From positions 32,001 to 96,000 of the IMG/VR virus record IMGVR_UViG_3300005690_000024: 64,000 bases of DNA. One strand, given 5' to 3'. This document shows positions 1 to 64,000 of the stretch, in pieces; the first letter of the stretch is position 1; the number at the start of each line of letters is the position of its first letter. The notes under the pieces were generated by a model. That model saw nothing but the letters and a program-made list of their open reading frames with translations. It did not search any database and was not told where the DNA came from. Made by a program: the position numbers and the translations under genes. Source of the stretch: a virus.

Positions 1-2
1 CT

Positions 3-3000
3 GGAGGTACGGGACCTGGTGCTGGATTTGCGGGAACTGCTGTTGGTCAGATCAAGACATTGGCAGCAACATACCTTGGTCTGTACGAAGGCATCAACGC
101 AGTAATGCGTGAAATGGAACACGGCAAGGAAGTTCTGCGAAGTCAGTACGACACAGGGATTGTAGGTCAGCAAGAACTTGTGCGACAGACGCCGAATATT
201 GGAACCGAAGATATCGGCAATATGGCGAAGTGGGCACAGGAGAGCCAGAAAGAGTTGATGACGAGTCAGGAGAATATCCTGAACTTGGCAGGGTTCACAA
301 AGTCTATGGGTGTGACAGACCCTGAAGGCATGAAGCAGATGACATCACTGGCGCTGAAGGCGACTCGTGGTGATGTTGAGACTGCGCGTGGTCTGCAGCA
401 GTTGGCGTCAGTGTTGTTGAAGACTCAGGGTTCAAACAACTACAAGGGTGCTTTGGGACAAGCAAGGCAGATGGCAGAAGTGTCTGCGGGTGTCGTTGAA
501 TCGATCTTCAACGCAAACATCTCAGACCGATTGGTGACGATGTCGATCGCATCGCAGAACCAGAAGATTGATGGTCTGTCTGTGGAGCAGATCATGGAGT
601 TCATCGGCACTGGTTCGCGAACATTCTCGGATCAGTCGGGTGATAATATGTCCCGTGCTGTTCTGGTCGGTATTGACAAGTTGATCGATTTCAAGCCTCA
701 GAAGTCGTACAAGGGTGCTCGCGTTCCAGACGAGGTGATGGCGGCGTACAAGGCTGCTGGATCGGTTCAGGAACGATATGACGTCGTTTCACAAAGCAAG
801 GAACTCGGGTTTCAGTTTGCTGAGCGAATGGCTGCTGCACAAGGCCCGTTGGCTGGCATGATCGACAAGATGTTCACATCTTCTGAGTTTCGAAAGAACC
901 TGCTTGAGACTCAGAAGCTTGTCACCCCTCTTGAAGAGGCGGGTCAGTTCCTTGACGAGCAGACTCAGGAACTGCAGAAGAACACTGAAGTACTTGGGAT
1001 TGTGAATTCCACGTTGATGGGTCTTCAGGAAGTGCGAACATCCCCAAAGGGGATCGCAAGTGGCGCGACACAGAAACTCATGGATGATGTGTCGAAAATC
1101 GACTTGGCTGGTGTAGACTTCATGGCAACAGCACAAGGTGCGCTTGCAGAGAACTTGGCACGAAAGGAGATGCTGAGTAGTGGAATGCCATACAATGAGG
1201 CAATGCTGAAACTTCAGAATGTGCAAACGATCATTCGTCAACAAAAATCGAAGGGGATGCCTGAAGACTCAGCAGCAATGATGCAGTTGCGTGAGATTGA
1301 GAATGGTCTTGCTGAACTTGCAGATAAGATAACGCAGGTGATGACTCCAGCAGAGAAGGAGTTGCGCGAGATCAATGCGAAGCTGACTCCATATGACACA
1401 AAACGTGCGCTCGCACCAGGGCAAATGGAGCAGAATCGACAGCGACGTGAAGAGATACAGGAGTTGAGAAAGCGTCGAGATGTTTTGCTTACGCCAGAGG
1501 GTCAGGCAGAGTTTAATCGTGACGCAAAGATGAAGGATAATATTCGCGGGGTATTCCGCGATGAAGTCAATGGCGGTGGTGCTGTTGGTGGCAAGGCAAT
1601 GCCGAAGGGTGTGATCAATATTCAGGGTGGCGGAGGAGGTCTCTTTAGCGTTCCGGCAGAAGTCTTACGAAAGGCTGCGATGCCTTCAAAGAAGACAGAC
1701 TTCCTGGGTGAAGTTCAGGCGGCAGCGTCAGCACTCAAACAAGAGCGAGAGGCGTCAGGTCGTGCTGCGTTCCCCAAGTCGAACAGGTTCGTAGAGAACG
1801 GTGCGTTGCGAGCACACATGGCAACGGGCAAGGTGGGAGACATCTTCAGTGGTCTACCAGCAAACGGGTCGTCTCTTCAGGCGGCAGGGATGGCTGGTAA
1901 TCTACGGGCGAAGATGGGAGAGATTGAACCTGGACTCATGGGCGCCGCAATGAGGCAGGCGAACGGGTATAACGGGTTCGTTGCTGCCATGAACGATCCG
2001 AATAGGCTCACGCCTGCCGAGAAAGAGCGAATCGCCAAAGCAGCAGCCGAGCGAATCGTCAACGGCGGTGCTGCGGCTGATCCAACGAACCTTGGGAAGC
2101 GATTCGGAAAAGGCAGCCCGATTGCGGTTGATTCAGCCTTCGTGCAAACAGGAAAGACATGGTGGGAGCGTGAGCAGTCAGCACAGGCGGCTGGTAATGT
2201 TCGGCTCGACATGGCGATGCCGGAAGGGTCAGCCCGCGCTGTGAGAGCCGCGAAGGCAAAGATGGAGGCAAAGCGACTGGGGCTTGTTCCTGTCGAAGAA
2301 CCACTGACAAAGAAGCAGTTGGCGACACCAGAGGGAAGGGCGGAGCAAAAGGCACGAGAACTTCGCGCGCAGCGTATTAAAGACCTCGGACTTGAGAATT
2401 CGATCGTCGATTCAGCAAAGGCGGCGTCGAACCAAGTGTCAGGCAACCTGAATGGCGGTCAGGATCGGTTCAGGGGGTTGCTGAAAGAGGCGGTTGACGA
2501 CGCGAAGGCATGGGAGGCGATGTCGTCACCAGAGGCCAAAGATCTTGTTGGTGCAATTGCTGATAAGCGTAGTCCTGATCCAAAGATGCCGTTCGGTGAG
2601 GTGGTTGTTCCGAAGAAGAAGAAGGTTGAGTCTGAGAGCATGCACCCTCCGATGGAGCAGGTCAAAGAAGCGGCACCTCCAATGGAGTCAGTGCCTGTTC
2701 CTGACCCGAACGTTCCAAACACGAACTGGCGTGAGGCCGTGAATGCATCCAGGATGTTTAGATCTTCGGAGGCTGCACCAAATAGCGAAGGGAACGATTG
2801 GTGGAATGCAAAGGCGTTCTACGGAAAGAACGTTCAGTCAGATGGCCTGGAAACCGGGATAGCGTTAAATGAAGAGGCCCTTCGGAGAATAGAGGCCGAT
2901 GCCAATGATGGTTTGGATGATCTGATAAAGAAGAGGGATGCTGCCGAACAAAAACTCGATGAAGGAAAGGCCAAGTTGGATAAAATCAAGAACGAAGGAA

Positions 3001-3389
3001 TGTCGCATCGTGAAGACAAGAAAATGTATAAGTCAGCCAATCCATTCTCCTGGTTCACTGGAGGTGCATCCAAGTTTATGGAGCACGATCGGAAGGAGAA
3101 GGAACAGATGCAGAAGTACGAGGAACTGCTACCAGCAGTAAAGGCTGATTTAGGGACGTGGCAAAATCTTGAGAGCGAAGTTCGGCAGAAGCAGAGACAG
3201 AAAGCAGCCACAACGAACGACGCTGTTATGCCTCAGTCCTCAGTGGACCCAGAGATGAAAGACATTCTCAAGCAGTTGGCAGTCGCGTTGATGGCGTTTG
3301 AGAACAAGTCAAAGGGCGTTGCTGTTCCAGAAGTCCGGACGGCAAGAATTCCGACTCCGAGACAGCCTGTTGCCACGAGTGTATCGTAG
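3..3389 (+). CDS. Tail tape-measure-like protein, 5'-truncated by the window edge
   Basis: Frame is open from base 3 (GGTGPGAGFAGTAVGQIKTLAATY...). More than 1100 aa, Ala/Gln/Glu/Lys-rich and helical-looking, upstream of tail-like genes. No diagnostic motif, so the call is positional and compositional. Confidence 0.55.
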   Translation, partial: GGTGPGAGFAGTAVGQIKTLAATYLGLYEGINAVMREMEHGKEVLRSQYDTGIVGQQELVRQTPNIGTEDIGNMAKWAQESQKELMTSQENILNLAGFTKSMGVTDPEGMKQMTSLALKATRGDVETARGLQQLASVLLKTQGSNNYKGALGQARQMAEVSAGVVESIFNANISDRLVTMSIASQNQKIDGLSVEQIMEFIGTGSRTFSDQSGDNMSRAVLVGIDKLIDFKPQKSYKGARVPDEVMAAYKAAGSVQERYDVVSQSKELGFQFAERMAAAQGPLAGMIDKMFTSSEFRKNLLETQKLVTPLEEAGQFLDEQTQELQKNTEVLGIVNSTLMGLQEVRTSPKGIASGATQKLMDDVSKIDLAGVDFMATAQGALAENLARKEMLSSGMPYNEAMLKLQNVQTIIRQQKSKGMPEDSAAMMQLREIENGLAELADKITQVMTPAEKELREINAKLTPYDTKRALAPGQMEQNRQRREEIQELRKRRDVLLTPEGQAEFNRDAKMKDNIRGVFRDEVNGGGAVGGKAMPKGVINIQGGGGGLFSVPAEVLRKAAMPSKKTDFLGEVQAAASALKQEREASGRAAFPKSNRFVENGALRAHMATGKVGDIFSGLPANGSSLQAAGMAGNLRAKMGEIEPGLMGAAMRQANGYNGFVAAMNDPNRLTPAEKERIAKAAAERIVNGGAAADPTNLGKRFGKGSPIAVDSAFVQTGKTWWEREQSAQAAGNVRLDMAMPEGSARAVRAAKAKMEAKRLGLVPVEEPLTKKQLATPEGRAEQKARELRAQRIKDLGLENSIVDSAKAASNQVSGNLNGGQDRFRGLLKEAVDDAKAWEAMSSPEAKDLVGAIADKRSPDPKMPFGEVVVPKKKKVESESMHPPMEQVKEAAPPMESVPVPDPNVPNTNWREAVNASRMFRSSEAAPNSEGNDWWNAKAFYGKNVQSDGLETGIALNEEALRRIEADANDGLDDLIKKRDAAEQKLDEGKAKLDKIKNEGMSHREDKKMYKSANPFSWFTGGASKFMEHDRKEKEQMQKYEELLPAVKADLGTWQNLESEVRQKQRQKAATTNDAVMPQSSVDPEMKDILKQLAVALMAFENKSKGVAVPEVRTARIPTPRQPVATSVS

Positions 3390-3436
3390 GTAATGCCACA
3401 AAATGGGCGGTTCAATGTGCCGCCCAGTCATAATGA

Positions 3437-3835
3437 GTGAAAGAAAGGTTCCAGAAGATGTCAGGTATCACGGCAGAACAAGCGGTTGAGATGATCCAGC
3501 CAGGCGAGAACCCATCCGATGCGTATACACGTATCTTCGCACATCAGTGCAAGCCATGCGACTTTCGCAGATGGTTCTCGATGCTGAAGCAGAGCAAAGA
3601 ATGCAAGGAGATCAGTGAAACCGTTGCGCAGGACATTAGTGTCCTGATCGAAGAGGGACTTGACGATCACGCGGCATTCCTGGAGATGTACCCGAACTAC
3701 GTGACGCATGCGGCATTCGACACTGCATGGATCAGGAAGAAACGTAAGAAGCCTGTACCTGTTGTTGAGGAAGTTGTAGAGGAAGACGCGATTTCTGAAG
3801 ATTTGGCAATCAATATCGACGCACCGCTCGTATAG
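3437..3835 (+). CDS. Hypothetical protein
   Basis: 132-aa ORF filling the gap between tail genes. Its TAG stop lies within a CGTATAGGTACT motif. Confidence 0.6.
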   Translation: MKERFQKMSGITAEQAVEMIQPGENPSDAYTRIFAHQCKPCDFRRWFSMLKQSKECKEISETVAQDISVLIEEGLDDHAAFLEMYPNYVTHAAFDTAWIRKKRKKPVPVVEEVVEEDAISEDLAINIDAPLV

Positions 3836-3843
3836 GTACTGAG

Positions 3844-4230
3844 ATGACTATCACGCACAACAGCATCGTGTTCCCACACATCTTCCACGAGAACCCACTG
3901 TATGGGCCGTTCCAGTCCCCTGTGACGGTCCAGACGTGGCTAGGCGTGCGTGGGGCGAAGGTCAGGACGTATTCCGCTCAGACGCGGGAGATCACGCTGG
4001 AGGCGACTCTGACGGGGTTCTCGACGGAGGCGGCATACAACGCAGCTCGCGTGTTGCTGGAGCAGTACAAGAACAACGGACTGAATGGCACGCTGACTAT
4101 CGATTCTACGTCGTTCACACTCTGTGTGTTCTTGGGGTGGGAACCGCGAGGTATTCACTTCTTGGATGGTTCTGGTCAGAACGGGTGGACTCAGTTTGGT
4201 CAGTTGAAGTGGTTGCAGGTTGCTAGTTAG
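3844..4230 (+). CDS. Putative tail component
   Basis: 128 aa, beta-rich, directly after the tape-measure region. The ATG is 13 nt after the start of a TATAGG motif and has no SD, so it may be leaderless. Confidence 0.5.
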   Translation: MTITHNSIVFPHIFHENPLYGPFQSPVTVQTWLGVRGAKVRTYSAQTREITLEATLTGFSTEAAYNAARVLLEQYKNNGLNGTLTIDSTSFTLCVFLGWEPRGIHFLDGSGQNGWTQFGQLKWLQVAS

Positions 4231-4238
4231 GGGTAATC

Positions 4239-6491
4239 GTGGTTGATGTAACAGAAGAGACAGCACTGATTGCGTATCAGCCGACGTGGGCGTGTCGTGT
4301 CTCCAGCGAGACAGACCCAGTTCACGGGGCGATGCCGCCGATTCTGAAGTCTGACCTGAGCACCATTCTGCTGCCACGTAAAGTCGGTGTGTACGCTGGT
4401 GGTCATCGTATGGACTATGCGGAGGTGGAGTTCATCTTGAGTGGTCCGATTCTGGATCAGGATCAGCCTGCTGAGTTCACGAAGATGGTCGATGTGTTGA
4501 TGCCGACCAGTGATAGTGAGCGAGAGGTCGGGGAAGACGGTAGTTTTGACTTCGAGACATCGAACAAGCGAGTGTTCCTCGGTGACTTCCTCGCCCAGTT
4601 AGATACGGTAAACAGCGGCGGTGAATCGATCAACGGGCAGGTGCAGATGCGCCCGAACTTGTATGGCATCCCATTTGGTGGCGTGAAGTGGTGGGATGTA
4701 CGGGAGTCTGAGTTCGTTGAGATCTCTGGCACCGATGCGATGTTCAATCCGAATATCGACGGTACTGTGATGCCGAATCGTTCGGATAAGAAGATCCCTG
4801 ATGACGATCAGGAAACCACATACGGATGGACGGACGCGGAAGTTGGCGTGAATGCGTTCTCGATGACGTATCACGATCAGATTCCATCGATGTTCACGCT
4901 GAAAGACGCAGTGGCGTCTGTGATGTGGACATGCAATCCAGATGAGGTGTTTATCAGGAATGCACGCAATGCAGACCTTGCAGTGCTGGATGATGCGCCA
5001 CCAGTTGAAGATGTGATCATTGAGGGTGGCAGGTACTTGCCGTTCTACCTTGACGCATTGCTGCACCCTGTTGGATACAACTGGACGACTGACTACGACC
5101 AGGAACCAGAGGAAGAGACAGAGACAAATCTTGAGTACGAGCGTCCAAAGATCCGGGTATTTAAGAAGGGTGTTGGTGATGAGGTCTACCTGAATTGGCA
5201 GCGTCCAGATGCTGTACTCGTGCTGGCGACAGGTAATGATGCTGCTTCAACAGGAAGCGATATCAACCAGTATGTACTGGCTCGCAATATTGGCGATTCC
5301 GTCAACCGAATTCGGATCTGGGGGGATTACATCCGAGCTGAGGTGACGGTTCCGCTTTACCCAGCCTGGCCCGCTGGTGATGATGAACTGACGGCTGAAG
5401 ACCTGGATAAGTCAGCGGAGGGGTCAGTCTACCAGTTGCATCGTGACGCTCACCGTCGATGGGTGGCGAACGAGAGCGGTGAGTGGTTTGGGTTGAGGAC
5501 GGGCACGTTCTATCCGATCCCAGAAGATCCACCAGACTTCAGTGCGATCTTTGCGCTGCCTGAGTATGTTGGCGCCGAAGAGGCGGAACGTGTCCATACG
5601 ACAACAATTCCGATCCGTCGCAAGATGGAAGGTCCGCTGACATATACGGGGACATCAGACAATCCTTCGCGTCGTGACTTGCACCTTGAGTTCAGCCTTG
5701 AGGGGCCGACATGGGCAGAGGTGATTGCAGGTGGTGAAGAGGCATTGGCAGCAGAGGCCGCGCGTGAGTGGATGCAGTGGCGAATCTCTGATGATGCTGA
5801 CGGAAATACGGGGCTTGGTTCGTGGTCTGTGATGGCAGACCAGATTGGGATTGAGTTCAATAACCAGCGTCCACCGATTGATGCTGACGACTATCTGGAA
5901 GCGTGGGAGGCAGGCAAGCTGCGACTGCGGATCACGGGTACGATCGTTTCAGACCATCGGCTGCATAATGACGAGGCAGAGCAGACGGCAGGGGTGTCAG
6001 CGAACGCCCGTGAGAATATTCTGGATCTGCATCTGCACCAGAAGTATCGGTACTGGTTCGTCGTGAAAGAGGGCATTGAAGACCGCCCTGAACTGGCTGA
6101 GTCGAAGTACAAGAGTGTACTTGCTGGTGAAGAGGCTGGTGCAGACGAGCATGACGATCGTGAAGCTATGAACGAGTATGCGATCGCATTGGTGACGCAG
6201 GCTCAGAACGCTGAATACGATCTTGACGCAGGTCTTCCAGGGTGGCACACGAACCTGAAGATTGGCGATCTGCTGGTGAAGATCAACGGGCGAAACATCT
6301 CGCTGAATCAGAGCGTTGATGATGAGCAGCCAGCGTATTGTCAGATCGTTGGTCTCGAATACGTGTTTGATGATCAGATGGGTCCAATGACGTTTCTGTT
6401 GGTGGATCGTGGAACCAAGTACGTTTCCGATGTGAACACGCGCCGTAAGCGTAGAGTCACCGATGGTGAGAACAAGCAATTCGTAGATTGA
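4239..6491 (+). CDS. Large acidic virion protein (tail or baseplate hub-like)
   Basis: 750 aa, acidic, in the position usually taken by distal-tail or hub genes. No recognised motif. Confidence 0.5.
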   Translation: MVDVTEETALIAYQPTWACRVSSETDPVHGAMPPILKSDLSTILLPRKVGVYAGGHRMDYAEVEFILSGPILDQDQPAEFTKMVDVLMPTSDSEREVGEDGSFDFETSNKRVFLGDFLAQLDTVNSGGESINGQVQMRPNLYGIPFGGVKWWDVRESEFVEISGTDAMFNPNIDGTVMPNRSDKKIPDDDQETTYGWTDAEVGVNAFSMTYHDQIPSMFTLKDAVASVMWTCNPDEVFIRNARNADLAVLDDAPPVEDVIIEGGRYLPFYLDALLHPVGYNWTTDYDQEPEEETETNLEYERPKIRVFKKGVGDEVYLNWQRPDAVLVLATGNDAASTGSDINQYVLARNIGDSVNRIRIWGDYIRAEVTVPLYPAWPAGDDELTAEDLDKSAEGSVYQLHRDAHRRWVANESGEWFGLRTGTFYPIPEDPPDFSAIFALPEYVGAEEAERVHTTTIPIRRKMEGPLTYTGTSDNPSRRDLHLEFSLEGPTWAEVIAGGEEALAAEAAREWMQWRISDDADGNTGLGSWSVMADQIGIEFNNQRPPIDADDYLEAWEAGKLRLRITGTIVSDHRLHNDEAEQTAGVSANARENILDLHLHQKYRYWFVVKEGIEDRPELAESKYKSVLAGEEAGADEHDDREAMNEYAIALVTQAQNAEYDLDAGLPGWHTNLKIGDLLVKINGRNISLNQSVDDEQPAYCQIVGLEYVFDDQMGPMTFLLVDRGTKYVSDVNTRRKRRVTDGENKQFVD

Positions 6492-6499
6492 GGTGAGCG

Positions 6500-6964
6500 A
6501 TGGAAAAGAACAGGGACTTTCTATTCCCTCGTCGTCAGCCGCGAATTGTTGAGGCTGGTGGAGGCGGAGGCGGTGGGGGAGGTGGTGCATTTATTAACTT
6601 CACTGTTGTCGATGTGTTCTGTCCAGGCGATTATGACAACGATGACCCAGACAACCGATTTTACGTAGAGGCGACGGTCGATGCTTACAGTGCTTCATGC
6701 ACAGCGGCTCCTTATGGGTTCGATGAGTACACAAATACCATTCGTGTTTACGATTCTTGCATTCTTCAGTATTACACAGAGGATCAGTTGCTCGGTATAG
6801 GAACAATAACAGGACTACCACTTTCAGGGTTTGCGGTTCTGATGCGTCCGTTTCGCACAGGAGAGTGTGTCCCGTACTGGGAGTGTAAGTCAGTCTGCGG
6901 TGAGCCAACCTGCGGTAACTCATGGTCGCCTCCTGATCCCGACGAAGAGGAAATTGAAGAATGA
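6500..6964 (+). CDS. Gly-tract, Cys-rich putative virion protein
   Basis: 154 aa with a GGGGGGGGG linker and many Cys. Overlaps the next gene by ATGA. Confidence 0.6.
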   Translation: MEKNRDFLFPRRQPRIVEAGGGGGGGGGGAFINFTVVDVFCPGDYDNDDPDNRFYVEATVDAYSASCTAAPYGFDEYTNTIRVYDSCILQYYTEDQLLGIGTITGLPLSGFAVLMRPFRTGECVPYWECKSVCGEPTCGNSWSPPDPDEEEIEE

Positions 6965-9045
6965 GTACTGTCGGGCCAAATCTCGGTATGGGGCCTGTTC
7001 ATTATCAGGTCCACAAGATCAAGAAGTGCGACGAAAAGGTTATTGATTCGTGCAAGTCAAGCACAGGCTGTTGCGCTGTTGTTTCGTGCGAGTATTGCCT
7101 GAAATGGGAGGCATATGGTGAGGAGCCTGTCTTTGGTTTAGCCTCGTCGACAGGTGAGGGGGGTATCACTGGTGAGGTCGATGGGATGGAGTTTGTCGCT
7201 GATTGGGTTCGACGCGACACGCCAGTCATTGAGGATGAATACGAAAACTCAGTCGGAATGCGTTTTGCGAAGATACCCGCTGGCGCGTTTTATATGGGCA
7301 GCCCAGAGGATGAAGTTGGTCGTGACGCCGATGAAGAACGAGTACTGATTAACTTCGAAGACGACTTCACGCTTCAGACGACACAAGTCACTCAGGTACA
7401 GTACGAAGCAGTCGTTGGTTCCAATCCCAGTACATTTCTCGACCCAGCCAATCCTGTCGAGACACTCACCTACGCACAGGCTCAGGCGTTCTGTTCAATC
7501 CTGTCCTCTCTCCCGGAAGAGATAGCAGCAGGCCGATCGTATCGCTTGCCTACAGAAGCAGAGTGGGAGTATGGATGTCGAGCACGTTTGGAGACGCCAT
7601 ATAATTACGGGACAGATCCTGGACTGCTTTCAGATAACGCATGGTTCGAAGACAACAGTGGGGGTATGACGCATCCTGTCGGAGAGAAGTCTGCTAACAG
7701 GTGGGGCCTGAGCGACATGCACGGGAACGTCTGGGAGTGGGCGAGCAAATCCCGTCTGGGCGGAACGGAGACTGACCAAGTAATACGCGGCGGTGCATAC
7801 GACTCGCCGGAGGAAGAGTGTCGTTCTGCTGAACGGGAACTTGTTCCAGAGGACATAGCGGAGAGTAACATTGGCTTCCGTGTTCTGATGGTGCCGACAC
7901 CCCAGATTCAATCGATGTGTTTTCTTGATGTCTACGTCAACGATGTCCTGCAGGCTCAAATCCCGCTCTGTGGTGAAACCGGCGTGACATGCCGAAACCT
8001 GTCGTACATCCTTGGTCAACTGGTCACGAAGAATGACTATTACGGATACGAGACTGAGCCGGGGGAACTGAGTTGGACGCGACGAGAACTCAGGCCGATG
8101 CCGCTTCGCAAGGATGAGTTTCTTTGCACGCACAAATTCTGTGGGAACTGTGACTGCACATGCCGCGAGCTGTGCGTTACCTTCACAATACCGGCTGTCT
8201 ACATTGGGCTTGATGATGATCTGACTTGCACGACAGTTCTTGCAGAGTCTGAGTACCAGACAGATTGCGACGGTCCAGTGTGGGAAGGTGAGGTTCAGTG
8301 CGGCGACAAAACGAAGTATCTGTCGTTTGCGATTGAAAAGGATGTGTATTCGGACGACTGTGTTTTTGTCGCACAGGTCAATGATGAGGAGATCACGTAT
8401 CCGCTGTACGATTGCAGCGATATCGACTTCACTTTTGAACTTGAGGATGGCACATCGATCACAGTTCGCTGCAAGGGTTGCGAAGAATGTGAAGAGGTTT
8501 GCCCAGACGATGCATGTGCGTGTGAGTTCTCGACACCAACGTGTGTGCGTGGTGATATTGTGTCGACGACAGAACCGGATGACGAGTGTGCTGGTGATGT
8601 TGTTGCTGGAAGTCCGATCACCGTTCCTGGCGGTTGGGATAAACCGTGGGTTGAAGGCGAAGACACAGCGAATCAGTACATTTTCGATGGGTTCAATATC
8701 ACAATTCCATGTGGCCTTGACCCGCTTGCTCTGATTGGCGTCTTGGTTCGCAGAAGCCCGAACCCAACCGAGGATGCTCCGGGAGTCGATTACAATATCG
8801 TCGAGCCGTGTGATTATTACTTGGTCATGTACGATGCACTTGGTAATGTGGCGAGTATCAATTACTCCTACGCCCTGTGCTGCTCACCAGCGTTCGCATC
8901 TCCGCTTTGTACAACGCGACTTGTTTGGATAAAGTTCTCTGGCGTCCCGGCTGGGCGTGGCGTGTATGACTTCATCTTCTGGCGACCTCGCGGAACTGAC
9001 CTGATCACTTCTTGTGGAATGGATGAAAACCCATGCGAATCGTAG
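6961..9045 (+). CDS. Cys-rich putative tail-associated protein containing an FGE-sulfatase (C-type-lectin fold) domain
   Basis: Domain at about 7246-7890: NSVGMRFAKIPAGAFYMGS...YRLPTEAEWEYGCRA...NRWGLSDMHGNVWEW...RGGAY...CRSAER...IGFRV, the FGE/SUMF1 signature, flanked by Cys-rich sequence. Confidence 0.85.
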   Translation: MSTVGPNLGMGPVHYQVHKIKKCDEKVIDSCKSSTGCCAVVSCEYCLKWEAYGEEPVFGLASSTGEGGITGEVDGMEFVADWVRRDTPVIEDEYENSVGMRFAKIPAGAFYMGSPEDEVGRDADEERVLINFEDDFTLQTTQVTQVQYEAVVGSNPSTFLDPANPVETLTYAQAQAFCSILSSLPEEIAAGRSYRLPTEAEWEYGCRARLETPYNYGTDPGLLSDNAWFEDNSGGMTHPVGEKSANRWGLSDMHGNVWEWASKSRLGGTETDQVIRGGAYDSPEEECRSAERELVPEDIAESNIGFRVLMVPTPQIQSMCFLDVYVNDVLQAQIPLCGETGVTCRNLSYILGQLVTKNDYYGYETEPGELSWTRRELRPMPLRKDEFLCTHKFCGNCDCTCRELCVTFTIPAVYIGLDDDLTCTTVLAESEYQTDCDGPVWEGEVQCGDKTKYLSFAIEKDVYSDDCVFVAQVNDEEITYPLYDCSDIDFTFELEDGTSITVRCKGCEECEEVCPDDACACEFSTPTCVRGDIVSTTEPDDECAGDVVAGSPITVPGGWDKPWVEGEDTANQYIFDGFNITIPCGLDPLALIGVLVRRSPNPTEDAPGVDYNIVEPCDYYLVMYDALGNVASINYSYALCCSPAFASPLCTTRLVWIKFSGVPAGRGVYDFIFWRPRGTDLITSCGMDENPCES

Positions 9046-9155
9046 TGGCGGAAATCTTCCTTGTGTGTGGCGTTGTTTTGTGTGCGGCAATGGTTGCAGC
9101 AGCGGTAACAACATGGGCGACACTGCCTGAGTATGTGCATCACGTTCGGAGGTAA
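9033..9155 (+). CDS. Small membrane peptide (40 aa)
   Basis: MRIVVAEIFLVCGVVLCAAMVAAAVTTW..., one hydrophobic helix, fills the gap between two genes. Below the ORF-track size cutoff. Confidence 0.35.
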   Translation: MRIVVAEIFLVCGVVLCAAMVAAAVTTWATLPEYVHHVRR

Positions 9156-9156
9156 C

Positions 9157-10596
9157 ATGGGGCTGACTCGCAAATTTATGAACGAGCACGGGCGATGGGT
9201 CCGCGAGCACACGCCAACGTCGCGTGAGACACGGGCGATTCATCGCGCAAGTCGACGGACGATTCGGGAACCTGTCGGCACTGCAATGACTCGGCGGATT
9301 GAGGGATTGATCGGAGTGCGTGGCGGTAAGGGATGTGACTGCAAAGACATCGCACAGAAGATGGATCTTTGGGGAATCACTGGCTGTGAAAAACACCGTA
9401 CGTCAATCATTAACGCAATCCTCGCCAACCGCGAAAAACTGGAAGTGTCACTTCGCACTGCGGCTGTTGAATTCACAAAGTCGGAAGGGATTGTCGAAGC
9501 AGCATCACTCGGGCTGAAACTCGTCGGCGACTGGTGGCATCACAAGGATGTTCAGACAGAAGCGTTTACCCGTGGTGCGCATTGGCTGCTGGATAAGTCG
9601 ATCGAAGATGTTCGAAATGGTGTTGTCACCACGTCGGGAATCGTTAGGAAGCCTCCAGCACAGCAGCCTGCGCAATCAGGCCCCACTCGCAGGCGTCGTC
9701 GTGGTTTCTTCCGATCAGATGGGAATTATCCTCGATTCATCACCACACAGCAGTTCCAGCACGACATCAAGACACTGGTCGGTCTGATTCCGCCAGACAT
9801 CACAGCAATCGCAGGCGTGGCTCGTTCTGGTCTATCGGCGGCGACGATGATCAGCATGTATCTTCATCTGCCAATGATCACGATCCGGCAGACGATGAAT
9901 GACATTGTCCCGACTGGGAATGGATGGCGTCTCGGCGGTTCACGTCACGTTGACCCAAAAGGAAAGATACTTGTCGTCGATGATACTGTGATGACAGGGA
10001 ACAGTTTGAAAGCAATCCGACCGCTGGTGCAATCACAGCTCGGCAACGCGGTCTACGCGACGGTCTACTGCAATCCGCACGCAGCGCACAAACCGGACAT
10101 CTTCGCGGTCAGTCTCGGTTGGCCGCATATGCTGGAGTGGAATATTTTCAATTCGATTCTGTCGCCATCTGTGGCGATGGACTTCGACGGAATTCTATGT
10201 CAGGACTGCCCCGCTGGATCGGATGATGATGGCGAACGATACCTCGACTTCATCCAGAATGCTCGCCCGCTTTACGTTCCTCGCCGATGCCCTGTTCCCC
10301 TGATCGTGACGGCGAGAATTGAGAAGTATCGCAAGCCGACTGAGGAATGGTTGAGGCGTCACGGTATCAGTTGGCACAAACTGGTGATGCATCCGGCGAA
10401 GACTCTGCGGGAGCGGCAGAAGGATAACATCCCGGCGTACAAGGCAAAGCATTATTCAGACTGGGCACTCAAGCACAGACCAACTCCTGGCCCGATTGTG
10501 TTCATGGAATCAGAGGACTGGCAGGCACAGAGGATTGCTCAGATTTCGGGGCGAATGGCAGTTTGCCCATCAACAGCAGGAGTCTACTTGAAGTGA
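9157..10596 (+). CDS. Multi-domain protein: N-terminal Cys-containing region, type I phosphoribosyltransferase domain and HAD-like domain
   Basis: PRPP-binding motif KILVVDDTVMTGNSL and AGVARSG loop; HAD motif I VAMDFDGIL. GGAGG RBS before ATG 9157. Confidence 0.8.
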   Translation: MGLTRKFMNEHGRWVREHTPTSRETRAIHRASRRTIREPVGTAMTRRIEGLIGVRGGKGCDCKDIAQKMDLWGITGCEKHRTSIINAILANREKLEVSLRTAAVEFTKSEGIVEAASLGLKLVGDWWHHKDVQTEAFTRGAHWLLDKSIEDVRNGVVTTSGIVRKPPAQQPAQSGPTRRRRRGFFRSDGNYPRFITTQQFQHDIKTLVGLIPPDITAIAGVARSGLSAATMISMYLHLPMITIRQTMNDIVPTGNGWRLGGSRHVDPKGKILVVDDTVMTGNSLKAIRPLVQSQLGNAVYATVYCNPHAAHKPDIFAVSLGWPHMLEWNIFNSILSPSVAMDFDGILCQDCPAGSDDDGERYLDFIQNARPLYVPRRCPVPLIVTARIEKYRKPTEEWLRRHGISWHKLVMHPAKTLRERQKDNIPAYKAKHYSDWALKHRPTPGPIVFMESEDWQAQRIAQISGRMAVCPSTAGVYLK

Positions 10597-11264
10597 AAGA
10601 ATTCGGTGTCGTCTACATCCACTCGGGTGGAATCTGGTCTGAGATCTGCGAAGTTAGTCAGACTACTTTACCAAAGGGTACTGAGATCACTGTGCTTCGT
10701 GTCGCAAACCATGAGGAGAGCCTGCGAGTCAGGTTATCTCTGGCTGGAGATCTCCCGTACCGGCGAACGCTGTATCTCGACTGTGACACTGTGTATTGTC
10801 AGAAGGCTTTCCCGGAGTGGCTGACGCAGAAGTTGATTCCCACAGGCATAACAATGTCGGCATGGCGAGTCACAAATCAGGTTTGGTCCTGGCCCTCATC
10901 ATGGGCTGGGGAGTTTTGTTCGATTGAGGAATTGGTTCGCCTGCCGCATTGGTTCCGCACACCAAACGCAGGTCTGATGCTTCTGGAGAGCCATTGTGAT
11001 CCAATGCTGACGCGGTGGCGGGAATCATGGCAGTCGCTTGCGACTCCGCTTATTGAGCCTGCGTATGCGGATGCGTTCGCAAATTTACCACAACAGTTTG
11101 ATTTGCTGCCTGCAGACTTTCATGTCCCATCAACCAATGTGGGGCAGGACTTCATCCGGCTTCCTGAATACCATTTCATTCACGCCATTGTTCCGACACA
11201 TCGAAAGATTGACGAGATGTTCCGAGTTCTCACTGAGGCAGACCAATGTCACGCGATGAAGTAA
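10593..11264 (+). CDS. Putative GT-A fold glycosyltransferase (GT8-like)
   Basis: TLYLDCDT (DxD), PNAGLMLL and a C-terminal HFIH. GTGA overlap with the upstream stop, AGGAG RBS. Confidence 0.6.
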   Translation: MKEFGVVYIHSGGIWSEICEVSQTTLPKGTEITVLRVANHEESLRVRLSLAGDLPYRRTLYLDCDTVYCQKAFPEWLTQKLIPTGITMSAWRVTNQVWSWPSSWAGEFCSIEELVRLPHWFRTPNAGLMLLESHCDPMLTRWRESWQSLATPLIEPAYADAFANLPQQFDLLPADFHVPSTNVGQDFIRLPEYHFIHAIVPTHRKIDEMFRVLTEADQCHAMK

Positions 11265-11785
11265 TTCAGCAATGTTACCTCGTTCCTGGTCAGACATGGC
11301 CGACAGAACTTGGGTGGCTATACGATGAGATTCAGCACAGCAAGTCACATGCGGAGATAGGAACATTCTGTGGGCGATCACTACTTGCGAGTTGCGGAGG
11401 GATGTTGCCAAGTGCTCAAGTAGTATCTGTCGATAATTTCAGTGACTGGGTGAACAAGGAGTGGGTCGAATCTGTGATAGATGCGACACTGAGGTTGATT
11501 CGGCAACCCGTTCGCAGCATGCGAATGCATTCCTGCGATGCAGGGAGAATCCTTTACAAAGAGGGTTGCAGGTTTGACTCAGTATTTATTGATGGAGACC
11601 ATCATTACGCAGAGTGCAAAGCGGACATTCAGGTGTGGTCTGAGCTGATTAAGCCAGGTGGTTTGATTTGTGGGCATGATTACTGGGCGAAGGATGTTGG
11701 CGTGATGGATGCTGTCAATGAGTGCCTTCCCGGCTTTCAGGTGTTCAGCGGCACAAGAATCTGGTTTAAGCGATTGGGGAGATAG
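11246..11785 (+). CDS. Class I SAM-dependent methyltransferase (Methyltransf_24-like)
   Basis: AEIGTFCGRS motif I; SVFIDGDHHY...LIKPGGLICGHDY. Confidence 0.85.
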   Translation: MSRDEVIQQCYLVPGQTWPTELGWLYDEIQHSKSHAEIGTFCGRSLLASCGGMLPSAQVVSVDNFSDWVNKEWVESVIDATLRLIRQPVRSMRMHSCDAGRILYKEGCRFDSVFIDGDHHYAECKADIQVWSELIKPGGLICGHDYWAKDVGVMDAVNECLPGFQVFSGTRIWFKRLGR

Positions 11786-11787
11786 AA

Positions 11788-12054
11788 ATGGAAGATGTTC
11801 CTGTTGTGCTGCAAGTCGCCGTTTCTGCCTGTTCTGATGGGCGATGCGGGAGAAAGGTACTGACGAAGCAGGTCCTGATGTGGGACACAATGCTTCCTGT
11901 AGTTGGCGATATTGTTGAAACGCAGACACAACCTGTCTCAATGCGCCTGCGTGTTATTGGGCGGCTATGGGCACTTCGTCACCCAACGTTGATCTGCAAG
12001 CCAGTGAAGTCGTTCTCTGTTCAAAATCTGATTGATGTGGGCTTTGAAGAATAA
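11788..12054 (+). CDS. Hypothetical protein
   Basis: 88-aa ORF, tightly packed after the methyltransferase and followed by a terminator. Confidence 0.55.
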   Translation: MEDVPVVLQVAVSACSDGRCGRKVLTKQVLMWDTMLPVVGDIVETQTQPVSMRLRVIGRLWALRHPTLICKPVKSFSVQNLIDVGFEE

Positions 12055-12077
12055 GTCGCGTCGTGTTTCCGTTTTAC

Positions 12078-12111
12078 AAGGGCATCCCTGTTTATCAGGG
12101 GTGCCCTTTTT
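12078..12111 (+). terminator. Rho-independent terminator
   Basis: AAGGGCATCCCTG-TTTAT-CAGGGGTGCCCTT followed by a T run. Confidence 0.85.
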
Positions 12112-12228
12112 CGTTTGTGGGCAGTAGCGGTCTCATATTGTGAGTCAATCTTGTCCAATCGCGCGGTGATCATCGATTTTGCGTCAAAATAGCGGTCAGG
12201 TCAGAATCTGATTTTGAGAGAGTGCGCC

Positions 12229-12561
12229 ATGTCAACAGCAGTCGGAGACATCACTGTGCGTCAGAGCAGCAGTAACAATAGCCAGATATACATCACAAAC
12301 TTGGCATTGAAGGTTCTTGGTGCAATTGGCTCAATCGCCCTCGTTGGCCTGATTGGCTGGATGGGTTCCATCGAGTCTCGCATGTCGGCATTGGCAGAGT
12401 CCAGTCGGGGCGTCCAGCAGGAGCAAATCAGCCTTCGGACAAACAATGATGAGTTGAAGAAGTCGATCGACAAGATCAGTGATACGGTGAATCAAATTTC
12501 GGTTGGTGTGGCTGCGCTGCAACGCGACGTGGCTCACCTGAGTGAGAAGCAGGCTAAGTAA
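12229..12561 (+). CDS. TM plus coiled-coil protein (holin or XhlA-like)
   Basis: One TM helix (LALKVLGAIGSIALVGLIGWM) followed by a heptad coiled coil. First gene of a membrane-protein cluster. Confidence 0.55.
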   Translation: MSTAVGDITVRQSSSNNSQIYITNLALKVLGAIGSIALVGLIGWMGSIESRMSALAESSRGVQQEQISLRTNNDELKKSIDKISDTVNQISVGVAALQRDVAHLSEKQAK

Positions 12562-12566
12562 AGGGG

Positions 12567-12818
12567 ATGACTGTGGATGTGCTGGTGAAGAAGGTGAGAG
12601 AAGCCATGAGTGCTGTAAAGAAGGGTAGTTGGAAGACTACTGTGGCTGGAGTGCTGACTGGAGTTGCATCACTCGCAATGCAGTTGTCGTACTTTCTTGA
12701 CGACAATCCATCTACGGTGGTGAATTTCAATGAGGTTTGGATCGCATTGGGCGTGCTGAGCGTTGGCTTGGCGGCAAGAGACAATTCTGTGTCCAGCGAA
12801 CAGGATGGCGTGAAATAG
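12567..12818 (+). CDS. Holin-like protein with two TM helices
   Basis: WKTTVAGVLTGVASLAMQLSY...VWIALGVLSVGLAARDN...SSE: two TM segments with a charged tail. Confidence 0.6.
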   Translation: MTVDVLVKKVREAMSAVKKGSWKTTVAGVLTGVASLAMQLSYFLDDNPSTVVNFNEVWIALGVLSVGLAARDNSVSSEQDGVK

Positions 12819-12827
12819 GAGACGGTT

Positions 12828-13316
12828 ATGTTTGGGGTGAGTGCTGAAATGGCCCGCTACATTGGAGCGGGCCTTATTGCTGTAATCTGGGTGCTGAAGT
12901 TGTCTGCACCGTATTTGAAGGCTGCTGCAAAGAGCGCAGCGAAGCGAGTGTCGGCATTGTGGCCGAAGGTGAATCAGAAGACGAATGTTCTGAGTGCCTG
13001 GCCACTGATCGGCATCCTGCTGATCCTGTGCGTACCTGTGCCTGGGTCAAAGTGTCCAGTCCCTGAGCCTGTAAAGCCGCCCGATATTGTGGCGAAGTGC
13101 AGTGAGGCCAATCGGGTGCTGATTGCAGAGCAGATCCGCAAGTTCTCGGGTGAGAAGTATGAGACTGTACAGGCGGCTGAAGACGCTATGAATCAGAAGA
13201 TTCTGGAGGCGTATCAGGCGAGCTACGAACCGTTGTTCCAGAAGATCAATGAGGCTCGCAAGGCAGACAAGTTGGTTGAGTTTGCTGGTCAGATTGAAAA
13301 AGGGGAAATCCAGTGA
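12828..13316 (+). CDS. Membrane-anchored protein of the lysis-like module
   Basis: Two hydrophobic segments, a Pro-rich linker and a helical C-terminus. Confidence 0.55.
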   Translation: MFGVSAEMARYIGAGLIAVIWVLKLSAPYLKAAAKSAAKRVSALWPKVNQKTNVLSAWPLIGILLILCVPVPGSKCPVPEPVKPPDIVAKCSEANRVLIAEQIRKFSGEKYETVQAAEDAMNQKILEAYQASYEPLFQKINEARKADKLVEFAGQIEKGEIQ

Positions 13317-14167
13317 GTGAATTCACCGGGTACGAACTAGGGTGTGAAGATTGGGAAGCACTCAAGCGGGAGTGTGTTGATATCGACTTTGCACAACTTG
13401 TGCAGGGTGATGAGAAGCCGCAGCCGCGCGGGATGGTTGAGTTGTTCAAGAAGTACAATGTGCGGCGTGATCAGGGCGGGATCGGCAGTTGTGCTGGGTT
13501 CGGTCTGTGCCATGCGGCGGCGTCGTGCTTCTACATGCAGGCGGGTAACTTCCGAATCTTCAACCCGATGTGGACCTACAAGTTGGGTCAGAAGATCTTC
13601 GGGACTCGTGGTGCGCAATCGGGCACGTCTATTCATTCGGTGGTCACGTCTGGGAAGCGGGACGGGCTGTTGCCTGAAGATATCGAGCGGGATGGCAAGG
13701 TTGAGTTCCCGTATTCGGATCGTGCTTACGATAAGGCGTTTCCAGCGTCGGCTGCTGGTATTGCCCAGAACTGGAAGATCGGTTTCGCGGTTCGGCTGAC
13801 GAGCTGGGATGCGATGGTGAAGGGGATTACTTCAGGCATTCTGAGCATCGTGACGGGAGGCGACTGGGGAAATTGGGCGCACGACAAAAATGGGGTATGC
13901 CGCAAGTTTCGTAGGGGCGGTGGTGGCCACGCTCGATGTTACAACGACATCAAATACCTCCCGAACGGCGAGTTGACTCTGTGTGAGCCAAACAGTCACT
14001 ACAAGACTTGGGGTGACGACGGTTGGACGTATCACACACGGGAGTTTGTTGAGGCTCAACTGGAGTCGCCGAGTTTCGTGGCGATTGGGATCAGCGATCT
14101 GACATTGGGTCCAGACCTTGTGTTGCCGAAGCCGCGTAAGGTTCCTCGGTTTGTGAAGTTTGATTGA
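13313..14167 (+). CDS. Papain-like cysteine peptidase (C1 family)
   Basis: RDQGGIGSCAGF (oxyanion Q, catalytic C), GGGHA (H) and PNSHYKTWGDDG (N, resembling NSWG..WG..G). Confidence 0.85.
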   Translation: MSEFTGYELGCEDWEALKRECVDIDFAQLVQGDEKPQPRGMVELFKKYNVRRDQGGIGSCAGFGLCHAAASCFYMQAGNFRIFNPMWTYKLGQKIFGTRGAQSGTSIHSVVTSGKRDGLLPEDIERDGKVEFPYSDRAYDKAFPASAAGIAQNWKIGFAVRLTSWDAMVKGITSGILSIVTGGDWGNWAHDKNGVCRKFRRGGGGHARCYNDIKYLPNGELTLCEPNSHYKTWGDDGWTYHTREFVEAQLESPSFVAIGISDLTLGPDLVLPKPRKVPRFVKFD

Positions 14168-14195
14168 TTTCGTATAGGCACTGTGGGAGGCTGAC

Positions 14196-15329
14196 ATGGG
14201 AATTCTATTGTGGGCAATGCTGCTGTTGTTTCAGGACTCTGTGAGTGAGGCTAAGGCCCGCCTGTCGCTCATAGAGACTCAGCGTAAGCAGAGTGAGGCG
14301 ATCGCCGCACAAGTGGCTGAGAAAGCCGCACAGGAACTGGCAGAGGCTAATGCCAAGGCAGTCCAAGAGCAGGCGGTACAAGAGGCACAGGCTGCGGTAG
14401 AGGCAGATGCCTTTGAAGAGGTCAAGGAAGAGGTTGAGCAAGAACCGCAACCCGTCATAACATTTGAGCGGGCGGTTCAGTCGGCCAGCGTGATGCGGCG
14501 CAGCGAGAAGATCGTTACCGAGAACTGGTTGGTGACGACGGCGTATTGTCCCGCTTGTCCAGCGGCAAAGGCACGGTTCAAGAAGGCTGGTAATCCAGAG
14601 AGTCGGATCATCTCGCCGCAGCAGGCGTTTGATCTTCACGGTCAGGTGGTGAAGTCTGTGCCGTTCGAGTACGAGGTGAAGGTTGCAACGGTGTTGCTAC
14701 AGCCTCCGACGTATCGCCTGGCTAACAAGATGAAGTCGACGCTGGATGGGAATCATACTCCAAGCAAGTCGGCTATTCTGAAGCATCTGAGGACTGGTGG
14801 TCCACATGCTGGTAAGCATTGGCAGCAGTGGAATCTGGAAGTCTGGGATGTGAAGCAGTTGTATGCTTTGCATGATGATGATCACGATGATGTTGTGCCA
14901 ACATTTGAGGCAGAAGATGTTGTTGTTGCGACTGTGGAGAACAGCCGTGGTGTCCAAGACGTTGTGGCAGCTTTGGCGGCTCACCTGATCGAGAGTTCTG
15001 GGCAGAAGCAGGATGAGCAGGCGTACGGTTCGTTCTTTGATTTTGAAGTCGATGTGCCTGATACGGTTCGTGACGCGATTGCGAAAGTACTCACGTCGAA
15101 GTCGATGTCATTCCCGAGTGCTGGGCTGAAGGTTGACTGGAGTGGCGATTCTCGATCACTGATTCTAGGGAAGGACAAGATTGAGATCAGTCCGCCCGTG
15201 ACGGTGTCGGTCAACAAGTGGGTGTTCAGTTACTCAGCGTCGTTGCGTGGGATGTGGTACGAACCTGATCTGAGTTCCGTGACATTCGATTTGCAGGGTG
15301 CGCCTGACCTGAAAGTGGTGTTGAAGTGA
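14196..15329 (+). CDS. Exported protein with a thioredoxin-like CxxC motif
   Basis: N-terminal signal-like stretch (MGILLWAMLLLFQ), coiled coil, WLVTTAYCPACPAAK, then a His-rich HL...H...LYALHDDDH segment. GGAGG RBS. Confidence 0.6.
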   Translation: MGILLWAMLLLFQDSVSEAKARLSLIETQRKQSEAIAAQVAEKAAQELAEANAKAVQEQAVQEAQAAVEADAFEEVKEEVEQEPQPVITFERAVQSASVMRRSEKIVTENWLVTTAYCPACPAAKARFKKAGNPESRIISPQQAFDLHGQVVKSVPFEYEVKVATVLLQPPTYRLANKMKSTLDGNHTPSKSAILKHLRTGGPHAGKHWQQWNLEVWDVKQLYALHDDDHDDVVPTFEAEDVVVATVENSRGVQDVVAALAAHLIESSGQKQDEQAYGSFFDFEVDVPDTVRDAIAKVLTSKSMSFPSAGLKVDWSGDSRSLILGKDKIEISPPVTVSVNKWVFSYSASLRGMWYEPDLSSVTFDLQGAPDLKVVLK

Positions 15330-15655
15330 AGCGGAAACGAAGCGTCGTTGAGTGCTACAGCATTAAGGCAGATGCCATTGAGCGGTTCTGCCCCGTGACG
15401 AGCAACGGCAAGAAATCGTCTCGTGAAGCAGAGAAGATTGCGGCGTGGGTGGATTCGTTCACTACGAAGATGAACAGTGACAAGCCGTACGAGACTGTCG
15501 ATGAGGCAGTTGAGGCGTTGGCGCCGATCGCAATTACGCTGTTCGGGTTCATGTTTCGGTGGGCTATTCGGAAGTTGGCGATAGCGGTGATCAAGTTTTC
15601 GTGGTCACGGTGGCACGAACCAGTGAGCGTGACTGTGGGTGCGGGTTATCACTGA
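15326..15655 (+). CDS. Hypothetical protein
   Basis: 109 aa, GTGA overlap with the upstream gene, followed by a terminator. Confidence 0.55.
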   Translation: MKRKRSVVECYSIKADAIERFCPVTSNGKKSSREAEKIAAWVDSFTTKMNSDKPYETVDEAVEALAPIAITLFGFMFRWAIRKLAIAVIKFSWSRWHEPVSVTVGAGYH

Positions 15656-15690
15656 TGTCGTTTGTCAGTAGCTATACGATGGAACTTATG

Positions 15691-15722
15691 AAGGGTATCG
15701 GTTGTCCTGATACCCTTTTTTG
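15691..15722 (+). terminator. Rho-independent terminator ending the late block
   Basis: AAGGGTATCGG-TTGTC-CTGATACCCTT plus a T run. Confidence 0.8.
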
Positions 15723-15857
15723 CTGCGCCGTGGGAATATTGCGGAATTGCGAAGAATTGGGTGGGTCTTCGGTATAGGCTGTCTGTGTCGGCGGGATGCT
15801 GGCAGGGATTGCAGAAAGGAGAGGTTGTTCTACAATTCTGTTTTGAGGAGATTGCTT

Positions 15858-16385
15858 GTGTCGCATCAAATTGTTTTCAGCATCCCTGACGAGCTTGCGG
15901 GTCGATTGGTAGATGTCACGGGTCGTACGCCGACAGATATGGCGCGGGACTATTTGCAGGGGTACTTTGAGGACGGGCGGAATCAGAAGTTTCCGAGGCA
16001 GAGGATTACGTTGGCGTGGAGTGCGGACGTGTACGCTGGGATCATTCGCCATGTTGGTCGAGGGGCTGCGGCGGATTGGATCAGGCGTACAGTGTATGAG
16101 CGGATGGGGAAGACGGCTGGGTTGACTCCTCCGCCGACGTGGTTGCCGAGTCGGATCGAGAATTCGAAGGCACCGAAGATTGTGGTATTGACGCCTGGGG
16201 CTGGTCGTCAGAGCATCAATATTCCGTTAGTGATCCCTAAAGACTGGGTGGTTTGGCTGAAGAAGAACTATCCGGAGAACTTCTCGATGCCGATCAAGGC
16301 GTGGTGTCAGTTGCGACTGGAGAAGGAGACGGGTCGTCTTTTCCCAGCTCAGCGAGGCATGAGCGAGATGTTGGGACACGATTAG
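15858..16385 (+). CDS. Putative transcription regulator with three ribbon-helix-helix-like repeats
   Basis: GAGGAG RBS then GTG 15858. Three beta-then-helix-helix units: QIVFSIPDELAGRL..., RITLAWSADVYAGI..., NIPLVIPKDWVVWL... Confidence 0.55.
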   Translation: MSHQIVFSIPDELAGRLVDVTGRTPTDMARDYLQGYFEDGRNQKFPRQRITLAWSADVYAGIIRHVGRGAAADWIRRTVYERMGKTAGLTPPPTWLPSRIENSKAPKIVVLTPGAGRQSINIPLVIPKDWVVWLKKNYPENFSMPIKAWCQLRLEKETGRLFPAQRGMSEMLGHD

Positions 16386-16478
16386 AGATTTCGGCTTGAC
16401 AAACTTTTTGGAATCGCCATCATTCGGCGACAGTCTTGCGTATAGGTAGTGATGGTGGTAGTTTCGAAGGGGAGTGCT

Positions 16479-16718
16479 ATGGAAGACATGAAAGAGCAAA
16501 ATGAGGCTATTGTCTCTATTGATGTTCCTGCGAGTGCCGTGGCTGCAGTGACAGACTTTTTGGAGAAGCGATCTAGAGGCGTTGACGCTGGTTTTTGTTT
16601 TGGTGTTGCATTGCCAACATTCGGCACTGGCATTAAGTCGTGGGCAGTTCTTGACGTTGTTGAACGTAAGTGGAGTATTTGCACCGAGCAGGATGCTCAT
16701 GGTGCTGGGGCGCGATGA
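16479..16718 (+). CDS. Hypothetical protein
   Basis: GGGGAG RBS, downstream of the motif copy at 16436. Confidence 0.55.
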   Translation: MEDMKEQNEAIVSIDVPASAVAAVTDFLEKRSRGVDAGFCFGVALPTFGTGIKSWAVLDVVERKWSICTEQDAHGAGAR

Positions 16719-16746
16719 ATTCAGGAGTCAAGTGATTGGGGGGTCT

Positions 16747-17040
16747 ATGAATCGTTACTGGGTGAGTTGGGTGCAGGTGACAGAGGATTATCGGCCAATG
16801 AACTTTCCGCCGCATGATCGGGTGCTTGGCTGGTGGAAGTCGGGCGAGTGTGAAGAGGGCGCAAATCTGTGTGCTGTGGTTGAGGGTGAGAGTGAGTTGG
16901 ATGCTTGTGAGTCGATCAAGCAGGAGTGGCCCGAGTGCGAGGACGGCGGTGACTGGCGGTTCTTTCAAGAGGTCGATAATGACTTCCATCCTAGTGATCG
17001 ATTCGTGTTGTCTGACTGGATGGTTCCAAGGTTTGCGTGA
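16747..17040 (+). CDS. Hypothetical phage protein
   Basis: MNRYWVSW...; GGGGGG RBS; GTGA overlap with the next ORF. Confidence 0.6.
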   Translation: MNRYWVSWVQVTEDYRPMNFPPHDRVLGWWKSGECEEGANLCAVVEGESELDACESIKQEWPECEDGGDWRFFQEVDNDFHPSDRFVLSDWMVPRFA

Positions 17041-17309
17041 GGGGGTTTGCTGTGTGGTATAGAACGATACTCATTCCGATGCGTCGTAATTTCGGCAAAG
17101 GGCGTGTGGCTACGGTTTGGGATGCGTTTGGTGATTCTGTTGGCTACTTGTCTGGCCGAGAAGTTGTTGTTCTTAGCATGGGTCAGCGACGTGGTGCTGT
17201 GCATGTGAGATTTGCTGATCATCGCGAGTCGTGCTCGGCTGAGTGCACGGAAAAGCCAAGTAAGAACTTCAAGTACGTGATTCGTGGTCTTATTCGGCGT
17301 CATCGCTGA
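17037..17309 (+). CDS. Hypothetical protein
   Basis: 90-aa ORF in a packed gene row. Confidence 0.4.
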   Translation: MRGFAVWYRTILIPMRRNFGKGRVATVWDAFGDSVGYLSGREVVVLSMGQRRGAVHVRFADHRESCSAECTEKPSKNFKYVIRGLIRRHR

Positions 17310-17340
17310 GGCGTATAGGCATTCATTGTGGGAGGGTGTT

Positions 17341-18381
17341 ATGTGGCGGTTGATCGAGCAGGGCGAACTGATGTGTTCGTGCGACGAGATTTATGATGGG
17401 AATGGCGGATGGGCTTTCCTTCCGCATTGGCATGTTGGGATGCCGTTGTCGTTTCTCTGTCCAGTTCGTCGCAAGGTGTTCGAGCCAGCGAAGCCGAGTG
17501 GTTCGGTTCCTGATCCTGGCGAAGGCTGGAGGCTGATCGACAAGGTGAAGGATACACCGCAGAGTGGCGATCAGGTGTGGGATGATGAAGAGAAACGATG
17601 GGTTGACCGTGATCATCTATTAGACGGCACAACTTACTGTAAACCGGATATCTATCGCAGACGTGTTACGCCTCAGTCTTCCGAACCGATCCGCATCGGT
17701 GATCGCGTGACCGTGGTTGCAGGCGTTTGGTCTGGCTGCACTGGAAGCGTTGATTTGAACTTCTGGAATGGTTGGTTTGGGTTCGTCAAACTCGACAACG
17801 TGCTCGTCGGTGGAAAGCCTCTCTGTGTGCGGGTTTCGCCGTCTGACGTATCGGTGATGAAATCATCGCCGAGTTCTTGCCCAGATCCAGGTGAAGGTTA
17901 TCGTCTGATCGATAAGGCTGTCGACAAGCCAGAACCGGGAGATCAGATTCTCAACGGGATCATCTGGGAGGATCGTGGAGAGTATGAGGGCACGCATTTC
18001 CGTGAATGCCGGGAGTACCGCCGCAAACTTCCTGTTCTGGCAGACCCTGAATGGCGGTCGCTGGCTGTTGGCGAGTATTTCCGAGAGGGTGATGAGATCT
18101 CTTTTTACCATGAGAAAAGATGGAGTGCAGTGAGGCATTGTGGTAAATCAAAGGTTGGTGACAACAAGGCCGATGGGACACTCTATGTGTTTCGCCGTCG
18201 TGTGCGTCTCCAGTCACCGGGCTGGCGTTATCTGGATGAAGGTGAGGTAATCGCTGATGGTGACGAGATTCTGTGGGGTGGTTGGGCTCCTGTCTGTGAA
18301 TCGCTTAAAGGTCGGTTTGCAAGTGCCACAGATAAGTCGTGCCGCATGCTTCGCCGCCGAACAGTCCCGTTTGTTGGTTAA
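17341..18381 (+). CDS. Repeat protein with five (W/Y)R-L-x-x-GE/DK...GD(E/Q) modules and a KOW-like segment
   Basis: MWRLIEQGE...DEI, PDPGEGWRLIDK...GDQV, PDPGEGYRLIDK...GDQI, EWRSLAVGE...GDEI, GWRYLDEGE...GDEI; KOW-like IRIGDRVTVVAGVWSGCTG. GGAGGG RBS. Confidence 0.75.
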   Translation: MWRLIEQGELMCSCDEIYDGNGGWAFLPHWHVGMPLSFLCPVRRKVFEPAKPSGSVPDPGEGWRLIDKVKDTPQSGDQVWDDEEKRWVDRDHLLDGTTYCKPDIYRRRVTPQSSEPIRIGDRVTVVAGVWSGCTGSVDLNFWNGWFGFVKLDNVLVGGKPLCVRVSPSDVSVMKSSPSSCPDPGEGYRLIDKAVDKPEPGDQILNGIIWEDRGEYEGTHFRECREYRRKLPVLADPEWRSLAVGEYFREGDEISFYHEKRWSAVRHCGKSKVGDNKADGTLYVFRRRVRLQSPGWRYLDEGEVIADGDEILWGGWAPVCESLKGRFASATDKSCRMLRRRTVPFVG

Positions 18382-18417
18382 TCGTCCGTTCCGTATAGGT
18401 TTCAAGTGAGGTGTTAA

Positions 18418-18642
18418 ATGCGTTCGTTGCGTCGTTCGATGGTTGGTTTGGATGCGATTGCGATCGTGGCAGGGATGGCAAGTGCCGGAATGGCGATCCC
18501 TGCCATTTCGTATGTCGACCCACGGGCAAAGCGTGTGAAGGGTGTTGGCGAGCGTCCAGAAGGGGCAGCGACGGAGGCTCAGAAGATGGCGCGTCCGCCG
18601 AAGCGAGGCAAGGGTACACGTCGTCAGCGTCGTGGCAAGTAA
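18418..18642 (+). CDS. Small basic protein
   Basis: GAGGTG RBS, Arg/Lys-rich C-terminus, motif copy upstream. Confidence 0.5.
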   Translation: MRSLRRSMVGLDAIAIVAGMASAGMAIPAISYVDPRAKRVKGVGERPEGAATEAQKMARPPKRGKGTRRQRRGK

Positions 18643-18668
18643 TGCAATGAGTTTCTTGGGAGTGTGGA

Positions 18669-19907
18669 ATGGGAGGGTCTGTGGAGATTTCTGATTACCA
18701 ACGATATGAAATGGCAAAAATGCGGGCACAAGCCTACATCACTGAACTGACCAATGGTATGCGATTGCAGGAGTTGAAGGCGATTGCAGCACACGTTGAA
18801 GGTGCAGTTAGGCACGTTGATTTCAATATCAAGATGAGGAACGGCGAGCAGATTCGGTGATTCCGTTGGATGAGGTGAGTATATGATGCAACCGCGACTA
18901 CATCAGTGTGATCCAGATTATCGAAGAACGCCGAAGACTGATCGGTATTGCTGGCACTGTCAGCGGGACATTAAGCATGAATCAGTCATCGCGAAGACGT
19001 TCGTTTGTGCTGATCCGATCATGTGTGTTGTGCACCCAGATGATTCACACATGGTTGACTGTTCATTGCTTGAGATTGGGCCTGAGTGTTTAAAGAAGAT
19101 TCCGTTTGCGTTTATTGTACGTGATACACAGCCGCCCCAGTGACGCGGTAATCGAAAGGGGTTGATCGTCCGAGTAGCAGGCTGGATGCTCTCCAGTCCG
19201 CCTCTCCTGGGTGCGGTTAGTGTTGCGTGAGAGATCGATGTACTAGGGGGCTATATGATCGAAGATGAAGAGTTCAGTGTGTTTGTAGATCCAGACACGG
19301 GCGAGAGAGGCTACACAGACGCAAGGCTGACAGATCTTCCAATCAGTGAAGTCGTTCGCAGACTGCGTGAGTCTGGCGACCATCAAGCCGTTCATGTGAT
19401 CCAGCATCTGCAATATTGCCTGTGGGATGCGACGCGCAGCGAAGATTCGTATGGCGTTCCAAATTCATCGTGGGATGTGTGTGGGATCTGTGACCGAGCT
19501 GAAGCAGGTCCAGGGAAGTTTCGAAGCGGGATTGCACATGCTGAATGTTGCCCGCTTTGTGGTTGGGAAGAGTAATACGGGGCTGAATCATGGTAGGTCG
19601 ATGTCGATGGTTAAGTATTGGTCGAAGTGAGCCGCAAGTTCCAGATGCAACAACGCCTGAGCAGAGGGTGGAGATTGCCAAGTGCGAGATCTTCATCATT
19701 CCTAGATTTCGGGTGATTCGCGAGTGTCGGCTTGACGGCGTAACGATCGGCTATGTGAGGACGACATTTGGAGGGCAGGAGTTCAAGCGGGATTTGGAGG
19801 ATGAATGGCAGTTTGCCGGTTCGGCATGGTCGCTGGACGATCCTCCGCATGGGCTGGCGATTCTCGGTCTGTTGGATCTTCTGAAGGAATCGCGTGGTGA
19901 AGGCTGA
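18669..19907 (+). CDS. Row of four small hypothetical ORFs (18669-18860, 18883-19143, 19255-19575, about 19590-19907)
   Basis: Packed + strand ORFs, most with an RBS. Two carry CxxC pairs. Confidence 0.45.
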
Positions 19908-19975
19908 ATCTTCAGTCAGGTGTTGTGGGTTTTGCGTATAGGTACTGTTGGTGTTTTCTTTACAAGGGGTAGTCT

Positions 19976-21463
19976 ATGTCGAGTTTGTTCGCTGAGGAAG
20001 AAAAGGTCGCTGCGGCACCGAAGAAGAAGCGTGTTGCCAAGATCAGCAACGTCGGGGCGATTGATGTTCTTGAGATCCCGATTGAACCTGGTCGAGTCGT
20101 TGTGTTGCGTGGTCGCAATGGGGCAGGGAAGTCTACGGCGCAGGAGGCAATTCGAGTTGCTGCGACAACAGGCAGCAAGTCAAAGGGAGCGTTGACGCCT
20201 CGTGATGGCAATGAGGCCGAGGGTGGCAATGTTGAGATGAACGGGGTCAGCCTTCGTATCGGCGCCCGCATGACGGAGCGTGGTGTTCCAGAAGAGTCGT
20301 ATGTGCTGCTGGATGACGGGAACGCTCTGCAGGACTTCTGTGAACCGAGCGTCAAGACGCCAAAGCTTGCGGACAACAAGCGAATCAAGGCGATGCTGGC
20401 AATGGCTGGCGTGAAGATTGATGCTGCGAAGCTCAAGGCGTTTCTGGGTGATGCAACATACAACGGGTTCATCGCTACGTATCGCGGCATCCTTGAGAAG
20501 CCGATGGTTGACGTTGTTGAAGAACTGCGGGATTGGTTGCAGAAGCAGGGTCTTGGCGAGAAGAAGGCGGCACAGGAGGCTAAGGGAGCAAAGGATGCGT
20601 TGTCCGACGTGGCTGAAGTTGACGTTTGTGCTGCTGTACCTGTTGGCGATTTGCTGGCTGTTTTGACAGACGCAAAGTTGAAACTTCAGCAGTGGGCACA
20701 GAGTCGCAAGCAGGCTGACGAGGCGTTGGAGGCGCTGGGGGCTGTCGATGAGTCTCGTGAGGCTGGAGTCATCCGAGAAGAACTCGATCTTGTGAAGGCG
20801 TCACTGGTTGAGTTGCGGGCGCAGATTCGGGAGTTGGAGATTCGTGAAGGATCGCTCGACACTGAACTGACATCGCGTCTGGCCAGCGATAAGCGAATGG
20901 AAGCAGCTCGCGCGAAGATCGACACGGCACCGTCAGCGGAGCAGATCAGCGAGTTGACCAAGGAAGTGCTGTCTTTGCAGAGTCAGTACGAGACGGCTGT
21001 TGTCGCAGAGTCGAACTTCAAGACGTTATCTGAGAAAAAGGCGAAGTACGAGACAGCGCGTCAGGCGTATGAGAGTTCGACAATCTTGAGCGAGCAGATG
21101 TACAAGAAGGCGGAGAACTGCATTGATCTTCTGCGTGATTCGATCAGCAAGTTTGAGGGCTGGTCGATCAACGGGGATTTGCGGTTGTGCTGCAAGCATC
21201 CGACCCGTGGCGAGATCCTGTTTGCGGAGTTCAGTCCAGGTGAGCGATTGAAGGAAGCGATCAAGTTGATGCTGCCTGCGTTCAAGGTCGAGGCTGGCTG
21301 GGTTCCGATTCTGGAGGTTCCTCAGTCGTTGTTCGAGTCATTGGACATCGACGGTCGGGAGGAGTTGGTTCGGCTGTGTGCTCAGTACGGCATCTGTGCT
21401 GTGTGTGCTCAGTGTCGTCAGAGTCACGATGAACCTGTTGGTTTGAACGTGATGGTTCTGTAG
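19976..21463 (+). CDS. SMC/Rad50(SbcC)-like ABC-type ATPase with a central coiled coil
   Basis: Walker A GRNGAGKST, long coiled coil, ABC signature FSPGER, degenerate Walker B and D-loop (PILEVPQSLFESLD). Confidence 0.75.
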   Translation: MSSLFAEEEKVAAAPKKKRVAKISNVGAIDVLEIPIEPGRVVVLRGRNGAGKSTAQEAIRVAATTGSKSKGALTPRDGNEAEGGNVEMNGVSLRIGARMTERGVPEESYVLLDDGNALQDFCEPSVKTPKLADNKRIKAMLAMAGVKIDAAKLKAFLGDATYNGFIATYRGILEKPMVDVVEELRDWLQKQGLGEKKAAQEAKGAKDALSDVAEVDVCAAVPVGDLLAVLTDAKLKLQQWAQSRKQADEALEALGAVDESREAGVIREELDLVKASLVELRAQIRELEIREGSLDTELTSRLASDKRMEAARAKIDTAPSAEQISELTKEVLSLQSQYETAVVAESNFKTLSEKKAKYETARQAYESSTILSEQMYKKAENCIDLLRDSISKFEGWSINGDLRLCCKHPTRGEILFAEFSPGERLKEAIKLMLPAFKVEAGWVPILEVPQSLFESLDIDGREELVRLCAQYGICAVCAQCRQSHDEPVGLNVMVL

Positions 21464-21469
21464 AGGTCT

Positions 21470-22922
21470 TTGTTGTCCCCTGTGGTGATTTGCCACAGGG
21501 GTTTTGGAGGTTATGTGGAAAAGCCCTGTCGTGTTTGTGTGAATGAAGACGGAAGCGTATCGAAACTTCGCTCAATGATTGGCCCTTGTGATGAATGCGT
21601 AGACAGGGCGATGGCTGATGCGATGGAGCGTTTTGCCCGTGAAGTTGCTTTACGTCAGTTAGAGCGTATTACTGGAATTTTGTATTGCGGAGGGTGTGAT
21701 AATGAAGCGTCGAGTGCAGATCCCGTCTCTGATTTGGATGACAGTGACTGTCGACACTGAGTCAGATGACGAGAGTGAGATCATTGAAGAGGCGATGGAG
21801 TTTGCCAATCTGACTGAGTACGGCGGCAATGGTGGATCTCATGGGAAGCTCGTTGGTACGGATGAAGAAAATGTGATTATCGAAGTCAGCAATAACGAGC
21901 CTTTTGAGTGTGAGGGGATTTCGATCACTGTTTTGGAGGAGAGAGAGCGATGATCAATGATGACCGGCTGTTTGATGCATACGAGCGGGAATGCGATGTG
22001 ATCGAGCGACAGCATTCGATGGGTCAGATCACCCGTGAGGAGCGTGACGATCAGTTGCGAGACTTGGAGCGAGATGCGAGGGAGGAGGCGCGATATATGG
22101 TGAGTCAGGTGGGAACCTTTTATGGCGACGACCCGAATGAGTACTAGCCTGCCCAGTATGTTTTCTGCTACGGGAACAGAATCATGGCTTTCTTTGGATG
22201 TACCCGATAATGGGTTTATCATCTTTGTTGGGCCAGATTGGCTGGTGTGTGTTGATGGTCCTGTCTATTCAGACTCTGAGTGCAAAGCCACAAGGTGGCC
22301 GACGAAAAGATCTGCCCAGCGTGCATTGAGTCGTCTTCGGAAGCAATGCAAGAAGAGTTTCGCAAGGGCGAGTGTGTGTGAGATTAGAGAAGGGGTGAGA
22401 CTGGAATGATTAAGTTTCTTGATACACATGACTTGTACGTCCAGCGAGTCAATCAGGAGGGCGACAACTTCCATCTTGCTGTTGCGATGTTCCCGATCAG
22501 AGTGGTGAATGTGGCGATGTCATTGCGTGATCTCATTGAGAGCAAACGATGGGCGGCGCCGCATCCGAGTCACGATGAGATGGTGAAGTACCTGAGTGAG
22601 AAGATTCAGGACGAGTATCGGGCTTTGTTTGGCGTACCAATGGGAGGTGGCTGTGAGCAGAAAGAAGACGCGGCAGGAGATGGCGGCTGATCAGCCTGAG
22701 CGGTGTGGTGGCGGCTGTCGTGCGAAGAAGCGGAAAGTTGAGAAGCCGTATCGGGTTTATTGGCGAGTTCCATTGGAGCGTGATGTGTGGCATCCAATTG
22801 CCCATGAATGGCATGGGTACAAGCGGTACGAGACGATGGAACTGGCTGAGGCGTATGTGTTGAAGAGGCAGCGGACTGAGACGCTGGTGAAGTACGAATA
22901 TCAGATTGTGATTGATAACTAA
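21470..22922 (+). CDS. Row of small hypothetical ORFs (21470-21760, 21696-21953, 21950-22147, 22122-22409, 22406-22690, 22596-22922)
   Basis: Tightly overlapping + strand ORFs. Exact starts are uncertain. Confidence 0.45.
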
Positions 22923-22935
22923 CAAGGGGAAGTTT

Positions 22936-23895
22936 GTGCAGACGAGAACGATCAAGGCAGTCCTTCGTAAGAAAATTGACGCATGGGCTGATTCTGTGAA
23001 GGATGAGGAGATCCAGAAGATCATCCGCCAGCAGACTGTTGTGACGGGCGGTTCGATTGCGTCCATGCTGTTGCAGGAAGAGGTGAACGACTACGACGTG
23101 TACTTCAAGACGGGTGAAGGTGCGTTCGCGGTCGCCAAGTACTACGTCAACAAGATGAATGAGACTCGGAAGGCGAAGAACGGGAGTGGCATTGAGATCC
23201 CGTTGTTTCTTGCTGACCCGTTGACAAAGGCGCCGATCGATTCGTTCTCAGGGAAGCGGTTCGTGATCCTGGCGAAGTCTTCGGGTATCGCTGAAGAGGA
23301 GAACGCGGGCGACTATCAGTACTTCGAGCAGAATGATCCAGAGGGCACTCAGGCAGAGGCGTATCTGGATGACACCAAGAAAGCAGCAGAAGCTGCGGCA
23401 AGCAAAGAGAAGGGGGCGTATCGAGCCAAGTTCATGTCATCGAATGCGATCACGCTGAGCGATGATGTGCAGATCGTGATTCGGTTCTGGGGTGAACCGA
23501 GCGAGATCCACCAGAACTACGACTTCGTTCATTGTACGTGCAGTTGGACGTCTTGGAATGGCGAGCTGCGAACTCCAGAGGCGGCGTTAATTGCGTTGAT
23601 GTCACGCACGTTGACGTATGTGGGAAGTCTGTACCCGATCTGTTCGTTGATTCGAACCAGGAAGTTCATCCAGCGCGGGTGGCGAATCACGGCGGGGCAG
23701 TATTTGAAGATGGCGTTCCAGGTGTCGAAGTTGAACCTGTGCGACGTTCGGGTTTTGGAAGATCAGTTGACGGGTGTGGATTCGGCGTTCTTCGCACATT
23801 TGATCTCGATCGTGGAGAAGGATGTGAAGGAAGGCAAGAAGCCGGAAGAGATCGACGCGGCGTATATCTGCCAGTTGGTGGATCGGATCTTCTGA
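22936..23895 (+). CDS. Pol-beta-superfamily nucleotidyltransferase-like protein
   Basis: VVTGGSIASMLLQEEVNDYDVYF fits the hG[GS]x9-13DxD motif; downstream YDFVHC. AAGGGGA RBS then GTG. Confidence 0.7.
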   Translation: MQTRTIKAVLRKKIDAWADSVKDEEIQKIIRQQTVVTGGSIASMLLQEEVNDYDVYFKTGEGAFAVAKYYVNKMNETRKAKNGSGIEIPLFLADPLTKAPIDSFSGKRFVILAKSSGIAEEENAGDYQYFEQNDPEGTQAEAYLDDTKKAAEAAASKEKGAYRAKFMSSNAITLSDDVQIVIRFWGEPSEIHQNYDFVHCTCSWTSWNGELRTPEAALIALMSRTLTYVGSLYPICSLIRTRKFIQRGWRITAGQYLKMAFQVSKLNLCDVRVLEDQLTGVDSAFFAHLISIVEKDVKEGKKPEEIDAAYICQLVDRIF

Positions 23896-23951
23896 GATTG
23901 TGCGTATAGGCATTGACGGTGGGAGTGTGGTTGCTATTCTTCGAGGAGTGA

Positions 23952-24257
23952 TTGATGTCCAGGGCGAGCGAAGTTCTTCAGGCAGCGTTTGAATCCGATC
24001 CGAATGCGATGCATGCGTTGGTGGTGAATCGTTATCCGTGCAATCAGGCTTTGGCAGACGATCCGTTTGTGATTGTGGATGTACCACCAGTTCTTGGCGG
24101 GACTCACTTTCAGGTTGGGATGCTTGGCGTGTTGAACGGTGTTCTGGTCGCCAACGGTCTTCCGAAGGTGGCTGTGAAGTGGTCGAACGAGCGAGATGAA
24201 GACGGACAATGCATGGTTCTTGGTTTCTGCGACTACGTGGAACCATCGGCAGAGTAA
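23952..24257 (+). CDS. Hypothetical phage protein
   Basis: 101 aa, GAGGAG RBS, motif copy upstream. Confidence 0.6.
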   Translation: MMSRASEVLQAAFESDPNAMHALVVNRYPCNQALADDPFVIVDVPPVLGGTHFQVGMLGVLNGVLVANGLPKVAVKWSNERDEDGQCMVLGFCDYVEPSAE

Positions 24258-24283
24258 ACGTGGAATTCCGTTCCGCTGTTGCG

Positions 24284-24376
24284 GCGGAACGACTAAAATC
24301 AGCCGGTTTGCGGACGGTTGACTTCCAATTTCAAAGCAGCGTTGCCCGCAAACTCGGCTGCATTTTATTGTTATTT
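24284..24376. mobile_element. attC-type integron recombination site 1
   Basis: GAAC-gac-TAAAAT-CAGCCG-GTTTGCGG...CCGCAAAC-[T]-CGGCTG-[C]-ATTTTA-tt-GTTATTT: imperfect inverted repeat with AAC/GTT cores, an unpaired spacer and two extrahelical bases. Confidence 0.85.
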
Positions 24377-24388
24377 TGCGAGGGTGTA

Positions 24389-24589
24389 ATGGCAGACCCA
24401 AAACACAGCGATGAAATACACAAGAGAAAATTGATAGTTGTAAGGGCAATTCGCGATGGCTGCCCAGATTGCCCCGACGAAGGATTGATGTGCGAAAAGC
24501 ATTTGAGGGAGTTGAGGCCACTGTTCACGCGACCTAGGCAGCGGCTGAAAGCGTTTGAGGATCGGTTGTTTTCGGATCAGTCAAAATAA
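24389..24589 (+). CDS. Cassette ORF A (66 aa, CPDC...CEKH, possibly metal-binding)
   Basis: AGGGTG RBS just after attC1. The TAA stop is part of the AAATAAC core of attC2. Confidence 0.7.
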   Translation: MADPKHSDEIHKRKLIVVRAIRDGCPDCPDEGLMCEKHLRELRPLFTRPRQRLKAFEDRLFSDQSK

Positions 24590-24670
24590 CGCTCGCGATC
24601 AGCGGTGGCCGCGAGAGATTTTGTTAGCAGTGGAGACGTTGACGGCCTCCGCTGCATTGCGTGGTTATTT
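24584..24670. mobile_element. attC-type site 2
   Basis: AAATAAC-gct-CGCGAT-CAGCGG-tGGCCG...CGGCC-t-CCGCTG-[C]-ATTGCG-tg-GTTATTT. Confidence 0.88.
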
Positions 24671-24686
24671 TGCATTGGGGAATGCG

Positions 24687-24911
24687 ATGAAAATTGGACC
24701 AGTGAATTTTGGAAGCCTCAATGCGTGGCGGTACGCATGGAAGATGCGGGGATCGGTTCCGATGGTATACCTTCTGCGAAACAGCAAGGGTGTCATACCT
24801 GGGCGATGGGGCTTCGTCGTTCTCGGCTTTGAGTTCGGCTCTCGCAACTCAGATAGCAAGTTTGGACAGTGGTTGCACCGTGTTGGGCTGTGGCCGTTCA
24901 TGTCAAAATAA
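24687..24911 (+). CDS. Cassette ORF B (74 aa)
   Basis: ATG 17 nt after attC2. The TAA stop lies in the AAATAAC core of attC3. Confidence 0.7.
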   Translation: MKIGPVNFGSLNAWRYAWKMRGSVPMVYLLRNSKGVIPGRWGFVVLGFEFGSRNSDSKFGQWLHRVGLWPFMSK

Positions 24912-25008
24912 CGCTTGGCATAAGCCGGGCGAGTGTCGACGTGGTGTGAGTGTAATTTTCCCGCATGACGACAGAGGTTAACGCCTCGGCTTCATGCCAT
25001 TGTTAGTT
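24906..25008. mobile_element. attC-type site 3
   Basis: AAATAAC-gct-TGGCAT-AAGCCG-GGCG...CGCC-[T]-CGGCTT-[C]-ATGCCA-tt-GTTAGTT. Confidence 0.9.
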
Positions 25009-25021
25009 TGCGAGGGTGATC

Positions 25022-25249
25022 ATGAGCATTCAGTTGAACCGACATCAAGCGGAATTGTTGCTATCGTTTTTTGATAGCGGGGACTTCGATGACGTGGTTT
25101 TAGAGGTTGAGTTTCATGAGGTGGGACCACACGGGCCGGGGCTGTACTGTTGGCATGCTGAGTATCCGGAGGAAGGCAAGTCGTTTTTGCCATCCGTTAG
25201 CGAAGCCGTAAAGCAATGCGAAAAGATAGTTGCTGATACGTCAAACTAA
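25022..25249 (+). CDS. Cassette ORF C (75 aa, acidic)
   Basis: AGGGTG RBS after attC3. Ends in CAAAC-TAA-C, the exact complement of the GTTAGTTTG at the start of the cassette. Confidence 0.7.
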   Translation: MSIQLNRHQAELLLSFFDSGDFDDVVLEVEFHEVGPHGPGLYCWHAEYPEEGKSFLPSVSEAVKQCEKIVADTSN

Positions 25250-25459
25250 CTTGATGGATTACCGAGAAGCCCGAGAGAAGGCGATACAGACCGTTTTGCG
25301 GTTGGTGATCGAGTTACCGTCTCCATTGCGTTCGCTCTTGGATGCTTTGAGGGAGAGGCCACAATTGTTCGGACCGGATACTTGTGTGTCGAGTTCGAGT
25401 GGGAAGGAAAGCCCCGGCGAATCTACATAGCCGAGAGCGATATCGTTTCAGGTCCATAA
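25250..25459 (+). pseudogene. Start-less 3' fragment of an SH3/KOW-like ORF apparently interrupted by the cassette array
   Basis: 69 open codons (LDGLPR...FAVGDRVTVSI...SGP*) with no start codon. In frame with GTG 24260-24289 once 24290-25249 is removed. A competing ATG-25254 frame also exists. Confidence 0.5.
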
Positions 25460-26065
25460 GCAGCGGACTGCGGTTCCTCGTTTGAAGATTTGAAAACCCT
25501 GGAGATTTTATGAGTCGGATACTGAAGTCGTTTAACGATAATGTTGTTTGTAATCTGATCAGAGAATTGAGTAAGGCAATCGATGGTTCGCAACCTCAAA
25601 AGGCTCGTCATCTCTTGAGGGAGTTGAGAAAACTCGGTTTTGATTATCGCTGCAATGATACTGCGGTTCTCGATGAAGCCATTGAACAGAGAAAATGAGC
25701 AGCGGATTGTGAGTTCTCGTTTACTTTTGGGAGATCATTGGATGTGGGCAAAAACGGAAGTACCTTTACCGCTCGCTCAAGAGTTGTCTGCCAGGGGCTC
25801 GAAGCCCATAGCGTTGCATCTGTACGAGCAAGGAGACAAGCGGCTTGCGGTAATCGTGTCGCACGATCCCAGCGGGCTTGACGGTGCAATTGAGACGCAC
25901 GCAAGTATCTCTGCTTCCGTGTGTGGATTTCGGATACGTCCGACTTACGATGATGTGCGATTGACAGTTCAGCAGCTTGGTTTCGGGGCTCATACGGTCG
26001 ATGCTAAACCGGGGGCGAATGTCGTGCATATTTGGGCATCGCAATGAACAGCGGATGTGAGTTCC
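25456..26065 (+). repeat. Three copies of a 22-28 bp post-stop element, TRA-RCAGCGGA-(Y)TGYGRGTTC (25456-25483, 25695-25722, 26044-26065)
   Basis: ataagcagcggactgcggttcctcgttt / atgagcagcggattgtgagttctcgttt / atgaacagcggatgtgagttcc. Each begins at a stop codon. Confidence 0.7.
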
Positions 26066-26337
26066 GATCGTATTCTGGACGTCAGGGGAATCTCATGTGG
26101 ATAAAACCAGATCTGCTTGGTCCACAGAAAGGGCCAGCCACTCAGCCGAGGTTAAAGGCTCAGTGGCGTCAGATCGATCGTGAGAACAGGGAGGCGATTG
26201 CTGTCCGTATTGAGTGGATGCATCTACTTGGGTTCGATGGCGAAGAGATTGCAGATGCCTGCAAGGATGCGTTTGACTTGGATCTTGTGGATGAACTGGC
26301 CGAACTTGTGGCGGCGAAGATGCTGGCGAAAAAGTGA
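25510..26337 (+). CDS. Three small ORFs (25510-25698, 25742-26047, 26095-26337)
   Basis: Each is preceded by a CAGCGGA element. The middle ORF has a HASIS...RPTYDDV...NVVHIW pattern of a kind common in small phage proteins. Confidence 0.55.
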
Positions 26338-26592
26338 AGTGTGGCCACACTTGAAGGTGGTTAAAATCAGGCCAGATAAGTCAGTTGCTGGTGTGTGTAG
26401 TTGCTGAAAACACGGGATTTTATGGGGTTGTTAGTTGTTGTTCTCGCTTTCGTAAAGCGTAGGTCATCGATTCGAATTCGATCGGCGGCTCTTTTTTGAG
26501 AGCCAAAAACACAAGGGAATCAGTGAAAACTGGTTCCCTTTTTTGTTGCGCTGTGTTTGGTAAACTACGCTTCCACACTTGTTCCCACACTT
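26337..26592. mobile_element. attP: core matching the 3' half of tRNA-Thr(CGT) at 26445-26491, plus arm-type repeats
   Basis: CGCT-TTCGTAA-AGCG anticodon arm, ATCGA-TTCGAAT-TCGAT T-arm, then CGGCGGCTC. CCACACTT at 26345, 26573 and 26585; perfect palindrome AAGTGTGGCCACACTT at 26337-26352. Directly upstream of the integrase. Confidence 0.8.
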
Positions 26593-26603
26593 GGAAGCGT
26601 GAA

Positions 26604-27782
26604 ATGGCAGACCGACCAGAGAAACCTTATCCAGACTTCCCGTTGTTTCCACATGCAAAGGGGTACTGGTGCAAGACGATCAAAGGGAAGCAGTGGGCGT
26701 TTGGTCCGTGGGCTGACCCTGATGCGGCGTTGCAGAAGTATCTGGACTGGCGAGACCAGATCATGGCGGGGAGAGACCCGCGTAAGCAGGCTGCTGAGAC
26801 CGCTGTGGGCGTCACGCTGAAGGAACTGTGTAATCTGTTCCTTGTCGCGAAGAAGGGCGCCATGGAGCGGGGAGAGCTTTCTGTGAGGTCATACGCTGAG
26901 TACAGGGGTGAAGCGAAGTGGCTGTGTGACTGCCTGGGGCGCGAGACAGGTGTGGCCACACTGATGCCAGCCGACTTTGCGAAGTTGCGGGCGAGCTATC
27001 CGAAGACGTGGGGCATTGTCACGGTGTGTGGGCACATCACGAAGACGAAGTCGATCTTTCGGTTTGGTTACGAGAATCGGATCATCGAGCGGGAGGTGTC
27101 GTTCGGGTCGGAGTTCGTGAAGCCGACACGGTCACAGTTTCGGAGGAACAGGCAGCAGGCTGAATCAGAGCGGGGGTTGCTGCTGTTCAGCCGGGAAGAG
27201 TTGCTGGTGATCATTGAGAAGGCGGAAGGGTGGCTGAAACCAGCGATCCTGTTGGGCATCCAGGCGGGGTTGGGAAATCGTGATGTCTCGGGGCTGACGG
27301 ACAGGCATGTTGACTTGGAAGGTCGGTGGGTTTCGTACTCGCGCCCGAAGACGGGGGTGTATCGGAGTTTTCCACTGTGGCGAGAGACGGTGGATGCGAT
27401 CGCGGCTTATCGGAAGACTCGGGTTGATGCGAAGCGGGTCGAGGATGGCGGGCTGTGCTTTCTGACTCGGCAGGGCTGTCCGTTGGTCACTGAGATGGTG
27501 CATGCAGACGGGCGGCATATTCAGGTGAACAATCCGACGTTGTCGTTTGCGAAGCTGTTGAAGCGGGAGGGGCTGAAGCGGGCTGACCTGAACTTCTATT
27601 CGCTTAGGAGGACGTTTGAGACGATAGCGGGGCAGTCGAAGGATCAGGTGGCGGTGGACCACATCATGGGTCATGCGGACGACAGCATGGGCGGGGTGTA
27701 TCGGCAGGGGATAGATCGTGAGAGATTGGAGGCAGTTGTACAGCATGTGCATCGGTGGCTATACGGTTCTGGTGAAATTTAG
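26604..27782 (+). CDS. int: Phage tyrosine integrase
   Basis: GLGNRDV (R), RPKTG (K), FYSLRRTF (YxxR in place of HxxR), MGHAD (H), GVY (Y). The N-terminal KPYPDFPLFPHA arm domain is of a type I associate with planctomycete integrases. Confidence 0.93.
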   Translation: MADRPEKPYPDFPLFPHAKGYWCKTIKGKQWAFGPWADPDAALQKYLDWRDQIMAGRDPRKQAAETAVGVTLKELCNLFLVAKKGAMERGELSVRSYAEYRGEAKWLCDCLGRETGVATLMPADFAKLRASYPKTWGIVTVCGHITKTKSIFRFGYENRIIEREVSFGSEFVKPTRSQFRRNRQQAESERGLLLFSREELLVIIEKAEGWLKPAILLGIQAGLGNRDVSGLTDRHVDLEGRWVSYSRPKTGVYRSFPLWRETVDAIAAYRKTRVDAKRVEDGGLCFLTRQGCPLVTEMVHADGRHIQVNNPTLSFAKLLKREGLKRADLNFYSLRRTFETIAGQSKDQVAVDHIMGHADDSMGGVYRQGIDRERLEAVVQHVHRWLYGSGEI

Positions 27783-27860
27783 GAAAAACCGTTTGACTGA
27801 TGTTGTCGCGTGATTGGCGTTTTGCGTATAGTCACTGAGGGAAGTTTTTGGGAGTGATCT

Positions 27861-28097
27861 ATGCGAGACTTGACAATCAGTGAAGTGGCGAAGCGTTTGG
27901 CGATTTCGCGGGCCAATGCGAAGACGTTGGTGTTGAGTGGTCGGTTGAAGGGTTACCGTCTTCCGATGGGTAAGATTGGCCAGTTGCGTGTTCGCGAGAG
28001 TGATTTGGATTTATTTCGGGAGTCGCATGTTGTTTCGGTTGCTGCGTATAGGCACAGTCGGAAGCGTGTGAAGGTGGTTGATCTTTTGGATGGGTAG
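27861..28097 (+). CDS. Excisionase-like HTH (HTH_17)
   Basis: LTISEVAKRLAISRANAKTLVLSGRLKGYRL...LRVRESDL; directly after int. Confidence 0.8.
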   Translation: MRDLTISEVAKRLAISRANAKTLVLSGRLKGYRLPMGKIGQLRVRESDLDLFRESHVVSVAAYRHSRKRVKVVDLLDG

Positions 28098-28105
28098 GAG
28101 GTTTT

Positions 28106-29397
28106 ATGTCGAAAGATGCATCGGCATGTCAGCGGTCTGCGTGTGGCGTTCCGCTGGATCGTGGCAGGTATCGGATATGGAACAATCCAGGTTCGTTCCC
28201 TGACTACCGTGATTACTGTGTTGTGTGTGGCCGTTCGATTATTGAGTACGACAGAAGCACATCTGGTCCGAAGTTGAAATTTGTCCGTATTGGTCGTGAG
28301 GAGAAAGAGTTATGAAGTTTGTGGCAATGATCCCTGGTCGTTATGGGAACCGTGCTCTTGTCGAGCTGACTGAGCTGGAGTTTGGATCGCTGACAGGTAA
28401 GCAATGCAGGTTAGAGCATTCGATGGTCGGCATGTCTTATGACGTTAATGGGCTGCGTGATGCACTGTTTGCGATCGCTCGCAACAGCATTGATATTAAG
28501 CGTACTCGGGCGTCGATGCAGGCGTTTCTGGATCTGACTGAGGACGCGGCGATTCTGGCAGTGTTGGAGAAGTGTGGCGTTCCGGTTGTTGTTCAGGAAC
28601 CTGTTGTTGGAGACGACGATGCAGAAGCGTGAGAAGATTGGGGAAGTGTCGTTTGTTATTGATTGGGCCTGTAACGAACTGCGGGCTCGTAAGGCGTGGC
28701 AGTTCCTGTTCGACTACTACAGGAACAACGGTGGCGATGTCGGCAAGCTCGACAATATGCTGATTGATTACACCCTGCTGTGTAAGTTCTTCAGTGAGTA
28801 CCCTCAGTCGTGTAAATCATTCTTCGAATGGGATTTCTTCGACTGCCACACATCGTTCATTTCGAATGGTCCACTGTGTGGTGCTGATGACTGGTTGATT
28901 CGTGGCGAGTGGGATATCGACGGTCGTTTGGTCACGTTCTATCTCGTGACGGAGGTTCCAGATGAGTCGGGGGATTAACGTCGAGAAGGCTGTTGGTCGG
29001 ATCATCGGGCGCCCGTTCAGGGACGGTCAGTACGTCACAGCAGAAGAGAAGTTGGCAATTGCGTCCGACTTGAGTATAGGCATCGTGGCAATGCAGTGTC
29101 CTCACTTGCATGCTTCGTTGGAGACGTGGATCAGTGCGAGGGTGAAGCGAGAGTGTGAAAGGATCAGAAGTGAACCAGGAAGAATGCGTTGAGGCGTTTA
29201 AGTTGATTGGGGCGATCACTGGTTGTGAGGGTGATTCGGTGACGATTCATTCGGGCAACCCTGATTTCCAGCAGACTGATGAGATTGATTTCTGTGTGAG
29301 TGTGGTCCAGAACTTTGGTGACGCGGAATACTTTTACGGGGCATCGATTGTTGACGCCCTTCGCAAAGCGGTGAAATCGGTTCTTGGTGGAGCGTGA
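28106..29397 (+). CDS. Row of small hypothetical ORFs (28106-28315, 28312-28632, about 28610-28978, 28962-29192, about 29170-29397)
   Basis: Overlapping + strand ORFs. Starts are uncertain. Confidence 0.45.
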
Positions 29398-29398
29398 T

Positions 29399-30373
29399 AT
29401 GGGATTCAAGGTTGGCGATCGGGTGTTTATCAAGCGTGGTTGTTGGACGGGCTGTTACGGGAAGATCTCATACTTGGGTCGAGATACGGAGCTTGTTCAG
29501 GTTGATGTCGAGAACTGGATTGTCGGTGGGAAGTGCGTTTGCGTTTCACTGCATGCGGACCAGCCTGATTTGCTGGACAGTATCGAGGCGGCGCCATTGG
29601 TTCGGTACTTTGTACCAACAGGCTCCTACGCTTCGCGGTTTGCTTATATTGTCGTTAACGAAGACGACATTGGTTCCGTGATAGAGTTCGATGGGACCGT
29701 CAGGAATAATGATTCTGGTGCCGTGTACTCAGTGGATTACCATGTTTCCACGGGATGCTGGACGCAGGTGACTGAGGAAAAAGCAAAGTCCCGTGTGTGC
29801 AACATTCGGTATTACATCCCAACGGGGTTCTTAGCGAACTCGTTTGCATATGTCGAGCGATTGAATGGCAAGGCGACGTCATATACTGTCTCTGGCAATC
29901 TGAACCTGCAGACTGAATGGGGTGTGAATCAGGATAAGATTGTTAGTCGTGGCGACTGGAAGGAGGTCAGCGAGTCAGAGGCGAAGGCGAGGGTGAGACA
30001 GGATCGGTACTACATACCAGTGGGGATGACCGCCAATGATCTTCGCTACCTAGTTCGAACGAACGGCTTTTACCGCCTTTGCGAGAATGATAGCGTTCTT
30101 TATGAGAGGAGGTACAACTGGGGTCCGGCAGAAGACGAGTGTGTTGAGCGTGGCGACTGGAAGGAAGTGACAGAGGCAGAAGCGAAGGCTCGATGTGTTG
30201 TTCGCGTGCCAGTTCGGCTGTGGGTTAATGAGTCTAGCCTGAAGGCTGGTTCATTGAATGTTCGTTGCAGTCCAGAACGCCCAGACGTGGATCGTTACGG
30301 TCCAGGGTTTGTTGAGGTTCATTCGGACAAAAAGGGCGGGTTCTACGTGGAGGTGCCCGATGGAGGACGGTGA
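29399..30373 (+). CDS. KOW-like N-terminus plus three repeats of about 66 aa
   Basis: FKVGDRVFIKRGCWTGCYG; three RY(F/Y)(V/I)P(T/V)G...W.(Q/E)V(T/S)E..AK.R units. DNA repeat cgtggcgactggaagga at 29948 and 30149. Confidence 0.75.
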   Translation: MGFKVGDRVFIKRGCWTGCYGKISYLGRDTELVQVDVENWIVGGKCVCVSLHADQPDLLDSIEAAPLVRYFVPTGSYASRFAYIVVNEDDIGSVIEFDGTVRNNDSGAVYSVDYHVSTGCWTQVTEEKAKSRVCNIRYYIPTGFLANSFAYVERLNGKATSYTVSGNLNLQTEWGVNQDKIVSRGDWKEVSESEAKARVRQDRYYIPVGMTANDLRYLVRTNGFYRLCENDSVLYERRYNWGPAEDECVERGDWKEVTEAEAKARCVVRVPVRLWVNESSLKAGSLNVRCSPERPDVDRYGPGFVEVHSDKKGGFYVEVPDGGR

Positions 30374-30828
30374 GATTTGCATTTCAACCTTGCGGGTTGA
30401 TCTTGTTCAGAACGGGAACACGCTTGGAACAACGGAGTCTGTTGAGTCCTTGCAGGTTTCGTTTGAGTCAGAGACGTTCTTGGATGAAGAAGATCAGGGG
30501 TTCATGGTGATCAAGACGAACGGCTGGAGCGTTGATAGTGTGGAGCAATTGGCTTCGTTGCTGAACGCGGTGGCCGACTTGAGGTGTGGTTTGTACGACA
30601 AGTTGAACGGGAAGGAGTCTGGCGATGTTGAGTAGAGAGGTGAAGCGCCAGGCGGAACAGGGCGATGAGCTTGCGAAGGGGTATGTGGATGCGTTGGAGT
30701 TTTTGGTTCGCATCCAGAAGGCTGAGCGTAAGTTGCATTGGGAAGAGGGTGACAGTTTGGAGGGCGTCTTGGAAGAGTTGAATGCTTTTCTGGACAACCA
30801 TTTGGGTTTGCGTCGTAAGCGAGTTTGA
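30360..30828 (+). CDS. Two hypothetical ORFs (about 30360-30635 and 30625-30828)
   Basis: Packed ORFs between the repeat protein and thyX. Confidence 0.5.
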
Positions 30829-30854
30829 AAGTTTTCTTTTGTGGAGAGTTGTTG

Positions 30855-31652
30855 ATGGCGTCGATTGATAAGAAGCCAGTTGTGTCATGTGTTGCACAGT
30901 CTCAGTTGAACATGGATGGAATCTATGAGTACCTGCATGCAACAGGGAATGATGAGTTCATTGGGACGATCGCAGCAGCCAGGGGAGATGGCTTGTCTGA
31001 CATGGAGATCTTGGTTAGTTTGATGGCGAAGTTGTGTTACAAGAGTCTGACGCTCGGCCACAACTCGAACATCACTCGGGTGCGGGATATTAAGAGCAAT
31101 ATTGAAGCGGCGATCAGCTCTGAACACGGCAGCGTGTTGGAACATGCCTCGATGTCATTCATTGTCCGTGACTGCAGCCGGATCTACACGCATGAGAAAG
31201 TGCGCCACCGCGCTGGAACAGCGTTCAGTCAGAATTCGGGGAGATTCATTCGGCTGGACGAGATTGATCTGATTGTTGACCCGATCCTCGATCCTGTGCG
31301 AGAAGAACTTCTTGAGGCGGTGAAGTATCTTGAGGATGTCTACGCTCGTATGGCTGACAAGCTTGGCATGAATGAGCCAGGGCTTGACTTCACGCGAAAG
31401 AAGAAGTTGACATCAGCTCTCCGCCGCATCGCGCCGAATGGTCAGGCGAATGAGTTGGGTTTTTCAATCAACCTTCGTTCGCTTCGGTTCACGATCATGA
31501 AGCGTACTGATAGGGCTGCTGAGTGGGAGATTCGGTACATCTTCGCACAGATCTATAAGATCGCAAAGCAGGCTGTTCCGACGCTGTTCTGTGATGCTGT
31601 TGAGAATGAGTACGAGGGGCTTCCTGAGATCAAGTTCGGTCACCACACATGA
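30855..31652 (+). CDS. thyX: FAD-dependent thymidylate synthase
   Basis: HGSVLEHASMSF...SRIYTHEKVRHRAGTAFSQNSGRF matches the ThyX RHRx7S motif. Confidence 0.92.
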   Translation: MASIDKKPVVSCVAQSQLNMDGIYEYLHATGNDEFIGTIAAARGDGLSDMEILVSLMAKLCYKSLTLGHNSNITRVRDIKSNIEAAISSEHGSVLEHASMSFIVRDCSRIYTHEKVRHRAGTAFSQNSGRFIRLDEIDLIVDPILDPVREELLEAVKYLEDVYARMADKLGMNEPGLDFTRKKKLTSALRRIAPNGQANELGFSINLRSLRFTIMKRTDRAAEWEIRYIFAQIYKIAKQAVPTLFCDAVENEYEGLPEIKFGHHT

Positions 31653-31764
31653 GTTCACAGAATAGTTGAGATTTTTGCGTATAGTCACCTTTACAGGTGT
31701 CACTGGCGTTGCGTATGTTTCTTTGCGATGTTGGTGGCACCTTTTTTCTTTGTGGGAGATTGTG

Positions 31765-32421
31765 ATGAGAGAGTCTGTTGGTAATGCACCGATTGGTGGT
31801 CGCAAGAAGAACATTGTTCGCAATACGGCGACTGAGTTTACGGGGAACCCTGCATTGAATCCGGCGTTGCCGATCTTTGGTGGTTCGTCGGAGGCGATTC
31901 TTCGTCAGGAAGCTGCTGGCCAGTTCGAGGTCTGCGTGAGCGATGTTCTCCCTGTTCGTGGGGTTGACTCTGTACGGAAGATGATCGAAGACGCGGGCGG
32001 TCATGTTGGTGAGGCAGTGAGTGGGGACGACTTGTTTGTTCACGTCACCGTTCCGAGGGGCTGGAAGAAGCAGGCGTCAGATCATTCGATGTGGTCGTAC
32101 TTGCTGGATGCGAATGGTTGCAAGCGGGCGGAGATCTTTTACAAGGCTGCGTTCTACGATCGATCTGCGCATGTGAGTGCGTGCCATCGCTTTGGCATGG
32201 ATCTGTACTCGAACGAGGTCACGCCAGAGGGGTCGTTGACGGCGAGCATTTGTGATGCCCGTGGTCTGGTATCGCATGCTGTGAACGGAGTTGTAGATCC
32301 ACTGGATGACGAAAGATCGAAAGTGTACCGCCTTCGCGATCGTGTTGCGGAGGAATTGCGTTTGTGGCTGAATGAGAACTACCCGCTGTGGGAAGACAGT
32401 TCTGCTTACTGGGCTGATTGA
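31765..32421 (+). CDS. Conserved-looking phage hypothetical protein
   Basis: GWKKQASDHSMWSYLLDANGCKRAEIFYKAAFYDRSA; GGGAGA RBS; motif copy upstream. Confidence 0.65.
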   Translation: MRESVGNAPIGGRKKNIVRNTATEFTGNPALNPALPIFGGSSEAILRQEAAGQFEVCVSDVLPVRGVDSVRKMIEDAGGHVGEAVSGDDLFVHVTVPRGWKKQASDHSMWSYLLDANGCKRAEIFYKAAFYDRSAHVSACHRFGMDLYSNEVTPEGSLTASICDARGLVSHAVNGVVDPLDDERSKVYRLRDRVAEELRLWLNENYPLWEDSSAYWAD

Positions 32422-34646
32422 TTGGGAGGTTACTGTGGTTGAATTGATTGTTGGGCAGATTTGCATGTCGATGTTGAGCCTTGAAAAGTACACGGTTTGT
32501 GGCTTTGGCAGTGATGGGTGTGCGATCCTAGAAGATGCGGAGGGCGGTCTTCACTGGGCTGGCGATATTGATATTGCGGATCTTGTTGATGTGACGGGCA
32601 AGTCAGTCGCGGTTGAGGCCGATGAGCCTGAAGTCACTGAGATGGTGGTCAGTTACGGCTACTTCATGGGTGCGGCGTTGACGGGACTTCTGGCGAACCC
32701 GAATATAATAAGGACATCGGACGTCATGCCTAGCGGCGGCCTTGTTCGGAGTATAGTGAAGTGCGCGAAAACGTTTGCAGAGTCATTAGTGGAGGCGTCA
32801 GATGGACAGTCGTGAGTTGAAGCCGTTGCAGACGCACGGGCGGTACGTTGAGGTGTGGGTTCCACCAACTGAGCGTTTTGTGCGGTATGAGCGTTCAGAT
32901 GAGCGGTGGGCGCGTCCGTTGGGTATAGGCACTGTGGGGAGGGAACTGGAAGCGTTGTACGACGTTCGGGATGAGACGTTCCAGTTGATCGGTTACACGC
33001 GGCACAATCCTGCTGTGTTGGGTGGGTATCGTCGTTTGCCGTTGATGTTCTCAAGGGCGTCTCTGCAGTCTTACGCGCCATGGACGAACCCGAGTGAAAG
33101 GGAGGTCTTGGCGGATGTTAACCAGATTGATCTGCGGGTTGATGTTTACGGGATGGGTCGTGAGCAATTCTGGGTTTGGATCTGCCCGCTGGCCCAGTCG
33201 TTTGATTTGTTGGAACTGAAGTGGGTGTCGGTTGTTGGCAAGGACAATCGTCGGGAGTGGGAGTGGGATCTTCGGAAGCGTTTGGCGGATCGTGACAACG
33301 TGTGTTACTCAGGTCGGAGGTATTGAGGTGCGAAAGCGAAAGTCGATTGTTGGTGCGTCGTGTGCGTCGTACGCCTTGGGGCGAATGGTCGTTTCAGAGA
33401 AGGAGGTTGATGATGGCGTACTGGTTTATTGTGATAACTGGCTTCATGGGATGCTTCTTCGGTATGTCGCCATGAATGATCTTCCTGACGGCTGGCGTGT
33501 TGATCGGTTGAATACAAGTCCTGATTGCCGTGGTGTTAAGAAAGGGTAGGTGTTTCGATGCGGATTTTGACAAGCAACTTCCAGATGGCGTTGCGTATAG
33601 CGATCGAGGAAGAACTGAAGTTGGTTCGGAAGAGTGGCCTGGAGACGAACGGCTTCATTGAGGGTCTTCGTGAAGTGTTGGAGGCATCGCGTCGTGGCGA
33701 GCAGATTACTGTTTCTGACAGGTAGGTGGCGTTGTGAAAACGTTTTGTATTGAGTGTCGTCATCATTGTGGTGCTGAAGCAGATCTTCCGTGGCACTTGC
33801 ATGTGTGCCTGCACCCTGATGTTCAGCGTGTTCAGGAGAGAGATCCTGTCACTGGACGGTTTGGTTTTGTGAGCCGCAATTCTCTTGGAGAGTTGTACTT
33901 CACTCCAGACGTGAGTCCCTGTTGCCGTGATTTCAATCGTGGCAACTGCGAGATGTATGAGCCGAAGTGAATCTTGTGATTCATTGTTTACGTGTTTCAA
34001 AGTTTGATCGTAGGAGATTGTTATGCCGTGCAATGGTGGGAATTAATTCGGAAGAACCGAGTACATCGATAATCCAGACCACAAGAAGAAGATTGACGTG
34101 TTGACTCGTCAGTTGTGCCATGCCTGTCAGATGCTCAGTGAGGGTGGCATTGAGTTGCCAAAGGAGTTGGACGAGTGGTGGTATGAGCACAAGCTTGAGG
34201 ATGAGGCGAGAGTTGCAGAAGCAAAGCGTCGAGCTGAGGCGCAGTCTGCGGTGAAACGCCGTGCAGAGTATCTGGAGAGTGTTCGATCTCGTGTGTTGGG
34301 TCAGCTCACAGAAGATGAGCGAGAGTCGCTTGGGTTGTAGGTCTGTTTGTCTGATGGGAATGAAAGGGGCGTGGTTGTGCAAGACAATCAGTTTTGGAGA
34401 GACAAGGCAATTCGTGCGTCACACTACTTCTGGTTCAAGTTTGGGTGGCGACTGCAGACGTGCACTGGCTGCAATGGCAGCGGTCGATACGACAACACGG
34501 GTTCGCCAAGTTGTAGTTCGTGCGATGGCACTGGTCGCACCTGGGTTCGTGGTCCAAGGTGGAGTGACAACGCGATAGTGAAGCATGCTCCAAGATTGGC
34601 AGCGTTGTATGCGAGGATCTGTGCTGAGCGTGAAAAGAGAAAGTGA
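32372..34646 (+). CDS. Row of hypothetical ORFs (about 32372-32815, 32802-33326, about 33326-33549, 33558-33725, 33734-33970, 34023-34340, 34347-34646)
   Basis: Contiguous + strand ORFs. The last has CTGCNGSG...CSSCDGTG, a DnaJ-type Zn-finger repeat. Confidence 0.5.
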
Positions 34647-34815
34647 TGCCATTCAATCCAGGCGATATTGTTGAGTGTGTCGAAGGCGGCACGATGTTTA
34701 TCACGGGGAAGCGATACTGCGTTTTGCTGTGTGTCCCCATCGGTTCATCGGGGCGATTTATTTTGCGTCTGAGCAATCTCGCTTGGACGTTTGCAGATAG
34801 ATTTGTGGGGGTTGT

Positions 34816-35475
34816 ATGAAAGAAGACGTGAAGACAGAGCATGAGAGCTGGTGCCTCGTGCAAGCGAACAGGGTTTCAGGGCGGTCTGATGACTTGTTCG
34901 CCACATCGCTTGAGCACCAGCACACGATTCAGATCAAGATTGCACGGGCTGCGCAGTACTCGGGTCACGGGAGTACTCGGTACATGGATCGGGAGCAGTT
35001 GATTGCGATCGAGATGTCCCCGATGCAGTGGGCAGAGTTCATTACGACGATGAACATGGGTTGTGGCGTGCCGTGCACCTTGCGTCGATTCGAGGGGAAG
35101 GCTGTTAAGGGCCAGAAGCACGAGACGGAGACGGTGCGTATTCAGGATCAGTTCTCCCAGCATGCAAAAGCAGTGGGGGAGAAAATGCGTGATCTTCACG
35201 AGGATATTGCGAGTCGGCTTGAGAAGACATCGCTGTCCAAGAAGGCTCAGGGGGAGATCCTAGAAAAGATCTACATGTTGACGCGGGTGTTTCACGACTA
35301 CATGCCGTTTATGCACGATCGGTTTGTTGAGGCGTGCGAGTCGACGGTTTCTGAGGCGAAGGCGGCTGTTGATGCTTTTGTGTCGCATGCGGTGTTGCAG
35401 ACGGGGCTTGAGTATCTGGCGGAGCATGCCCAGCAGCGATTGATCGGTGTGAAGGGGGAAGGCGATGTCGAGTGA
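34816..35475 (+). CDS. Hypothetical phage protein (MNMGCGVPCTL motif plus coiled coil)
   Basis: 219-aa ORF with an RBS. Confidence 0.65.
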   Translation: MKEDVKTEHESWCLVQANRVSGRSDDLFATSLEHQHTIQIKIARAAQYSGHGSTRYMDREQLIAIEMSPMQWAEFITTMNMGCGVPCTLRRFEGKAVKGQKHETETVRIQDQFSQHAKAVGEKMRDLHEDIASRLEKTSLSKKAQGEILEKIYMLTRVFHDYMPFMHDRFVEACESTVSEAKAAVDAFVSHAVLQTGLEYLAEHAQQRLIGVKGEGDVE

Positions 35476-37140
35476 TCCTCGGCTTCTGGTAAACATCTTT
35501 GGGGCATCGGAAATGAAACAGTATTTGATAACGGCAATCGAAGCAGAAGAGTGCATGCCTATTGATGGTGCCGAAATACGCATCGTCACGAACGCTGGCA
35601 CATTCACGTTATGGGTCCAGACGTGCAATCAGAAGATGGGGACGCTGAAGGTTGAAATTGGACACGGTGAGGAACATCAAACTCACTTTATTAGGAAAGA
35701 TAAATGACGATCAGGATGAACCACCGCAAGGTGGCAGAAGTGATTCTGATGGAACTTGCGAGGCATAAGGAAGGGCGGTTTAGCTTCTGCTGCTCGTTTG
35801 CCTATGACGATGATAGCGATTTCCTAAACAAAGTTGCGGAAAGACTTGGTCTCCTCGAAATGGGCTGCAAGCCATTTCTGTCTCGCATTCAGCGAGTATG
35901 CAGGAAACTTGAGCAGTGGGGGATTCTTGGTGGGCAGTTGCTGTCTTGTCACGCTGAGTATTTTGGAGAACCGCGAGTTTTGAAGCGGTATGAATTCGGT
36001 GATCATGGATATGCAATGCGGCTTGCTCCTGATCTGTGGCCGAATTACAAGCCAATGGGGCGAGCTGAAGTAGAACTTGAGATACTTCTCGAAAGACCAT
36101 TCCCTCGAAAGCAGCAGGCTGCCGATTTCGATTCTGAAGGCTGGGGGTGTCATGAAACTTGAACCGAGCGTGTTGGCGAACAAGGTGAGCCTGCATCTGA
36201 GTGCGGGCGGTCGTGTGAAGATGACTGTTCGCGGGAGGGGTATGCGCCCATCGTGGAACGTTGTCGGCACTCAGGTTTACGGGGATGTGTATTCGGTGAA
36301 GTTGTGCAGTCGTCGTTCTACGGGTGGCGTTTGGCGTGATGTTGGTGAGTTGGCAGACCAGATGGTGTTTCATTTTCAGTGAGGGGTTCGTTGTGTCGCA
36401 AGATGTTCCAAAGATTTCTGATGCGAATTTGGCGTTGCTGAAGTGGATTCAGACCAACAAGTCGATTCGGGCTTACAAGGGGAAGAGTCCTGAGCATGAT
36501 TGCGTGTATGAGGCGTGCGTTGTTCTTGAGAAGAACGGCTGGCTCTTTCGCTTTATTGAAGATGGTCCTTTGGTCGTCTTTGTCTACAGCCCGAAGAAGT
36601 GTGAATCGTGCGGCGGCGATATTCCGTGTCCAGGGTAGGAGGGTGTTTTCATGCCAGTGTTCCATGTGAAGGTTGAGGCGTCGTTTGAGGTTTATGCGGA
36701 TGACGAAAGTCAGGCGGCAATGGCAGCAATCGCTGTTTCAGGCGGCTGCAGTAGTGATTCGGTTAAAGTCGGGGAAAGGCGGCTCGTTGGTGGCTGCATT
36801 GTGCATCCGACAGGTTCAGAGGTCGTTTTCTGCGACCGTCGCTTGAGTCAACTGGAGATCATTGAGAAGTTTGGGGGGCTTCCAGATGAACCCTGAAGAA
36901 CTGACCCAGCGGGTGATTGATCACATGGCAACGGGCGGGCAGGTGACGTTCGTCCTTCGTCGGGATGAGGATGACTTTCGCCGGGACGATCGTCGGGTGA
37001 TTCGTGCCACGTTCTACGACTATGCGTCAGTGGTTCCAGGGCGTGGTCGCACGGGCATTATTGACTGGGAGTCGAACTACGAGCAGAGCTGGTCTTGCAC
37101 CTTCCTTCTGCTGGTGACCCATGAGCCGATGTTTCTGTAA
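35465..37140 (+). CDS. Row of hypothetical ORFs (about 35465-35707, 35704-36162, about 36150-36382, about 36370-36638, 36651-36896, about 36885-37140)
   Basis: Packed + strand ORFs ending at a terminator. Confidence 0.5.
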
Positions 37141-37169
37141 GTCGCACCTTCATTCCAAGGTTGCACCTT

Positions 37170-37201
37170 AACCCGCGCGGGGAACCTGCTGCGGGTTTTT
37201 T
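37170..37201 (+). terminator. Rho-independent terminator
   Basis: AACCCGCGCGG...CTGCTGCGGGTT plus a T run. Confidence 0.75.
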
Positions 37202-38260
37202 CGTTGGTGCCACCCTGACACGCTATACGGACGCATTACAGGCCCGTGGCGGCGTTTTGTGGCCTAGTGCGACACTTTACTCGTCTTGGCGTTGCAGGCC
37301 CTCAGATCGCCTCTAATGATTTGCAACGTGTTGGAAATGGGATTTGATACGATTTGCAACTTTGCCCTTTTTTGGAAATAGTTGATCCAAAACGGGCTGA
37401 AGCGTGGTTGAGGGCGTCATAGTCGTTCTGCCAAAACCAAACTACTGGACTCTCGAAGACATAGTATCGATTTCTCTGCCATCCTGCGCGATGGGCACCC
37501 TTCCAGTAGGGGGTGTGGCAACAGGGAAGTCGATACTATGTCTTTTTTTACGCGCTGGGTTTGGCGTGTCACTGGAACGGTCCAGGACACGCCCGAGGGG
37601 GTTATCCTTGGTGAAGGCGTTAAACTCAGCCTTGGAAGCGCCGTGACGTGTTGACGGATGACGACGAAGTTCAAACCCTCTCTCAAACCTTTCCTCTTGC
37701 ATTGCATGAGGGGGCTTTGGGGGAGCGCGTTCAGTGCTTCGGGAATCGAACGAAGTTCGTTCCCCAGTATGTCCAGCGCAGCGTAGACATACATTCTTCT
37801 ATCGCGAAGCGATAGGACTGTTTATTGCGCGCGCGTTATCAGTCCCTTCGGGACTGGACTGCTCTGATCCAGCGAAGCGTCGATCACTGCGATTCAGGCA
37901 CTGTGTGCCTGTTGACTCCTCTAGGAACTGAGGCATAAGCCATGCATTCAGTACGGTTGGGCATTTCCCTTTTTACATACAGACATATTCCTTTCTTTGC
38001 GCCTCTTCTCTTTGTCCAGGTCCAGCGTAGCGTCGACCGCTTTAGTCTATACGTCCCTGTGGGACTGCGCGCAGGACGGTGGCTCGCTTTTATGGGGCTG
38101 GAGCTGCTAAAACGGCTCGCAGGATGAAAAACCCAGCAAATTCGCAACGGTCGATACCTTTTGCACCGCTGTTTCCATTTGCAACGTGTTGGAAATGGTG
38201 TTGGTGGTTGGGTTGAATCTGGGTGAATCGGGTGAAAAGTTTTAGATCTTTTCAGTTGGG
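37202..38260. other. Highly structured non-coding region of about 1.1 kb (candidate origin, ssDNA signal or ncRNA locus)
   Basis: No credible gene. At least 10 hairpins, a 15-bp perfect inverted repeat (37456-37470 with 37530-37544), and a 22-bp direct repeat near each end. Confidence 0.65.
37319..38198 (+). repeat. Exact 22-bp direct repeat ATTTGCAACGTGTTGGAAATGG (37319-37340 and 38177-38198), near-palindromic
   Basis: The second copy extends to CCATTTGCAAC-GT-GTTGGAAATGG (11-bp arms, 1 mismatch). A split variant lies at 37351-37380. Confidence 0.9.
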
Positions 38261-38328
38261 GTTGCGTATAGGTACTGAGGTGCGTAGTATTCCGCCGCGT
38301 CGGTTTTCATTTTGTGGGAGGTTTGGTT

Positions 38329-39679
38329 ATGGGTATGTGGGACAAGGTTGTAATCGGTGATGGTCGTACTGCGTGCTCGGCATTGAAGGTGTTTGAGATC
38401 GAGGGAGATCACCACATTTCGCAGGACAGTGTTTCGTACTGGATCGGTGACATTTATCTCGGTGAGGGGATGACGATTTTTAAGAACACTCCAGCGGGCG
38501 AGGGGTTGACTGAGATGATTCGCCAGGGTGCGAACCTTATTGAGATCAATCTGTACTTGAAGGATCTGTTCTTGCGTCACATCGACCCGAGCATTTTGCG
38601 GAAGTTGATTGACCGTGCGTTGGCAGAGGCACGCAAGGACGGGGAGAAGTCGAAGGCTAGAGAGATTCGGGCGGCGTTGAACATTTTCTAGGGTGGCTGA
38701 AATGCGGTTACATCCAAGAGTTATGCCGTGTCAGGCGGCTGAGAACGATCTGCACGAAGTCATTATTGACTGGATGGAGCGTCATCCGGATTTGACGTGG
38801 GCGGAGGCTGTGCGATGCCTTGCGGGGATCATTGCGAGTTATTCGAAGTATCCAGTTCGCGAGGAGCGGCATGGCGCCGACTCTGAGAAGCGAACGGACG
38901 AGGCTTGAGGGGAGGGGTGTAGTATGTTCTTTTTCTGGAAACGGTTGTTTCGAAAGAAACCTATGGGTCCGAAAGATCCTATGGATTTCAGGTTGACCGA
39001 GAATAGCAGGGAGTGGTGGACTAGCACGTACTGCCCTCACTGTAAGAAGGCAACAGGGCACCACGAGCAGATGGCGGGGATCTGCAATGGGTGTGGTGGG
39101 TTTGGTGATATGGGGCGTTATCGTTCAAGCCGAGAGATTTGGGATGGCGAGAAGTGGGTGATCCAGCGGAAGTACGGTAACAGGCCAGCCGACTGCGTGG
39201 TTGAGTCGCATTGATTTTGTGTTGGCGTGATTGCTGGTTGAATTCGATATGGGGAGGTTTAGATGGAGAATCACCCGTTGCCGTGGACGGTGAAGTACTG
39301 GCGTCGTTGTCCAGAGTGGCATGAGAAGTCATCGCCGTACATTGTTGATGCGAATGGCGCTGAGGTTGTATGTATGCCTCAGAACGTTGGGAATCCTGGC
39401 GAGTACGACGTTGTGGCCGACGAGACGGCGTTGCGAATTATTGCGAGCGTGAACATAGTTCCCGATTTACGTAAGGCAGTTCGGGAGGGCGGTGTTCAGA
39501 AGCCGTATCTTGAGCGGGAGAAAACGGAGATCGTTCGGCAGTACAACCCGGAGTATGGGGACGATCGGGTGTGCAAGTGCGGTCATCCGTATTATCGGCA
39601 CTTCGACTTTTATGAGGAAGCGGACAGGCAGGCATGTGGCTGCAAGTATTGTGAGTGCTGGACTTTCGAAGAGGCGTAG
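38329..39679 (+). CDS. Four hypothetical ORFs (38329-38691, about 38693-38908, 38924-39214, 39263-39679)
   Basis: RBS-preceded ORFs. The last two carry CxxC or CxCGH Zn-binding motifs. Confidence 0.55.
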
Positions 39680-39687
39680 GGGGAGTT

Positions 39688-40257
39688 ATGGCTGTTTGGT
39701 TCACGAGCGACACACACTTCAACCATGCGAAGATCATCGAGTACTCGCAGCGTCCGTTCGCGGATGTTGAGGAGATGACTGAGGTGATGATCGAGCGGTG
39801 GAACAAGCGGGTGAAGCCTGGTGATTTGATTTACCATCTGGGAGACTTCGCGTTGTCGTGGGGTCGACAGCACGCGGATTTGGTGGACGGGATACTGTCT
39901 CGTCTGAACGGCCAAAAGTGGCTGATTGTGGGGAATCATGATCGGGACGAGGTGGTGGAGAATGATCGGTGGGTGAAGGTGAAGGATCTGCATGAGATCA
40001 AGGTGGATCTTGGTGGGGTTCACAAGCAGCGGATCATGATGTGCCATTACCCGTTGCGGTCTTGGTCGCAGATGCATCGTGGGTCGTGGATGCTGCATGG
40101 GCATTGTCATGGGAATCTGAGTGACGTTGGCGGGAAGATCCTGGATGTTGGTGTTGACGTTTGGGGCTACGCTCCTGTGAGTCTGGAGTGGGTTGCGGAG
40201 TACATGGGCAAGCGTGAAGTGGTTGTGTGTGATCACCATACTTTGGGGGAGAGTTGA
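39688..40257 (+). CDS. Calcineurin-like metallophosphoesterase
   Basis: WFTSDTHFNH, YHLGDF, LIVGNHD, HYP, LHGHCH. GGGGAG RBS. Confidence 0.92.
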   Translation: MAVWFTSDTHFNHAKIIEYSQRPFADVEEMTEVMIERWNKRVKPGDLIYHLGDFALSWGRQHADLVDGILSRLNGQKWLIVGNHDRDEVVENDRWVKVKDLHEIKVDLGGVHKQRIMMCHYPLRSWSQMHRGSWMLHGHCHGNLSDVGGKILDVGVDVWGYAPVSLEWVAEYMGKREVVVCDHHTLGES

Positions 40258-40258
40258 G

Positions 40259-41741
40259 ATGGCTTTGACGAGAACGCGATTATTGGATGTTCGGACAGAC
40301 GATGGTCTACAGGAGACATGTGGTCTGTGGACTCGTGGCGGTCTTGAAGGCGTTGAGGTGATAATCGACGACAAGAGGATCAGCATTCCACGGGATGCGA
40401 TTTTGGAACTTGTTGCGGATGAGTATGTCAGTAAGCAGATTGCTCGTCTGAAGCAGTTGACGACGGTCGATGCTGTTAATGAGATTATGGGTTCTTTCTC
40501 ACGATGAAGTAGCAAGGGGAGTCTAATGGCAGGTTTTCGTGGTGATTATTTGACGATGCTTGAGTGCGCCCAGAAGTTGCAGGAGTACATTGACTCTTGC
40601 TGCGGTGAATATGGGATCACGAAATATATCCCAGAGGTGAGTATTTCGATGGGGGCATTCGCTGGCTGCATCGAGGTTGATGAACTTCAGGTGTGGCACA
40701 GCGAGGTTGACTCAAGCGAGTTGACACCAGAACTTCTGATTGAGTCGTTCCGTGAGCAGTGTTGCAGGTGGATACCATTTATCAAGAGGGAGAGTTGAGA
40801 TGCGGATCGAGGGGTATGCGTTCGATAAGAACTATGCGGAGACGCGGGCGAAGTACTTGAATCGGCTGCGTGAGATTGAGAAGACTCCCGGCGTCGAGTA
40901 TCGGAAGAACCCGCAGTACGGGATGGTGAAGTTTTCGGGGCGTCTGACGACACCAGAGGCAAAGGCTTTGAGTGAACTGGATCTGGCGATCATCGCGGAT
41001 GACGGGAACCTTTGTTTCGGGGGCGAGTGTACGCGGGTTAATGACAGTTTCAGTGGGTGCTACTACACGGATTGAGGTGTTGAATGCCAGATGAACTGTA
41101 CTATCAGCGGGAGGGCTTCGTGTTTGCGAAGTTGCATCGAGACAACTGGTTTGCTGGGGTGAATCATCGCCCCTATGGTCCAGGCGTTGCGGGTAACGAT
41201 CGGGCTCTTGCGTGGTATCGTGGTTGGTGGTTCTTCTTTCATGTTGTAAAGCCGATTGGTGATTTGATGGGGAGGGCGTGATGCAGAAGTCTTTGCCAAA
41301 AGCGTTATGGGAGGCTCATGAGTATGCAGTGTCATTCTGCACGAAACTTCGTGGCATCAAGCTACGTCGCAGGCTGCACAAATTTAAGGGGGCTAAGTGG
41401 GCCACATTCTATCGCGGCGACACCTTAAAGAAGGTATGGTCCTGCAATGCTGTATTTGCGGCCAAGCACTTCAGTAGAACAGGGAAGGCTGAATGATGGA
41501 ACTCGATGCGGTGTTTGACATTCTCCCCCGCATGCTAACGATCGGCTGCAAGATTTCGCAGCAGGACGGTGAATGGTGGCTTTGGGAGAGTGGTGGTGAT
41601 GGTGTTGTGGGTGGATCGACATTTCGGGAGATGTGTGAGCGTCTATTGAGCGTCGATGTTGCGAAGTACGAGCGTGACTACGACGAGCGTTGTCGTGCTT
41701 ACATGGAACGATCCAGGGGTATTGATATTTTTGGGTGGTGA
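40259..41741 (+). CDS. Row of small hypothetical ORFs (about 40259-40507, 40526-40798, about 40800-41075, 41084-41281, 41278-41496, 41493-41741)
   Basis: Contiguous + strand ORFs. Confidence 0.5.
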
Positions 41742-41742
41742 G

Positions 41743-41973
41743 ATGCGGATATTCACGACAGTGCAGTGTGCAGAGATTTGTGGCGTCTCAGCGAGGACGG
41801 TTTGCAAGTGGTTTGATTCTGGTCGCCTGCGTGGCTATCGGATACCTGGTTCTCAGGATCGCAGGATTCCTGGGGAGTTCTTGGTGAGGTTCCTTCGTGA
41901 GCAGGGGATGCCTGTTCCTGTTGAGTATGCTGGCAGGCCGATTTGGGGTGATCCAAAGAATGGTCAAGTTTGA
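41743..41973 (+). CDS. HTH_17 DNA-binding protein resembling a planctomycete chromosomal regulator domain
   Basis: IFTTVQCAEICGVSARTVCKWFDSGRLRGYRIPGSQDRRIP...LVRFLREQGMP. Confidence 0.8.
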   Translation: MRIFTTVQCAEICGVSARTVCKWFDSGRLRGYRIPGSQDRRIPGEFLVRFLREQGMPVPVEYAGRPIWGDPKNGQV

Positions 41974-42017
41974 CTGCATCTATTTTGTAAACCTTGCGTA
42001 TAGGGAGTGATTGTGCA

Positions 42018-44362
42018 ATGAGTCGTTACGTTGGTATGGCACGGGATATTCACATCGCTCGTGGTGTTCATGCGGCTGCAATAGATTTTGAGCGTAAGAG
42101 TGTGGTCGCAATTTTCCGTGAGCTTGCTGCTACGCTGTCAAAGGATTCAGTCGGCGGAACTGAAACGAGCCTTGCATTCTGCGCGTCAGCATTGGCGATT
42201 CATCGTGTGTGCAATGACATCATGGCTTCTGATTGAGTTCGTTTTAACAAAGCGAGGTGTGTGTGAGCTACAGTATTTCAGATCATGCGGTTTCTCGTTT
42301 TGCCGAGAGGTTCCCCGGCATGGAGATTGAAACAACTCTTGCGGGGGCGGTGCCGTTTGGCGCACAGCGTGGCAACTCGATTTTGCTTTTGAACGGTGAT
42401 GTGGCGTTTTGTGTTCGCGACGGCATTGTTACGACGTGCATGCCGAAAGACATGGCGGTCGTGAACATGCAAGCTCAGGGGCTGGGGTGGGTTCCGTTAA
42501 AGACTGAGTACGAGCAGTCGGTGAAGGTGCAACCAGAGCCTAAGAATTGGGCTGACTTGGATTTTGATCGTCGTATTGGCACTCTTGACAAGGCAACTTT
42601 GAACACCATGTTGAACATGCTGGCCAATGCAACGGCAGACCAGATGGATGTGCTGTGTGAGAGGAACAAGACGAAGCAACTGGCGAGCTATGTTGTGGCG
42701 TTGCGGGATAGGGTTGCGAAGCAGACGGAGCGAGCTGACCAGGAGAGGAAGATGTCTCAGGGGTTGATGCAGTGGATCAAAGAGACGCATGGGAATGAAG
42801 TTGTGGCATCTGTGGTTGATGGGATTCGCAGTGGGGGATGTTTGGTATGAGTCGTCGTCATTTGTTGAAACAGCCGTGGCGTAGTCTTCCGTTGTGGTTG
42901 CTGTTGAGCATCCATGCTGTTGTGGCGTTACCGCTGTTCTTGTCGGTGCATGTGTGGTACGGCATAGTGCGTGGTGTTCGGCGTGCTGTCGAGGAGTTCT
43001 CGCGGGAGCATCAGATCCTTGGGAAGTTGGATCAGGGGGATTCGTAATGGCATCAGTGATTCGCAGGGAGGGCTACACGATCGATAACGGTGGTGTTATT
43101 CGCTACGTCAATGTGGAGTCTTCATACGAAGAGGCTGAATCAATTTGTGGTCGCAGGCTGGACCGTAGGCGCAACTATGCGATCGTCGAGGGGGCGGTGT
43201 GTGAGTCTGCGAGTTGGGTCAGTGCATGCTCTGGATGCTACGAGGGGTACGAGGTTGATCATGGTGTTGGCATGGGTTGTCATGAGTGTGGTTTTCATGG
43301 TCGTGTTCGAACTGGTATGTGGGTTCCGTTGGGTGCGAGTTCGGAGGATGAGTTGTGAACAGGAAAGAGGCGTCAGAAATACGTTCATCGGACGAGTTTC
43401 TGGAATTGCAGGCAAAAGCGAGTGCGGCTTATGACGCCTGCCAGAAAGCTCTGGCTGAGATTAGCCATAAATTCCCGTTGGAAAGCGGGTACACTTGGAC
43501 CCTTATGATGTCAGGCGAAGTTCATTCGAGGTGGTGTGGTCATTGAGAAGAGGAAGAAGAGTTATGAGAGTTTTGGTCAGGGCGTACAACAAGGATGGGT
43601 ATCACAAGGACTTGGCTTCATTTGAGGAGGGGCAAGTTCACATGAAGCATGGGAATATGTCAGAACCGCAGATGATTGCTGTGGGCGTGAATCTCTGTCC
43701 TAGCGATTTCCCAGAGGCCGTTCGGTTCGACATTGTGATTCAGAATCCAGTGTTGCCAATTAGGTGATTCTTCCATCATTTCGAGGTTCAGTTGCGTATA
43801 GGGAGTATGGTAATGTCTAGACTTTAGAATCGTCGGCGAAAGAACGAGCGTCATCGGCGGAATGAGCGTCGTCGGGAGGCGAAGAAACTTCTGAAGCGAT
43901 TTGTGGCGTGTGCCCCAGCGATCGCGGCAAGTATGATTATGAGTAAGGAGTCGTTGTATGCCTGGGGAGCGGGAGTTGAGCGTAGATACAGGTAGTTACG
44001 AGTGGATGCGTGGGCATCTGATTCAGCGACTGAATGATGATGCTGCAGAGGTCGTCGAGAAGCATGATCGTGCTCGCAGGGAGTGTGCGGAGTTTGCACG
44101 TCGAAAGAGGTGGCTCGCTGATCAGGTTGATGTGCTCAATATCAGCCCCGAAGAATGTCGACCGATGCTTTCGTTCGTGCATAAGAAGGAACGTCTTCCG
44201 AAAGAAGGTGAAGACAGTTTCCTGATTGAGCAGGCTAAGGATCTTGTTGATGCGAACTACGAGATCGACAAGTACAACGGTCGCGATGCACGGGCGTTTG
44301 TTGAGGCAGTTTTTGAGCGAATTAGTCCTGAGTTGTATTTGCATTGGCTGGAGCAGAAGTGA
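42018..44362 (+). CDS. Row of hypothetical ORFs (42018-42236, 42257-42850, about 42847-43047, 43047-43358, 43355-43546, about 43564-43767, 43958-44362)
   Basis: Packed + strand ORFs. 42257-42850 has DHAVSRFAER, a motif shared with 57830-58219. Confidence 0.5.
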
Positions 44363-45132
44363 TGGCTGGAATGTCAGAGGGGCAGTTGTTCGATCGGATT
44401 CGGCAGCGATATCCAGCTCCAGCGTGGGCTGTGTTTCAGCATGTTCGCAATCAGACAGGGTATCGCAAGTCGGCTGTACGAACGGCTGATGCAATGGCAT
44501 TGAGTCTGTACCCATCGAACGGGTTGGCGTTACATGGGTTCGAGTCGAAGATCTCTAGGGCAGACTTGAAGAAAGAATTGCTCGACCCATCGAAGGCGGC
44601 CGAGTTTTCGGAGTACTGCGATTATTGGTGGTTGGTGTTGTCCTCGGAGGAGTTGATGGCTGGTCTTCAGTGTCCAGAGTCGTGGGGAGTTCTTGTCCCG
44701 AGCGGCAAGTCATTGAAGGTGGCGATTCAGGCACCGAAGTTGAACCCGAAGCCTATGGATATCGGGTTGGTTTGTGGTCTGTTGCGTAAGGCGTCGGAGA
44801 CATCGGACAAGGTGCTGAAGGGGATGGTCCCTCGCGAGGATATAATGAGTCTCGCAGAGGAGAAGGCGAAAGAGATCGCTGATCGTGAGACGAAAGGCTT
44901 GAGGGCTGAATTCGATCTTGTGAATCGGTATATCTCAGAGTTCAAGGATGCTTCGGGTGTCGATATCCGCGAGCGATGGCAGATGGGTCGCATTGGTAAC
45001 GCTGTAAAGCACATCGTCGAACAAGGGCGGGTAAGTGTTATTGAGAAGGCGAAGTGCGAGGCAGTGAGTGCGAAGAAGTACTTGGATCAGTTGAATGGGT
45101 TTTTGGAGTCAATGAAAGGGGAGTTGTTGTAA
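44362..45132 (+). CDS. MmcB-like PD-(D/E)xK nuclease with a coiled-coil tail
   Basis: RTADAMALSLYPS...LHGFESKISRADLKKEL.DP.K...YCDYWWLV. Confidence 0.75.
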   Translation: MAGMSEGQLFDRIRQRYPAPAWAVFQHVRNQTGYRKSAVRTADAMALSLYPSNGLALHGFESKISRADLKKELLDPSKAAEFSEYCDYWWLVLSSEELMAGLQCPESWGVLVPSGKSLKVAIQAPKLNPKPMDIGLVCGLLRKASETSDKVLKGMVPREDIMSLAEEKAKEIADRETKGLRAEFDLVNRYISEFKDASGVDIRERWQMGRIGNAVKHIVEQGRVSVIEKAKCEAVSAKKYLDQLNGFLESMKGELL

Positions 45133-46591
45133 TGAGGTTTGCTCGACGAAGTGCGATGTTTGATTTGATGTTTGGTGCAGCGGTTGTTGCTGTTGTTCTT
45201 GGCGTGACTGCTGGCGGGTATTTGTTCTGCTGTGCTATGGAGGCAAACACATTCAACCGGCTTACGGGCGCCAGTGTAACGACGTGGGATGCTATGTGGG
45301 TTGAGCTTCGCGTCGATGTGCCAGTGATCAGAGGAGAGTGATCATGCCGTTTATTGTGGTGTTCGATGATGGTGATACTGTTTGCTGTCCTGTGGGTTTA
45401 GACAGTAAGTGTGATGGTGCTCTTGTTGCGACAAATGGTCCTGTGGCGATGTTTGAGAAGCGGGCTGACGCTCGTCAAGCAATTAAGACATCGTACCTGT
45501 TCGCACAGTTGCAGCGTGTTAAGGGAGAGATCTACAACGATGACTTCATTGCGTTGCGGAAGTACATCAAGATTCGCCCGTTGGTTTCACTGAAGCGAGG
45601 GTCTGATGACTAAATGCACAGAGGGAATAACGACATTACAGGAAGCGGCTGAGCAGTTGATCGCAGAGTCGAAGCGATATGAAAGTGCGATGTCACTGTT
45701 CGTGTCAGAGGAAGGGCAGTTCGTGCGACTGCTTCTGGACACGAGTCGCCATTGCTACAACGATTCAGGGTACGGAATTGTTGGTGGTGACTGCGGATTG
45801 CTGCGGGACATGGAGACGAACGAAGTTATCGGGATCAAGTTGCGAGTGATCAACAATAAGTTGATGGTCGGGCACGATGGACCGTTGCGGGTTAATCAGG
45901 GGTTTCTGAAAGAAGAGTGCAAAGATGGACAAGACGGTCCTAGAACTGCTGATTGAGGCCCGAAAGGTTGCGACACATCATGGGGACAATGAGATGGTTG
46001 TGTATTTGAAGAAGTTGATCGCGTGGTCGACGGGGCGTATTGCGAGTCCAGAGAGTGGAAAGGCTGAGAAGTGATCAACTGGATTGAAGATTTCGATGAC
46101 AATGACAACACGTACTGGTTTGGCCAGTCGCCGTATGGAACTGATCCTGAGACGGGTGACGGGATCGACTTGTTTTGGCGGATCAAGCAGCGTCTGGTGA
46201 GCGACAAGATCGAGTGGTACTCGTGCCATGACAGTGAACTCGGGGGCGAGGATGGAAGTACTTGGTCGACGCCTGAAGAGGCTAAAGCAGAGATCCAGCA
46301 ATCGCATGATCGAATTATTCTGCAAGAGAGTTCTGAATCGTAATGGCAACTAAACTGCGTGAGTATGGCGACTTCCATATCTGGCGATCGGCGGGGCGTA
46401 GCGGTCGTCACGGCAGGCTGGCGGTTCGGTTCATCTATGATCCGGGGTTGTCGTTTTCGCTGGATGTTGGTCAAGACGGTCAGCCAGTGATGCGTTCGTT
46501 GAAGTGCCTGAATGCTCAGGTGACGGCGCAGCGTGGTCTGTCGTCAGACATCTTTCGGGCGGCGTTGGAGTTCTTGCGGGATGAGGGATAG
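45132..46591 (+). CDS. Row of small ORFs (45132-45341 membrane, 45338-45613, 45606-45956, 46071-46343, 46343-46591)
   Basis: Overlapping start and stop codons. Confidence 0.5.
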
Positions 46592-46620
46592 TTGACAGGT
46601 TTTTTTGTTTTGCGTATAGT
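46592..46620 (+). promoter_or_regulatory. Sigma70-like promoter upstream of ssb
   Basis: TTGACA-17 bp-TATAGT. The -10 element is one of the GCGTATAG motif copies. Confidence 0.7.
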
Positions 46621-46640
46621 CACCGATGAAAGGGGACACA

Positions 46641-47048
46641 ATGGCAGGATCAGTTGCAGAGGCGTATGTAATCGGGAATGTGACGCGGGACGCGGAGGTG
46701 CGTGAGGCAGGGGCGACTCGTGTGTGCAACCTTACGGTTGTGCACAACACGAAGTACAAAGACAAGGAAACGACGTCGTACATCGAGGTTGTTCTGTTTG
46801 GGAAGCTGGCGGATATCGCGGGCCAGTACGTGACCAAGGGCAGCAAGGTCTTTGTTTCTGGCGAACTCCGCGAAGAGAAGTGGGACGACAAGGAGACTGG
46901 CGCAAAGCGTTCGAAACTGAAGATCATCGGGCAGAGGTTGACGTTGCTGGGCAGCAAGGGTGATCGTGGAGGTCGAGGTGAGCCTGATCACGATTCAGGG
47001 CATAGCGAAGATTATGATCCAGCGGATTCATCAGGAGCGCCGTTCTAA
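46641..47048 (+). CDS. ssb: Single-stranded DNA-binding protein
   Basis: GNVTRDAEVR...YIEVVLFGKLADIAGQYVTKGSKVFVSGELR; acidic tail ending GAPF. Confidence 0.95.
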   Translation: MAGSVAEAYVIGNVTRDAEVREAGATRVCNLTVVHNTKYKDKETTSYIEVVLFGKLADIAGQYVTKGSKVFVSGELREEKWDDKETGAKRSKLKIIGQRLTLLGSKGDRGGRGEPDHDSGHSEDYDPADSSGAPF

Positions 47049-47753
47049 TGCGACAGGTCGAGTCAGAGATTGAGGCATTGCGAAAGCAGATCCGAGTGTT
47101 GGAATATCGTAGCGAGTACGGTTTGTATTCGCTTGATCGGCGTGAGAGTCTTGCGAGGGCAGCCGAACTGCGGGCAAAGTTGACCGCCTTGGAGTCGCGC
47201 GATGTCGATGAGTGAGGGCAAGTATCAGGCGATGTTGTTCCGGCGAGAAGAGGTTCAGGCGGCGATTGAGAAGTTGTCGTCTGAACTTCATGACTTGAAT
47301 GAGGTGCTGTCGCTGGCTGCGGCTGATCGGTACTTGGAATCGCAACCTGAATGGAAGCAGAAGTGGATGCAGTCGATGTTTGATACTCGCGGTACGAACA
47401 GTGTCCCGCGACCATATGTGAATAACAATCCTGATATTGATTGCTTCTGAGGGGGATCAAGTGAATCCGTTAGATAAGCCCATAAACTCAGAAAACGACA
47501 TTTCAGCAACTCGCATGAATGATGTTGCTGTGACGCGGTTCTCTGATCGCCTGCCCGAATGCAGGTGGTTTGTATTTATCGACCCAGAAGACACATCGCG
47601 ATGGATCGTAGGCTGGAAAGACTGGTATCACATTCGAGAGGAAGGCGGAGCGAGCTATCGATACAATGATCCACGGTTGACGTGGTGGTTTCCGTTGCCA
47701 GATGTTCCGTCGTTGTAGAAGTCCAGAATCAATTGCTTCTGAGGGAGTTCGAA

Positions 47754-48524
47754 GTGAAGCCACTTAACAAGCCTCTGTATAGTTCGATCGGGCATTTGCC
47801 TGGCAGTTGCTGTAGCGGGCGTGACAGGTTCGTGAATGCGGGACAGTCAAGAATCCTGACGGTCGAAGCCCCAAAGAACTACAAGGTTTTCGTCAGGGAG
47901 AAGCTTGACGGGACGTGTGTCGGCGTCTTAAAGCAAGGCGGCAAGTTGCTGGCCCTGCAACGGAACGGGTATCTGTGCAGTACGTCGCCGTATGCGCAGC
48001 ACGAGATGTTCGATGAGTGGGTGAAGGAGAACGAGCTGCGTTTCCACCGCGCATTGGATGACGGCGAGCGAATGGTTGGTGAGTGGCTTGTTCAGGCGCA
48101 CGGCACTCAGTATCAGTTCAAGGATGGTGAAGAGGTATTTGTCCCGTTCGATGTGTTCAATACGAAGAACGAGCGTCTTTCGACTGAGTTGTTCATGAGT
48201 CGATGTTATGATGCCGACATTCGACCAGCAAGATTGCTGCATGCTGGCGGTGCAGTAGATCCAGCAGAGTTGTACAAGGCGTATGTCAGCACGAGGTACA
48301 ACTACTTCTCTAGGATCGTCCCTGTGAACGGTGATGCGTGCGAAGGACTTGTCTATCGATGCGAGCGACGGGACCGATACGACAAGGTCGCGTTCATTGC
48401 AAAGTGGGTTCGACCGGGATATGTGCCAGGGAAGTACCTGCCAGTTTGCACGGGCAAGTCTCCCGTTTGGAATTGTGACATTCGAACACTTTTCCCCATC
48501 AGAAACACCGACCCAAGCGTATAG
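47754..48524 (+). CDS. RNA ligase-like nucleotidyltransferase
   Basis: Motif I VREKLDGTCV, GEWL, VPFDVF, EGLVYR, AKWVR. Confidence 0.8.
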   Translation: MKPLNKPLYSSIGHLPGSCCSGRDRFVNAGQSRILTVEAPKNYKVFVREKLDGTCVGVLKQGGKLLALQRNGYLCSTSPYAQHEMFDEWVKENELRFHRALDDGERMVGEWLVQAHGTQYQFKDGEEVFVPFDVFNTKNERLSTELFMSRCYDADIRPARLLHAGGAVDPAELYKAYVSTRYNYFSRIVPVNGDACEGLVYRCERRDRYDKVAFIAKWVRPGYVPGKYLPVCTGKSPVWNCDIRTLFPIRNTDPSV

Positions 48525-48541
48525 TCACTATCGGAGGGAAC

Positions 48542-49747
48542 ATGGCAGCGCAGACATTGAAGCAGTATCGAGTGTTGGTTGATCAGCTTGAGACGTTGGT
48601 GCATGAGTGGAAGAGTGCACAAGTCAATAAGAGCGAGCAGGCAGACCACATCAAAGCGATGGAGTCGGTGATCAATCATTTGAAGTGTGCGACATGTGCA
48701 CGAATCAAAGCCACAGAGCAGGTGCTGGCGAATATCGTGATCAGTTCAGCGGAGACGATCGTTCGTCAGTACAAAATGGGTAGCAATATCGAGTACTGCT
48801 TCGTCATCGATCACCCGAAGTTCGGGCAGATCGGCGGGTACGAAGAGGATAACTGGAGCATTGAGTACTCAGCCGTAGCCAAGTTTGCCGCATTCGTGCG
48901 TAAGGACTGGCCGACTCGGATTATTGGGCGAGATGCAACGACACGCATTGCAGTGGATTTGAGTCAGTCGTAATTGGTGTGCAATCAGGTCAGTCGTTCC
49001 TTGGAAGTGGTGGTAAAAGAGTGGCATCAATCCTCAAAAAGTTTCTTGCGACCGGCAAGACATTTGGTAGACTTCAGCCGATACATTTTGCGAGGTTGTG
49101 GCTCACGCTAGTGGCCACTGAATATTGGGTTGAAAAATGGCTGCAACAGATTCCAGATGGCATGCGATTGCGGTTGCGAGATGCTTTCGCGGTTCCCGAT
49201 GGGTTGAACCACCTCCGACTTGCCACATCTGTTGAATCCTGTGTCATTTCCCCTCCTTGCTGTAATTCTCGCGCCGTCGGTGCGCTGGAGAGTTGTGTGC
49301 CATGTCTGTAGCCGTATTGTCGATCGTTGTGAGCGACGGTCTTGGTGATTTGTTCCCAGAGGGTGTTTTGCTGAGCGTCTGGGAGCATGGTCTTGCCCCA
49401 GAAGAGTTGTCGAACGTGAGCGAACTTCATGACTCACCGAATCGGGTGGCGCTCGCGCGGAACGAGGCGTTGTTGGATTGTGTGGTTGCGAGTCACGACA
49501 ACGTGATTCGGTTTCGTGACAGCGAAGTTTATGGGGCGGTGTATTGATGGATGCGAGAGACTATTGGTATCGGCTTGTTCGTGCCAATCCTGCGATGCGT
49601 GACGAGGACGCTAAGTTGACGATCAGCGTCCGTTCTTTGCGTAAGCAGATTGAGAAAGCGTTCGAGGAAGGGGCGGAATCTGTCCCTGACTCTGATGGTG
49701 GTGGGTTCTTTGATGGTATTTTTGGAAGTGGAAAGCATAGGGGTAGA
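48542..49747 (+). CDS. Hypothetical ORFs (48542-48973, about 49302-49547, 49544-49750)
   Basis: RBS or stop-start overlaps. The 48979-49311 ORF is doubtful. Confidence 0.45.
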
Positions 49748-49749
49748 TA

Positions 49750-50847
49750 ATGAAGTTGACTTTCGATCGGTATAAATTCGCGGCGGCATTCGGTGCGGCT
49801 GCTGGGGCGGTTCCATCGAGAACGCCAAAAGATGTGCTGCGTAACGTGCACATGTTGTGCAGCGGTGGTGTGGCGAGACTTACGGGAACGGACATGGACG
49901 TGTCGGTTGCTGTGACGTGTCCCGTGGAAGAATCTGTTGATTGTGAAGTGTTGCTTCCGACTCAGAAGATGTCGCAGATCTTGCGTGAGACGAAGGACGA
50001 CAAGATTGTCCTGGATGTCGGCAATGGGAAGATCGTCGTGAAGATGTCGGCAGGCACGTTCCGTATGCCGATCGAAGAGGCGACAGACTACCCGCCAGTG
50101 AAGCCGTTTGATTCAACGGGGTATTACTCGGTTGATGCACGAGCGTTCCACACTGCGGTGAAGCGTACGACGTTTGCGACTGACGAGAATTCAACAACCT
50201 ACGCGATGGGTGGCGTGAATATCGAAGCGAATGAAGACGGTTACTTCATCGCCACAGACACACGGCGGCTTGCGGTTGCCAATGTTGTGTTCGAGCGACA
50301 TGGTACGATCGAAGAGGTGAAAGGACCGAACGTCACATCATCGAAGGCGTTGGTGTTGATGGACCGAATTGCGTCGGCTGGCGATCTTGAACAGAAGATC
50401 GAGATCTGCATCCAGGATAATACGATCCTGATGAAGCATGGGACGGCGGTTGTGACGTGCCGCAAGATTGAGGGTCGGTTCCCTCGGTGGCGTGACGTGA
50501 TTCCTCGCGGTGCGTCGAAGACGGTTTCGTTGCCGTGTGCTCCATTCGGGGCGTTGCTGCGACAGAGCATGATCGTGACCGCTGAAGAGAGTCGTGGCGT
50601 TCAGTTCCGATTCAATGCAGGGATGCTGTCGCTCAGAAGTACAGGGACTGGTGAGAGCGATCTTGAGATGCCGATCAGTTGGGAACACGATGAAGTGTTG
50701 ATCACGTTCGATCCGGCCTATCTGGTGGATCTTGTGAAGGTGCTGCCGTCAGAGGGGATTCTTGAATGTGCTCTGGTCGATGGCAATTCATCAGCGTTGT
50801 TTACTGCCGAGAACTACCGTTACGTTCTCATGCCGATCTCCCAATAG
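49750..50847 (+). CDS. dnaN: DNA polymerase III beta sliding clamp homologue
   Basis: 365 aa: LTGTDMDV..., ATDTRRLAV, RKIEGRFPRWRDVIP, ITFDPAYLVDLV, YRYVLMPI. Confidence 0.93.
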   Translation: MKLTFDRYKFAAAFGAAAGAVPSRTPKDVLRNVHMLCSGGVARLTGTDMDVSVAVTCPVEESVDCEVLLPTQKMSQILRETKDDKIVLDVGNGKIVVKMSAGTFRMPIEEATDYPPVKPFDSTGYYSVDARAFHTAVKRTTFATDENSTTYAMGGVNIEANEDGYFIATDTRRLAVANVVFERHGTIEEVKGPNVTSSKALVLMDRIASAGDLEQKIEICIQDNTILMKHGTAVVTCRKIEGRFPRWRDVIPRGASKTVSLPCAPFGALLRQSMIVTAEESRGVQFRFNAGMLSLRSTGTGESDLEMPISWEHDEVLITFDPAYLVDLVKVLPSEGILECALVDGNSSALFTAENYRYVLMPISQ

Positions 50848-50862
50848 CGTATAGGCACTAAT

Positions 50863-51489
50863 ATGAATATTGAACAGGATGATGAGAACCGTCCAAAGTG
50901 GTTGATCGGGATGGTTTCTGAACTGGCGGGCGATTCTGAGAAGATCGCTGAGTATGTGAATGACTGCTGCCTGTCGTTCAACGAGATGCGGTGTGTGCTT
51001 GCGTCGATCAATGCGATGCAGGTGATGTACTCGACCAGTTTGGATGAAGATGAGCTGTCTGAGGAAGAGGCTCAGGAAGCGTTGTTTCAGGTTGGAATGA
51101 TGGCAGAGTGCATCAGAAAGATCGAGATGGCGACTGGGATGGGCATGGGTCCAGATGATGAGGATGAGTCGTCGTTCAAGCCGTGGGAAATGAATTAGTT
51201 TTTGGGGGAGAGAATTGTGAGTGAAGGCGCGTACAAGAAAGTGACGTCGTATCACTTCGATGTTTGCGATGAGGTGATTGCGATCACTGAGGTTGGTCAG
51301 AACTTCGTCGTCGTCGAAGAGGCAAGGAAAAACGGCCAGGAGGATACCCACATGGTTGGTGTTCTTGTTCAGTTGTTAGATGGTTCTTTCCTGTGGGATG
51401 AAGGAGAGCGGTCGTTCGTTGTGAATCATTCACGGGCGCTCGCAGATGGTATTCGGAAGTATCTGGATAAGCATGGGATTCCTCGATAG
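50863..51489 (+). CDS. Two hypothetical ORFs (50863-51198 and about 51202-51489)
   Basis: The first starts 13 nt after the start of a TATAGG with no SD. Confidence 0.55.
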
Positions 51490-51538
51490 GAGTTCTGGCG
51501 GGATCATTTGTTGAGTCACATGTTCGTTTGGAGAAAAT

Positions 51539-52441
51539 ATGAGCACTTTGAAAGGAGCAACCACTTCGAGCCAGGTCAGCCTGCCTCTGAAGTGGTTCAT
51601 GCCAAGCCCGCAAGCAGATAAATGTTTGCGGGCACAAACAATCGGCGGAAAAGGTGCCTTCAACGGCAAGTTGGCGAAGTGGATCATCGGATTGATGCCA
51701 CCACATGAGCAGTATGTTGAACCATTCTTCGGAGGTGGTTCCGTTCTGCTGCACAAGAACCCAGAGGGTGTGTCTGAAGTTGCGAATGATCTCAACAGTG
51801 AACTGATCAACTTCTGGGCTGTGCTGCGAACTCCAGAATGGTTTGCTGAATTTCAGCGATGCATTGAAGCAACACCATTTTCTGAGGCAATGTTTCAGTG
51901 TGCCGCAAATCCAAGGCTTGCCGAGTTGTTCAGCGGTGCGGTTGATCGGGCAGTTCAGTTCTTTATCTTGTGCCGTCAGTCGCGGCAAGGGTTGCAGAAA
52001 GACTTTGCCACACTGAGTAAGAACAGAACTCGTGGCGGCATGAATGAGCAGGTGTCATCGTGGTTGACGGCTGTGGAGGGTCTTCCAGATGTGCACGCAA
52101 GACTGAAGCGAGTTGTTGTGTTGAATCGGCCAGCGTCCGAAGTGATTCGGCAGATGGACACGCCAGCAACTGTCTTCTATCTCGACCCGCCGTATCTGCA
52201 TGAGACTCGGTCAACGGTTGACGCCTACAAGCACGAAATGAGTGTCGAAGATCATCAGGCGTTGCTGGAGCAGTTGGCTGGGATTAAAGGGAAGTTTCTG
52301 TTGTCTGGCTATCGGTCTGGGATCTACGACGTGGCTGCAGAGTCGCAGGGTTGGAACCGTCATGATTATCAGATTGCAAACAATGCCAGTAGTGCAGCGG
52401 TCAAAGAGGTGAAGACCGAGTGCCTGTGGACAAACTTCTGA
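51539..52441 (+). CDS. dam: DNA adenine methyltransferase (Dam/D12 class)
   Basis: YVEPFFGGGSV, ANDLN, FYLDPPY, KFLLSGY, ECLWTNF. Confidence 0.92.
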   Translation: MSTLKGATTSSQVSLPLKWFMPSPQADKCLRAQTIGGKGAFNGKLAKWIIGLMPPHEQYVEPFFGGGSVLLHKNPEGVSEVANDLNSELINFWAVLRTPEWFAEFQRCIEATPFSEAMFQCAANPRLAELFSGAVDRAVQFFILCRQSRQGLQKDFATLSKNRTRGGMNEQVSSWLTAVEGLPDVHARLKRVVVLNRPASEVIRQMDTPATVFYLDPPYLHETRSTVDAYKHEMSVEDHQALLEQLAGIKGKFLLSGYRSGIYDVAAESQGWNRHDYQIANNASSAAVKEVKTECLWTNF

Positions 52442-52481
52442 TTTCCGCCATCAAAACCGAGCATGATTGCGTATAGGTACT

Positions 52482-52934
52482 ATGTCAACGAAAACGTTAC
52501 AGGTTCGCCCGATCGATCTTGAGTCGGACGATATGCGATGGGTGATCAGCATCGAGCGTCAGGGGGTAAAGAATCCACTGACGGAGAAGCAGTTGGTGAA
52601 GTTGATGCGTTCGAAGCATCACGACTGTGTTGTTGTGGTGAAGCAGTCGAAGGTTGTTGGTTACATGATCTTCGCATGGTCAAAGTTGTCGTATGTGATC
52701 GTGAGCCTTGTGACAGCTCGCAAGAGTCGTCGTGAGGGGGTAGCGAGTGCAGCGGTTCAGTATTTGATCGATAAGGCTGAGAAGGGCGGCAAGACGCTGA
52801 TAAAGGCTGAGGTGTGGGAACGTCGTTTGTCGCTCCAGTTGTTTCTTCAACGGTACGGGTTCACTGTTGAGGATACGCAGGCTGGTGCGTATCAGAAAGA
52901 AGATGTCTACATGTTTGTTCGGAAAGTCGAGTGA
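52482..52934 (+). CDS. GNAT acetyltransferase (RimI-like)
   Basis: VISIERQG...VVGYMIF...LVTARKSRREGVASA (acetyl-CoA motif A)...FLQRYGF. Confidence 0.75.
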   Translation: MSTKTLQVRPIDLESDDMRWVISIERQGVKNPLTEKQLVKLMRSKHHDCVVVVKQSKVVGYMIFAWSKLSYVIVSLVTARKSRREGVASAAVQYLIDKAEKGGKTLIKAEVWERRLSLQLFLQRYGFTVEDTQAGAYQKEDVYMFVRKVE

Positions 52935-53904
52935 TGGAAACGTTAGATACGATTCACTGCTGGCTGGAACAAACAGGGTGGCAGAATCAGTATGGTTCGA
53001 AGACGCATGATCTGTGGTGGCGCAGGATGTGCGTGAAGCCGGAGTGCTTTGCCAATCAGGGCAAGGGCGGCGTTGTTGTTCAGTTGAAAGAGTACGTGCA
53101 TGGTGAGCATGTGTCATACACAGTTGAAGTTGCCGCAGAGGCTGACGACGGTGTGTGGATAGACTTCTCGTGCTACGGGATCGGGTTGAGTGAACTTCGT
53201 GGGTGCCTTGAACGTCAGATCGATAAGTTGGCGAGGGCGTGGGTTGCGTGCCAAACAGGACAGGGAGGCAGAGATGGTTGTTCCAGAGATTAGAGTGACG
53301 CCCGCTGGTCGAGCATTGCTGGCTGCTGTGGTTGAGGGTGATGGCGACACGTTGTTGCGGATCGCTCGGTTCTCCGATGAGTTGGCTGAGAAGGTCAAAG
53401 ATCGGATGCGTGTGAAGGCGGATCTGGATCGGAGCATCTTCGAGGAATCGGCGGGGGAAGTTGACTATGACTGAGTTTGTTATGCCCGATGGTGTTTACG
53501 CGACGACAGGCGTTCCAGTGATGGGTTCGAGTGTTGCTGAGACGGATCTGTCAAAGCGGTTGAAAGAACTGTCTGTGCTGATGATGAATAGGTCTGCATT
53601 CGACATGCAGGCACTGATGATTCCAGATAAACTGTTCAGTCAGTTTGAAGAGTCAAACTATGCATCTTCGAGATCACTGGGTGATTTGATGTACAGACAT
53701 CACGACTACGCCTATGGAATGCCAGTTTACAGGATTCCGAATCGATTCCTGTACAGCGATGCTCATTTTGAGATTGTCAACCCACCAGCGCCAGCGGTTG
53801 TGTGGCCAGAGATTCAGGAGCAGACGGTTGTTCCAGAGTGGCAGTATGGGGTTCTGTTCATAGTCGGTGCGATTATCCTCGGGCTTTTACTCAGCGCGGT
53901 GTAA
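52931..53904 (+). CDS. Three hypothetical ORFs (52931-53293, about 53274-53474, 53461-53904 with a C-terminal TM)
   Basis: Overlapping ORFs. Confidence 0.5.
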
Positions 53905-53906
53905 CC

Positions 53907-55655
53907 TTGGAACTTGCGTATAGGGACTATCAAAAGCAAGCGGTCGACAACGGTCATAGTGAGTGGGATCGTGGGGTCCGCAGCACGATGATCGTCATGC
54001 CAACAGGATCGGGCAAGACGCCTAGTTCTGCTGGCATGTTCGACCGTGTCCCAGAGGGATCGAAGTGTCTGTGGCTTGTTCACAGAGACACACTTGTGCA
54101 TCAGTCGGTGAAGCAGTTCAAGAAGTGGACGACAAAGACGTTCGCCGTTGAGCACAAGAAGGAAGGGATCAAGCGTACTCATGCTGGTGATGCTGACATT
54201 ATTGTGGCGAGCGTACATTCGCTGGAGAACCGGCTGAAGTTGTACGGTCCAGACTTTTTCGATTACATCGGGATCGACGAGTGCCATCGGTTTGCAGGGA
54301 ATACCTGGCAGGAGACGGTCGACTACTTCAATGCGAAGCATCGGTTTGGGGTGACGGCGACTCCGATGCGGCATGATGGTTTCAGTCTCATGAATGTTTA
54401 TGAGACTCGTGCGTTCGAGATGGATATCGCAACAGGCATAGATCTTGGGTGGCTTGTTCCCTTCGAGTGGAAGATGAGCCGCCTGAAGTCGGTTGACTTT
54501 GATACGTTCGGTAGAACGGCAAAGAACGAGTTCTCGACAAAAAATGCGTCTGCGGCGATGCGTCAAGACCCAGTCGTGCGTCAGATTGTGAGTGAGACGG
54601 CGCGTGTTGCGGACGGTCGACAAGGGATCGTATTCTGTCTGGATGTGAATCAGGTGAAGGCAGTGCATCGTGGGTTTCTGGATGCTGGCCTGTCATCCAT
54701 GATGATCACAGGCGAGACAACGGATTTCATGCGAGAGATCCGAGACAATGACTTCAAGTCGGGCAAGGTTCAGTTCGCTGTCGGGTGTGAAGTGTTCGTT
54801 GAGGGGTATGACCACCCAGGGATTGGTGTGGTTGCGATGGCGAGACCGACATTGAGTTGGAGTCGCTACGTACAGTGCGCAGGACGTGGTGCAAGGCCAA
54901 TTGAGGCACCAGACAGGTTTACTACGCCAGCCGAGAGGAAGGCGTTTATACGAGGCGGTGAGAAGCCGTGCGTGACGTTGATCGACTTCGTGGGGAATAG
55001 TAAGCGTCACGACTTCCGTTTGGGGATGGACGTTCTGAGTGGTCAGTATTCCAGTGATGAGCGTGAAGAGGTTGTTAGGCTGATCGGTGAATCAAAGGGC
55101 GGCTTTGATATCAACGAGATCACTCAGAAGGCGAAGGAGAATGTCGCCAAGCGTCCAAAGAGTGTGGCAGTCAGCGAGTTCGACTATGCAGACCTTGCAG
55201 CGGAGAAGGCGTTTACGTGGCGAGTGAAAAATCGTCCCGATCATCCGATGGACGTACTTGGCTTGGATCGCAAGGCACCGCAGCGGGAAGTTGATAAAGA
55301 GCACACTTATGGGGATCGGGCTCAGCGGGCACGGTTGTTCCTGGAAGAGTGCAAGTTGACGGAACGTGAGATCCAGATGTTGGATCAGTATGAAGTGATT
55401 TACGTGGGTCGAGTGTTGTTCAATCGGGATAAGCGAGGGTTGGCAAATTACCCGCAGTGTCGGCTGCTGGAGAATCTTGGCTATGACGTGACGAACATGT
55501 CTTGGAAGCGAGCTGGTGCGTTGATATCAGCGGCAAAGAAGGATGGGTTGTGGATCAGGCCGCGCGCGGATGGTCCGAATCAGAAGTTTTTGGCAAGCAG
55601 GAATAAGGGAGCAGTGGCAGATGTCGGAGCGAGTGATACCAAGGTTAGCGAATGA
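53907..55655 (+). CDS. Superfamily 2 DExH helicase
   Basis: MPTGSGKT, IDECH, VTATP, EGYD, YVQCAGRGAR. Confidence 0.93.
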   Translation: MELAYRDYQKQAVDNGHSEWDRGVRSTMIVMPTGSGKTPSSAGMFDRVPEGSKCLWLVHRDTLVHQSVKQFKKWTTKTFAVEHKKEGIKRTHAGDADIIVASVHSLENRLKLYGPDFFDYIGIDECHRFAGNTWQETVDYFNAKHRFGVTATPMRHDGFSLMNVYETRAFEMDIATGIDLGWLVPFEWKMSRLKSVDFDTFGRTAKNEFSTKNASAAMRQDPVVRQIVSETARVADGRQGIVFCLDVNQVKAVHRGFLDAGLSSMMITGETTDFMREIRDNDFKSGKVQFAVGCEVFVEGYDHPGIGVVAMARPTLSWSRYVQCAGRGARPIEAPDRFTTPAERKAFIRGGEKPCVTLIDFVGNSKRHDFRLGMDVLSGQYSSDEREEVVRLIGESKGGFDINEITQKAKENVAKRPKSVAVSEFDYADLAAEKAFTWRVKNRPDHPMDVLGLDRKAPQREVDKEHTYGDRAQRARLFLEECKLTEREIQMLDQYEVIYVGRVLFNRDKRGLANYPQCRLLENLGYDVTNMSWKRAGALISAAKKDGLWIRPRADGPNQKFLASRNKGAVADVGASDTKVSE

Positions 55656-55830
55656 CATACAGAGATGCGACGGAATGTTGACGATGTTGCCGGGAGAGCA
55701 TCCAGTGATCTGTCCCAATCGGCACGATTGTTTGAGGCACATGACAGAAGTGTCAAAAACGGAGCGTCAGACATTCGTAATTGCAGAGGCTGATTCCGAG
55801 GGTAAGTGCCCGCACTTGTGGAGGTTCTAA

Positions 55831-56628
55831 GTGGGCAATCTCACGTACGGATCGCTGTTCGCGGGAATCGGCGGAATAGATAAAGGGATGGACAATGCTG
55901 GGTTCCAGTGTAAGTGGCAATGCGAGATCGATGAGTTCGCGTCATCCGTACTCTCAAAGCATTGGCCGAACGTGGACAGATACAAAGACGTTAGGCAGTT
56001 TCCACCGCGATGCGAGTCACCGTGGCTGCTGCACCGTTGGAAAGAGCAGTTCGGAGTCGACGTCGTCTGTGCGGGGTTTCCTTGCACGGACGTCTCCTAT
56101 GCAGGGAAGGGAGCAGGACTTGACGGGAAGCAGTCCGGACTCTTCTTTGAAGTCATTCGCGTGGCTTCAATGCTCAGGCCGAGGGCAATACTTCTTGAGA
56201 ACGTTTCAGCGCTGCTTACTCGGGGGCTGGATCGAGTATGCGTTGCCTTGGCCCAAATCGGGTATATGTGTGAATGGGAGAGTGTACAAGCGAGCGAGGC
56301 GAAGGCACCACACAGAAGAGACCGGGTGTTCATTGTTGCCTACCCCGAATGCGAGGGACTACAGAGACTTAGCGAGAACGACCGCATTTCTAAGCCAAAG
56401 AAAACGGCATTCCCCGTCCGTCGCAACAGTAGCCTTGAGTCTTGGCTTCAAATGGTGGCAAATAAGTGCGATATACGAAGCGGCGATGGGATTCCCCTTG
56501 TTTTGGAGCGACACAGGATCAAGGCACTTGGAAACGCCGTAGTTCCGCAAGTGGCAGAAGTCGTTGCGGAATATTTGATGAAGAAGTTGGCAGAAAGATC
56601 AATCAGCAATCACGAACCTTGCGTATAG
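55831..56628 (+). CDS. DNA cytosine-C5 methyltransferase
   Basis: Motif I SLFAGIGG, IV AGFPCTD, VI LENV, VIII HRRDRVF, X LGNAV. No canonical motif IX in this frame. Confidence 0.92.
   Translation: MGNLTYGSLFAGIGGIDKGMDNAGFQCKWQCEIDEFASSVLSKHWPNVDRYKDVRQFPPRCESPWLLHRWKEQFGVDVVCAGFPCTDVSYAGKGAGLDGKQSGLFFEVIRVASMLRPRAILLENVSALLTRGLDRVCVALAQIGYMCEWESVQASEAKAPHRRDRVFIVAYPECEGLQRLSENDRISKPKKTAFPVRRNSSLESWLQMVANKCDIRSGDGIPLVLERHRIKALGNAVVPQVAEVVAEYLMKKLAERSISNHEPCV
55895..56542 (+). CDS. Nested +1-frame ORF, candidate beta subunit of the C5-MTase
   Basis: 215 open codons with LLPTPNARDYRD and IYEAAMGFPLFWSD (motif IX-like). Longest same-strand nested ORF in the track. Confidence 0.5.
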   Translation: MLGSSVSGNARSMSSRHPYSQSIGRTWTDTKTLGSFHRDASHRGCCTVGKSSSESTSSVRGFLARTSPMQGREQDLTGSSPDSSLKSFAWLQCSGRGQYFLRTFQRCLLGGWIEYALPWPKSGICVNGRVYKRARRRHHTEETGCSLLPTPNARDYRDLARTTAFLSQRKRHSPSVATVALSLGFKWWQISAIYEAAMGFPLFWSDTGSRHLETP

Positions 56629-56664
56629 GTACTGTTGGTTGCATGTTCAAACAGGAGAGTAGCA

Positions 56665-57753
56665 GTGTCAGTTGTAGAGGTCAGTGCAGATAAACTGGAA
56701 AAGATTGGCGGGTACGAGGTTCACCCGTTCGCGTCCAAGTTCCCATCGCTGGACAAGGCTGAGTCTGAGGACTTGGTGAATTCGATTAAGGAGAATGGAC
56801 TTCGTAATCCAATCGTGATGGACAAAATCGGGCAGGTCGTCGACGGTCGCAATCGTCTGCGGGCGTGCCTGAAGGCGGGGGTTGAACCTGAGTTCACTCA
56901 GTTGGACGACAGCGTTGATGTTGTCCAGTTTATCCTCGATCTGAATATTCATCGCCGGCATCTGACAACATCCCAGCGGGCGAGCCTTGCAGTCGAGATC
57001 CTGGAACTCGGCAAGGGTTCAACGATCAAGGCTGAGGCGGAGCGGATGAAGGTGTCTGCTTCCACGATAAAGACAGCCAAGCGAGTTAAGGACAACGCGG
57101 TCCCAGAGATCAATACGGCGGTTCGTGAAGGTCGCATGGACGTGAAGACTGCGGAGACTCTTTCGACAGAGTCACCAGAGGTGCAGCGCGAGGCAGCGGC
57201 ATCACCGGATCGCAATTCGTCACGCAAGGCAGCTCGCAAGGCTTCGGATGCGTCGTTCGACAAGAAGAAGTGGGCGAACTCGGCACAGAAGCAGATCAGT
57301 ACGATTATTGCAAAAGCTCCTGGTGATCTTCGTGACTGGGCAGTCCGCGAGATTCGGGATCAGGTTGGTGGAACGGCACGCAAGGAAGTCGCTCCAGAGG
57401 GGTTGGCAGACGACGGGGCTGACGTGAGCCTGTTTGATGCTCAGGAGTTCGTGGATCGGATCGAGCGAAGCCTGAAGGATGTGCCGACGCTGGATCGGAA
57501 TCGGCTGCGTAAGGAGATCGGTCGAATCTTGGTTGGCGATAAGGCGAAGGATTACCTGCCAGATCCAGAGGGAGCGGAAGACGACGGCAACCTGATGAGT
57601 CTGATCATTGCGGAAGTGGGCGTTCGTGCGAAGCAGTCGGACGACTTCGCTTCTCCGGATCAGGCGAAGTACATCAAAGGTGCGTTGCGTGGTCTGAAGA
57701 AGTTGGTGTCTGACGACGGCGAGAAAGAGTCATCGGACTCGCCAGGGTTCTGA
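56665..57753 (+). CDS. ParB/Srx-like N-terminal domain protein with an HTH
   Basis: VHPFASKFP...LVNSIKENGLRNPIV...VVDGRNRLRAC...LNIHRRHLTTSQRA. AGGAGA RBS. Confidence 0.8.
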   Translation: MSVVEVSADKLEKIGGYEVHPFASKFPSLDKAESEDLVNSIKENGLRNPIVMDKIGQVVDGRNRLRACLKAGVEPEFTQLDDSVDVVQFILDLNIHRRHLTTSQRASLAVEILELGKGSTIKAEAERMKVSASTIKTAKRVKDNAVPEINTAVREGRMDVKTAETLSTESPEVQREAAASPDRNSSRKAARKASDASFDKKKWANSAQKQISTIIAKAPGDLRDWAVREIRDQVGGTARKEVAPEGLADDGADVSLFDAQEFVDRIERSLKDVPTLDRNRLRKEIGRILVGDKAKDYLPDPEGAEDDGNLMSLIIAEVGVRAKQSDDFASPDQAKYIKGALRGLKKLVSDDGEKESSDSPGF

Positions 57754-57829
57754 TATTCATCAGCGGTTGGGAGCGGCCAAATTCGGGACCATCCCGACTC
57801 CCATCCGCTATTTTTACGATCGGGCTGCT

Positions 57830-58219
57830 ATGTCGTCTTATGATCGTTCAGATGAGCCGTTGGGGAAATTGAAGGCACGCCAGAGGAACGTTGACATTGA
57901 GATCAACGATCTTATGGAGCAGATCAAAAAGAAGACGGATGAGTTGAAGGCTGCAAAGGAACGGTCTGCTTATTTGGAGCGGACGATCAAGAGCAGGCTG
58001 CATGAGGTGGCTGTGAGTGATCACGCGGTGATCAGGTATTTGGAACGCAAGGAAGGTTTCGATGCGAAGGCGTTCAGGGAAAGCATTCTGACGCCTTCGT
58101 TCCTGAAGCAAGTCAGGAAGTTGGGGAACGGAAAGTACCCGATCAGGGATGGCATGATTGCGGTGGTGAGGCAGGGCGTTGTGGTAACGATAATCGGGAC
58201 TGAAGATGAGCAGGAATGA
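57830..58219 (+). CDS. Hypothetical protein (coiled coil plus DHAVIRYLER motif)
   Basis: Motif shared with the ORF at 42257. Confidence 0.6.
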   Translation: MSSYDRSDEPLGKLKARQRNVDIEINDLMEQIKKKTDELKAAKERSAYLERTIKSRLHEVAVSDHAVIRYLERKEGFDAKAFRESILTPSFLKQVRKLGNGKYPIRDGMIAVVRQGVVVTIIGTEDEQE

Positions 58220-59345
58220 TCCAACACGTTTGTTCACAGATGTGAAGTATCTGCCGAACATTACGAACGAAGAGTACCACGGGGCGCACTACAGCGTGTT
58301 GTCGCGTTCAAGGCTGGCGACGTTCATTAAGAGTCCGTCGAAGTTTTATGGGCGGTACGTGACGAAGGAGATTCCTGACAGTGACACGGTTGCATTGAAC
58401 TACGGGCGTGTATTCCATGAAGTGACGCTGGAGTATCGCAATCAGATCGATGATACGAACTATCTGGAGAAGACGCTGGCAATCTTTCGGCCAGCAACAG
58501 CGCCGGGGCGTGATCCTGATATCGACAATGATCGGGAGCAGGTTTGGGTTGTGAACATCCCAGAGCCAGGCGTGTATCGTCGATCAAAGATATGGGGTGA
58601 TCTGAGCAATGATCGGTCGTGGCATTTCGTTCCAGCCCATAAAGGCATTGATGCCGTCTGCGGGTTCTGTGCGTTTGAAGACATGCATCCAGACGGTGTT
58701 TCGTTCTTCCATATTCCAGAACGAGTGATGCCGTCAGGTCGTAAAAGCGGGAAGCCGTGGGATTTCTTTGAGGAGAGCTGCAAGGGAGTTCCAGCGTTCA
58801 AGCCATTCGATACAGGTGGTGGTTGGTATCAGTTGTTGAGTATGCGTCGGGCGATGCGAAAGCATGAAGACGGGAGTCGGTGTCTTCTGGAGGGTGGTCA
58901 GCCAGAGCAGACGTTTGTGGCAACGTGTGCGATTACTGGTCTGAAGGTTCAGTTCAGGGCAGACTTGATCAAAGAAGAGGCGGACCACATTCTTGTGCCT
59001 GACTTGAAGTCGGCGAGAACGATCAAAGATTGGGAGCGAGACTGTGTGCGTCAGAATCTGCATGTTCAGGCGGCGATGCTCACGGGTGCGTTGACGCTGT
59101 ATTACGGGATGCCAGTCAAGTTCGTGTTCGTGGCACAGGATAAAGAGGCGCCGTTTGATGTGTCGACGTGGGAATGCCCTGAGATGCTGCTGGAGTTGGG
59201 GGCAGCGAAGTATGCTCGTGACGTACGTCAATTTAAGCGTGCGTTGGACACGGGTGTGTGGCGATCGAAGGGATACGGGGAACGGCAGATTATCCCGATT
59301 CCTGATTGGATGATGAATGACGATCTTTTGGAGTGGGCAGAGTAA
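58206..59345 (+). CDS. RecE/Exo VIII-like PD-(D/E)xK exonuclease
   Basis: EEYHG...LSRSRL...GRVFHEVTLE...FRADLI...PDLKS...HVQAAM. Adjacent to an ERF-like annealing protein. Confidence 0.8.
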   Translation: MSRNDPTRLFTDVKYLPNITNEEYHGAHYSVLSRSRLATFIKSPSKFYGRYVTKEIPDSDTVALNYGRVFHEVTLEYRNQIDDTNYLEKTLAIFRPATAPGRDPDIDNDREQVWVVNIPEPGVYRRSKIWGDLSNDRSWHFVPAHKGIDAVCGFCAFEDMHPDGVSFFHIPERVMPSGRKSGKPWDFFEESCKGVPAFKPFDTGGGWYQLLSMRRAMRKHEDGSRCLLEGGQPEQTFVATCAITGLKVQFRADLIKEEADHILVPDLKSARTIKDWERDCVRQNLHVQAAMLTGALTLYYGMPVKFVFVAQDKEAPFDVSTWECPEMLLELGAAKYARDVRQFKRALDTGVWRSKGYGERQIIPIPDWMMNDDLLEWAE

Positions 59346-59375
59346 CGGGCGTTTCGCATAGGCACTGGAGGTAGT

Positions 59376-60443
59376 ATGGCTGAGAAGATTTATCCCGCGC
59401 TGATATCGATCAAGCGGAATGTTGGGGCGATCGAGAAGGGTCGGAAGTACGACGCTGCGGGCACAAAGTTCAACTATCGTGGCACAGACGACGTGATCGA
59501 TGTCGTGTTCCCGTTGCTGAATGAGTTCGGGGTGATTCTCGTTCCGAAAGTGCTGGAGGTTGTGGACGCGACTTCGGGCAAGACGAATCCGACACCGATG
59601 GTGCGAGTTCGTTGTGAGTTTCGGTTCTATGCGGAAGACGGATCGTTCGTCGAGTGTATCACAGTCGGCCAGGCTCAGGCGGCATCCGACAAGGCGGCAA
59701 CGGCAGCTCAGTCAGTGGCAACACGAATTGCATTGTGTCAGACGCTGACGATTCCATATGAGATGACTGATCCTGAAGACCTCGACATGGATTCACAGGA
59801 CCGTCGCAATCGATCCAAGGCGGCGACAGCGTTCCTGTCAGACCTGAGTACATGCATTTCAGGCAAGGCGTTGATTGAGATTATGAAACTTGCCGTGAAG
59901 GGTGTGGAGACTGGCACGGGCATGAGTCGTGCCGAGTTTGGTTCACTGGAACAGGATGTTGCAGCAGCCGCCCGCAAGTGTAAGTACAACGAGACTCAGG
60001 TAAAGGAGTGGATCGAGAAGGTTCGGTTCTATGCATCTGGAGGCGTGACAGATCCTGTGGGAACAGAGGGTTCGACTCCAGCAGAGAAAGCAGCAGAGAC
60101 GCCTACTGTTACGGCTCAGAGTGCAGAGTCGATCCTGACGGCACTGATGGCAGCCACCAATCGCAGTGAGCGAGAGAGTGCGGTGATCTCAGCATGTCAG
60201 TCAGTGTTGAATGGGCTTGACGTTGCATCACTGGCTGAAGTGGCCGATGCGTGCAAGATTTCAGACGACACGTCGGTGTTCTTCTTTGGTGCGATCCTGA
60301 GAGCACAGAACTCATCTGAGATCAGTGGCACCCAGGATCAGATCAACAGTGCTGAGATCACGACCAAGGCGGGCAAGATCGGCAAGGAAGTGGCGAACGC
60401 CCTCCGTCAGTTCGCTCAGTTCCGACTGAAGGGTCTGGCATAA
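59376..60443 (+). CDS. ERF-family ssDNA-annealing protein
   Basis: FNYRGTDDVIDVVFPLLNEFGV...DKAATAAQSVATRIALCQTLTIP...DP. Confidence 0.8.
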   Translation: MAEKIYPALISIKRNVGAIEKGRKYDAAGTKFNYRGTDDVIDVVFPLLNEFGVILVPKVLEVVDATSGKTNPTPMVRVRCEFRFYAEDGSFVECITVGQAQAASDKAATAAQSVATRIALCQTLTIPYEMTDPEDLDMDSQDRRNRSKAATAFLSDLSTCISGKALIEIMKLAVKGVETGTGMSRAEFGSLEQDVAAAARKCKYNETQVKEWIEKVRFYASGGVTDPVGTEGSTPAEKAAETPTVTAQSAESILTALMAATNRSERESAVISACQSVLNGLDVASLAEVADACKISDDTSVFFFGAILRAQNSSEISGTQDQINSAEITTKAGKIGKEVANALRQFAQFRLKGLA

Positions 60444-61241
60444 TGAGCAAGGATAAGCGGAGTTACTGTCGGTACTGTGGCTGTGAGCGGAACTTTCCGA
60501 AAGGTCTGTGCGAGGGATGCGCGATGGTTCCTCGCCCGGCGTTGAAGCGGAACAAGCAGGTTTGCGTGTCGAACTGCAATAAGTGTACGGCAAAGTTGGC
60601 AGAAGTGAGTGAAACCTGTGTGACGTGCATGGGATGTGGGACTGTGTTGAAGTTCTTCAAGGAGAATGAGAAGTGAAGATGGCAGTGCGAGTTTCAATGG
60701 TTGTTATTTTTTCAAAGCATGGCGGCGTCGACTTCATTAAGAAGTTTGATGACAAGTACGAGGCAGAAGACTACGCAAAAGACCTTGCAAAAGATGACTG
60801 CGAGAGGGTCGTCTATGTGCTGGACACGGTCTCCGCATTCCAGTCCGTACCGAATGTTGAAAAGTGCCTTCTGAAGTATGCGGATAAGGAAGCGACGGTG
60901 CCAGCCTTGGAACCAGTTGAGGTTCCTGTACAGCCAGGACTGAGCGGCGTATCGGTCGTGGAGGGATTCTGATGGATCGTCGACGTGTGAAGTCACTCAG
61001 TGTTTCGGAGCGATGCCTGAACGCACTGTTGAGTCAGCAGTTTACGAACCAGATGGAACTTGTGGTTCCAGTCTGTAATGACCTGCCATCGGACTTTGAG
61101 GTCCAGCGTGTCGAGTACGACTATCAGCGTGGTTCGTTCGTACTACTGATCTGGAGTGCGTCCTTCGACGTTGTTCCGAACGGGCGCGAACCCGAGTGGA
61201 TTGAGACTGAGGAAAAACGCAGGACGTTCATCGCTGTTTGA
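60443..61241 (+). CDS. Three small ORFs (60443-60676 Cys-rich Zn-finger, 60673-60972, 60972-61241)
   Basis: Overlapping starts and stops. The first has several CxxC pairs. Confidence 0.55.
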
Positions 61242-61328
61242 ATCGGTTGTTGAGTAGGTTCCGTGTGCAGCAAGTGAGTATTCCACTGATTCGCTTGCTT
61301 GTTTATTCAGTGGTGTGGGGATACGAAA

Positions 61329-61796
61329 ATGGCGGCGATTGCAAGAATGGACCAAGAGAAACGAACGGTTGAAGTGAACCGTGTGAAGTTGATTGAGGCG
61401 TTGACGTCCAATCGAGAAAAGCACGTCCAGGAATATGATGAGGCGATGGCAGGCTACAAGGCGGTCCTGCTTTCGAAGATCGACCAGGCTTTCAAGGATG
61501 CGCGGAAGGAGATTGAAGCGAAGTACGAGAAGACAAAGGCAAAGGTCACAAACTTCACGGATGCGGACATCGCAAAGCAGCGAGACAGTTTCACGCTGAT
61601 CGATGCGATTACGGTCGAGATGAAAGTCCCTCGGTCGTATGCGAAGGAGTATGACGCAGCAATCGACATGGCAAAGTGGGATGTGCGCGAAACACTCGAC
61701 CTGACGCATGCAGAGTTCACCTGCTTTGTGAGAGACCAGTGGGATTGGAAGTCAGGGTTCGAAGCGGTGTCGATGCTGTACAAGGCAGCGTTCTGA
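61329..61796 (+). CDS. Helical phage hypothetical protein
   Basis: RTVEVNRVKLIEAL...KHVQEYDEAMAGYK; GGGG RBS. Confidence 0.6.
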   Translation: MAAIARMDQEKRTVEVNRVKLIEALTSNREKHVQEYDEAMAGYKAVLLSKIDQAFKDARKEIEAKYEKTKAKVTNFTDADIAKQRDSFTLIDAITVEMKVPRSYAKEYDAAIDMAKWDVRETLDLTHAEFTCFVRDQWDWKSGFEAVSMLYKAAF

Positions 61797-61850
61797 CAGA
61801 GCCTGACTTTCAGGGGCGTGTTGGGTATAGTTACTGAAGAGGGTTGAGGC

Positions 61851-62966
61851 GTGCCGGATTTCACTTGTGATGTAGAGGATATCACGATCGATGAGACGAT
61901 CTATCAGCGGGCTGAGATTCGGCAGGATATTGTAGATGACCTGGTTGCACTGATCGATAACGCAGGGTCCGATGTTTGGCCGTTTGCAACAAGAGTGCAA
62001 GTGTGCCGAATCGGAACGAAACTGTTCGTCACGGATGGGGCTCACCGTGTCGAGGCGTGTCGTGTGCGTAAACTTCGCGTTGACGTCAGCATGAAGACGG
62101 TCACCCGTGAGGAGGCGGTTCTGGAAGGCATCAAAGCCAACGGAACGCACGGGGCGAAACGATCAGCAGCGGATACACGCAAGGCTGTCTATTCAGCCGC
62201 TATGTTGTTTCCGGACATGAGCAACCAGGTCATCGCAAATCATATGAGTGTCACAGCGGAGACTGTGCGCAAGTATCGATCGGAACTGGACATTGAGCAG
62301 CCCGAGAAGCGAAAGGGGATTGATGGGGTTGAAAGAAGTGCGAAAAAGAACAACAGAAAGAAAAAATCGACAGCGAGTGAGGCAGGTTCTGAACCTAATA
62401 GTAGTCAAGCACAAGAAGAAGAAAAAGTAGTCGTCCGAGAAGAACCTGTTGTTGTAGCTCCCGTCGAACCAGAGGTGCGTCTGACGGTCGAGCAGAAGTA
62501 TGAGCAGCAGTGGCTGCAGTTGATTGCTGGGCTGAAGGAGAAAGAGGTCGCGGAACTCACGGAATGGGTTGCCGACTTTCATAGGCTTGTGATGCCAGCC
62601 AAGCGGGACACGTTGTTTCCAGTTGAGAAAGAGCGTGACGTTTCGATCAGGCGGCGCAGAAAGCCGACCGAGATGGAGTTTGAACAGTTCTGGAATGTGT
62701 ATCCACGAAAGACAAATAAGCTCAAAGCCAAGACAGCGATGGATAAAGCGTTTCGGCTGCTTACGAGCACCTTGGAACCAGATCAGGTAATGGACAAGCT
62801 TGTTAGTGCGGCAAAATTGTATCGTGATCGTTGCAATCCAGACCCAGAGTACCAGATGCACCCGAGTAGTTGGTTGAATGCTGGTCGATGGGAAGATGCT
62901 CCAGATTCTATCGGCAAGAAGAAAGACGGCGGTTCCTGGCAGTACGGCATGTTTACGGAGGAGTGA
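61851..62966 (+). CDS. Replication initiator with a ParB-like N-terminal domain
   Basis: N-terminal LFVTDGAHRVEA (ParB/Srx); C-terminal FEQFWNVYPRKTNKLKA...MHPSSWLNAGRWED, typical of phage replication proteins upstream of dnaC. Confidence 0.78.
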   Translation: MPDFTCDVEDITIDETIYQRAEIRQDIVDDLVALIDNAGSDVWPFATRVQVCRIGTKLFVTDGAHRVEACRVRKLRVDVSMKTVTREEAVLEGIKANGTHGAKRSAADTRKAVYSAAMLFPDMSNQVIANHMSVTAETVRKYRSELDIEQPEKRKGIDGVERSAKKNNRKKKSTASEAGSEPNSSQAQEEEKVVVREEPVVVAPVEPEVRLTVEQKYEQQWLQLIAGLKEKEVAELTEWVADFHRLVMPAKRDTLFPVEKERDVSIRRRRKPTEMEFEQFWNVYPRKTNKLKAKTAMDKAFRLLTSTLEPDQVMDKLVSAAKLYRDRCNPDPEYQMHPSSWLNAGRWEDAPDSIGKKKDGGSWQYGMFTEE

Positions 62967-62968
62967 GT

Positions 62969-63583
62969 GTGGATGAGTTGTTCCCCGGTTATGACCGCAT
63001 GGTGGCAATCTTCGGAAAGCGTCATGCGGTCTGTGAGTTGAATAACTATGACGTTGGAGCAGACAAGTACTCCAAAGATCGTAAGGCGGCGTTGAGTGCG
63101 ATCACTGACTACTGCAAGAATCTCGCGGTAAATGTGGCTGAAGGCAAGAACGTGATCCTGATTGGGAACGTCGGCACAGGCAAGGATCACTTGGCAGCGT
63201 CGATTGTTCGGGTGGGGTTGCCAATGAAATACACGGCAGCGTCAGTGCGAGGGTCAGTTCTGGCGGCTGAGATGCGAGCCTGTCAGTGTGGCGATGGCGG
63301 AACGAACTATCCGTTGAAGTATGCAGAGCGGGATTTGTTGATCCTGAGTGATGCTGAGCCGCGACATGACGGGAACGGGTCGGAGTTTGAGCAGAAGGCG
63401 TTCCTTGAGCTGGTGGATCAGCGTTATCGGGACGTTAAGCCGACGATCCTCACGAGTAACGTGAAAGAGGTCAAGGATATTGCCAAGGCGATCGGCTTGA
63501 GGGCGTTGGATCGGTTGTGCGAGAACGCGGTTCTTGTGAAGACCTGGTGGCCGAGCTATCGGCAGAGAAATGCGGAGGCGTGA
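62969..63583 (+). CDS. DnaC/IstB-like AAA+ helicase loader
   Basis: GNVGTGKDHLAAS, LLILSD, VDQRY...PTILTSN...RALDRL. GGAGGA RBS. Confidence 0.85.
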   Translation: MDELFPGYDRMVAIFGKRHAVCELNNYDVGADKYSKDRKAALSAITDYCKNLAVNVAEGKNVILIGNVGTGKDHLAASIVRVGLPMKYTAASVRGSVLAAEMRACQCGDGGTNYPLKYAERDLLILSDAEPRHDGNGSEFEQKAFLELVDQRYRDVKPTILTSNVKEVKDIAKAIGLRALDRLCENAVLVKTWWPSYRQRNAEA

Positions 63584-64000
63584 TGCGGGTTTGTATTGTA
63601 GATGGCGAGGTTCCTCGGTTGTATCTGGAACCAGAGACGATGCGGGATCAGATGTGGGTTACTCGCCTTCTGGAGAAGTACGTGATTGTCGGTCACGGGG
63701 CGAACGTGAACGGCGCCCATCTGCATGTGGAGATCCCGCTGTGCCGCCTGGATGGCAAGGATCGACACATTGAGTTTGTGAGGGACCAGTTCAAGAGGAT
63801 GGGGGAGACCGATGAGTAGACAGCCGAAGTTCAGGGTTATTGAGCACAAAAAGGTGAATCGGATCACAGGTGCAGTTGAGTCGTATTTCACGGTTGAAGA
63901 GTTGACTCATCCGTGGTGGAAGCTCTTTCGTGGCGTTTGGAAAGATGCTGTGTTTGTTGTGAATTACGCATGGCAGGATGTTGTTTTTAAGTTTCAAACA
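63580..64000 (+). CDS. Hypothetical ORF 63580-63819 and a 3'-truncated ORF from 63812
   Basis: Overlapping starts. The last ORF runs off the window. Confidence 0.45.

Follow-up and report, generated by a model that had tools for sequence, protein, structure and literature searches.

How did three integron-type hairpins, each followed by a small open reading frame (ORF), come to lie within what appears to be a single small gene of a phage? The question is raised by a locus in a window of 64,000 nucleotides (the whole stretch of DNA analysed here), which corresponds to bases 32001-96000 of the IMG/VR virus record IMGVR_UViG_3300005690_000024. The record is 120,507 bp long, is classed as linear and has an estimated completeness of about 80%. 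Almost all of its genes are located on the + strand, a helicase, a sliding clamp, an exonuclease and a replication initiator being among them. The helicase was compared with those of cultured phages, where the best matches were 26-27% identical and did not identify the host. The neighbourhood of the insert is a run of small ORFs: a 101-aa gene (23952-24257) lies directly upstream of the interrupted gene, and a 428-aa tyrosine recombinase (26496-27782), recognized by family search, begins 1.25 kb downstream of the insert (coordinates of the locus are those of the window).

Upon single-stranded DNA folding, attC1 (24284-24376, + strand, 93 nt), attC2 (24584-24670, + strand, 87 nt) and attC3 (24906-25008, + strand, 103 nt), with the 7-nt cores counted in, each form a long imperfect hairpin with a z-score between -2.8 and -4.1 (the latter for attC2). 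All three are built alike: xAAC, 3 nt, 6 bp, 6 bp, variable loop, T, 6 bp, C, 6 bp, 2 nt, GTTA. The arms of the L box covary (TAAAAT/ATTTTA, CGCGAT/ATTGCG and TGGCAT/ATGCCA), i.e., the structure is kept and the sequences differ. In 3/3 sites the extrahelical bases, C at position 16 and T at position 23 (numbered from the 3' core), belong to the 3' arm of the + strand, with a 6-bp stem separating the two bulges in every case; the original prediction had placed both extra bases on the right arm of the ORF-sense strand, and the folds of all three sites bear it out. Scored over 9-mers, the core pair AAATAAC/GTTATTT of attC2 makes 9/9 and the pair AAATAAC/GTTAGTT of attC3 makes 8/9 Watson-Crick pairs, whereas the left core of attC1, GCGGAAC (24284-24290), makes 4/9 with the right core GTTATTT, which is the mismatch that had been noticed initially.

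The attC sites were called by structure. Both strands of the whole genome were scanned for the succession AAC, 3 nt, 6 bp, 6 bp, loop, 1 nt, 6 bp, 1 nt, 6 bp, 2 nt, GTT. When G-T was accepted as a pair, four sites in the 120.5-kb record reached 12/12 pairs, namely attC1-3 and a G-T-rich match at 42374-42493, and the same architecture was matched 0 times in 20 shuffled genomes. Judged by structure, attC1-3 are the sole genuine attC hairpins of the record. Their lengths of 93, 87 and 103 nt fall within the 57-141 bp given for attC sites, with kept structure and little sequence conservation. The cores follow the RYYYAAC ... GTTRRRY pattern with its R box and AAC and GTT triplets (in attC1, once the split core is rejoined), and an L box, bulges opposite the AAC arm, 6-bp spacing and a T at position 23 or 24 are all present (PMC5027507). 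The first extrahelical base is C in 3/3 sites and thus departs from the description of this base as usually G (PMC5027507), a wording that marks a trend and does not define the class. With three sites within 725 bp and intI absent from the record, the locus falls under the definition of a CALIN, i.e., at least two close attC sites with no intI in the vicinity.

The 60-bp attC downstream of aadA1 in In2 of plasmid R100 (L007:1501-1560) served as a class 1 reference. Its bottom strand reads TAAC GCT TGAGTT AAGCCG ... T CGGCTT G AACGAA TT GTTA, with the bulged T and G on the 3' arm. The phage sites resemble it in the core, the 3/2-nt offset, the 6 bp, the bulge, the AAGCCG/CGGCTT stem and the bulged T, the bulges being at positions 16 and 23, and attC3 is the nearest to it of the three. 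The likeness of attC3 to a class 1 attC had been proposed with letters that were slightly off, but the register is indeed that of the R100 aadA1 attC, with C in place of G. The phage sites differ from the reference in this first bulge, which is G in R100, and in their longer loops (87-103 nt vs 60), as in chromosomal integrons. A blastn search of plasmids with attC3 returned zero matches.

The hairpins allow the two strands to be told apart. Recombination of the attC bottom strand falls between A and C of 5'-AAC-3' (Nivina 2016, PMC5027507), and on this strand the extrahelical bases lie opposite the AAC triplet; the first of them is usually G, the last is a conserved T, and the spacing between them is 6 bp (PMC5027507). 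Because the bulges of attC1-3 oppose the AAC arm, as these criteria demand, and the fold matches that of the bottom strand of the aadA1 attC, the identification of the + strand of the window as the structural equivalent of the recombinogenic bottom strand is supported; the original prediction had named the ORF-sense strand as the recombinogenic one, and at the level of structure it was right. The insert (24290-25249, + strand, 960 bp) consists of cassette A (24290-24589, 300 bp), cassette B (24590-24911, 322 bp) and cassette C (24912-25249, 338 bp), whose ends are the AA|C points of four cores (the bar marks the crossover). ORF1-3 are on the same + strand as the AAC-arm geometry, and each attC is located 5' of its own ORF within the cassette, as had been proposed. 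Being on the equivalent of the bottom strand, the ORFs would therefore be antisense to the usual orientation of cassettes: the aadA1 ORF of R100 is on the top strand upstream of its attC, whereas the phage ORFs are on the bottom strand downstream of theirs.

The crossover itself is not peculiar. Where the + strand reads AA|C, the minus strand reads G|TT, and an AA|C crossover on the bottom strand is the ordinary textbook integron crossover; it is just the orientation of the ORFs with respect to attC that is reversed. When the locus is read on the minus strand, which is the canonical top strand of the insert, G|TTAGTT in the target is followed by cassette C with attC3, cassette B with attC2 and cassette A with attC1, and then by G|TTCCGC in target DNA. 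This layout, where a G|TT junction is followed by cassettes and a terminal hybrid attC, is standard: attC1 with its mismatched cores is the terminal hybrid attC, and the lone core AACTAAC is the attI-like junction. The array does close with this lone core (25244-25250, + strand), as predicted, and both the reading of the sequence and the structural scan found the DNA downstream of it free of a hairpin. Thus, of the initial claim of an AA|C exchange in a mirrored array, the exchange stands, but the arrangement is not unusual. The strand that recombined is legible from the structure of the product alone, which is uncommon for an observation made on sequence only.

The target site is distinguished by a 7-bp perfect inverted repeat, GTTCCGC (24270-24276) and GCGGAAC (24284-24290), in the right arm of which the AA|C crossover is located; AAC sites inside such a repeat amount to 0.23% across this phage. 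Both ends of the array are exactly at AA|C points, and on the minus strand the two junctions read CCATCAAG|TT and AGTCG|TTCCGC. attC1, called from its fold and by the structural scan, is taken as a composite, with a target-derived left core GCGGAA and a remainder that belongs to cassette A; the lone core, AACTAA|C on the + strand and G|TTAGTT on the minus strand, would be half of the original core of attC1. When the lone core is joined to attC1, as it would be in an excised circle, 8/9 instead of 4/9 pairs form in the core stem.

The consensus of attG, at which IntI inserts cassettes in secondary sites, is GWT (Loot et al., bioRxiv 10.1101/2022.09.11.507474), with which the GTT of the phage target agrees, and in laboratory work IntI can insert cassettes at almost any GWT site (bioRxiv 10.1101/2022.09.11.507474). 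The hallmarks of a product of attC and attG recombination, i.e., a G|WT crossover, a hybrid core and no target bases lost or duplicated, are found at the phage locus, and the frame is open after removal of the insert. Of the CRGM motif on the right-hand side of the hotspot described by Loot et al. (positions 6-9), 3/4 bases are matched here (CCGC). Like the insertions described in that work, the one in the phage has a 5'-G|WT-3' crossover outside attI and attC, has a hybrid attC core and hit a dispensable coding sequence; unlike them, it concerns a phage recipient instead of a bacterial chromosome, three cassettes instead of one, and a natural product instead of that of an assay.

We consider it quite likely that a host IntI inserted the cassettes into a small phage gene, using a 5'-G|TT-3' site that is secondary and resembles attG. 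Arrival could have been as one three-cassette circle or successive. In a circular intermediate, attC1 would fold on its bottom strand and recombine with double-stranded phage DNA at ...GCGGAA|CTTGATGG... (minus strand CCATCAAG|TTCCGCCGC). The original core of attC1 would be split in the process, with TTAGTT left at the 25249 junction and the hybrid GCGGAA|C formed at 24284-24290. The gene split by this event would code for a small beta-barrel protein of 79 aa, or of 96 aa with the ATG 24209 start. The predicted empty-site junction is GCGGCGGAA|CTTGATGG and the predicted junction of the excised circle is CAAACTAA|CGACTAAAAT.

The phage record is without an IntI, which makes the host its most likely source: a TIGR02249 search of the 120.5-kb record gave no match, and the locus does not qualify as a complete integron, which would have an intI gene beside attI and a cassette promoter. 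The 428-aa recombinase was considered as a candidate IntI and rejected, given the empty TIGR02249 search and the comparison with IntI1, which revealed no similarity (E above 1); this protein matches the generic Pfam Phage_integrase and the PHROG integrase families only. Since the phage possesses an integrase of its own that is unrelated to IntI, suggesting a temperate lifestyle, the insertion may plausibly have occurred during lysogeny. The donor integron and other members of the attC family were sought with core-based patterns and not found: species genomes yielded 2 matches and viral contigs 5, but attC arms are missing from all of them, so these matches are ascribed to chance. The 29-mer of the empty site is absent from viral contigs by exact search, and neither an empty site nor an orthologue or synteny was found by locus and alignment searches in viral and metagenome contigs. 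A 327-aa neighbour gene is common to six viral loci, which were rejected as too distant, with that gene alone and nothing else conserved.

One alternative is that genuine cassettes entered without IntI, through recombination, illegitimate or over short homology, between the phage and an integron or attC cluster of a host, their ends falling on cores by chance or by microhomology; we regard it as unlikely. Clusters of this kind are known from phages: 17 phage CALINs have been published, and assays showed IntI1 to recombine several of them (Qi, Rajabal, Ghaly, Tetu, Gillings 2023, PMC9892861). Inverted GTT-type motifs were seen at the borders of phage attC clusters (PMC9892861), and it is for clusters with inverted GTTRRRY border motifs that Qi et al. 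2023 raise a route independent of IntI (PMC9892861). The target described here also has an inverted GTTCCGC/GCGGAAC pair, and absence of IntI from the record is in keeping with such a route. It does not account well, however, for two junctions that are both precisely AA|C, for half-cores that rebuild attC1 at 8/9, or for a flanking frame without gain or loss of a base. Because the junctions are so precise, site-specific exchange is favoured over illegitimate recombination, and because both of them can be read and interrupt an identifiable gene, an IntI-type exchange is favoured over an unspecified mosaic event. The phage locus is like the CALINs of Qi et al. in having several attC sites with small ORFs, no IntI and inverted GTT-type border motifs (PMC9892861); it is unlike them in that its junctions are resolved to the base inside an identifiable gene and in that all of its ORFs are on the bottom strand.

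The 5' piece of the interrupted gene (24260-24289, + strand) comprises a GTG and nine codons (VEFRSAVAAE), and its frame is open back to ATG 24209, an alternative start. The 3' piece (25250-25459, + strand) has 69 codons and codes for a small beta-barrel domain; as had been stated, it is startless, with no ATG, GTG or TTG before 25373. In a phmmer search of 1.84 billion representatives, the 69-aa frame matched 8 clusters, the best at E 1.3e-14 with 58% identity, the next at 7e-12 and 8e-12, followed by weaker ones. When the homologues were aligned back to the phage by tblastn, the matches were confined to 25253-25450 and started at 25253-25292, i.e., they reach within one codon of the crossover junction. 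On the evidence of its homologues, the 25250 frame is a real coding sequence that is cut exactly at the crossover, and the claim that the block interrupts a phage gene at a site other than attI holds. A frame starting at ATG-25254 was rejected as the true gene, since it is the 25250 frame with which the homologues align. The model of the target protein has four strands (pLDDT 80.5), and Foldseek returned weak SH3-like, Sac7d and Tudor matches, the best at E 0.29.

Removal of 24290-25249 in silico leaves an uninterrupted ORF of 79 codons from GTG 24260, as anticipated, or of 96 codons from ATG 24209. The alignment with homologues passes across the join without a gap (AAE|LDGL vs GGE|CIGL, GDE|PAGL and GDK|PDGL). 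A profile built from the homologues alone gave 84.4 bits to the fragment and 87.2 bits to the fused form, a gain of 2.8 bits; random phage 10-mers placed ahead of the fragment reached 87.2 bits in 46/1000 cases (4.6%). The join is in frame by chance in 1 case in 3, and the profile test corresponds to about 0.05. In the homologues, 27-102 residues of varied sequence precede the best match, often with a CxxC zinc ribbon and a basic stretch, and these N-terminal parts are matched nowhere else in the phage. The original prediction was to be refuted by homologues of the 25250-25459 frame that start elsewhere, and in part this is the case, their N-termini being long and varied, not ten residues. The ten-codon N-terminus is therefore atypical compared with those of the homologues, and its homology to them is weakly supported.

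Intact relatives of the gene were sought as well. The exact 79-aa protein is absent from a collection of 15 billion proteins, and no intact orthologue was found by a word-based protein search with the 69-aa fragment, by tblastn of GenBank phages, or by a profile search in five distantly related viral records. The restoration of exactly 79 aa or 96 aa thus rests on the in-frame join (1 in 3), the gap-free alignment and the gain in profile score. Because neither an empty site nor an intact close homologue was found and the N-termini of homologues are longer and dissimilar, we consider the exact restored ORF reasonably probable and not proven.

It is also conceivable, but improbable, that 25250-25459 was never joined to 24260-24289: the fragment could be expressed by read-through of the TAA of ORF3 or from a non-canonical start, or it could have lost its N-terminus through a separate deletion, the in-frame join being luck. 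In agreement with this, ORF3 and the fragment are in one frame with the TAA alone between them, the N-termini of homologues are long and unlike the ten-codon piece, and an in-frame join has a prior of 1 in 3. Nevertheless, ORF3 adds nothing to the profile score (ORF3 plus fragment reaches 83.6 bits, below the 84.4 bits of the fragment alone, which also led us to reject the two as one read-through gene), and the alignment across the join is free of gaps and scores above 95% of the random 10-mers. A separate deletion would not be part of the reaction itself: exchange by IntI is established to delete no target bases.

The idea that the hairpins are attC-like elements of the phage itself, serving as substrates of its tyrosine recombinase or as transcription signals and shuffling small phage genes, is very improbable: the recombinase does lie 1.25 kb away, on the side and the strand expected of intI for the canonical orientation of the array, and ORF3 has affinities to phage families, but this recombinase is without similarity to IntI, and three ORFs and the remainder of the target gene intervene between it and the array; the 120 kb contain no further copy of the hairpins, which match attC position by position, including the bulges at 16 and 23, and no terminator-like sites were found.

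The reading of the locus as cassettes delivered by a host IntI leads to the question of what these cassettes carry. ORF1 (24389-24589, + strand, 66 aa) has a GAGGGTG ribosome-binding site, and its TAA stop codon is the last three bases of its cassette; ORF2 (24687-24911, + strand, 74 aa) codes for a conserved protein; and ORF3 (25022-25249, + strand, 75 aa) has its TAA stop codon inside the lone core. The protein cluster of ORF1 is made up of two proteins, whose contigs measure up to 120,529 and 120,501 bp. Homologues of ORF2 are 92%, 62% and 60% identical, and the single homologue of ORF3 is 84% identical. The homologues with 84-92% identity retain the C-terminal residues encoded by the core, which argues that the + strand ORFs are real genes. 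Pfam and NCBIfam contain no family for ORF1-3, while ORF3 weakly matches an internal domain of PHROG families 5217, 6134 and 6628 (E about 5e-6), to which no functions are assigned. An Atlas search with the cassette ORFs gave sub-threshold leads and nothing more, and contigs carrying the homologues of these ORFs were not found among viral contigs.

Each hairpin is followed by a Shine-Dalgarno sequence and the ATG of its ORF, and the cassette ORFs are co-directional with all neighbouring genes. The GAGGGTG motif is present in 25 copies on the + strand and in 1 copy on the minus strand. No sigma-70 match was found on the ORF strand inside the insert; a copy of the GCGTATAG motif, which is recurrent in this phage, is located at 23902, upstream of the cassette ORFs. 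Since the ORFs have Shine-Dalgarno sequences of their own and lie downstream of this copy, they are probably transcribed from an upstream phage promoter, as added accessory genes (morons).

Cassettes with antisense ORFs, e.g., the toxin-antitoxin cassettes of chromosomal integrons, carry their own promoters. The phage cassettes are like them in having an ORF opposite to the canonical direction of the cassette; they are unlike them in that there are three consecutive small ORFs without a sigma-70 match, each abutting an attC with a ribosome-binding site and ending in a core. It is conceivable, though improbable, that there is a distinct mirror class of cassettes in which the ORF is on the bottom strand, attC and a ribosome-binding site are directly 5' of it, and the stop codon is in the core. 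The affinity of ORF3 to phage families and the core-encoded C-termini kept by the homologues are compatible with such a class and do not show it. If it exists, these cassettes would form a pool that is silent within an integron and is expressed after landing in DNA that is transcribed, e.g., a phage operon, and hosts and phages could trade them through IntI.

The locus is a natural example of two published processes, attC clusters of phages and attG insertion, and not of a new mechanism. It links the insertion at GWT sites shown in the laboratory with phage attC clusters, whose arrival had been unexplained, and supports the view that phages receive, and hence may carry, integron cassettes. With a target defined to 40 bp and three attC sites, it lends itself to direct assays.

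ORF1 is present on near-identical contigs of 120,501 and 120,529 bp as well, and the insertion seems to be shared by the two or three contigs of this kind on record. The GC content of the insert is 50.7%, compared with 52.8% for the genome. On the shorter, 120,501-bp contig, a chimeric ORF of 109 aa has been called from the position of GTG 24260.

The three cassette ORFs share the same ends, TCA AAA TAA or TCA AAC TAA at 24581-24590 (ORF1), 24903-24912 (ORF2) and 25241-25250 (ORF3), and therefore the attC core encodes the stop codon of each ORF together with the two codons before it. The resulting C-termini, MSK and TSN, are retained in close homologues of the cassette ORFs, and the final MSK is absent from P0028 and P0029, two homologues of ORF2 at 60-62%. 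attC1 is stop-free over 99 nt in the frame of the interrupted gene's 5' fragment, and this fragment, attC1 and ORF1 constitute a single frame, a 109-aa chimeric ORF (24260-24589). Exactly this chimeric protein, P0037, is a gene-caller prediction on a near-identical contig of 120,501 bp.

A further homologue of ORF2, P0032 (92% class, 86 aa, encoded on a 978-bp contig), possesses an N-terminal extension, ...VHVFVILLLRFA, ahead of MKIG. Back-translation of this extension suggests that an attC may lie upstream of the ORF in the P0032 context too, because its V-I-L residues are compatible with an upstream GTTATTTTG core.

The similarity of ORF3 (25022-25249) is to an internal segment in three PHROG families, which comprise larger phage proteins and span 293-748 positions, with E-values of about 5e-6, so that at least one cassette carries phage-type cargo. 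In homologues of the interrupted gene itself (P0001-P0008), a C-terminal domain of about 55 aa, a small beta-barrel, is conserved, and the N-termini ahead of it differ widely, among them CxxC zinc ribbons, a basic stretch with the conserved pattern VS(N/D)xxxG...RRN, and unrelated sequence; a YacG/DUF329-like annotation is attached to one member.

A tyrosine recombinase of 428 aa is encoded 1.25 kb from the array (26496-27782), on the side and the strand where intI would be expected relative to the canonical (minus-strand) orientation of the array. That this protein is the integron integrase was ruled out, since it neither matches the IntI family model TIGR02249 nor shows similarity to IntI1. 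The scan for attC architecture returned an additional match at 42374-42493, which probably arose by chance because its 12/12 pairs are reached only by counting G-T pairs and no neighbouring sites match.

The sequence GCGTATAG, a candidate phage promoter, occurs in 27 copies on the + strand versus one on the minus strand of the whole record; one copy, at 23902, is located 50 bp upstream of the 101-aa gene ahead of the array.

Follow-up and report, generated by a model that had tools for sequence, protein, structure and literature searches.

The attC site of aadA7 and the VCR sites of Vibrio cholerae have AAC...GTT triplets, and the 3' arm of their recombined strand carries two extrahelical bases with 6 bp between them. 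Clusters of attC sites in phage genomes (phage CALINs) have been published (Qi 2023), and the CALIN of phage TJE1 adjoins a hairpin that contains inverted GTTRRRY motifs (Qi et al. 2023). In addition, insertion by IntI at genomic GWT sites, with small CALINs and SALIN, has been described (Loot 2023; Loot et al., bioRxiv 10.1101/2022.09.11.507474). Phage attC clusters are thus already known, and the array reported here is a well-documented further example and not a new kind of element. It lies in the window (the whole stretch of 64,000 nucleotides that was analysed), which is part of a virus record of 120,507 b; the entire record was scanned for the attC architecture, for matches of the covariance model R1 (see below) and for IntI. 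Three attC sites are packed within 730 bp with no integron integrase nearby, two such sites being the least that a CALIN requires. Based on the results presented below, we consider it likely, with a probability of roughly 0.85, that the segment 24290-25249 is a phage CALIN whose cassettes entered by IntI-catalysed recombination between attC and G|TT, the IntI of the host acting in trans. The segment and its three sites are as follows.

24290-25249, plus strand: CALIN segment of three attC/ORF units in a phage genome of about 120 kb
24284-24376, plus strand (the attC bottom strand): attC1, 93 nt; R1 match at 24282-24378, 36.1 bits, E 1e-6; fold z -4.1
24584-24670, plus strand (the attC bottom strand): attC2, 87 nt; R1 match at 24582-24672, 44.3 bits, E 1e-8
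24906-25008, plus strand (the attC bottom strand): attC3, 103 nt; R1 match at 24904-25010, 43.7 bits, E 1.4e-8

On the plus strand, read 5' to 3', the 5' arm of each hairpin comprises AAC, 3 nt, 6 bp, another 6 bp and further stem up to a variable centre, and the 3' arm comprises the stem, an extra T, 6 bp, an extra C, 6 bp, 2 nt and GTT. All three sites are therefore imperfect AAC...GTT palindromes with an R box, an unpaired spacer (3/2 nt) and an L box of two 6-bp helices, and both extra bases lie on the same (3') arm. The preliminary description had recognised three hairpins of one architecture, and these are indeed present, though the extra T of attC2 stands opposite a T and so forms a mismatch, not a bulge. 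The R box is 7-9 bp long in attC2 and attC3, with a single-position mismatch between the 5' core CAAAATAAC and the 3' core GTTAGTTTG of attC3; in attC1 it is reduced to AAC/GTT, as expected of a chimeric end site. The stems diverge in sequence yet pair (TAAAAT/ATTTTA, CGCGAT/ATTGCG and TGGCAT/ATGCCA), the centres are unrelated, and the lengths fall inside the attC range of about 57-141 nt. Each site outfolds 200 of 200 shuffles on both strands (z -3.3 to -4.2). An architecture scan of the whole record returns these three sites in total, all on the plus strand, and five shuffled genomes gave 0, 0, 0, 1 and 0 matches. The proximal extra base is C in attC1-3, where the canonical base is G, and the centre of the aadA7 attC is shorter; most planctomycete attC sites adjacent to IntI likewise carry C at this position. 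A search of viral contigs with the 5'-arm pattern returned zero matches.

R1 is a home-made covariance model trained on 25 attC sites flanking IntI genes in Planctomycetota genomes (alignment A1); to choose these training sites, a filter modelled on the architecture of the phage hairpins was applied first. An architecture scan of 490 kb of IntI flanks gave 31 matches, versus 4 in shuffles, and the IntI-adjacent sites share AAC-GCY, AT-CAGCGG, CCGCTG-C-AT, TT-GTT and the distal extra T, all of them features outside the selection filter. The structure of A1 covaries, with 80.9% of cells paired against 66.8% after shuffling and 20 pairs changed on both sides; slid-register controls gave 27-43% paired cells. 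Within the IntI flanks, R1 recovers 35 more attC sites, which score 27-67 bits. A covariance-model check of the array had been set beforehand in the preliminary description, and R1 finds attC1-3 at full length and on the plus strand only (36.1-44.3 bits), the next-best match in the window scoring 11.3 bits and the minus strand of attC1 11.1 bits; over the whole record, attC1-3 are its only matches. In bacteria, 60 of 60 R1-type matches lie on the strand reading toward intI. Since R1 matches the plus strand in the phage, this strand corresponds to the attC bottom strand. Arrays used for comparison include those of the Planctomycetota IntI loci L282-L300 and one of more than 100 attC sites in a Fuerstiella MAG. 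The 3' arm of attC1 is identical over 28 nt to an attC in a Fuerstiella MAG array. Of 401 Planctomycetota genomes, 80 have an IntI match that exceeds the curated cut-off, and the nearest relatives of the phage attC sites occur in Fuerstiella and Planctomycetales MAGs carrying IntI. A Rhodocyclaceae MAG also carries R1-type sites; the phylum of the host, which is probably Planctomycetota, therefore does not follow from the attC type. Three other search strategies were discarded: a regular expression for planctomycete attC sites missed the majority of them, a generic fold-energy search for AAC...GTT hairpins was of no use in GC-rich genomes, and the loose core CAAAMTAAC...GTTAKTTTG gave chance matches only in the genome and viral collections, all lacking the architecture.

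The cassettes bounded by these sites contain one small ORF each.

24290-24589, plus strand: cassette A, 300 bp, with attC1, the RBS GAGGG and ORF A; end CAAAATAA
24389-24589, plus strand: ORF A, 66 aa, with a CxxC...CxxH motif; its TAA lies in the TAAC at 24587-24590
24590-24911, plus strand: cassette B, 322 bp, with attC2, an RBS and ORF B; end CAAAATAA
24687-24911, plus strand: ORF B, 74 aa; its TAA lies in the TAAC core at 24909-24912
24912-25249, plus strand: cassette C, 338 bp, with attC3, the RBS GAGGG and ORF C; end CAAACTAA
25022-25249, plus strand: ORF C, 75 aa; its TAA lies in the TAAC core at 25247-25250
25241-25250, plus strand: lone core TCAAACTAA|C, with the right junction at 25249|25250; C25250 is derived from the target

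The AAC-to-AAC spacings are 300, 322 and 338 bp, and AA|C crossovers at 24289|90, 24589|90, 24911|12 and 25249|50 delimit whole gene-cassette units, attC1 belonging to cassette A from C24290 onward. The start cores GTTATTTTG (A and B) and GTTAGTTTG (C) pair with the end cores of their own cassettes, CAAAATAAC (A and B) and CAAACTAAC (C). Start and end of cassette C show G/C covariation, and the mismatch within attC3 is compensated by the end CAAACTAAC. The preliminary description had reported ORFs of 66-75 aa alternating with the hairpins, the stops of A and B in the TAAC of attC2 and attC3, the stop of C in a lone TAAC core, and units whose ends complement their own starts; the sequence bears out all of this. 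Its argument that the units existed as circles closed by one attC also holds, and the polarity, i.e., crossover at AA|C with antisense ORFs, can now be added to it. No hairpin lies 3' of the lone core (fold z about 0), and the lone core has the same form as the right junction of a cassette in another viral contig, L344, where the empty site is known. The first core, GCGGAAC, is not complementary to GTTATTT of attC1, as would be expected if this core came from the target. With the attC bottom strand on plus, the crossover falls at AA|C on plus, and the segment reads as a single G|TT insertion of attC-RBS-ORF units, which accounts for the unusual core at the start of the segment and the solitary one at its end. 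On the other hand, the usual cassette polarity, a top-strand ORF with attC downstream, is not seen here, as ORFs A-C all lie on the bottom strand. Among 43 bacterial cassettes of the phylum, 30 clearly have top-strand ORFs and 3 clearly have bottom-strand ORFs; reversed cassettes are a known minority, and reversal does not exclude membership.

The DNA on either side of the array permits two readings.

24260-24289, plus strand: candidate 5' part of a split small gene, GTG and 9 codons, resuming at 25250-25459
24270-24290, plus strand: target-side hairpin GTTCCGC-TGTTGCG-GCGGAAC, whose final AA|C is the left junction 24289|24290
25250-25459, plus strand: right flank, readable as ORF D or, in the frame of 25250, as the 3' portion of the split gene
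25254-25430, plus strand: ORF D, ATG start, 58 aa, the alternative reading of the right flank

Deletion of 24290-25249 in silico joins the flanks into a single open frame within 24260-25459. The C-part of this frame is protein-like and resembles SH3-like proteins of 66-70 aa in the Atlas at 0.92, and a search for sequence homologues of it returned none; codon usage does not separate ORF D from the restored frame. The odds that the insertion split a small gene at 24260-25459 are about even. The empty junction expected for the array target is GGCGGAA|CTTGATGG. The 101-aa upstream protein has zero relatives, the 327-aa flanking protein has relatives at just 37-47% that are non-syntenic, and the downstream 101-aa piece has one, also non-syntenic; these searches thus found no close relative of the phage with an empty site at this locus. 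In public runs searched for the array DNA, only the source bioreactor-sludge sample was positive, and its contigs (as distinct from reads) show neither joints nor variants.

In a second phage lineage, occupied and empty sites can be superposed directly. In the unrelated viral contig L344/L374, a single cassette of 267 bp, built in the same way, occupies GCAAGAA|C...TCAAAATAA|C, and the arms of its lone attC are near-identical to those of attC2. The exact empty site is present in the contig L375, whose two flanks are 99.6-99.8% identical, as well as in L376 (99.9% on one side and about 88% on the other), and the site is also empty in six more distant relatives. Across this lineage, R1 matches solely the occupied contig. 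The same cassette type is mobile into phage DNA in this lineage, and the L344 and array targets both read GAA|CTT.

As to the enzyme, the absence of IntI from the window, claimed in the preliminary description, was confirmed with TIGR02249, which has no match in the window or in the entire 120.5-kb record. A complete integron (intI, attI and Pc) is accordingly not present; an attI site is not recognisable from sequence. One recombinase gene lies near the array.

26496-27782, plus strand: phage tyrosine integrase (PF00589, phrog_1), outside the cassette system and not IntI

It might be argued that a phage-encoded recombinase, with this gene as the candidate, moves the cassettes instead of a host IntI. 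In fact, the gene is on the side and in the orientation expected of intI given the attC polarity, and the strand matched by R1 reads toward it from 1.25 kb away, like the distances between intI and the last attC in bacteria. We nevertheless regard this as improbable, because the protein has no match in NCBIfam, including TIGR02249, and matches the phage integrases of phrog_1, and because four small ORFs intervene between it and the array. Its three relatives GTDB-wide (39-43%, in Pirellulales, Thermoguttaceae and Planctomycetota MAGs) have no attC nearby, attC1-3 are of the type found beside true IntI genes, and no attC-linked recombinase occurs in the 14 kb examined around the occupied L344 site. 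The integrase does make the phage temperate by gene content. Given IntI in a fifth of the planctomycete genomes (80/401), integrase relatives in planctomycetes only and no IntI in the phage, IntI was presumably supplied by the host in trans.

A second alternative holds that a fragment of a host integron was captured by illegitimate or homologous recombination, for example, by imprecise prophage excision, with no site-specific insertion. Such capture routes are preferred for some phage CALINs by Qi et al. 2023, and the temperate gene content of the phage would be in line with them. However, both array ends fall exactly at AA|C cores and all units are whole cassettes, removal of the array restores a continuous flank with an open frame, and the L344 insertion of this cassette type is precise from core to core. 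The array also sits 1.25 kb from the integrase amid co-oriented phage genes, away from any prophage end, and we judge capture still less probable than a phage recombinase. The least credible alternative is that the hairpins are phage RNA signals (RNase III sites, mRNA stabilisers or attenuators) that resemble attC by chance: they do lie between co-oriented small genes, where they overlap the upstream stop and stand about 12-16 nt ahead of the next start, they fold as RNA also, and conserved intergenic RNase III hairpins are known from phage T7, but just three such hairpins occur in 120 kb, none matches Rfam, no terminator-like site was found, a model trained on bacterial DNA sites that neighbour IntI genes finds them strand-specifically, an RNA function explains neither the lone core that follows ORF C nor the foreign first core, and in the other phage the whole unit, cut at AAC, is either there or missing.

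In the IntI-catalysed route that we favour, the plus strand (attC bottom strand) would fold and IntI would cut its 5' AAC as AA|C. The folded attC would then recombine with a double-stranded G|TT secondary site in phage DNA, the target reading CAAG|TTCC on the minus strand, and the route would be the published attC x attG reaction. The cassettes may have entered singly, one after another, or as one multi-cassette circle, with the host integrase acting during infection or lysogeny, and they may still be excisable. The bottom-strand ORFs are co-directional with the neighbouring phage genes and have an RBS each, and they are presumably read from a phage transcript, for which a GCGTATAG motif at 23902 is a candidate start; no sigma-70-like promoter was found at the array ends.

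The GC content of the array is at the 12th percentile of the phage genome, and the cassette ORFs score low on phage-type codon usage, ORF A reaching -0.04 per codon versus 0.37 +/- 0.13 in phage genes. ORF A has 13 weak relatives, the top one at 47% identity (E 1.6e-12). ORF C has a relative, P0002, at 84% that shares the terminal DTSN, and its matches to PHROG are weak (E about 5e-6). ORF B has a relative, P0003, at 92% that ends in MSK; the members of this family (alignments A2/A6) found elsewhere occur in replication modules of phages, with no attC, and do not have the core-encoded terminal MSK, and R1 detects no attC beside them at 16 other loci. Pfam, PADLOC and NCBIfam gave no match for the cargo ORFs, and the AlphaFold model of ORF B has a mean pLDDT of 58.7, below use for a fold search. 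The preliminary description had proposed searching Planctomycetota for the same cassettes, but the 401 genomes yielded neither ORF A nor ORF C. Given also an ORF B family that lacks attC in its phage modules, a bacterial integron donor of these particular cassettes is therefore at most putative.

The array appears to be a clean natural case in which integron cassettes were inserted site-specifically into phage DNA, the target being a plain GTT. The occupied/empty pair in the second lineage supports a role of phages in carrying cassettes from one bacterium to another, as well as the recently proposed origin of small attC clusters by recombination between attC and genome sites. Two features go beyond published cases. 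The cassettes have the opposite orientation to those of bacterial arrays, so that each gene can bring along its own signal for translation within a phage transcript, and at least one cargo gene comes from a family that is otherwise an ordinary phage replication-module gene. This hints that phages use the integron system for accessory genes of their own. A broader and rather doubtful proposal is that phages of Planctomycetota, possibly also of other phyla, share "backwards" cassettes (attC bottom strand, RBS and a small phage-type accessory gene ending in the core) that are exchanged via the host integron integrase. If so, the integron machinery would serve for the exchange of accessory genes of phages, perhaps with anti-defence functions, besides bacterial genes, and the ORF B family, as the same gene both in ordinary phage form and in a cassette, would bear on the question of cassette formation.

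Compared with the phage CALINs of Qi 2023, the array likewise has at least two attC sites and small ORFs in a phage genome without IntI, and its left junction, as in phage TJE1, adjoins a hairpin with GTTRRRY-like inverted motifs. It differs in that the host is probably planctomycete, its ORFs all occupy the bottom strand, the junctions read as one precise G|TT insertion, and part of the cargo belongs to phage families. Similarly, it shares with attC x attG recombination (Loot et al.) cassettes outside attI, G|TT junctions, possible disruption of a gene at the target and cassette expression dependent on surrounding transcription, whereas the target is phage DNA and not a bacterial chromosome, three cassettes occupy one site, and the CRGM motif of IntI1 hotspots is replaced by CCGC in the array target and GCCT in L344. 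Relative to the sedentary chromosomal integrons of Planctomycetota, the phage array has no IntI or attI, its ORFs are reversed, and its R box is AT-rich (CAAAATAAC/GTTATTTTG) as opposed to the GC-rich GCCTAAC/GTTAGGC; the two nevertheless have in common an R box, a 3/2-nt spacer, 6 bp, an extra C, 6 bp and an extra T, a variable centre (up to about 95 nt) and R1 scores in the same range.

The array at 24284-25250 is a true integron-type cassette cluster (a CALIN, an attC cluster without an integrase) carried by a phage and inserted at a GTT secondary site. The source record, a linear IMG/VR virus of 120,507 b with an estimated completeness of ~80%, contributes its bases 32001-96000 as the window. 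On the + strand, the array reads hairpin, ORF A, hairpin, ORF B, hairpin, ORF C and a lone core, and the hairpins, identified by folding and by the covariance model R1 (see below), are located as follows:

24284-24376, + strand, hairpin 1 (attC1)
24584-24670, + strand, hairpin 2 (attC2)
24906-25008, + strand, hairpin 3 (attC3)

When folded as single-stranded DNA, all three hairpins beat 200/200 shuffles on either strand (z -3.3 to -4.2), and no folding was detected in the stretch 3' of ORF C (z about 0). Their plan on the + strand is AAC, 3 nt, 6 bp, 6 bp, further stem, variable centre, stem, extra T, 6 bp, extra C, 6 bp, 2 nt and GTT; both 6-bp helices vary in sequence among the three hairpins, and their complementarity is kept. 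A scripted scan of the whole record for this architecture returned these three sites only, all on the + strand, and shuffled genomes gave ~0, so the observation is real and a chance pattern is excluded. The alternation of three hairpins with three ORFs, as the preliminary description had it, is thus borne out.

The same architecture is found in planctomycete integrons. The integron integrase (IntI) scored above the curated cut-off in 80 of the 401 genomes from the phylum of a Planctomyces MAG, and the scan of 490 kb around those intI genes gave 31 matches vs 4 in shuffles. The genuine bacterial sites share features that lie outside the filter, namely AAC-GCY, nnnnAT-CAGCGG, CCGCTG-C-ATnnnn, TT-GTT and the distal extra T; phage element 2 reads AAC GCT CGCGAT CAGCGG ... 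CCGCTG C ATTGCG TG GTT. Covariation bears out the proposed structure in the alignment of 25 bacterial sites from IntI flanks (A1): paired cells amounted to 80.9% vs 66.8% in shuffles, both-side changes occurred in 20/25 pairs, and slid controls gave 27-43%. A1 was the sole input of R1, which was run unfiltered over all 64 kb on both strands. Its top three matches in the window were the phage elements, full length and on the + strand, at 44.3, 43.7 and 36.1 bits (E 1e-8 to 1e-6), scores to be read with the training sites in mind, which were first chosen with a filter taken from the phage architecture. The fourth-best match reached 11.3 bits; read on the minus strand, element 1 gave 11.1 bits. 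On the whole record, R1 returned the same three sites and no others. In addition, it recovered 35 further attCs in IntI flanks; these score 27-67 bits, which makes the phage values unremarkable among true sites. The attC assignment proposed earlier therefore holds under a covariance model, albeit a home-made one.

A Rhodocyclaceae MAG also has R1-type sites, and none was detected in an Alteromonas genome with IntI, which implies that this attC type is taxon-biased but non-exclusive; taxon-specific attC models are possible, for Planctomycetes as well (Ghaly et al. 2021). In the Rhodocyclaceae MAG (G408), four matches of 32-43 bits are scattered over 250 kb (C2:761724-1015232), and IntI was not found in that genome. 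These sites may be isolated (SALIN-like) cassettes in an activated-sludge betaproteobacterium.

In all 60 bacterial R1 matches, the strand with the extra bases on the 3' arm reads toward intI. This constant reading implies that this strand is the integron bottom strand, which is cut between A and C of the 5' AAC. Among the planctomycete IntI loci, intI is divergent from the array in L282, L293 and L296 and points toward it in L286, L288-L291 and L300; throughout L282-L300, attC polarity with respect to intI stays the same despite these differing directions. The phage + strand is the attC bottom strand, and the crossovers consequently fall at 24289|24290, 24589|24590, 24911|24912 and 25249|25250. 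Cassettes A, B and C, each consisting of attC, RBS and ORF, thereby measure 300, 322 and 338 bp, the sizes given in the preliminary description, with their bounds at the AA|C crossovers. The first core, GCGGAAC, derives from the target and hence is not complementary to GTTATTT. The last ORF ends in the core CAAACTAA|C with no hairpin there, because its C belongs to the target. Finally, the R box of attC3 is mismatched (CAAAATAAC vs GTTAGTTTG), and its matching partner is at the end of cassette C. The AA|C crossover reading accounts for these three junction features, which a plain hairpin model leaves unexplained.

On the - strand, the target is CAAG|TTCC, a G|TT site. A small hairpin, GTTCCGC-loop-GCGGAAC (24270-24290), contains the left junction; a similar hairpin adjoins the CALIN of phage TJE1 (Qi et al. 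2023). In-silico removal of 24290-25249 fuses GTG24260 and 9 codons to a frame ending at 25459. Within 25247-25459, the frame past the ORF C TAA is that of ORF C, open for 69 codons and without a start codon. The C-part of the restored frame is protein-like and resembles SH3-like proteins of 66-70 aa (ESM Atlas, 0.92), and no sequence homologues of it were found; codon usage fails to separate the restored frame from the alternative ORF D (25254-25430). The odds are about even that the insertion split a small gene, of which 25247-25459 would be the stranded 3' part.

As stated earlier for the window, no IntI is present, and the TIGR02249 search of the whole record was likewise negative. A tyrosine recombinase (26496-27782) lies on the side expected for an intI, with four small ORFs between it and the array; its only profile matches are PF00589 and phrog_1, and the NCBIfam search was negative. 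Comparison with about 186,000 species genomes yielded three relatives (39-43%), all of them planctomycete, and no attC was found near them. On account of these matches, the intervening ORFs and the relatives without attC, we read it as an integrase of the phage itself, which also gives a clue to the host, and not as the array's intI. The recombination would most simply be explained by a host IntI supplied in trans.

Of 43 bacterial cassettes bounded by R1 matches, 30 carry their longest ORF clearly on the top strand and 3 clearly on the bottom strand; in the phage, 3/3 ORFs are on the attC bottom strand. Each start codon is separated from the 3' core by a stretch with the ORF's own Shine-Dalgarno, and each cassette ends with the stop codon of its ORF. 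ORFs A, B and C are real genes, since ORF A has relatives (13, weak; a CxxC...CxxH motif is present), ORF B belongs to a conserved family and ORF C has an 84% relative besides weak PHROG matches; the antisense frames have no such support. The cargo ORFs gave no Pfam, PADLOC or NCBIfam matches, and ORFs A and C were not found in the 401 genomes of the phylum searched. The ORF B family (MKIGP...VIPGRWGF.LG.EFGSRN...GLWPW) consists of small proteins and is widespread, with copies at L304:10001-10204, L313:7429-7554 and 13 other metagenome loci, none of which has an attC beside it. As read in the two long loci, L304 and L313, these relatives (43-62%) lie in phage replication modules (helicases, DnaB-like helicase, replication initiator, methyltransferase). 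They lack the terminal MSK encoded by the core, and the cassette copy is three residues longer. Codon scores of the cassette ORFs (-0.04, 0.14 and 0.20 per codon vs 0.37 +/- 0.13 for phage genes) and the array GC (50.7% vs 52.8% for the genome; 12th percentile) fit a foreign or accessory origin. A copy of the GCGTATAGG motif occurs at 23902-23920, about 50 nt before the ORF 23952-24257, and the cassette ORFs may be read from a transcript starting there.

A query with the 3' arm and core (GCTGCAT..GTTATTTTGC) gave 27 genome matches, 6 of them in Planctomycetota, and 3 viral-contig matches; with R1, attCs were verified in two MAGs (Fuerstiella and Planctomycetales) and in one viral contig. The Fuerstiella MAG has IntI and >100 attCs (R1) that are about 95 nt long and spaced roughly 500 bp apart; one of them is identical to the phage attC1 3' arm over 28/28 nt, and a bottom-strand ORF follows it, as in the phage. 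Its chromosomal integron is very large and split over many small contigs (e.g. L351:892-17422 and L322:2515-3841); in the cassette after L322:3747-3841, the bottom-strand ORF starts directly past GTTATTTTGCG, again like the phage ORFs.

Over the 6.9 kb examined, the viral contig (IMGVR_UViG_3300032290_000948; L344/L374) showed no relation to the window phage. Its sole cassette, of 267 bp (L374:2209-2475), has the same build as the phage cassettes: GCAAGAA|C, attC (R1 36.4 bits), RBS and a 68-aa ORF ending GAG TCA AAA TAA|C (TCAAAATAA|C). The insertion point is the 3' end of a conserved phage gene. One cassette-free contig (L375), 99.6-99.8% identical on both flanks, reads GCAAGAACTTATCG; the same empty site is found in another (L376; downstream 99.9%, upstream about 88% identical) and in six relatives at 60-81% protein identity. 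R1 matches the occupied contig and none of the empty-site contigs. This occupied/empty pair directly shows that cassettes of this type move into phages. Both phage targets, which stem from independent insertions (24286-24292 with 25247-25253, and the L374 junctions), are GAA|CTT, or AAG|TTC on the other strand, which hints at a target preference beyond GTT, anecdotally, from two events only.

In phages, Qi et al. (2023) described 17 CALINs as well as some complete integrons, and they demonstrated that IntI1 recombines phage attCs. Furthermore, cassettes are inserted efficiently by IntI at genomic GWT sites (attG), and small CALINs were proposed to arise via such insertion (Loot et al., bioRxiv 10.1101/2022.09.11.507474). 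Phage CALINs and GWT insertion are therefore already known, and the array is another instance; it is of interest for its reversed polarity, its cargo of phage type and, in a second phage, the natural pair of occupied and empty sites.

Follow-up and report, generated by a model that had tools for sequence, protein, structure and literature searches.

To our knowledge, few systems offer well-documented cases of DNA hairpins that act as signals in single-stranded or extruded form; these are G4/phiX-type origins, the ssi signals of RSF1010, plasmid Frpo, and the promoters of phage N4. The mini-hairpin GCGNAGC has a melting temperature of 70-76°C as DNA, with RNA versions being far less stable, and natural sites of such mini-hairpins include G4 oric, RSF1010 ssiA (CCGAAGG), and the N4 promoters (PMC13037366). 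The three N4 promoters place a GC-rich heptamer between covarying inverted repeats; at physiological superhelicity they extrude from the duplex, and SSB stabilises them (PMC4496689). Signals of this type thus do not require a single-stranded life stage. Here we describe a cluster of triloop hairpins, real, statistically robust, and strand-biased, in a large temperate phage, and we consider what such a cluster may do.

The cluster lies in a window of 64,000 nucleotides (i.e., the whole stretch of DNA that was analysed), which represents bases 32001-96000 of the 120.5-kb IMG/VR virus record IMGVR_UViG_3300005690_000024. The record is perhaps only 80% complete; a second assembly of near-equal length (120529 bases) suggests that the record start is a real genome end. 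The + strand carries nearly all genes of the phage, with a GC content of 52% and a GC skew of approximately +0.25 throughout. In addition to the terminase and integrase listed below, the record encodes a lambda-family portal and a capsid protein, and the combination of terminase, portal, and capsid with an integrase and a replication gene set identifies a temperate tailed phage. The landmarks used for orientation are:

Genome positions 915-2903: gpA-type large terminase.
Window positions 26496-27782: tyrosine integrase.
Window positions 61851-62966: replication initiator (phrog_270).

The initiator is accompanied by a DnaC/IstB-like loader, DnaB, and a sigma-70-family protein, with initiator, loader, and helicase located 24-27 kb 3' of the cluster. 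Other genes found 3' of the cluster encode SSB, an RNA ligase, a beta clamp, an SF2 helicase, two DNA methyltransferases, a ParB-like protein, an HTH protein, an exonuclease, and ERF. A 2348-aa giant protein yielded only coiled-coil matches in Pfam and none among the PHROGs. With regard to enzymes that might act on DNA hairpins, no primase of the DnaG type (Toprim, Zn-ribbon) or the Prim-Pol type was found in the record at its possible 80% completeness, and the Y1 HUH transposase domain PF01797 was absent from the phage in a search whose control matched in 6 genomes. Searches for RepB-type primases and for PF00940 (T7-type RNA polymerase) each gave 0 matches in the phage and 0 matches in the controls too.

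The cluster occupies the right half of a non-coding gap, 3' of two terminators (T1 and T2) and 5' of a promoter-like motif. The features of this gap, in window positions, are:

37141-38328, no strand assigned: non-coding gap of 1188 nt (1.19 kb) between two + strand genes.
37170-37205, + strand: intrinsic terminator T1, 3' of the upstream gene.
37319-37340, no strand assigned: left 22-bp near-palindrome, ATTTGCAAC-GT-GTTGGAAAT, an exact repeat of 38177-38198.
37455-37551, + strand: Y-shaped terminator-like structure T2, with a 24-bp basal stem and two inner hairpins, then seven U.
37741-37764, + strand: hairpin H0, GGGAA-T-CGAAC GAA GTTCG TTCCC, with 10 Watson-Crick pairs, a bulged T, and a GAA cap.
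37767-37792, + strand: repeat hairpin A1, GTATGTC-CA-GC-GCA-GC-GTA-GACATAC.
37799-37815, + strand: H1, CTATCGC GAA GCGATAG, a perfect 7-bp triloop hairpin that contains GCGAAGC.
37840-37856, - strand: B1, CAGTCCC TTC GGGACTG, a perfect 7-bp triloop hairpin.
37865-37886, + strand: repeat hairpin A2, TGATC-CA-GC-GAA-GC-GTC-GATCA.
37895-37911, no strand assigned: H2, CAGGCAC TGT GTGCCTG, a perfect 7-bp triloop hairpin.
37955-38017, + strand: pyrimidine-rich, G-poor tract, within which lies the least stable duplex of the gap.
38019-38038, + strand: repeat hairpin A3, GGTC-CA-GC-GTA-GC-GTC-GACC.
38048-38067, no strand assigned: B2, GTCCC TGT GGGAC (38053-38065), inside a repeat of B1.
38177-38198, no strand assigned: right 22-bp near-palindrome, identical to the left copy.
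38264-38277, + strand: exact copy of the promoter-like motif GCGTATAGGTACTG, 52 nt 5' of the next start codon.
38329-38691, + strand: first gene 3' of the gap, encoding a 120-aa orphan, preceded by GGGAGG and with a codon score of +0.40.

A protein-coding gap is ruled out, as every ORF within it has a codon log-odds score of -0.18 to +0.06, like that of spurious frames, versus +0.18 to +0.40 for the flanking genes, and as a Pfam search of all gap ORFs returned no match. A tRNA or tmRNA was looked for and is unsupported. Rfam models found nothing at the gathering score in the whole window and no match for the cluster even at E up to 10; the best Rfam hit in the gap (E 0.07), which overlaps T1 on the - strand and would be a DnaX frameshift element, is not credible. 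GC skew drops inside the gap from about +0.3 to about 0. T1 comprises a 12-bp stem with one G.U pair, a bulge, and a GAA cap, followed by six U (-18.9 kcal/mol, z -3.0), while T2 folds at -52.1 kcal/mol (z -8.5) and has a basal stem with two G.U pairs that can pair solely on the + RNA strand. With up to 3 mismatches allowed, the motif GCGTATAGKYACTG matches the genome 32 times where 7.65 matches would be expected; the + strand carries 29 of these matches, and the stretch from 32921 to 38264 is free of copies. Judged from the positions of the terminators and of this motif, the gap that holds the cluster is predicted to be transcriptionally insulated. The G-poor tract has an AT skew of -0.33 and a GC skew of about 0, and the 40-nt melting minimum at 37957 ranks at the 99.7th percentile of the genome, outside the top 15 sites.

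Each of the eight hairpins that an earlier note on this DNA had listed was confirmed in the sequence at its position. All eight loops are triloops, and all 58 stem pairs are Watson-Crick pairs, with no G.U pair among them. GNA caps are biased to one strand, with five of the eight on the + strand (binomial P approximately 1e-5) and one on the - strand, where B1, an 80% repeat of 38048-38067, presents a GAA cap and a CCGAAGG core. In H0, the inner part CGAAC-GAA-GTTCG spans 37747-37759 and the arms GGGAA/TTCCC lengthen its stem. The three repeat hairpins, whose cores were first listed as GTCCAGCGCAGCGTAGAC (37771-37788), ATCCAGCGAAGCGTCGAT (37867-37884), and GTCCAGCGTAGCGTCGAC (38020-38037), each have a GCGNAGC mini-hairpin at the apex, and the base that varies among them is the one at the position that tolerates any nucleotide.

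Conservation among A1, A2, and A3 stops at a 16-nt core, in which an asymmetric internal loop (CA on one side and GTN on the other; in an alternative pairing, A joins T and leaves a bulged G and a C.N mismatch) lies under GC-GNA-GC. Beyond this core the sequences differ and the arms remain complementary; covariation of the closing stem, which had been noted before, was borne out and could be extended, with lower stems that proved longer than first described, at 7 bp in A1 (GTATGTC/GACATAC), 5 bp in A2 (TGATC/GATCA), and 4 bp in A3 (GGTC/GACC). Three stem pairs show two-sided, compensatory changes and none shows a one-sided change, and the pairing register is specific. A hand estimate puts the probability that flanks would pair this far past the conserved TC/GA by chance at approximately 4^-10, while the covariation control is weak at three copies, 50 of 500 shuffles reaching the observed score. 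The combination of a conserved asymmetric core with non-conserved yet complementary flanks points to recognition of a folded strand rather than of a linear duplex site.

Both the repeat and the hairpin density set this locus apart from the rest of the 120.5-kb genome. All three copies of TCCAGCGNAGCGT are at this locus, with none elsewhere in the genome; CCAGCGNAGCGT has 3 matches in the window versus 0.07 expected, and no other in the genome on either strand. A covariance model built from A1-A3 recovered, genome-wide, only these three hairpins at 41-42 bits, with the next match at 14.6 bits. Between 37740 and 38070 (331 nt) there are six perfect triloop hairpins with stems of at least 5 bp compared with 0.30 in dinucleotide shuffles, an approximately 20-fold higher density, and none of 5000 shuffles reached six; for stems of at least 7 bp, the cluster contains three versus 0.014 expected. 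The densest 400-nt segment in the genome, with six triloop hairpins, falls here, whereas no segment of that length outside the locus has more than three. Six perfect triloop hairpins in the genome have stems of at least 7 bp, and three of them sit within 113 nt of each other in this cluster.

Among the readings considered, we favour a signal that acts on the folded + strand of the DNA, possibly with a role in priming or in organising the replisome, and assign this reading a probability of about 0.35. We infer that it is DNA rather than RNA that folds, and the reader protein and the consequences are likewise inferred; the case for a functional DNA signal is drawn entirely from sequence anatomy. 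Under this reading, the + strand would become unpaired either through cruciform extrusion under negative supercoiling or as a displaced strand or lagging-strand template, and the unpaired segment from 37741 to 38065 would then fold up as a series of small hairpins, of which five, with sheared G.A pairs in GNA caps closed by C-G pairs, would be unusually stable as DNA and poor substrates for SSB. A1, A2, and A3 would present one asymmetric surface on differing stems, and hence three places at which a single structure-specific protein could dock. Such an assembly would most likely serve to start or organise complementary-strand synthesis, as a single-strand initiation signal for priming or primosome loading placed at what would be the head of the DNA-metabolism operon. 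A role in DNA synthesis is favoured because SSB, the sliding clamp, helicases, the exonuclease, and ERF are all among the downstream genes; the distance to the initiator, loader, and helicase and the lack of a DnaG-type or Prim-Pol primase among the genes of the record count against it. A priming signal is possible. A more specific version, in which a structure-specific polymerase or primase would start at the three extruded hairpins of an orphan phage that probably infects Planctomycetota, is in our view a long shot; if true, it would place N4-like or ssi-like initiation outside the Schitoviridae, ssDNA phages, and plasmids, with a reader that is not recognisable by sequence.

A close parallel is with N4 promoters P1-P3, the hairpin promoters of the virion RNA polymerase, which likewise occur as three copies on a specific strand, combine a GC-rich heptamer of the GCGNAGC type with a G-purine-A triloop cap (PMC4496689, PMC13037366), and are flanked by inverted repeats in which the variable bases count solely through their pairing; the proposed extrusion from the duplex under supercoiling with SSB would be a further likeness. 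However, the apex of the phage hairpins has only 2 bp above the CA/GTN internal loop whereas the N4 stem is a continuous 5-7 bp, and the phage loops have C, A, or T at their middle position rather than the purine of N4. Moreover, no conserved start region follows the phage hairpins, no coding sequence follows A1 or A2, and the site occupies the middle of a temperate phage genome that encodes a terminase and portal of the lambda type, in contrast to the entering end of a podovirus genome. G4 oric and the ssiA and ssiB signals of RSF1010 oriV resemble the cluster as short runs of SSB-resistant hairpins on one strand that include mini-hairpins, and the minus strand of the phage, at 37840-37856, shares the CCGAAGG core of ssiA (PMC13037366). 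The stable one-strand hairpins in a non-coding stretch that typify such signals are present in the phage gap, and the would-be role, by analogy, would be to mark the start of primase action on single-stranded DNA. By contrast with these signals, which are found in ssDNA phages or in plasmids and whose primase partner is known, the present cluster belongs to a 120-kb dsDNA phage in which no DnaG-type or Prim-Pol enzyme was found, and there is no sequence similarity between the two. The long promoter-mimic hairpin of the Frpo type (PMC11541004) was set aside, as its architecture differs.

Searches for relatives of the locus covered the gap, its flanking genes, and the terminase. The gap matched no GenBank phage by megablast or blastn, and the flanking proteins were not found in viral contigs. 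The 120-aa orphan (38329-38691) matched only itself among 5.8 billion proteins; the metallophosphatase at 39655-40257 has thousands of homologues, with no synteny in the 80 loci examined, and the ORF at 34816-35475 has five, some of them at 55-66% identity, with no usable locus in metagenome, viral, or genome contigs. For the large terminase, viral contigs held no close relative; its identity is 20-24% with the terminases of GenBank phages and 28-36% with those of prophages in 13 of 401 Planctomycetota genomes. In three of these prophages the terminase was the sole gene in common with the phage, and the hairpin covariance model found nothing significant in five such Planctomycetota genomes. 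An exact match to the tRNA-like attP core was sought in genome contigs, and none was found. By these searches, the phage appears to be an orphan lineage with no syntenic relative; the terminase similarity, the only clue to the host, hints at Planctomycetota. If the function of the cluster were demonstrated, it would offer a way to study how replication or expression is controlled in a lineage nearly without recognisable relatives.

The same hairpins could alternatively act as RNA and belong to a structured + strand leader or small RNA in which A1-A3 bind an RNA regulator, for example a nut/boxB-style antiterminator, with the G-poor tract at 37955-38017 as a Rho loading site ahead of the replication/recombination operon. 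Folding of the whole region did little to separate the two, with z scores as DNA of -3.2 for the + strand and -2.4 for the - strand and as RNA of -2.4 and -2.0, respectively; the + strand thus beats shuffles in either form. By nearest-neighbour folding, moreover, A2 and A3 are no more stable than shuffles, so the stability assumed for them draws on the behaviour of mini-hairpins in the literature. An RNA role would fit the orientation of the repeat hairpins, which is that of every neighbouring gene, and the C-rich, G-poor tract, which is conspicuous against the G-rich + strand of the genome. T1, an RNA-type terminator, is also GAA-capped, and triloops are hence not exclusive to DNA in this phage. 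The setting recalls lambda nutR-tR1 as well, where small hairpins and a C-rich unstructured tract precede the replication genes of a temperate phage, here the early DNA-metabolism genes. However, the phage locus has a tandem of three triloop hairpins where nutR-tR1 has a single boxB pentaloop, places them behind terminators and ahead of a promoter motif, and has no boxA-like element or N-like protein that we could identify. Transcription is a further difficulty for an RNA, given two strong intrinsic terminators on the 5' side, the sole nearby promoter-like motif on the 3' side, and no sigma-70-type site on either strand in a consensus scan (the host promoter type may differ). The Rfam search gave no support, the stems lack the G.U pairs seen in T1 and T2, and the loops are triloops throughout, compared with mostly 5-8-nt loops in the other terminator-like hairpins of the phage. 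We therefore regard an RNA element as somewhat less probable than a DNA signal, though as a serious rival to it. The view that this is a DNA-structure element rather than an ncRNA, advanced in the earlier note, is supported indirectly, by the 58 of 58 Watson-Crick pairs, the + strand bias of GNA caps with a GCGNAGC apex in each repeat, the position of the cluster 3' of both terminators and 5' of the next promoter-like motif, and a + strand that folds better as DNA than both its shuffles and the - strand.

Two further explanations were considered. The 22-bp near-palindromes and the 17-bp perfect palindromes could bind dimers of a repressor, a ParB-like protein, or an initiator, with looping of the 858 bp between the 22-bp sites controlling a promoter at 38264. 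The identical near-palindromes, of which there are only two copies genome-wide, do bracket the cluster, with extra half-sites ATTTGCAAC and ATTCGCAAC adjoining them; 17 bp is a typical size for an operator palindrome, the operon's promoter motif is directly 3' of the region, and ParB-like and HTH proteins are encoded downstream. The sequence around the 22-bp repeats is otherwise unrelated, so that an extended duplication was dismissed, as was a serine recombinase acting on these repeats, given that none was found in the record; an 18-mer of the palindrome has 10 matches elsewhere, about the number expected by chance, the best of them inside a peptidase gene. Operators would, however, leave at least five different palindrome sequences to be accounted for, arms separated by just 3 nt are unusual for operators, a duplex-binding dimer does not explain an asymmetric core with complementary variable flanks, and the + strand bias of GNA caps would be meaningless in duplex DNA; we rate this explanation below an RNA element, though still as a rival. 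The cluster might instead consist of REP/BIME- or MITE-like repeats in dispensable intergenic DNA, whose effects on the phage would be incidental and which would have no dedicated role. REP/BIME palindromes are also small GC-rich modules with GNA caps, and a scan for two copies of the 12-mer 70-100 nt apart found at least 119 metagenome and at least 120 bacterial genome loci, mostly unrelated repeat families. Among 27 geometries, that of the phage (stem-CA-GC-GNA-GC-GTN-stem, the stem closing on the first C and the base after GTN) was the commonest, with 37 of 382 instances at stems of at least 3 bp, on distinct flanks, and 13 at 5 bp or more. These include a Bacteroidetes family (CGAC-CA-GC-GNA-GC-GTA-GTCG), families in Saprospiraceae and Frigoribacterium, and 86-nt tandem arrays in a Fibrobacteria MAG. 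The scan itself, however, required the 12-mer twice, so its matches do not show homology; no protein other than an FGE-sulfatase domain is common to the phage and those loci; and in viral contigs the 15-base motif gave chance matches whose flanks pair no more than expected, the paired motif matching once, in an unrelated iteron array. For these reasons the recurrence is suggestive of convergent use of a stable module rather than of homology. In contrast to REP/BIME elements, all copies in the phage, three in number, share a single locus and orientation, none is dispersed, and no RAYT or Y1 transposase was found, and we consider inert repeats quite unlikely. That clear, strand-biased clustering of mini-hairpins occurs in a temperate dsDNA phage of large size, and that repeat families of many bacterial phyla show this geometry, suggests that DNA-level signals may be more widespread than annotated.

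A signal on the folded + strand need not be the primary replication origin or a packaging site, both of which had been put forward earlier. A cos or pac site can be rejected, as the lambda-type terminase is at the record start (915-2903) and the cluster at about 69.7 kb, some 69 kb away. The cluster as primary origin is doubtful, given initiator, loader, and helicase genes 24-27 kb off and no top-ranked melting site in the gap, which thus lacks the easily melted AT-rich tract beside an initiator gene that is characteristic of theta origins. The initiator gene itself contains an A-rich tract, at 62329-62429, that is among the top 15 melting sites of the genome, and also holds a perfect 14-nt inverted repeat.

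The non-coding gap around the mini-hairpin cluster contains two further kinds of structured element, and a possible replication origin lies within a gene elsewhere in the phage:

Window 37319-37340 and 38177-38198: two copies of an exact 22-bp near-palindrome
Window 37455-37551: Y-shaped fold (24-bp basal stem plus two inner hairpins), then a seven-U run
Window 61851-62966: replication initiator gene

The 22-bp near-palindromes, which occur only twice genome-wide and are accompanied by additional half-sites (ATTTGCAAC at 37352 and ATTCGCAAC at 38140), lie 858 bp apart and likely represent an operator pair; no serine recombinase gene was found in the record. The Y-shaped structure, the basal stem of which includes two G.U pairs, has a folding energy of -52 kcal/mol (z -8.5) and could be a terminator of unusual complexity; alternatively, it could form the 3' domain of a small RNA starting near the left 22-bp palindrome. 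With regard to the initiator gene, we consider it a candidate location for a lambda-type origin; within it lie a perfect inverted repeat with 14-nt arms (61935-61948 and 62221-62234) and an A-rich tract (62329-62429) that is among the most easily melted sites in the genome.

We also identified a promoter-like motif, GCGTATAGKYACTG, with 32 matches at 3 or fewer mismatches between window positions 3828 and 61836, compared to 7.65 expected; 29 of these matches are on the plus strand and most are located directly upstream of genes (e.g., at window 19934, 27824, 38264, and 56621). This motif is probably a phage-specific promoter, and the phage carries a gene for a sigma-70-family protein (L203:4650-5291, in a stretch of the record outside the window).

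The 12-mer of the three repeat hairpins recurs in repeats from other genomes and metagenomes:

L364:5562-7078 (Fibrobacteria MAG); also L334, L341, and L373: 86-nt units arrayed in tandem in non-coding DNA
L305 ~3300-3630, minus strand; also L260, L389, and L401 (gut Oscillospiraceae/Clostridia contigs): ~108-nt repeats

The L364 array comprises 17.7 copies with 91% matches, each unit bearing GCGGC-CA-GC-GAA-GC-GTC-GCCGC plus a second hairpin, and several 86-nt-unit arrays are found in each genome. The ~108-nt repeats show a covarying 11-13 bp stem with a AAACCAGCGNAGCGTTT cap immediately followed by GGAAAGGAGGA; while they share the 12-mer with the phage hairpins, their geometry differs. L305, the sole locus of this family that was searched, had no Rfam match.

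Of 401 Planctomycetota genomes, 13 carry prophage terminases that match the phage large terminase at 28-36% identity, with E-values as low as 6e-83; the 13 include G226, G360, G210, G159, and G273 (loci L462-L466). These matches are far better than those to GenBank phages of any kind and hint at Planctomycetota as the host phylum.

Beyond the head and tail genes, genome 28343-35389 (L202:10343 to window 3389) is occupied by one ORF of 2348 aa. It matches no PHROG, its Pfam hits are confined to coiled coils, and it presumably encodes a very long tape-measure protein. Imperfect palindromes of ~90 nt, with ends of the AAAATAAC...GTTATTTT type, start at or shortly past stop codons in window 24280-25010; the mini-hairpin motif is absent from them. 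Finally, at L203:6509-8067 (genome ~101.5-103.1 kb), a gene for a PspA/IM30-family protein lies next to one for an ion-channel protein of the voltage-gated type.
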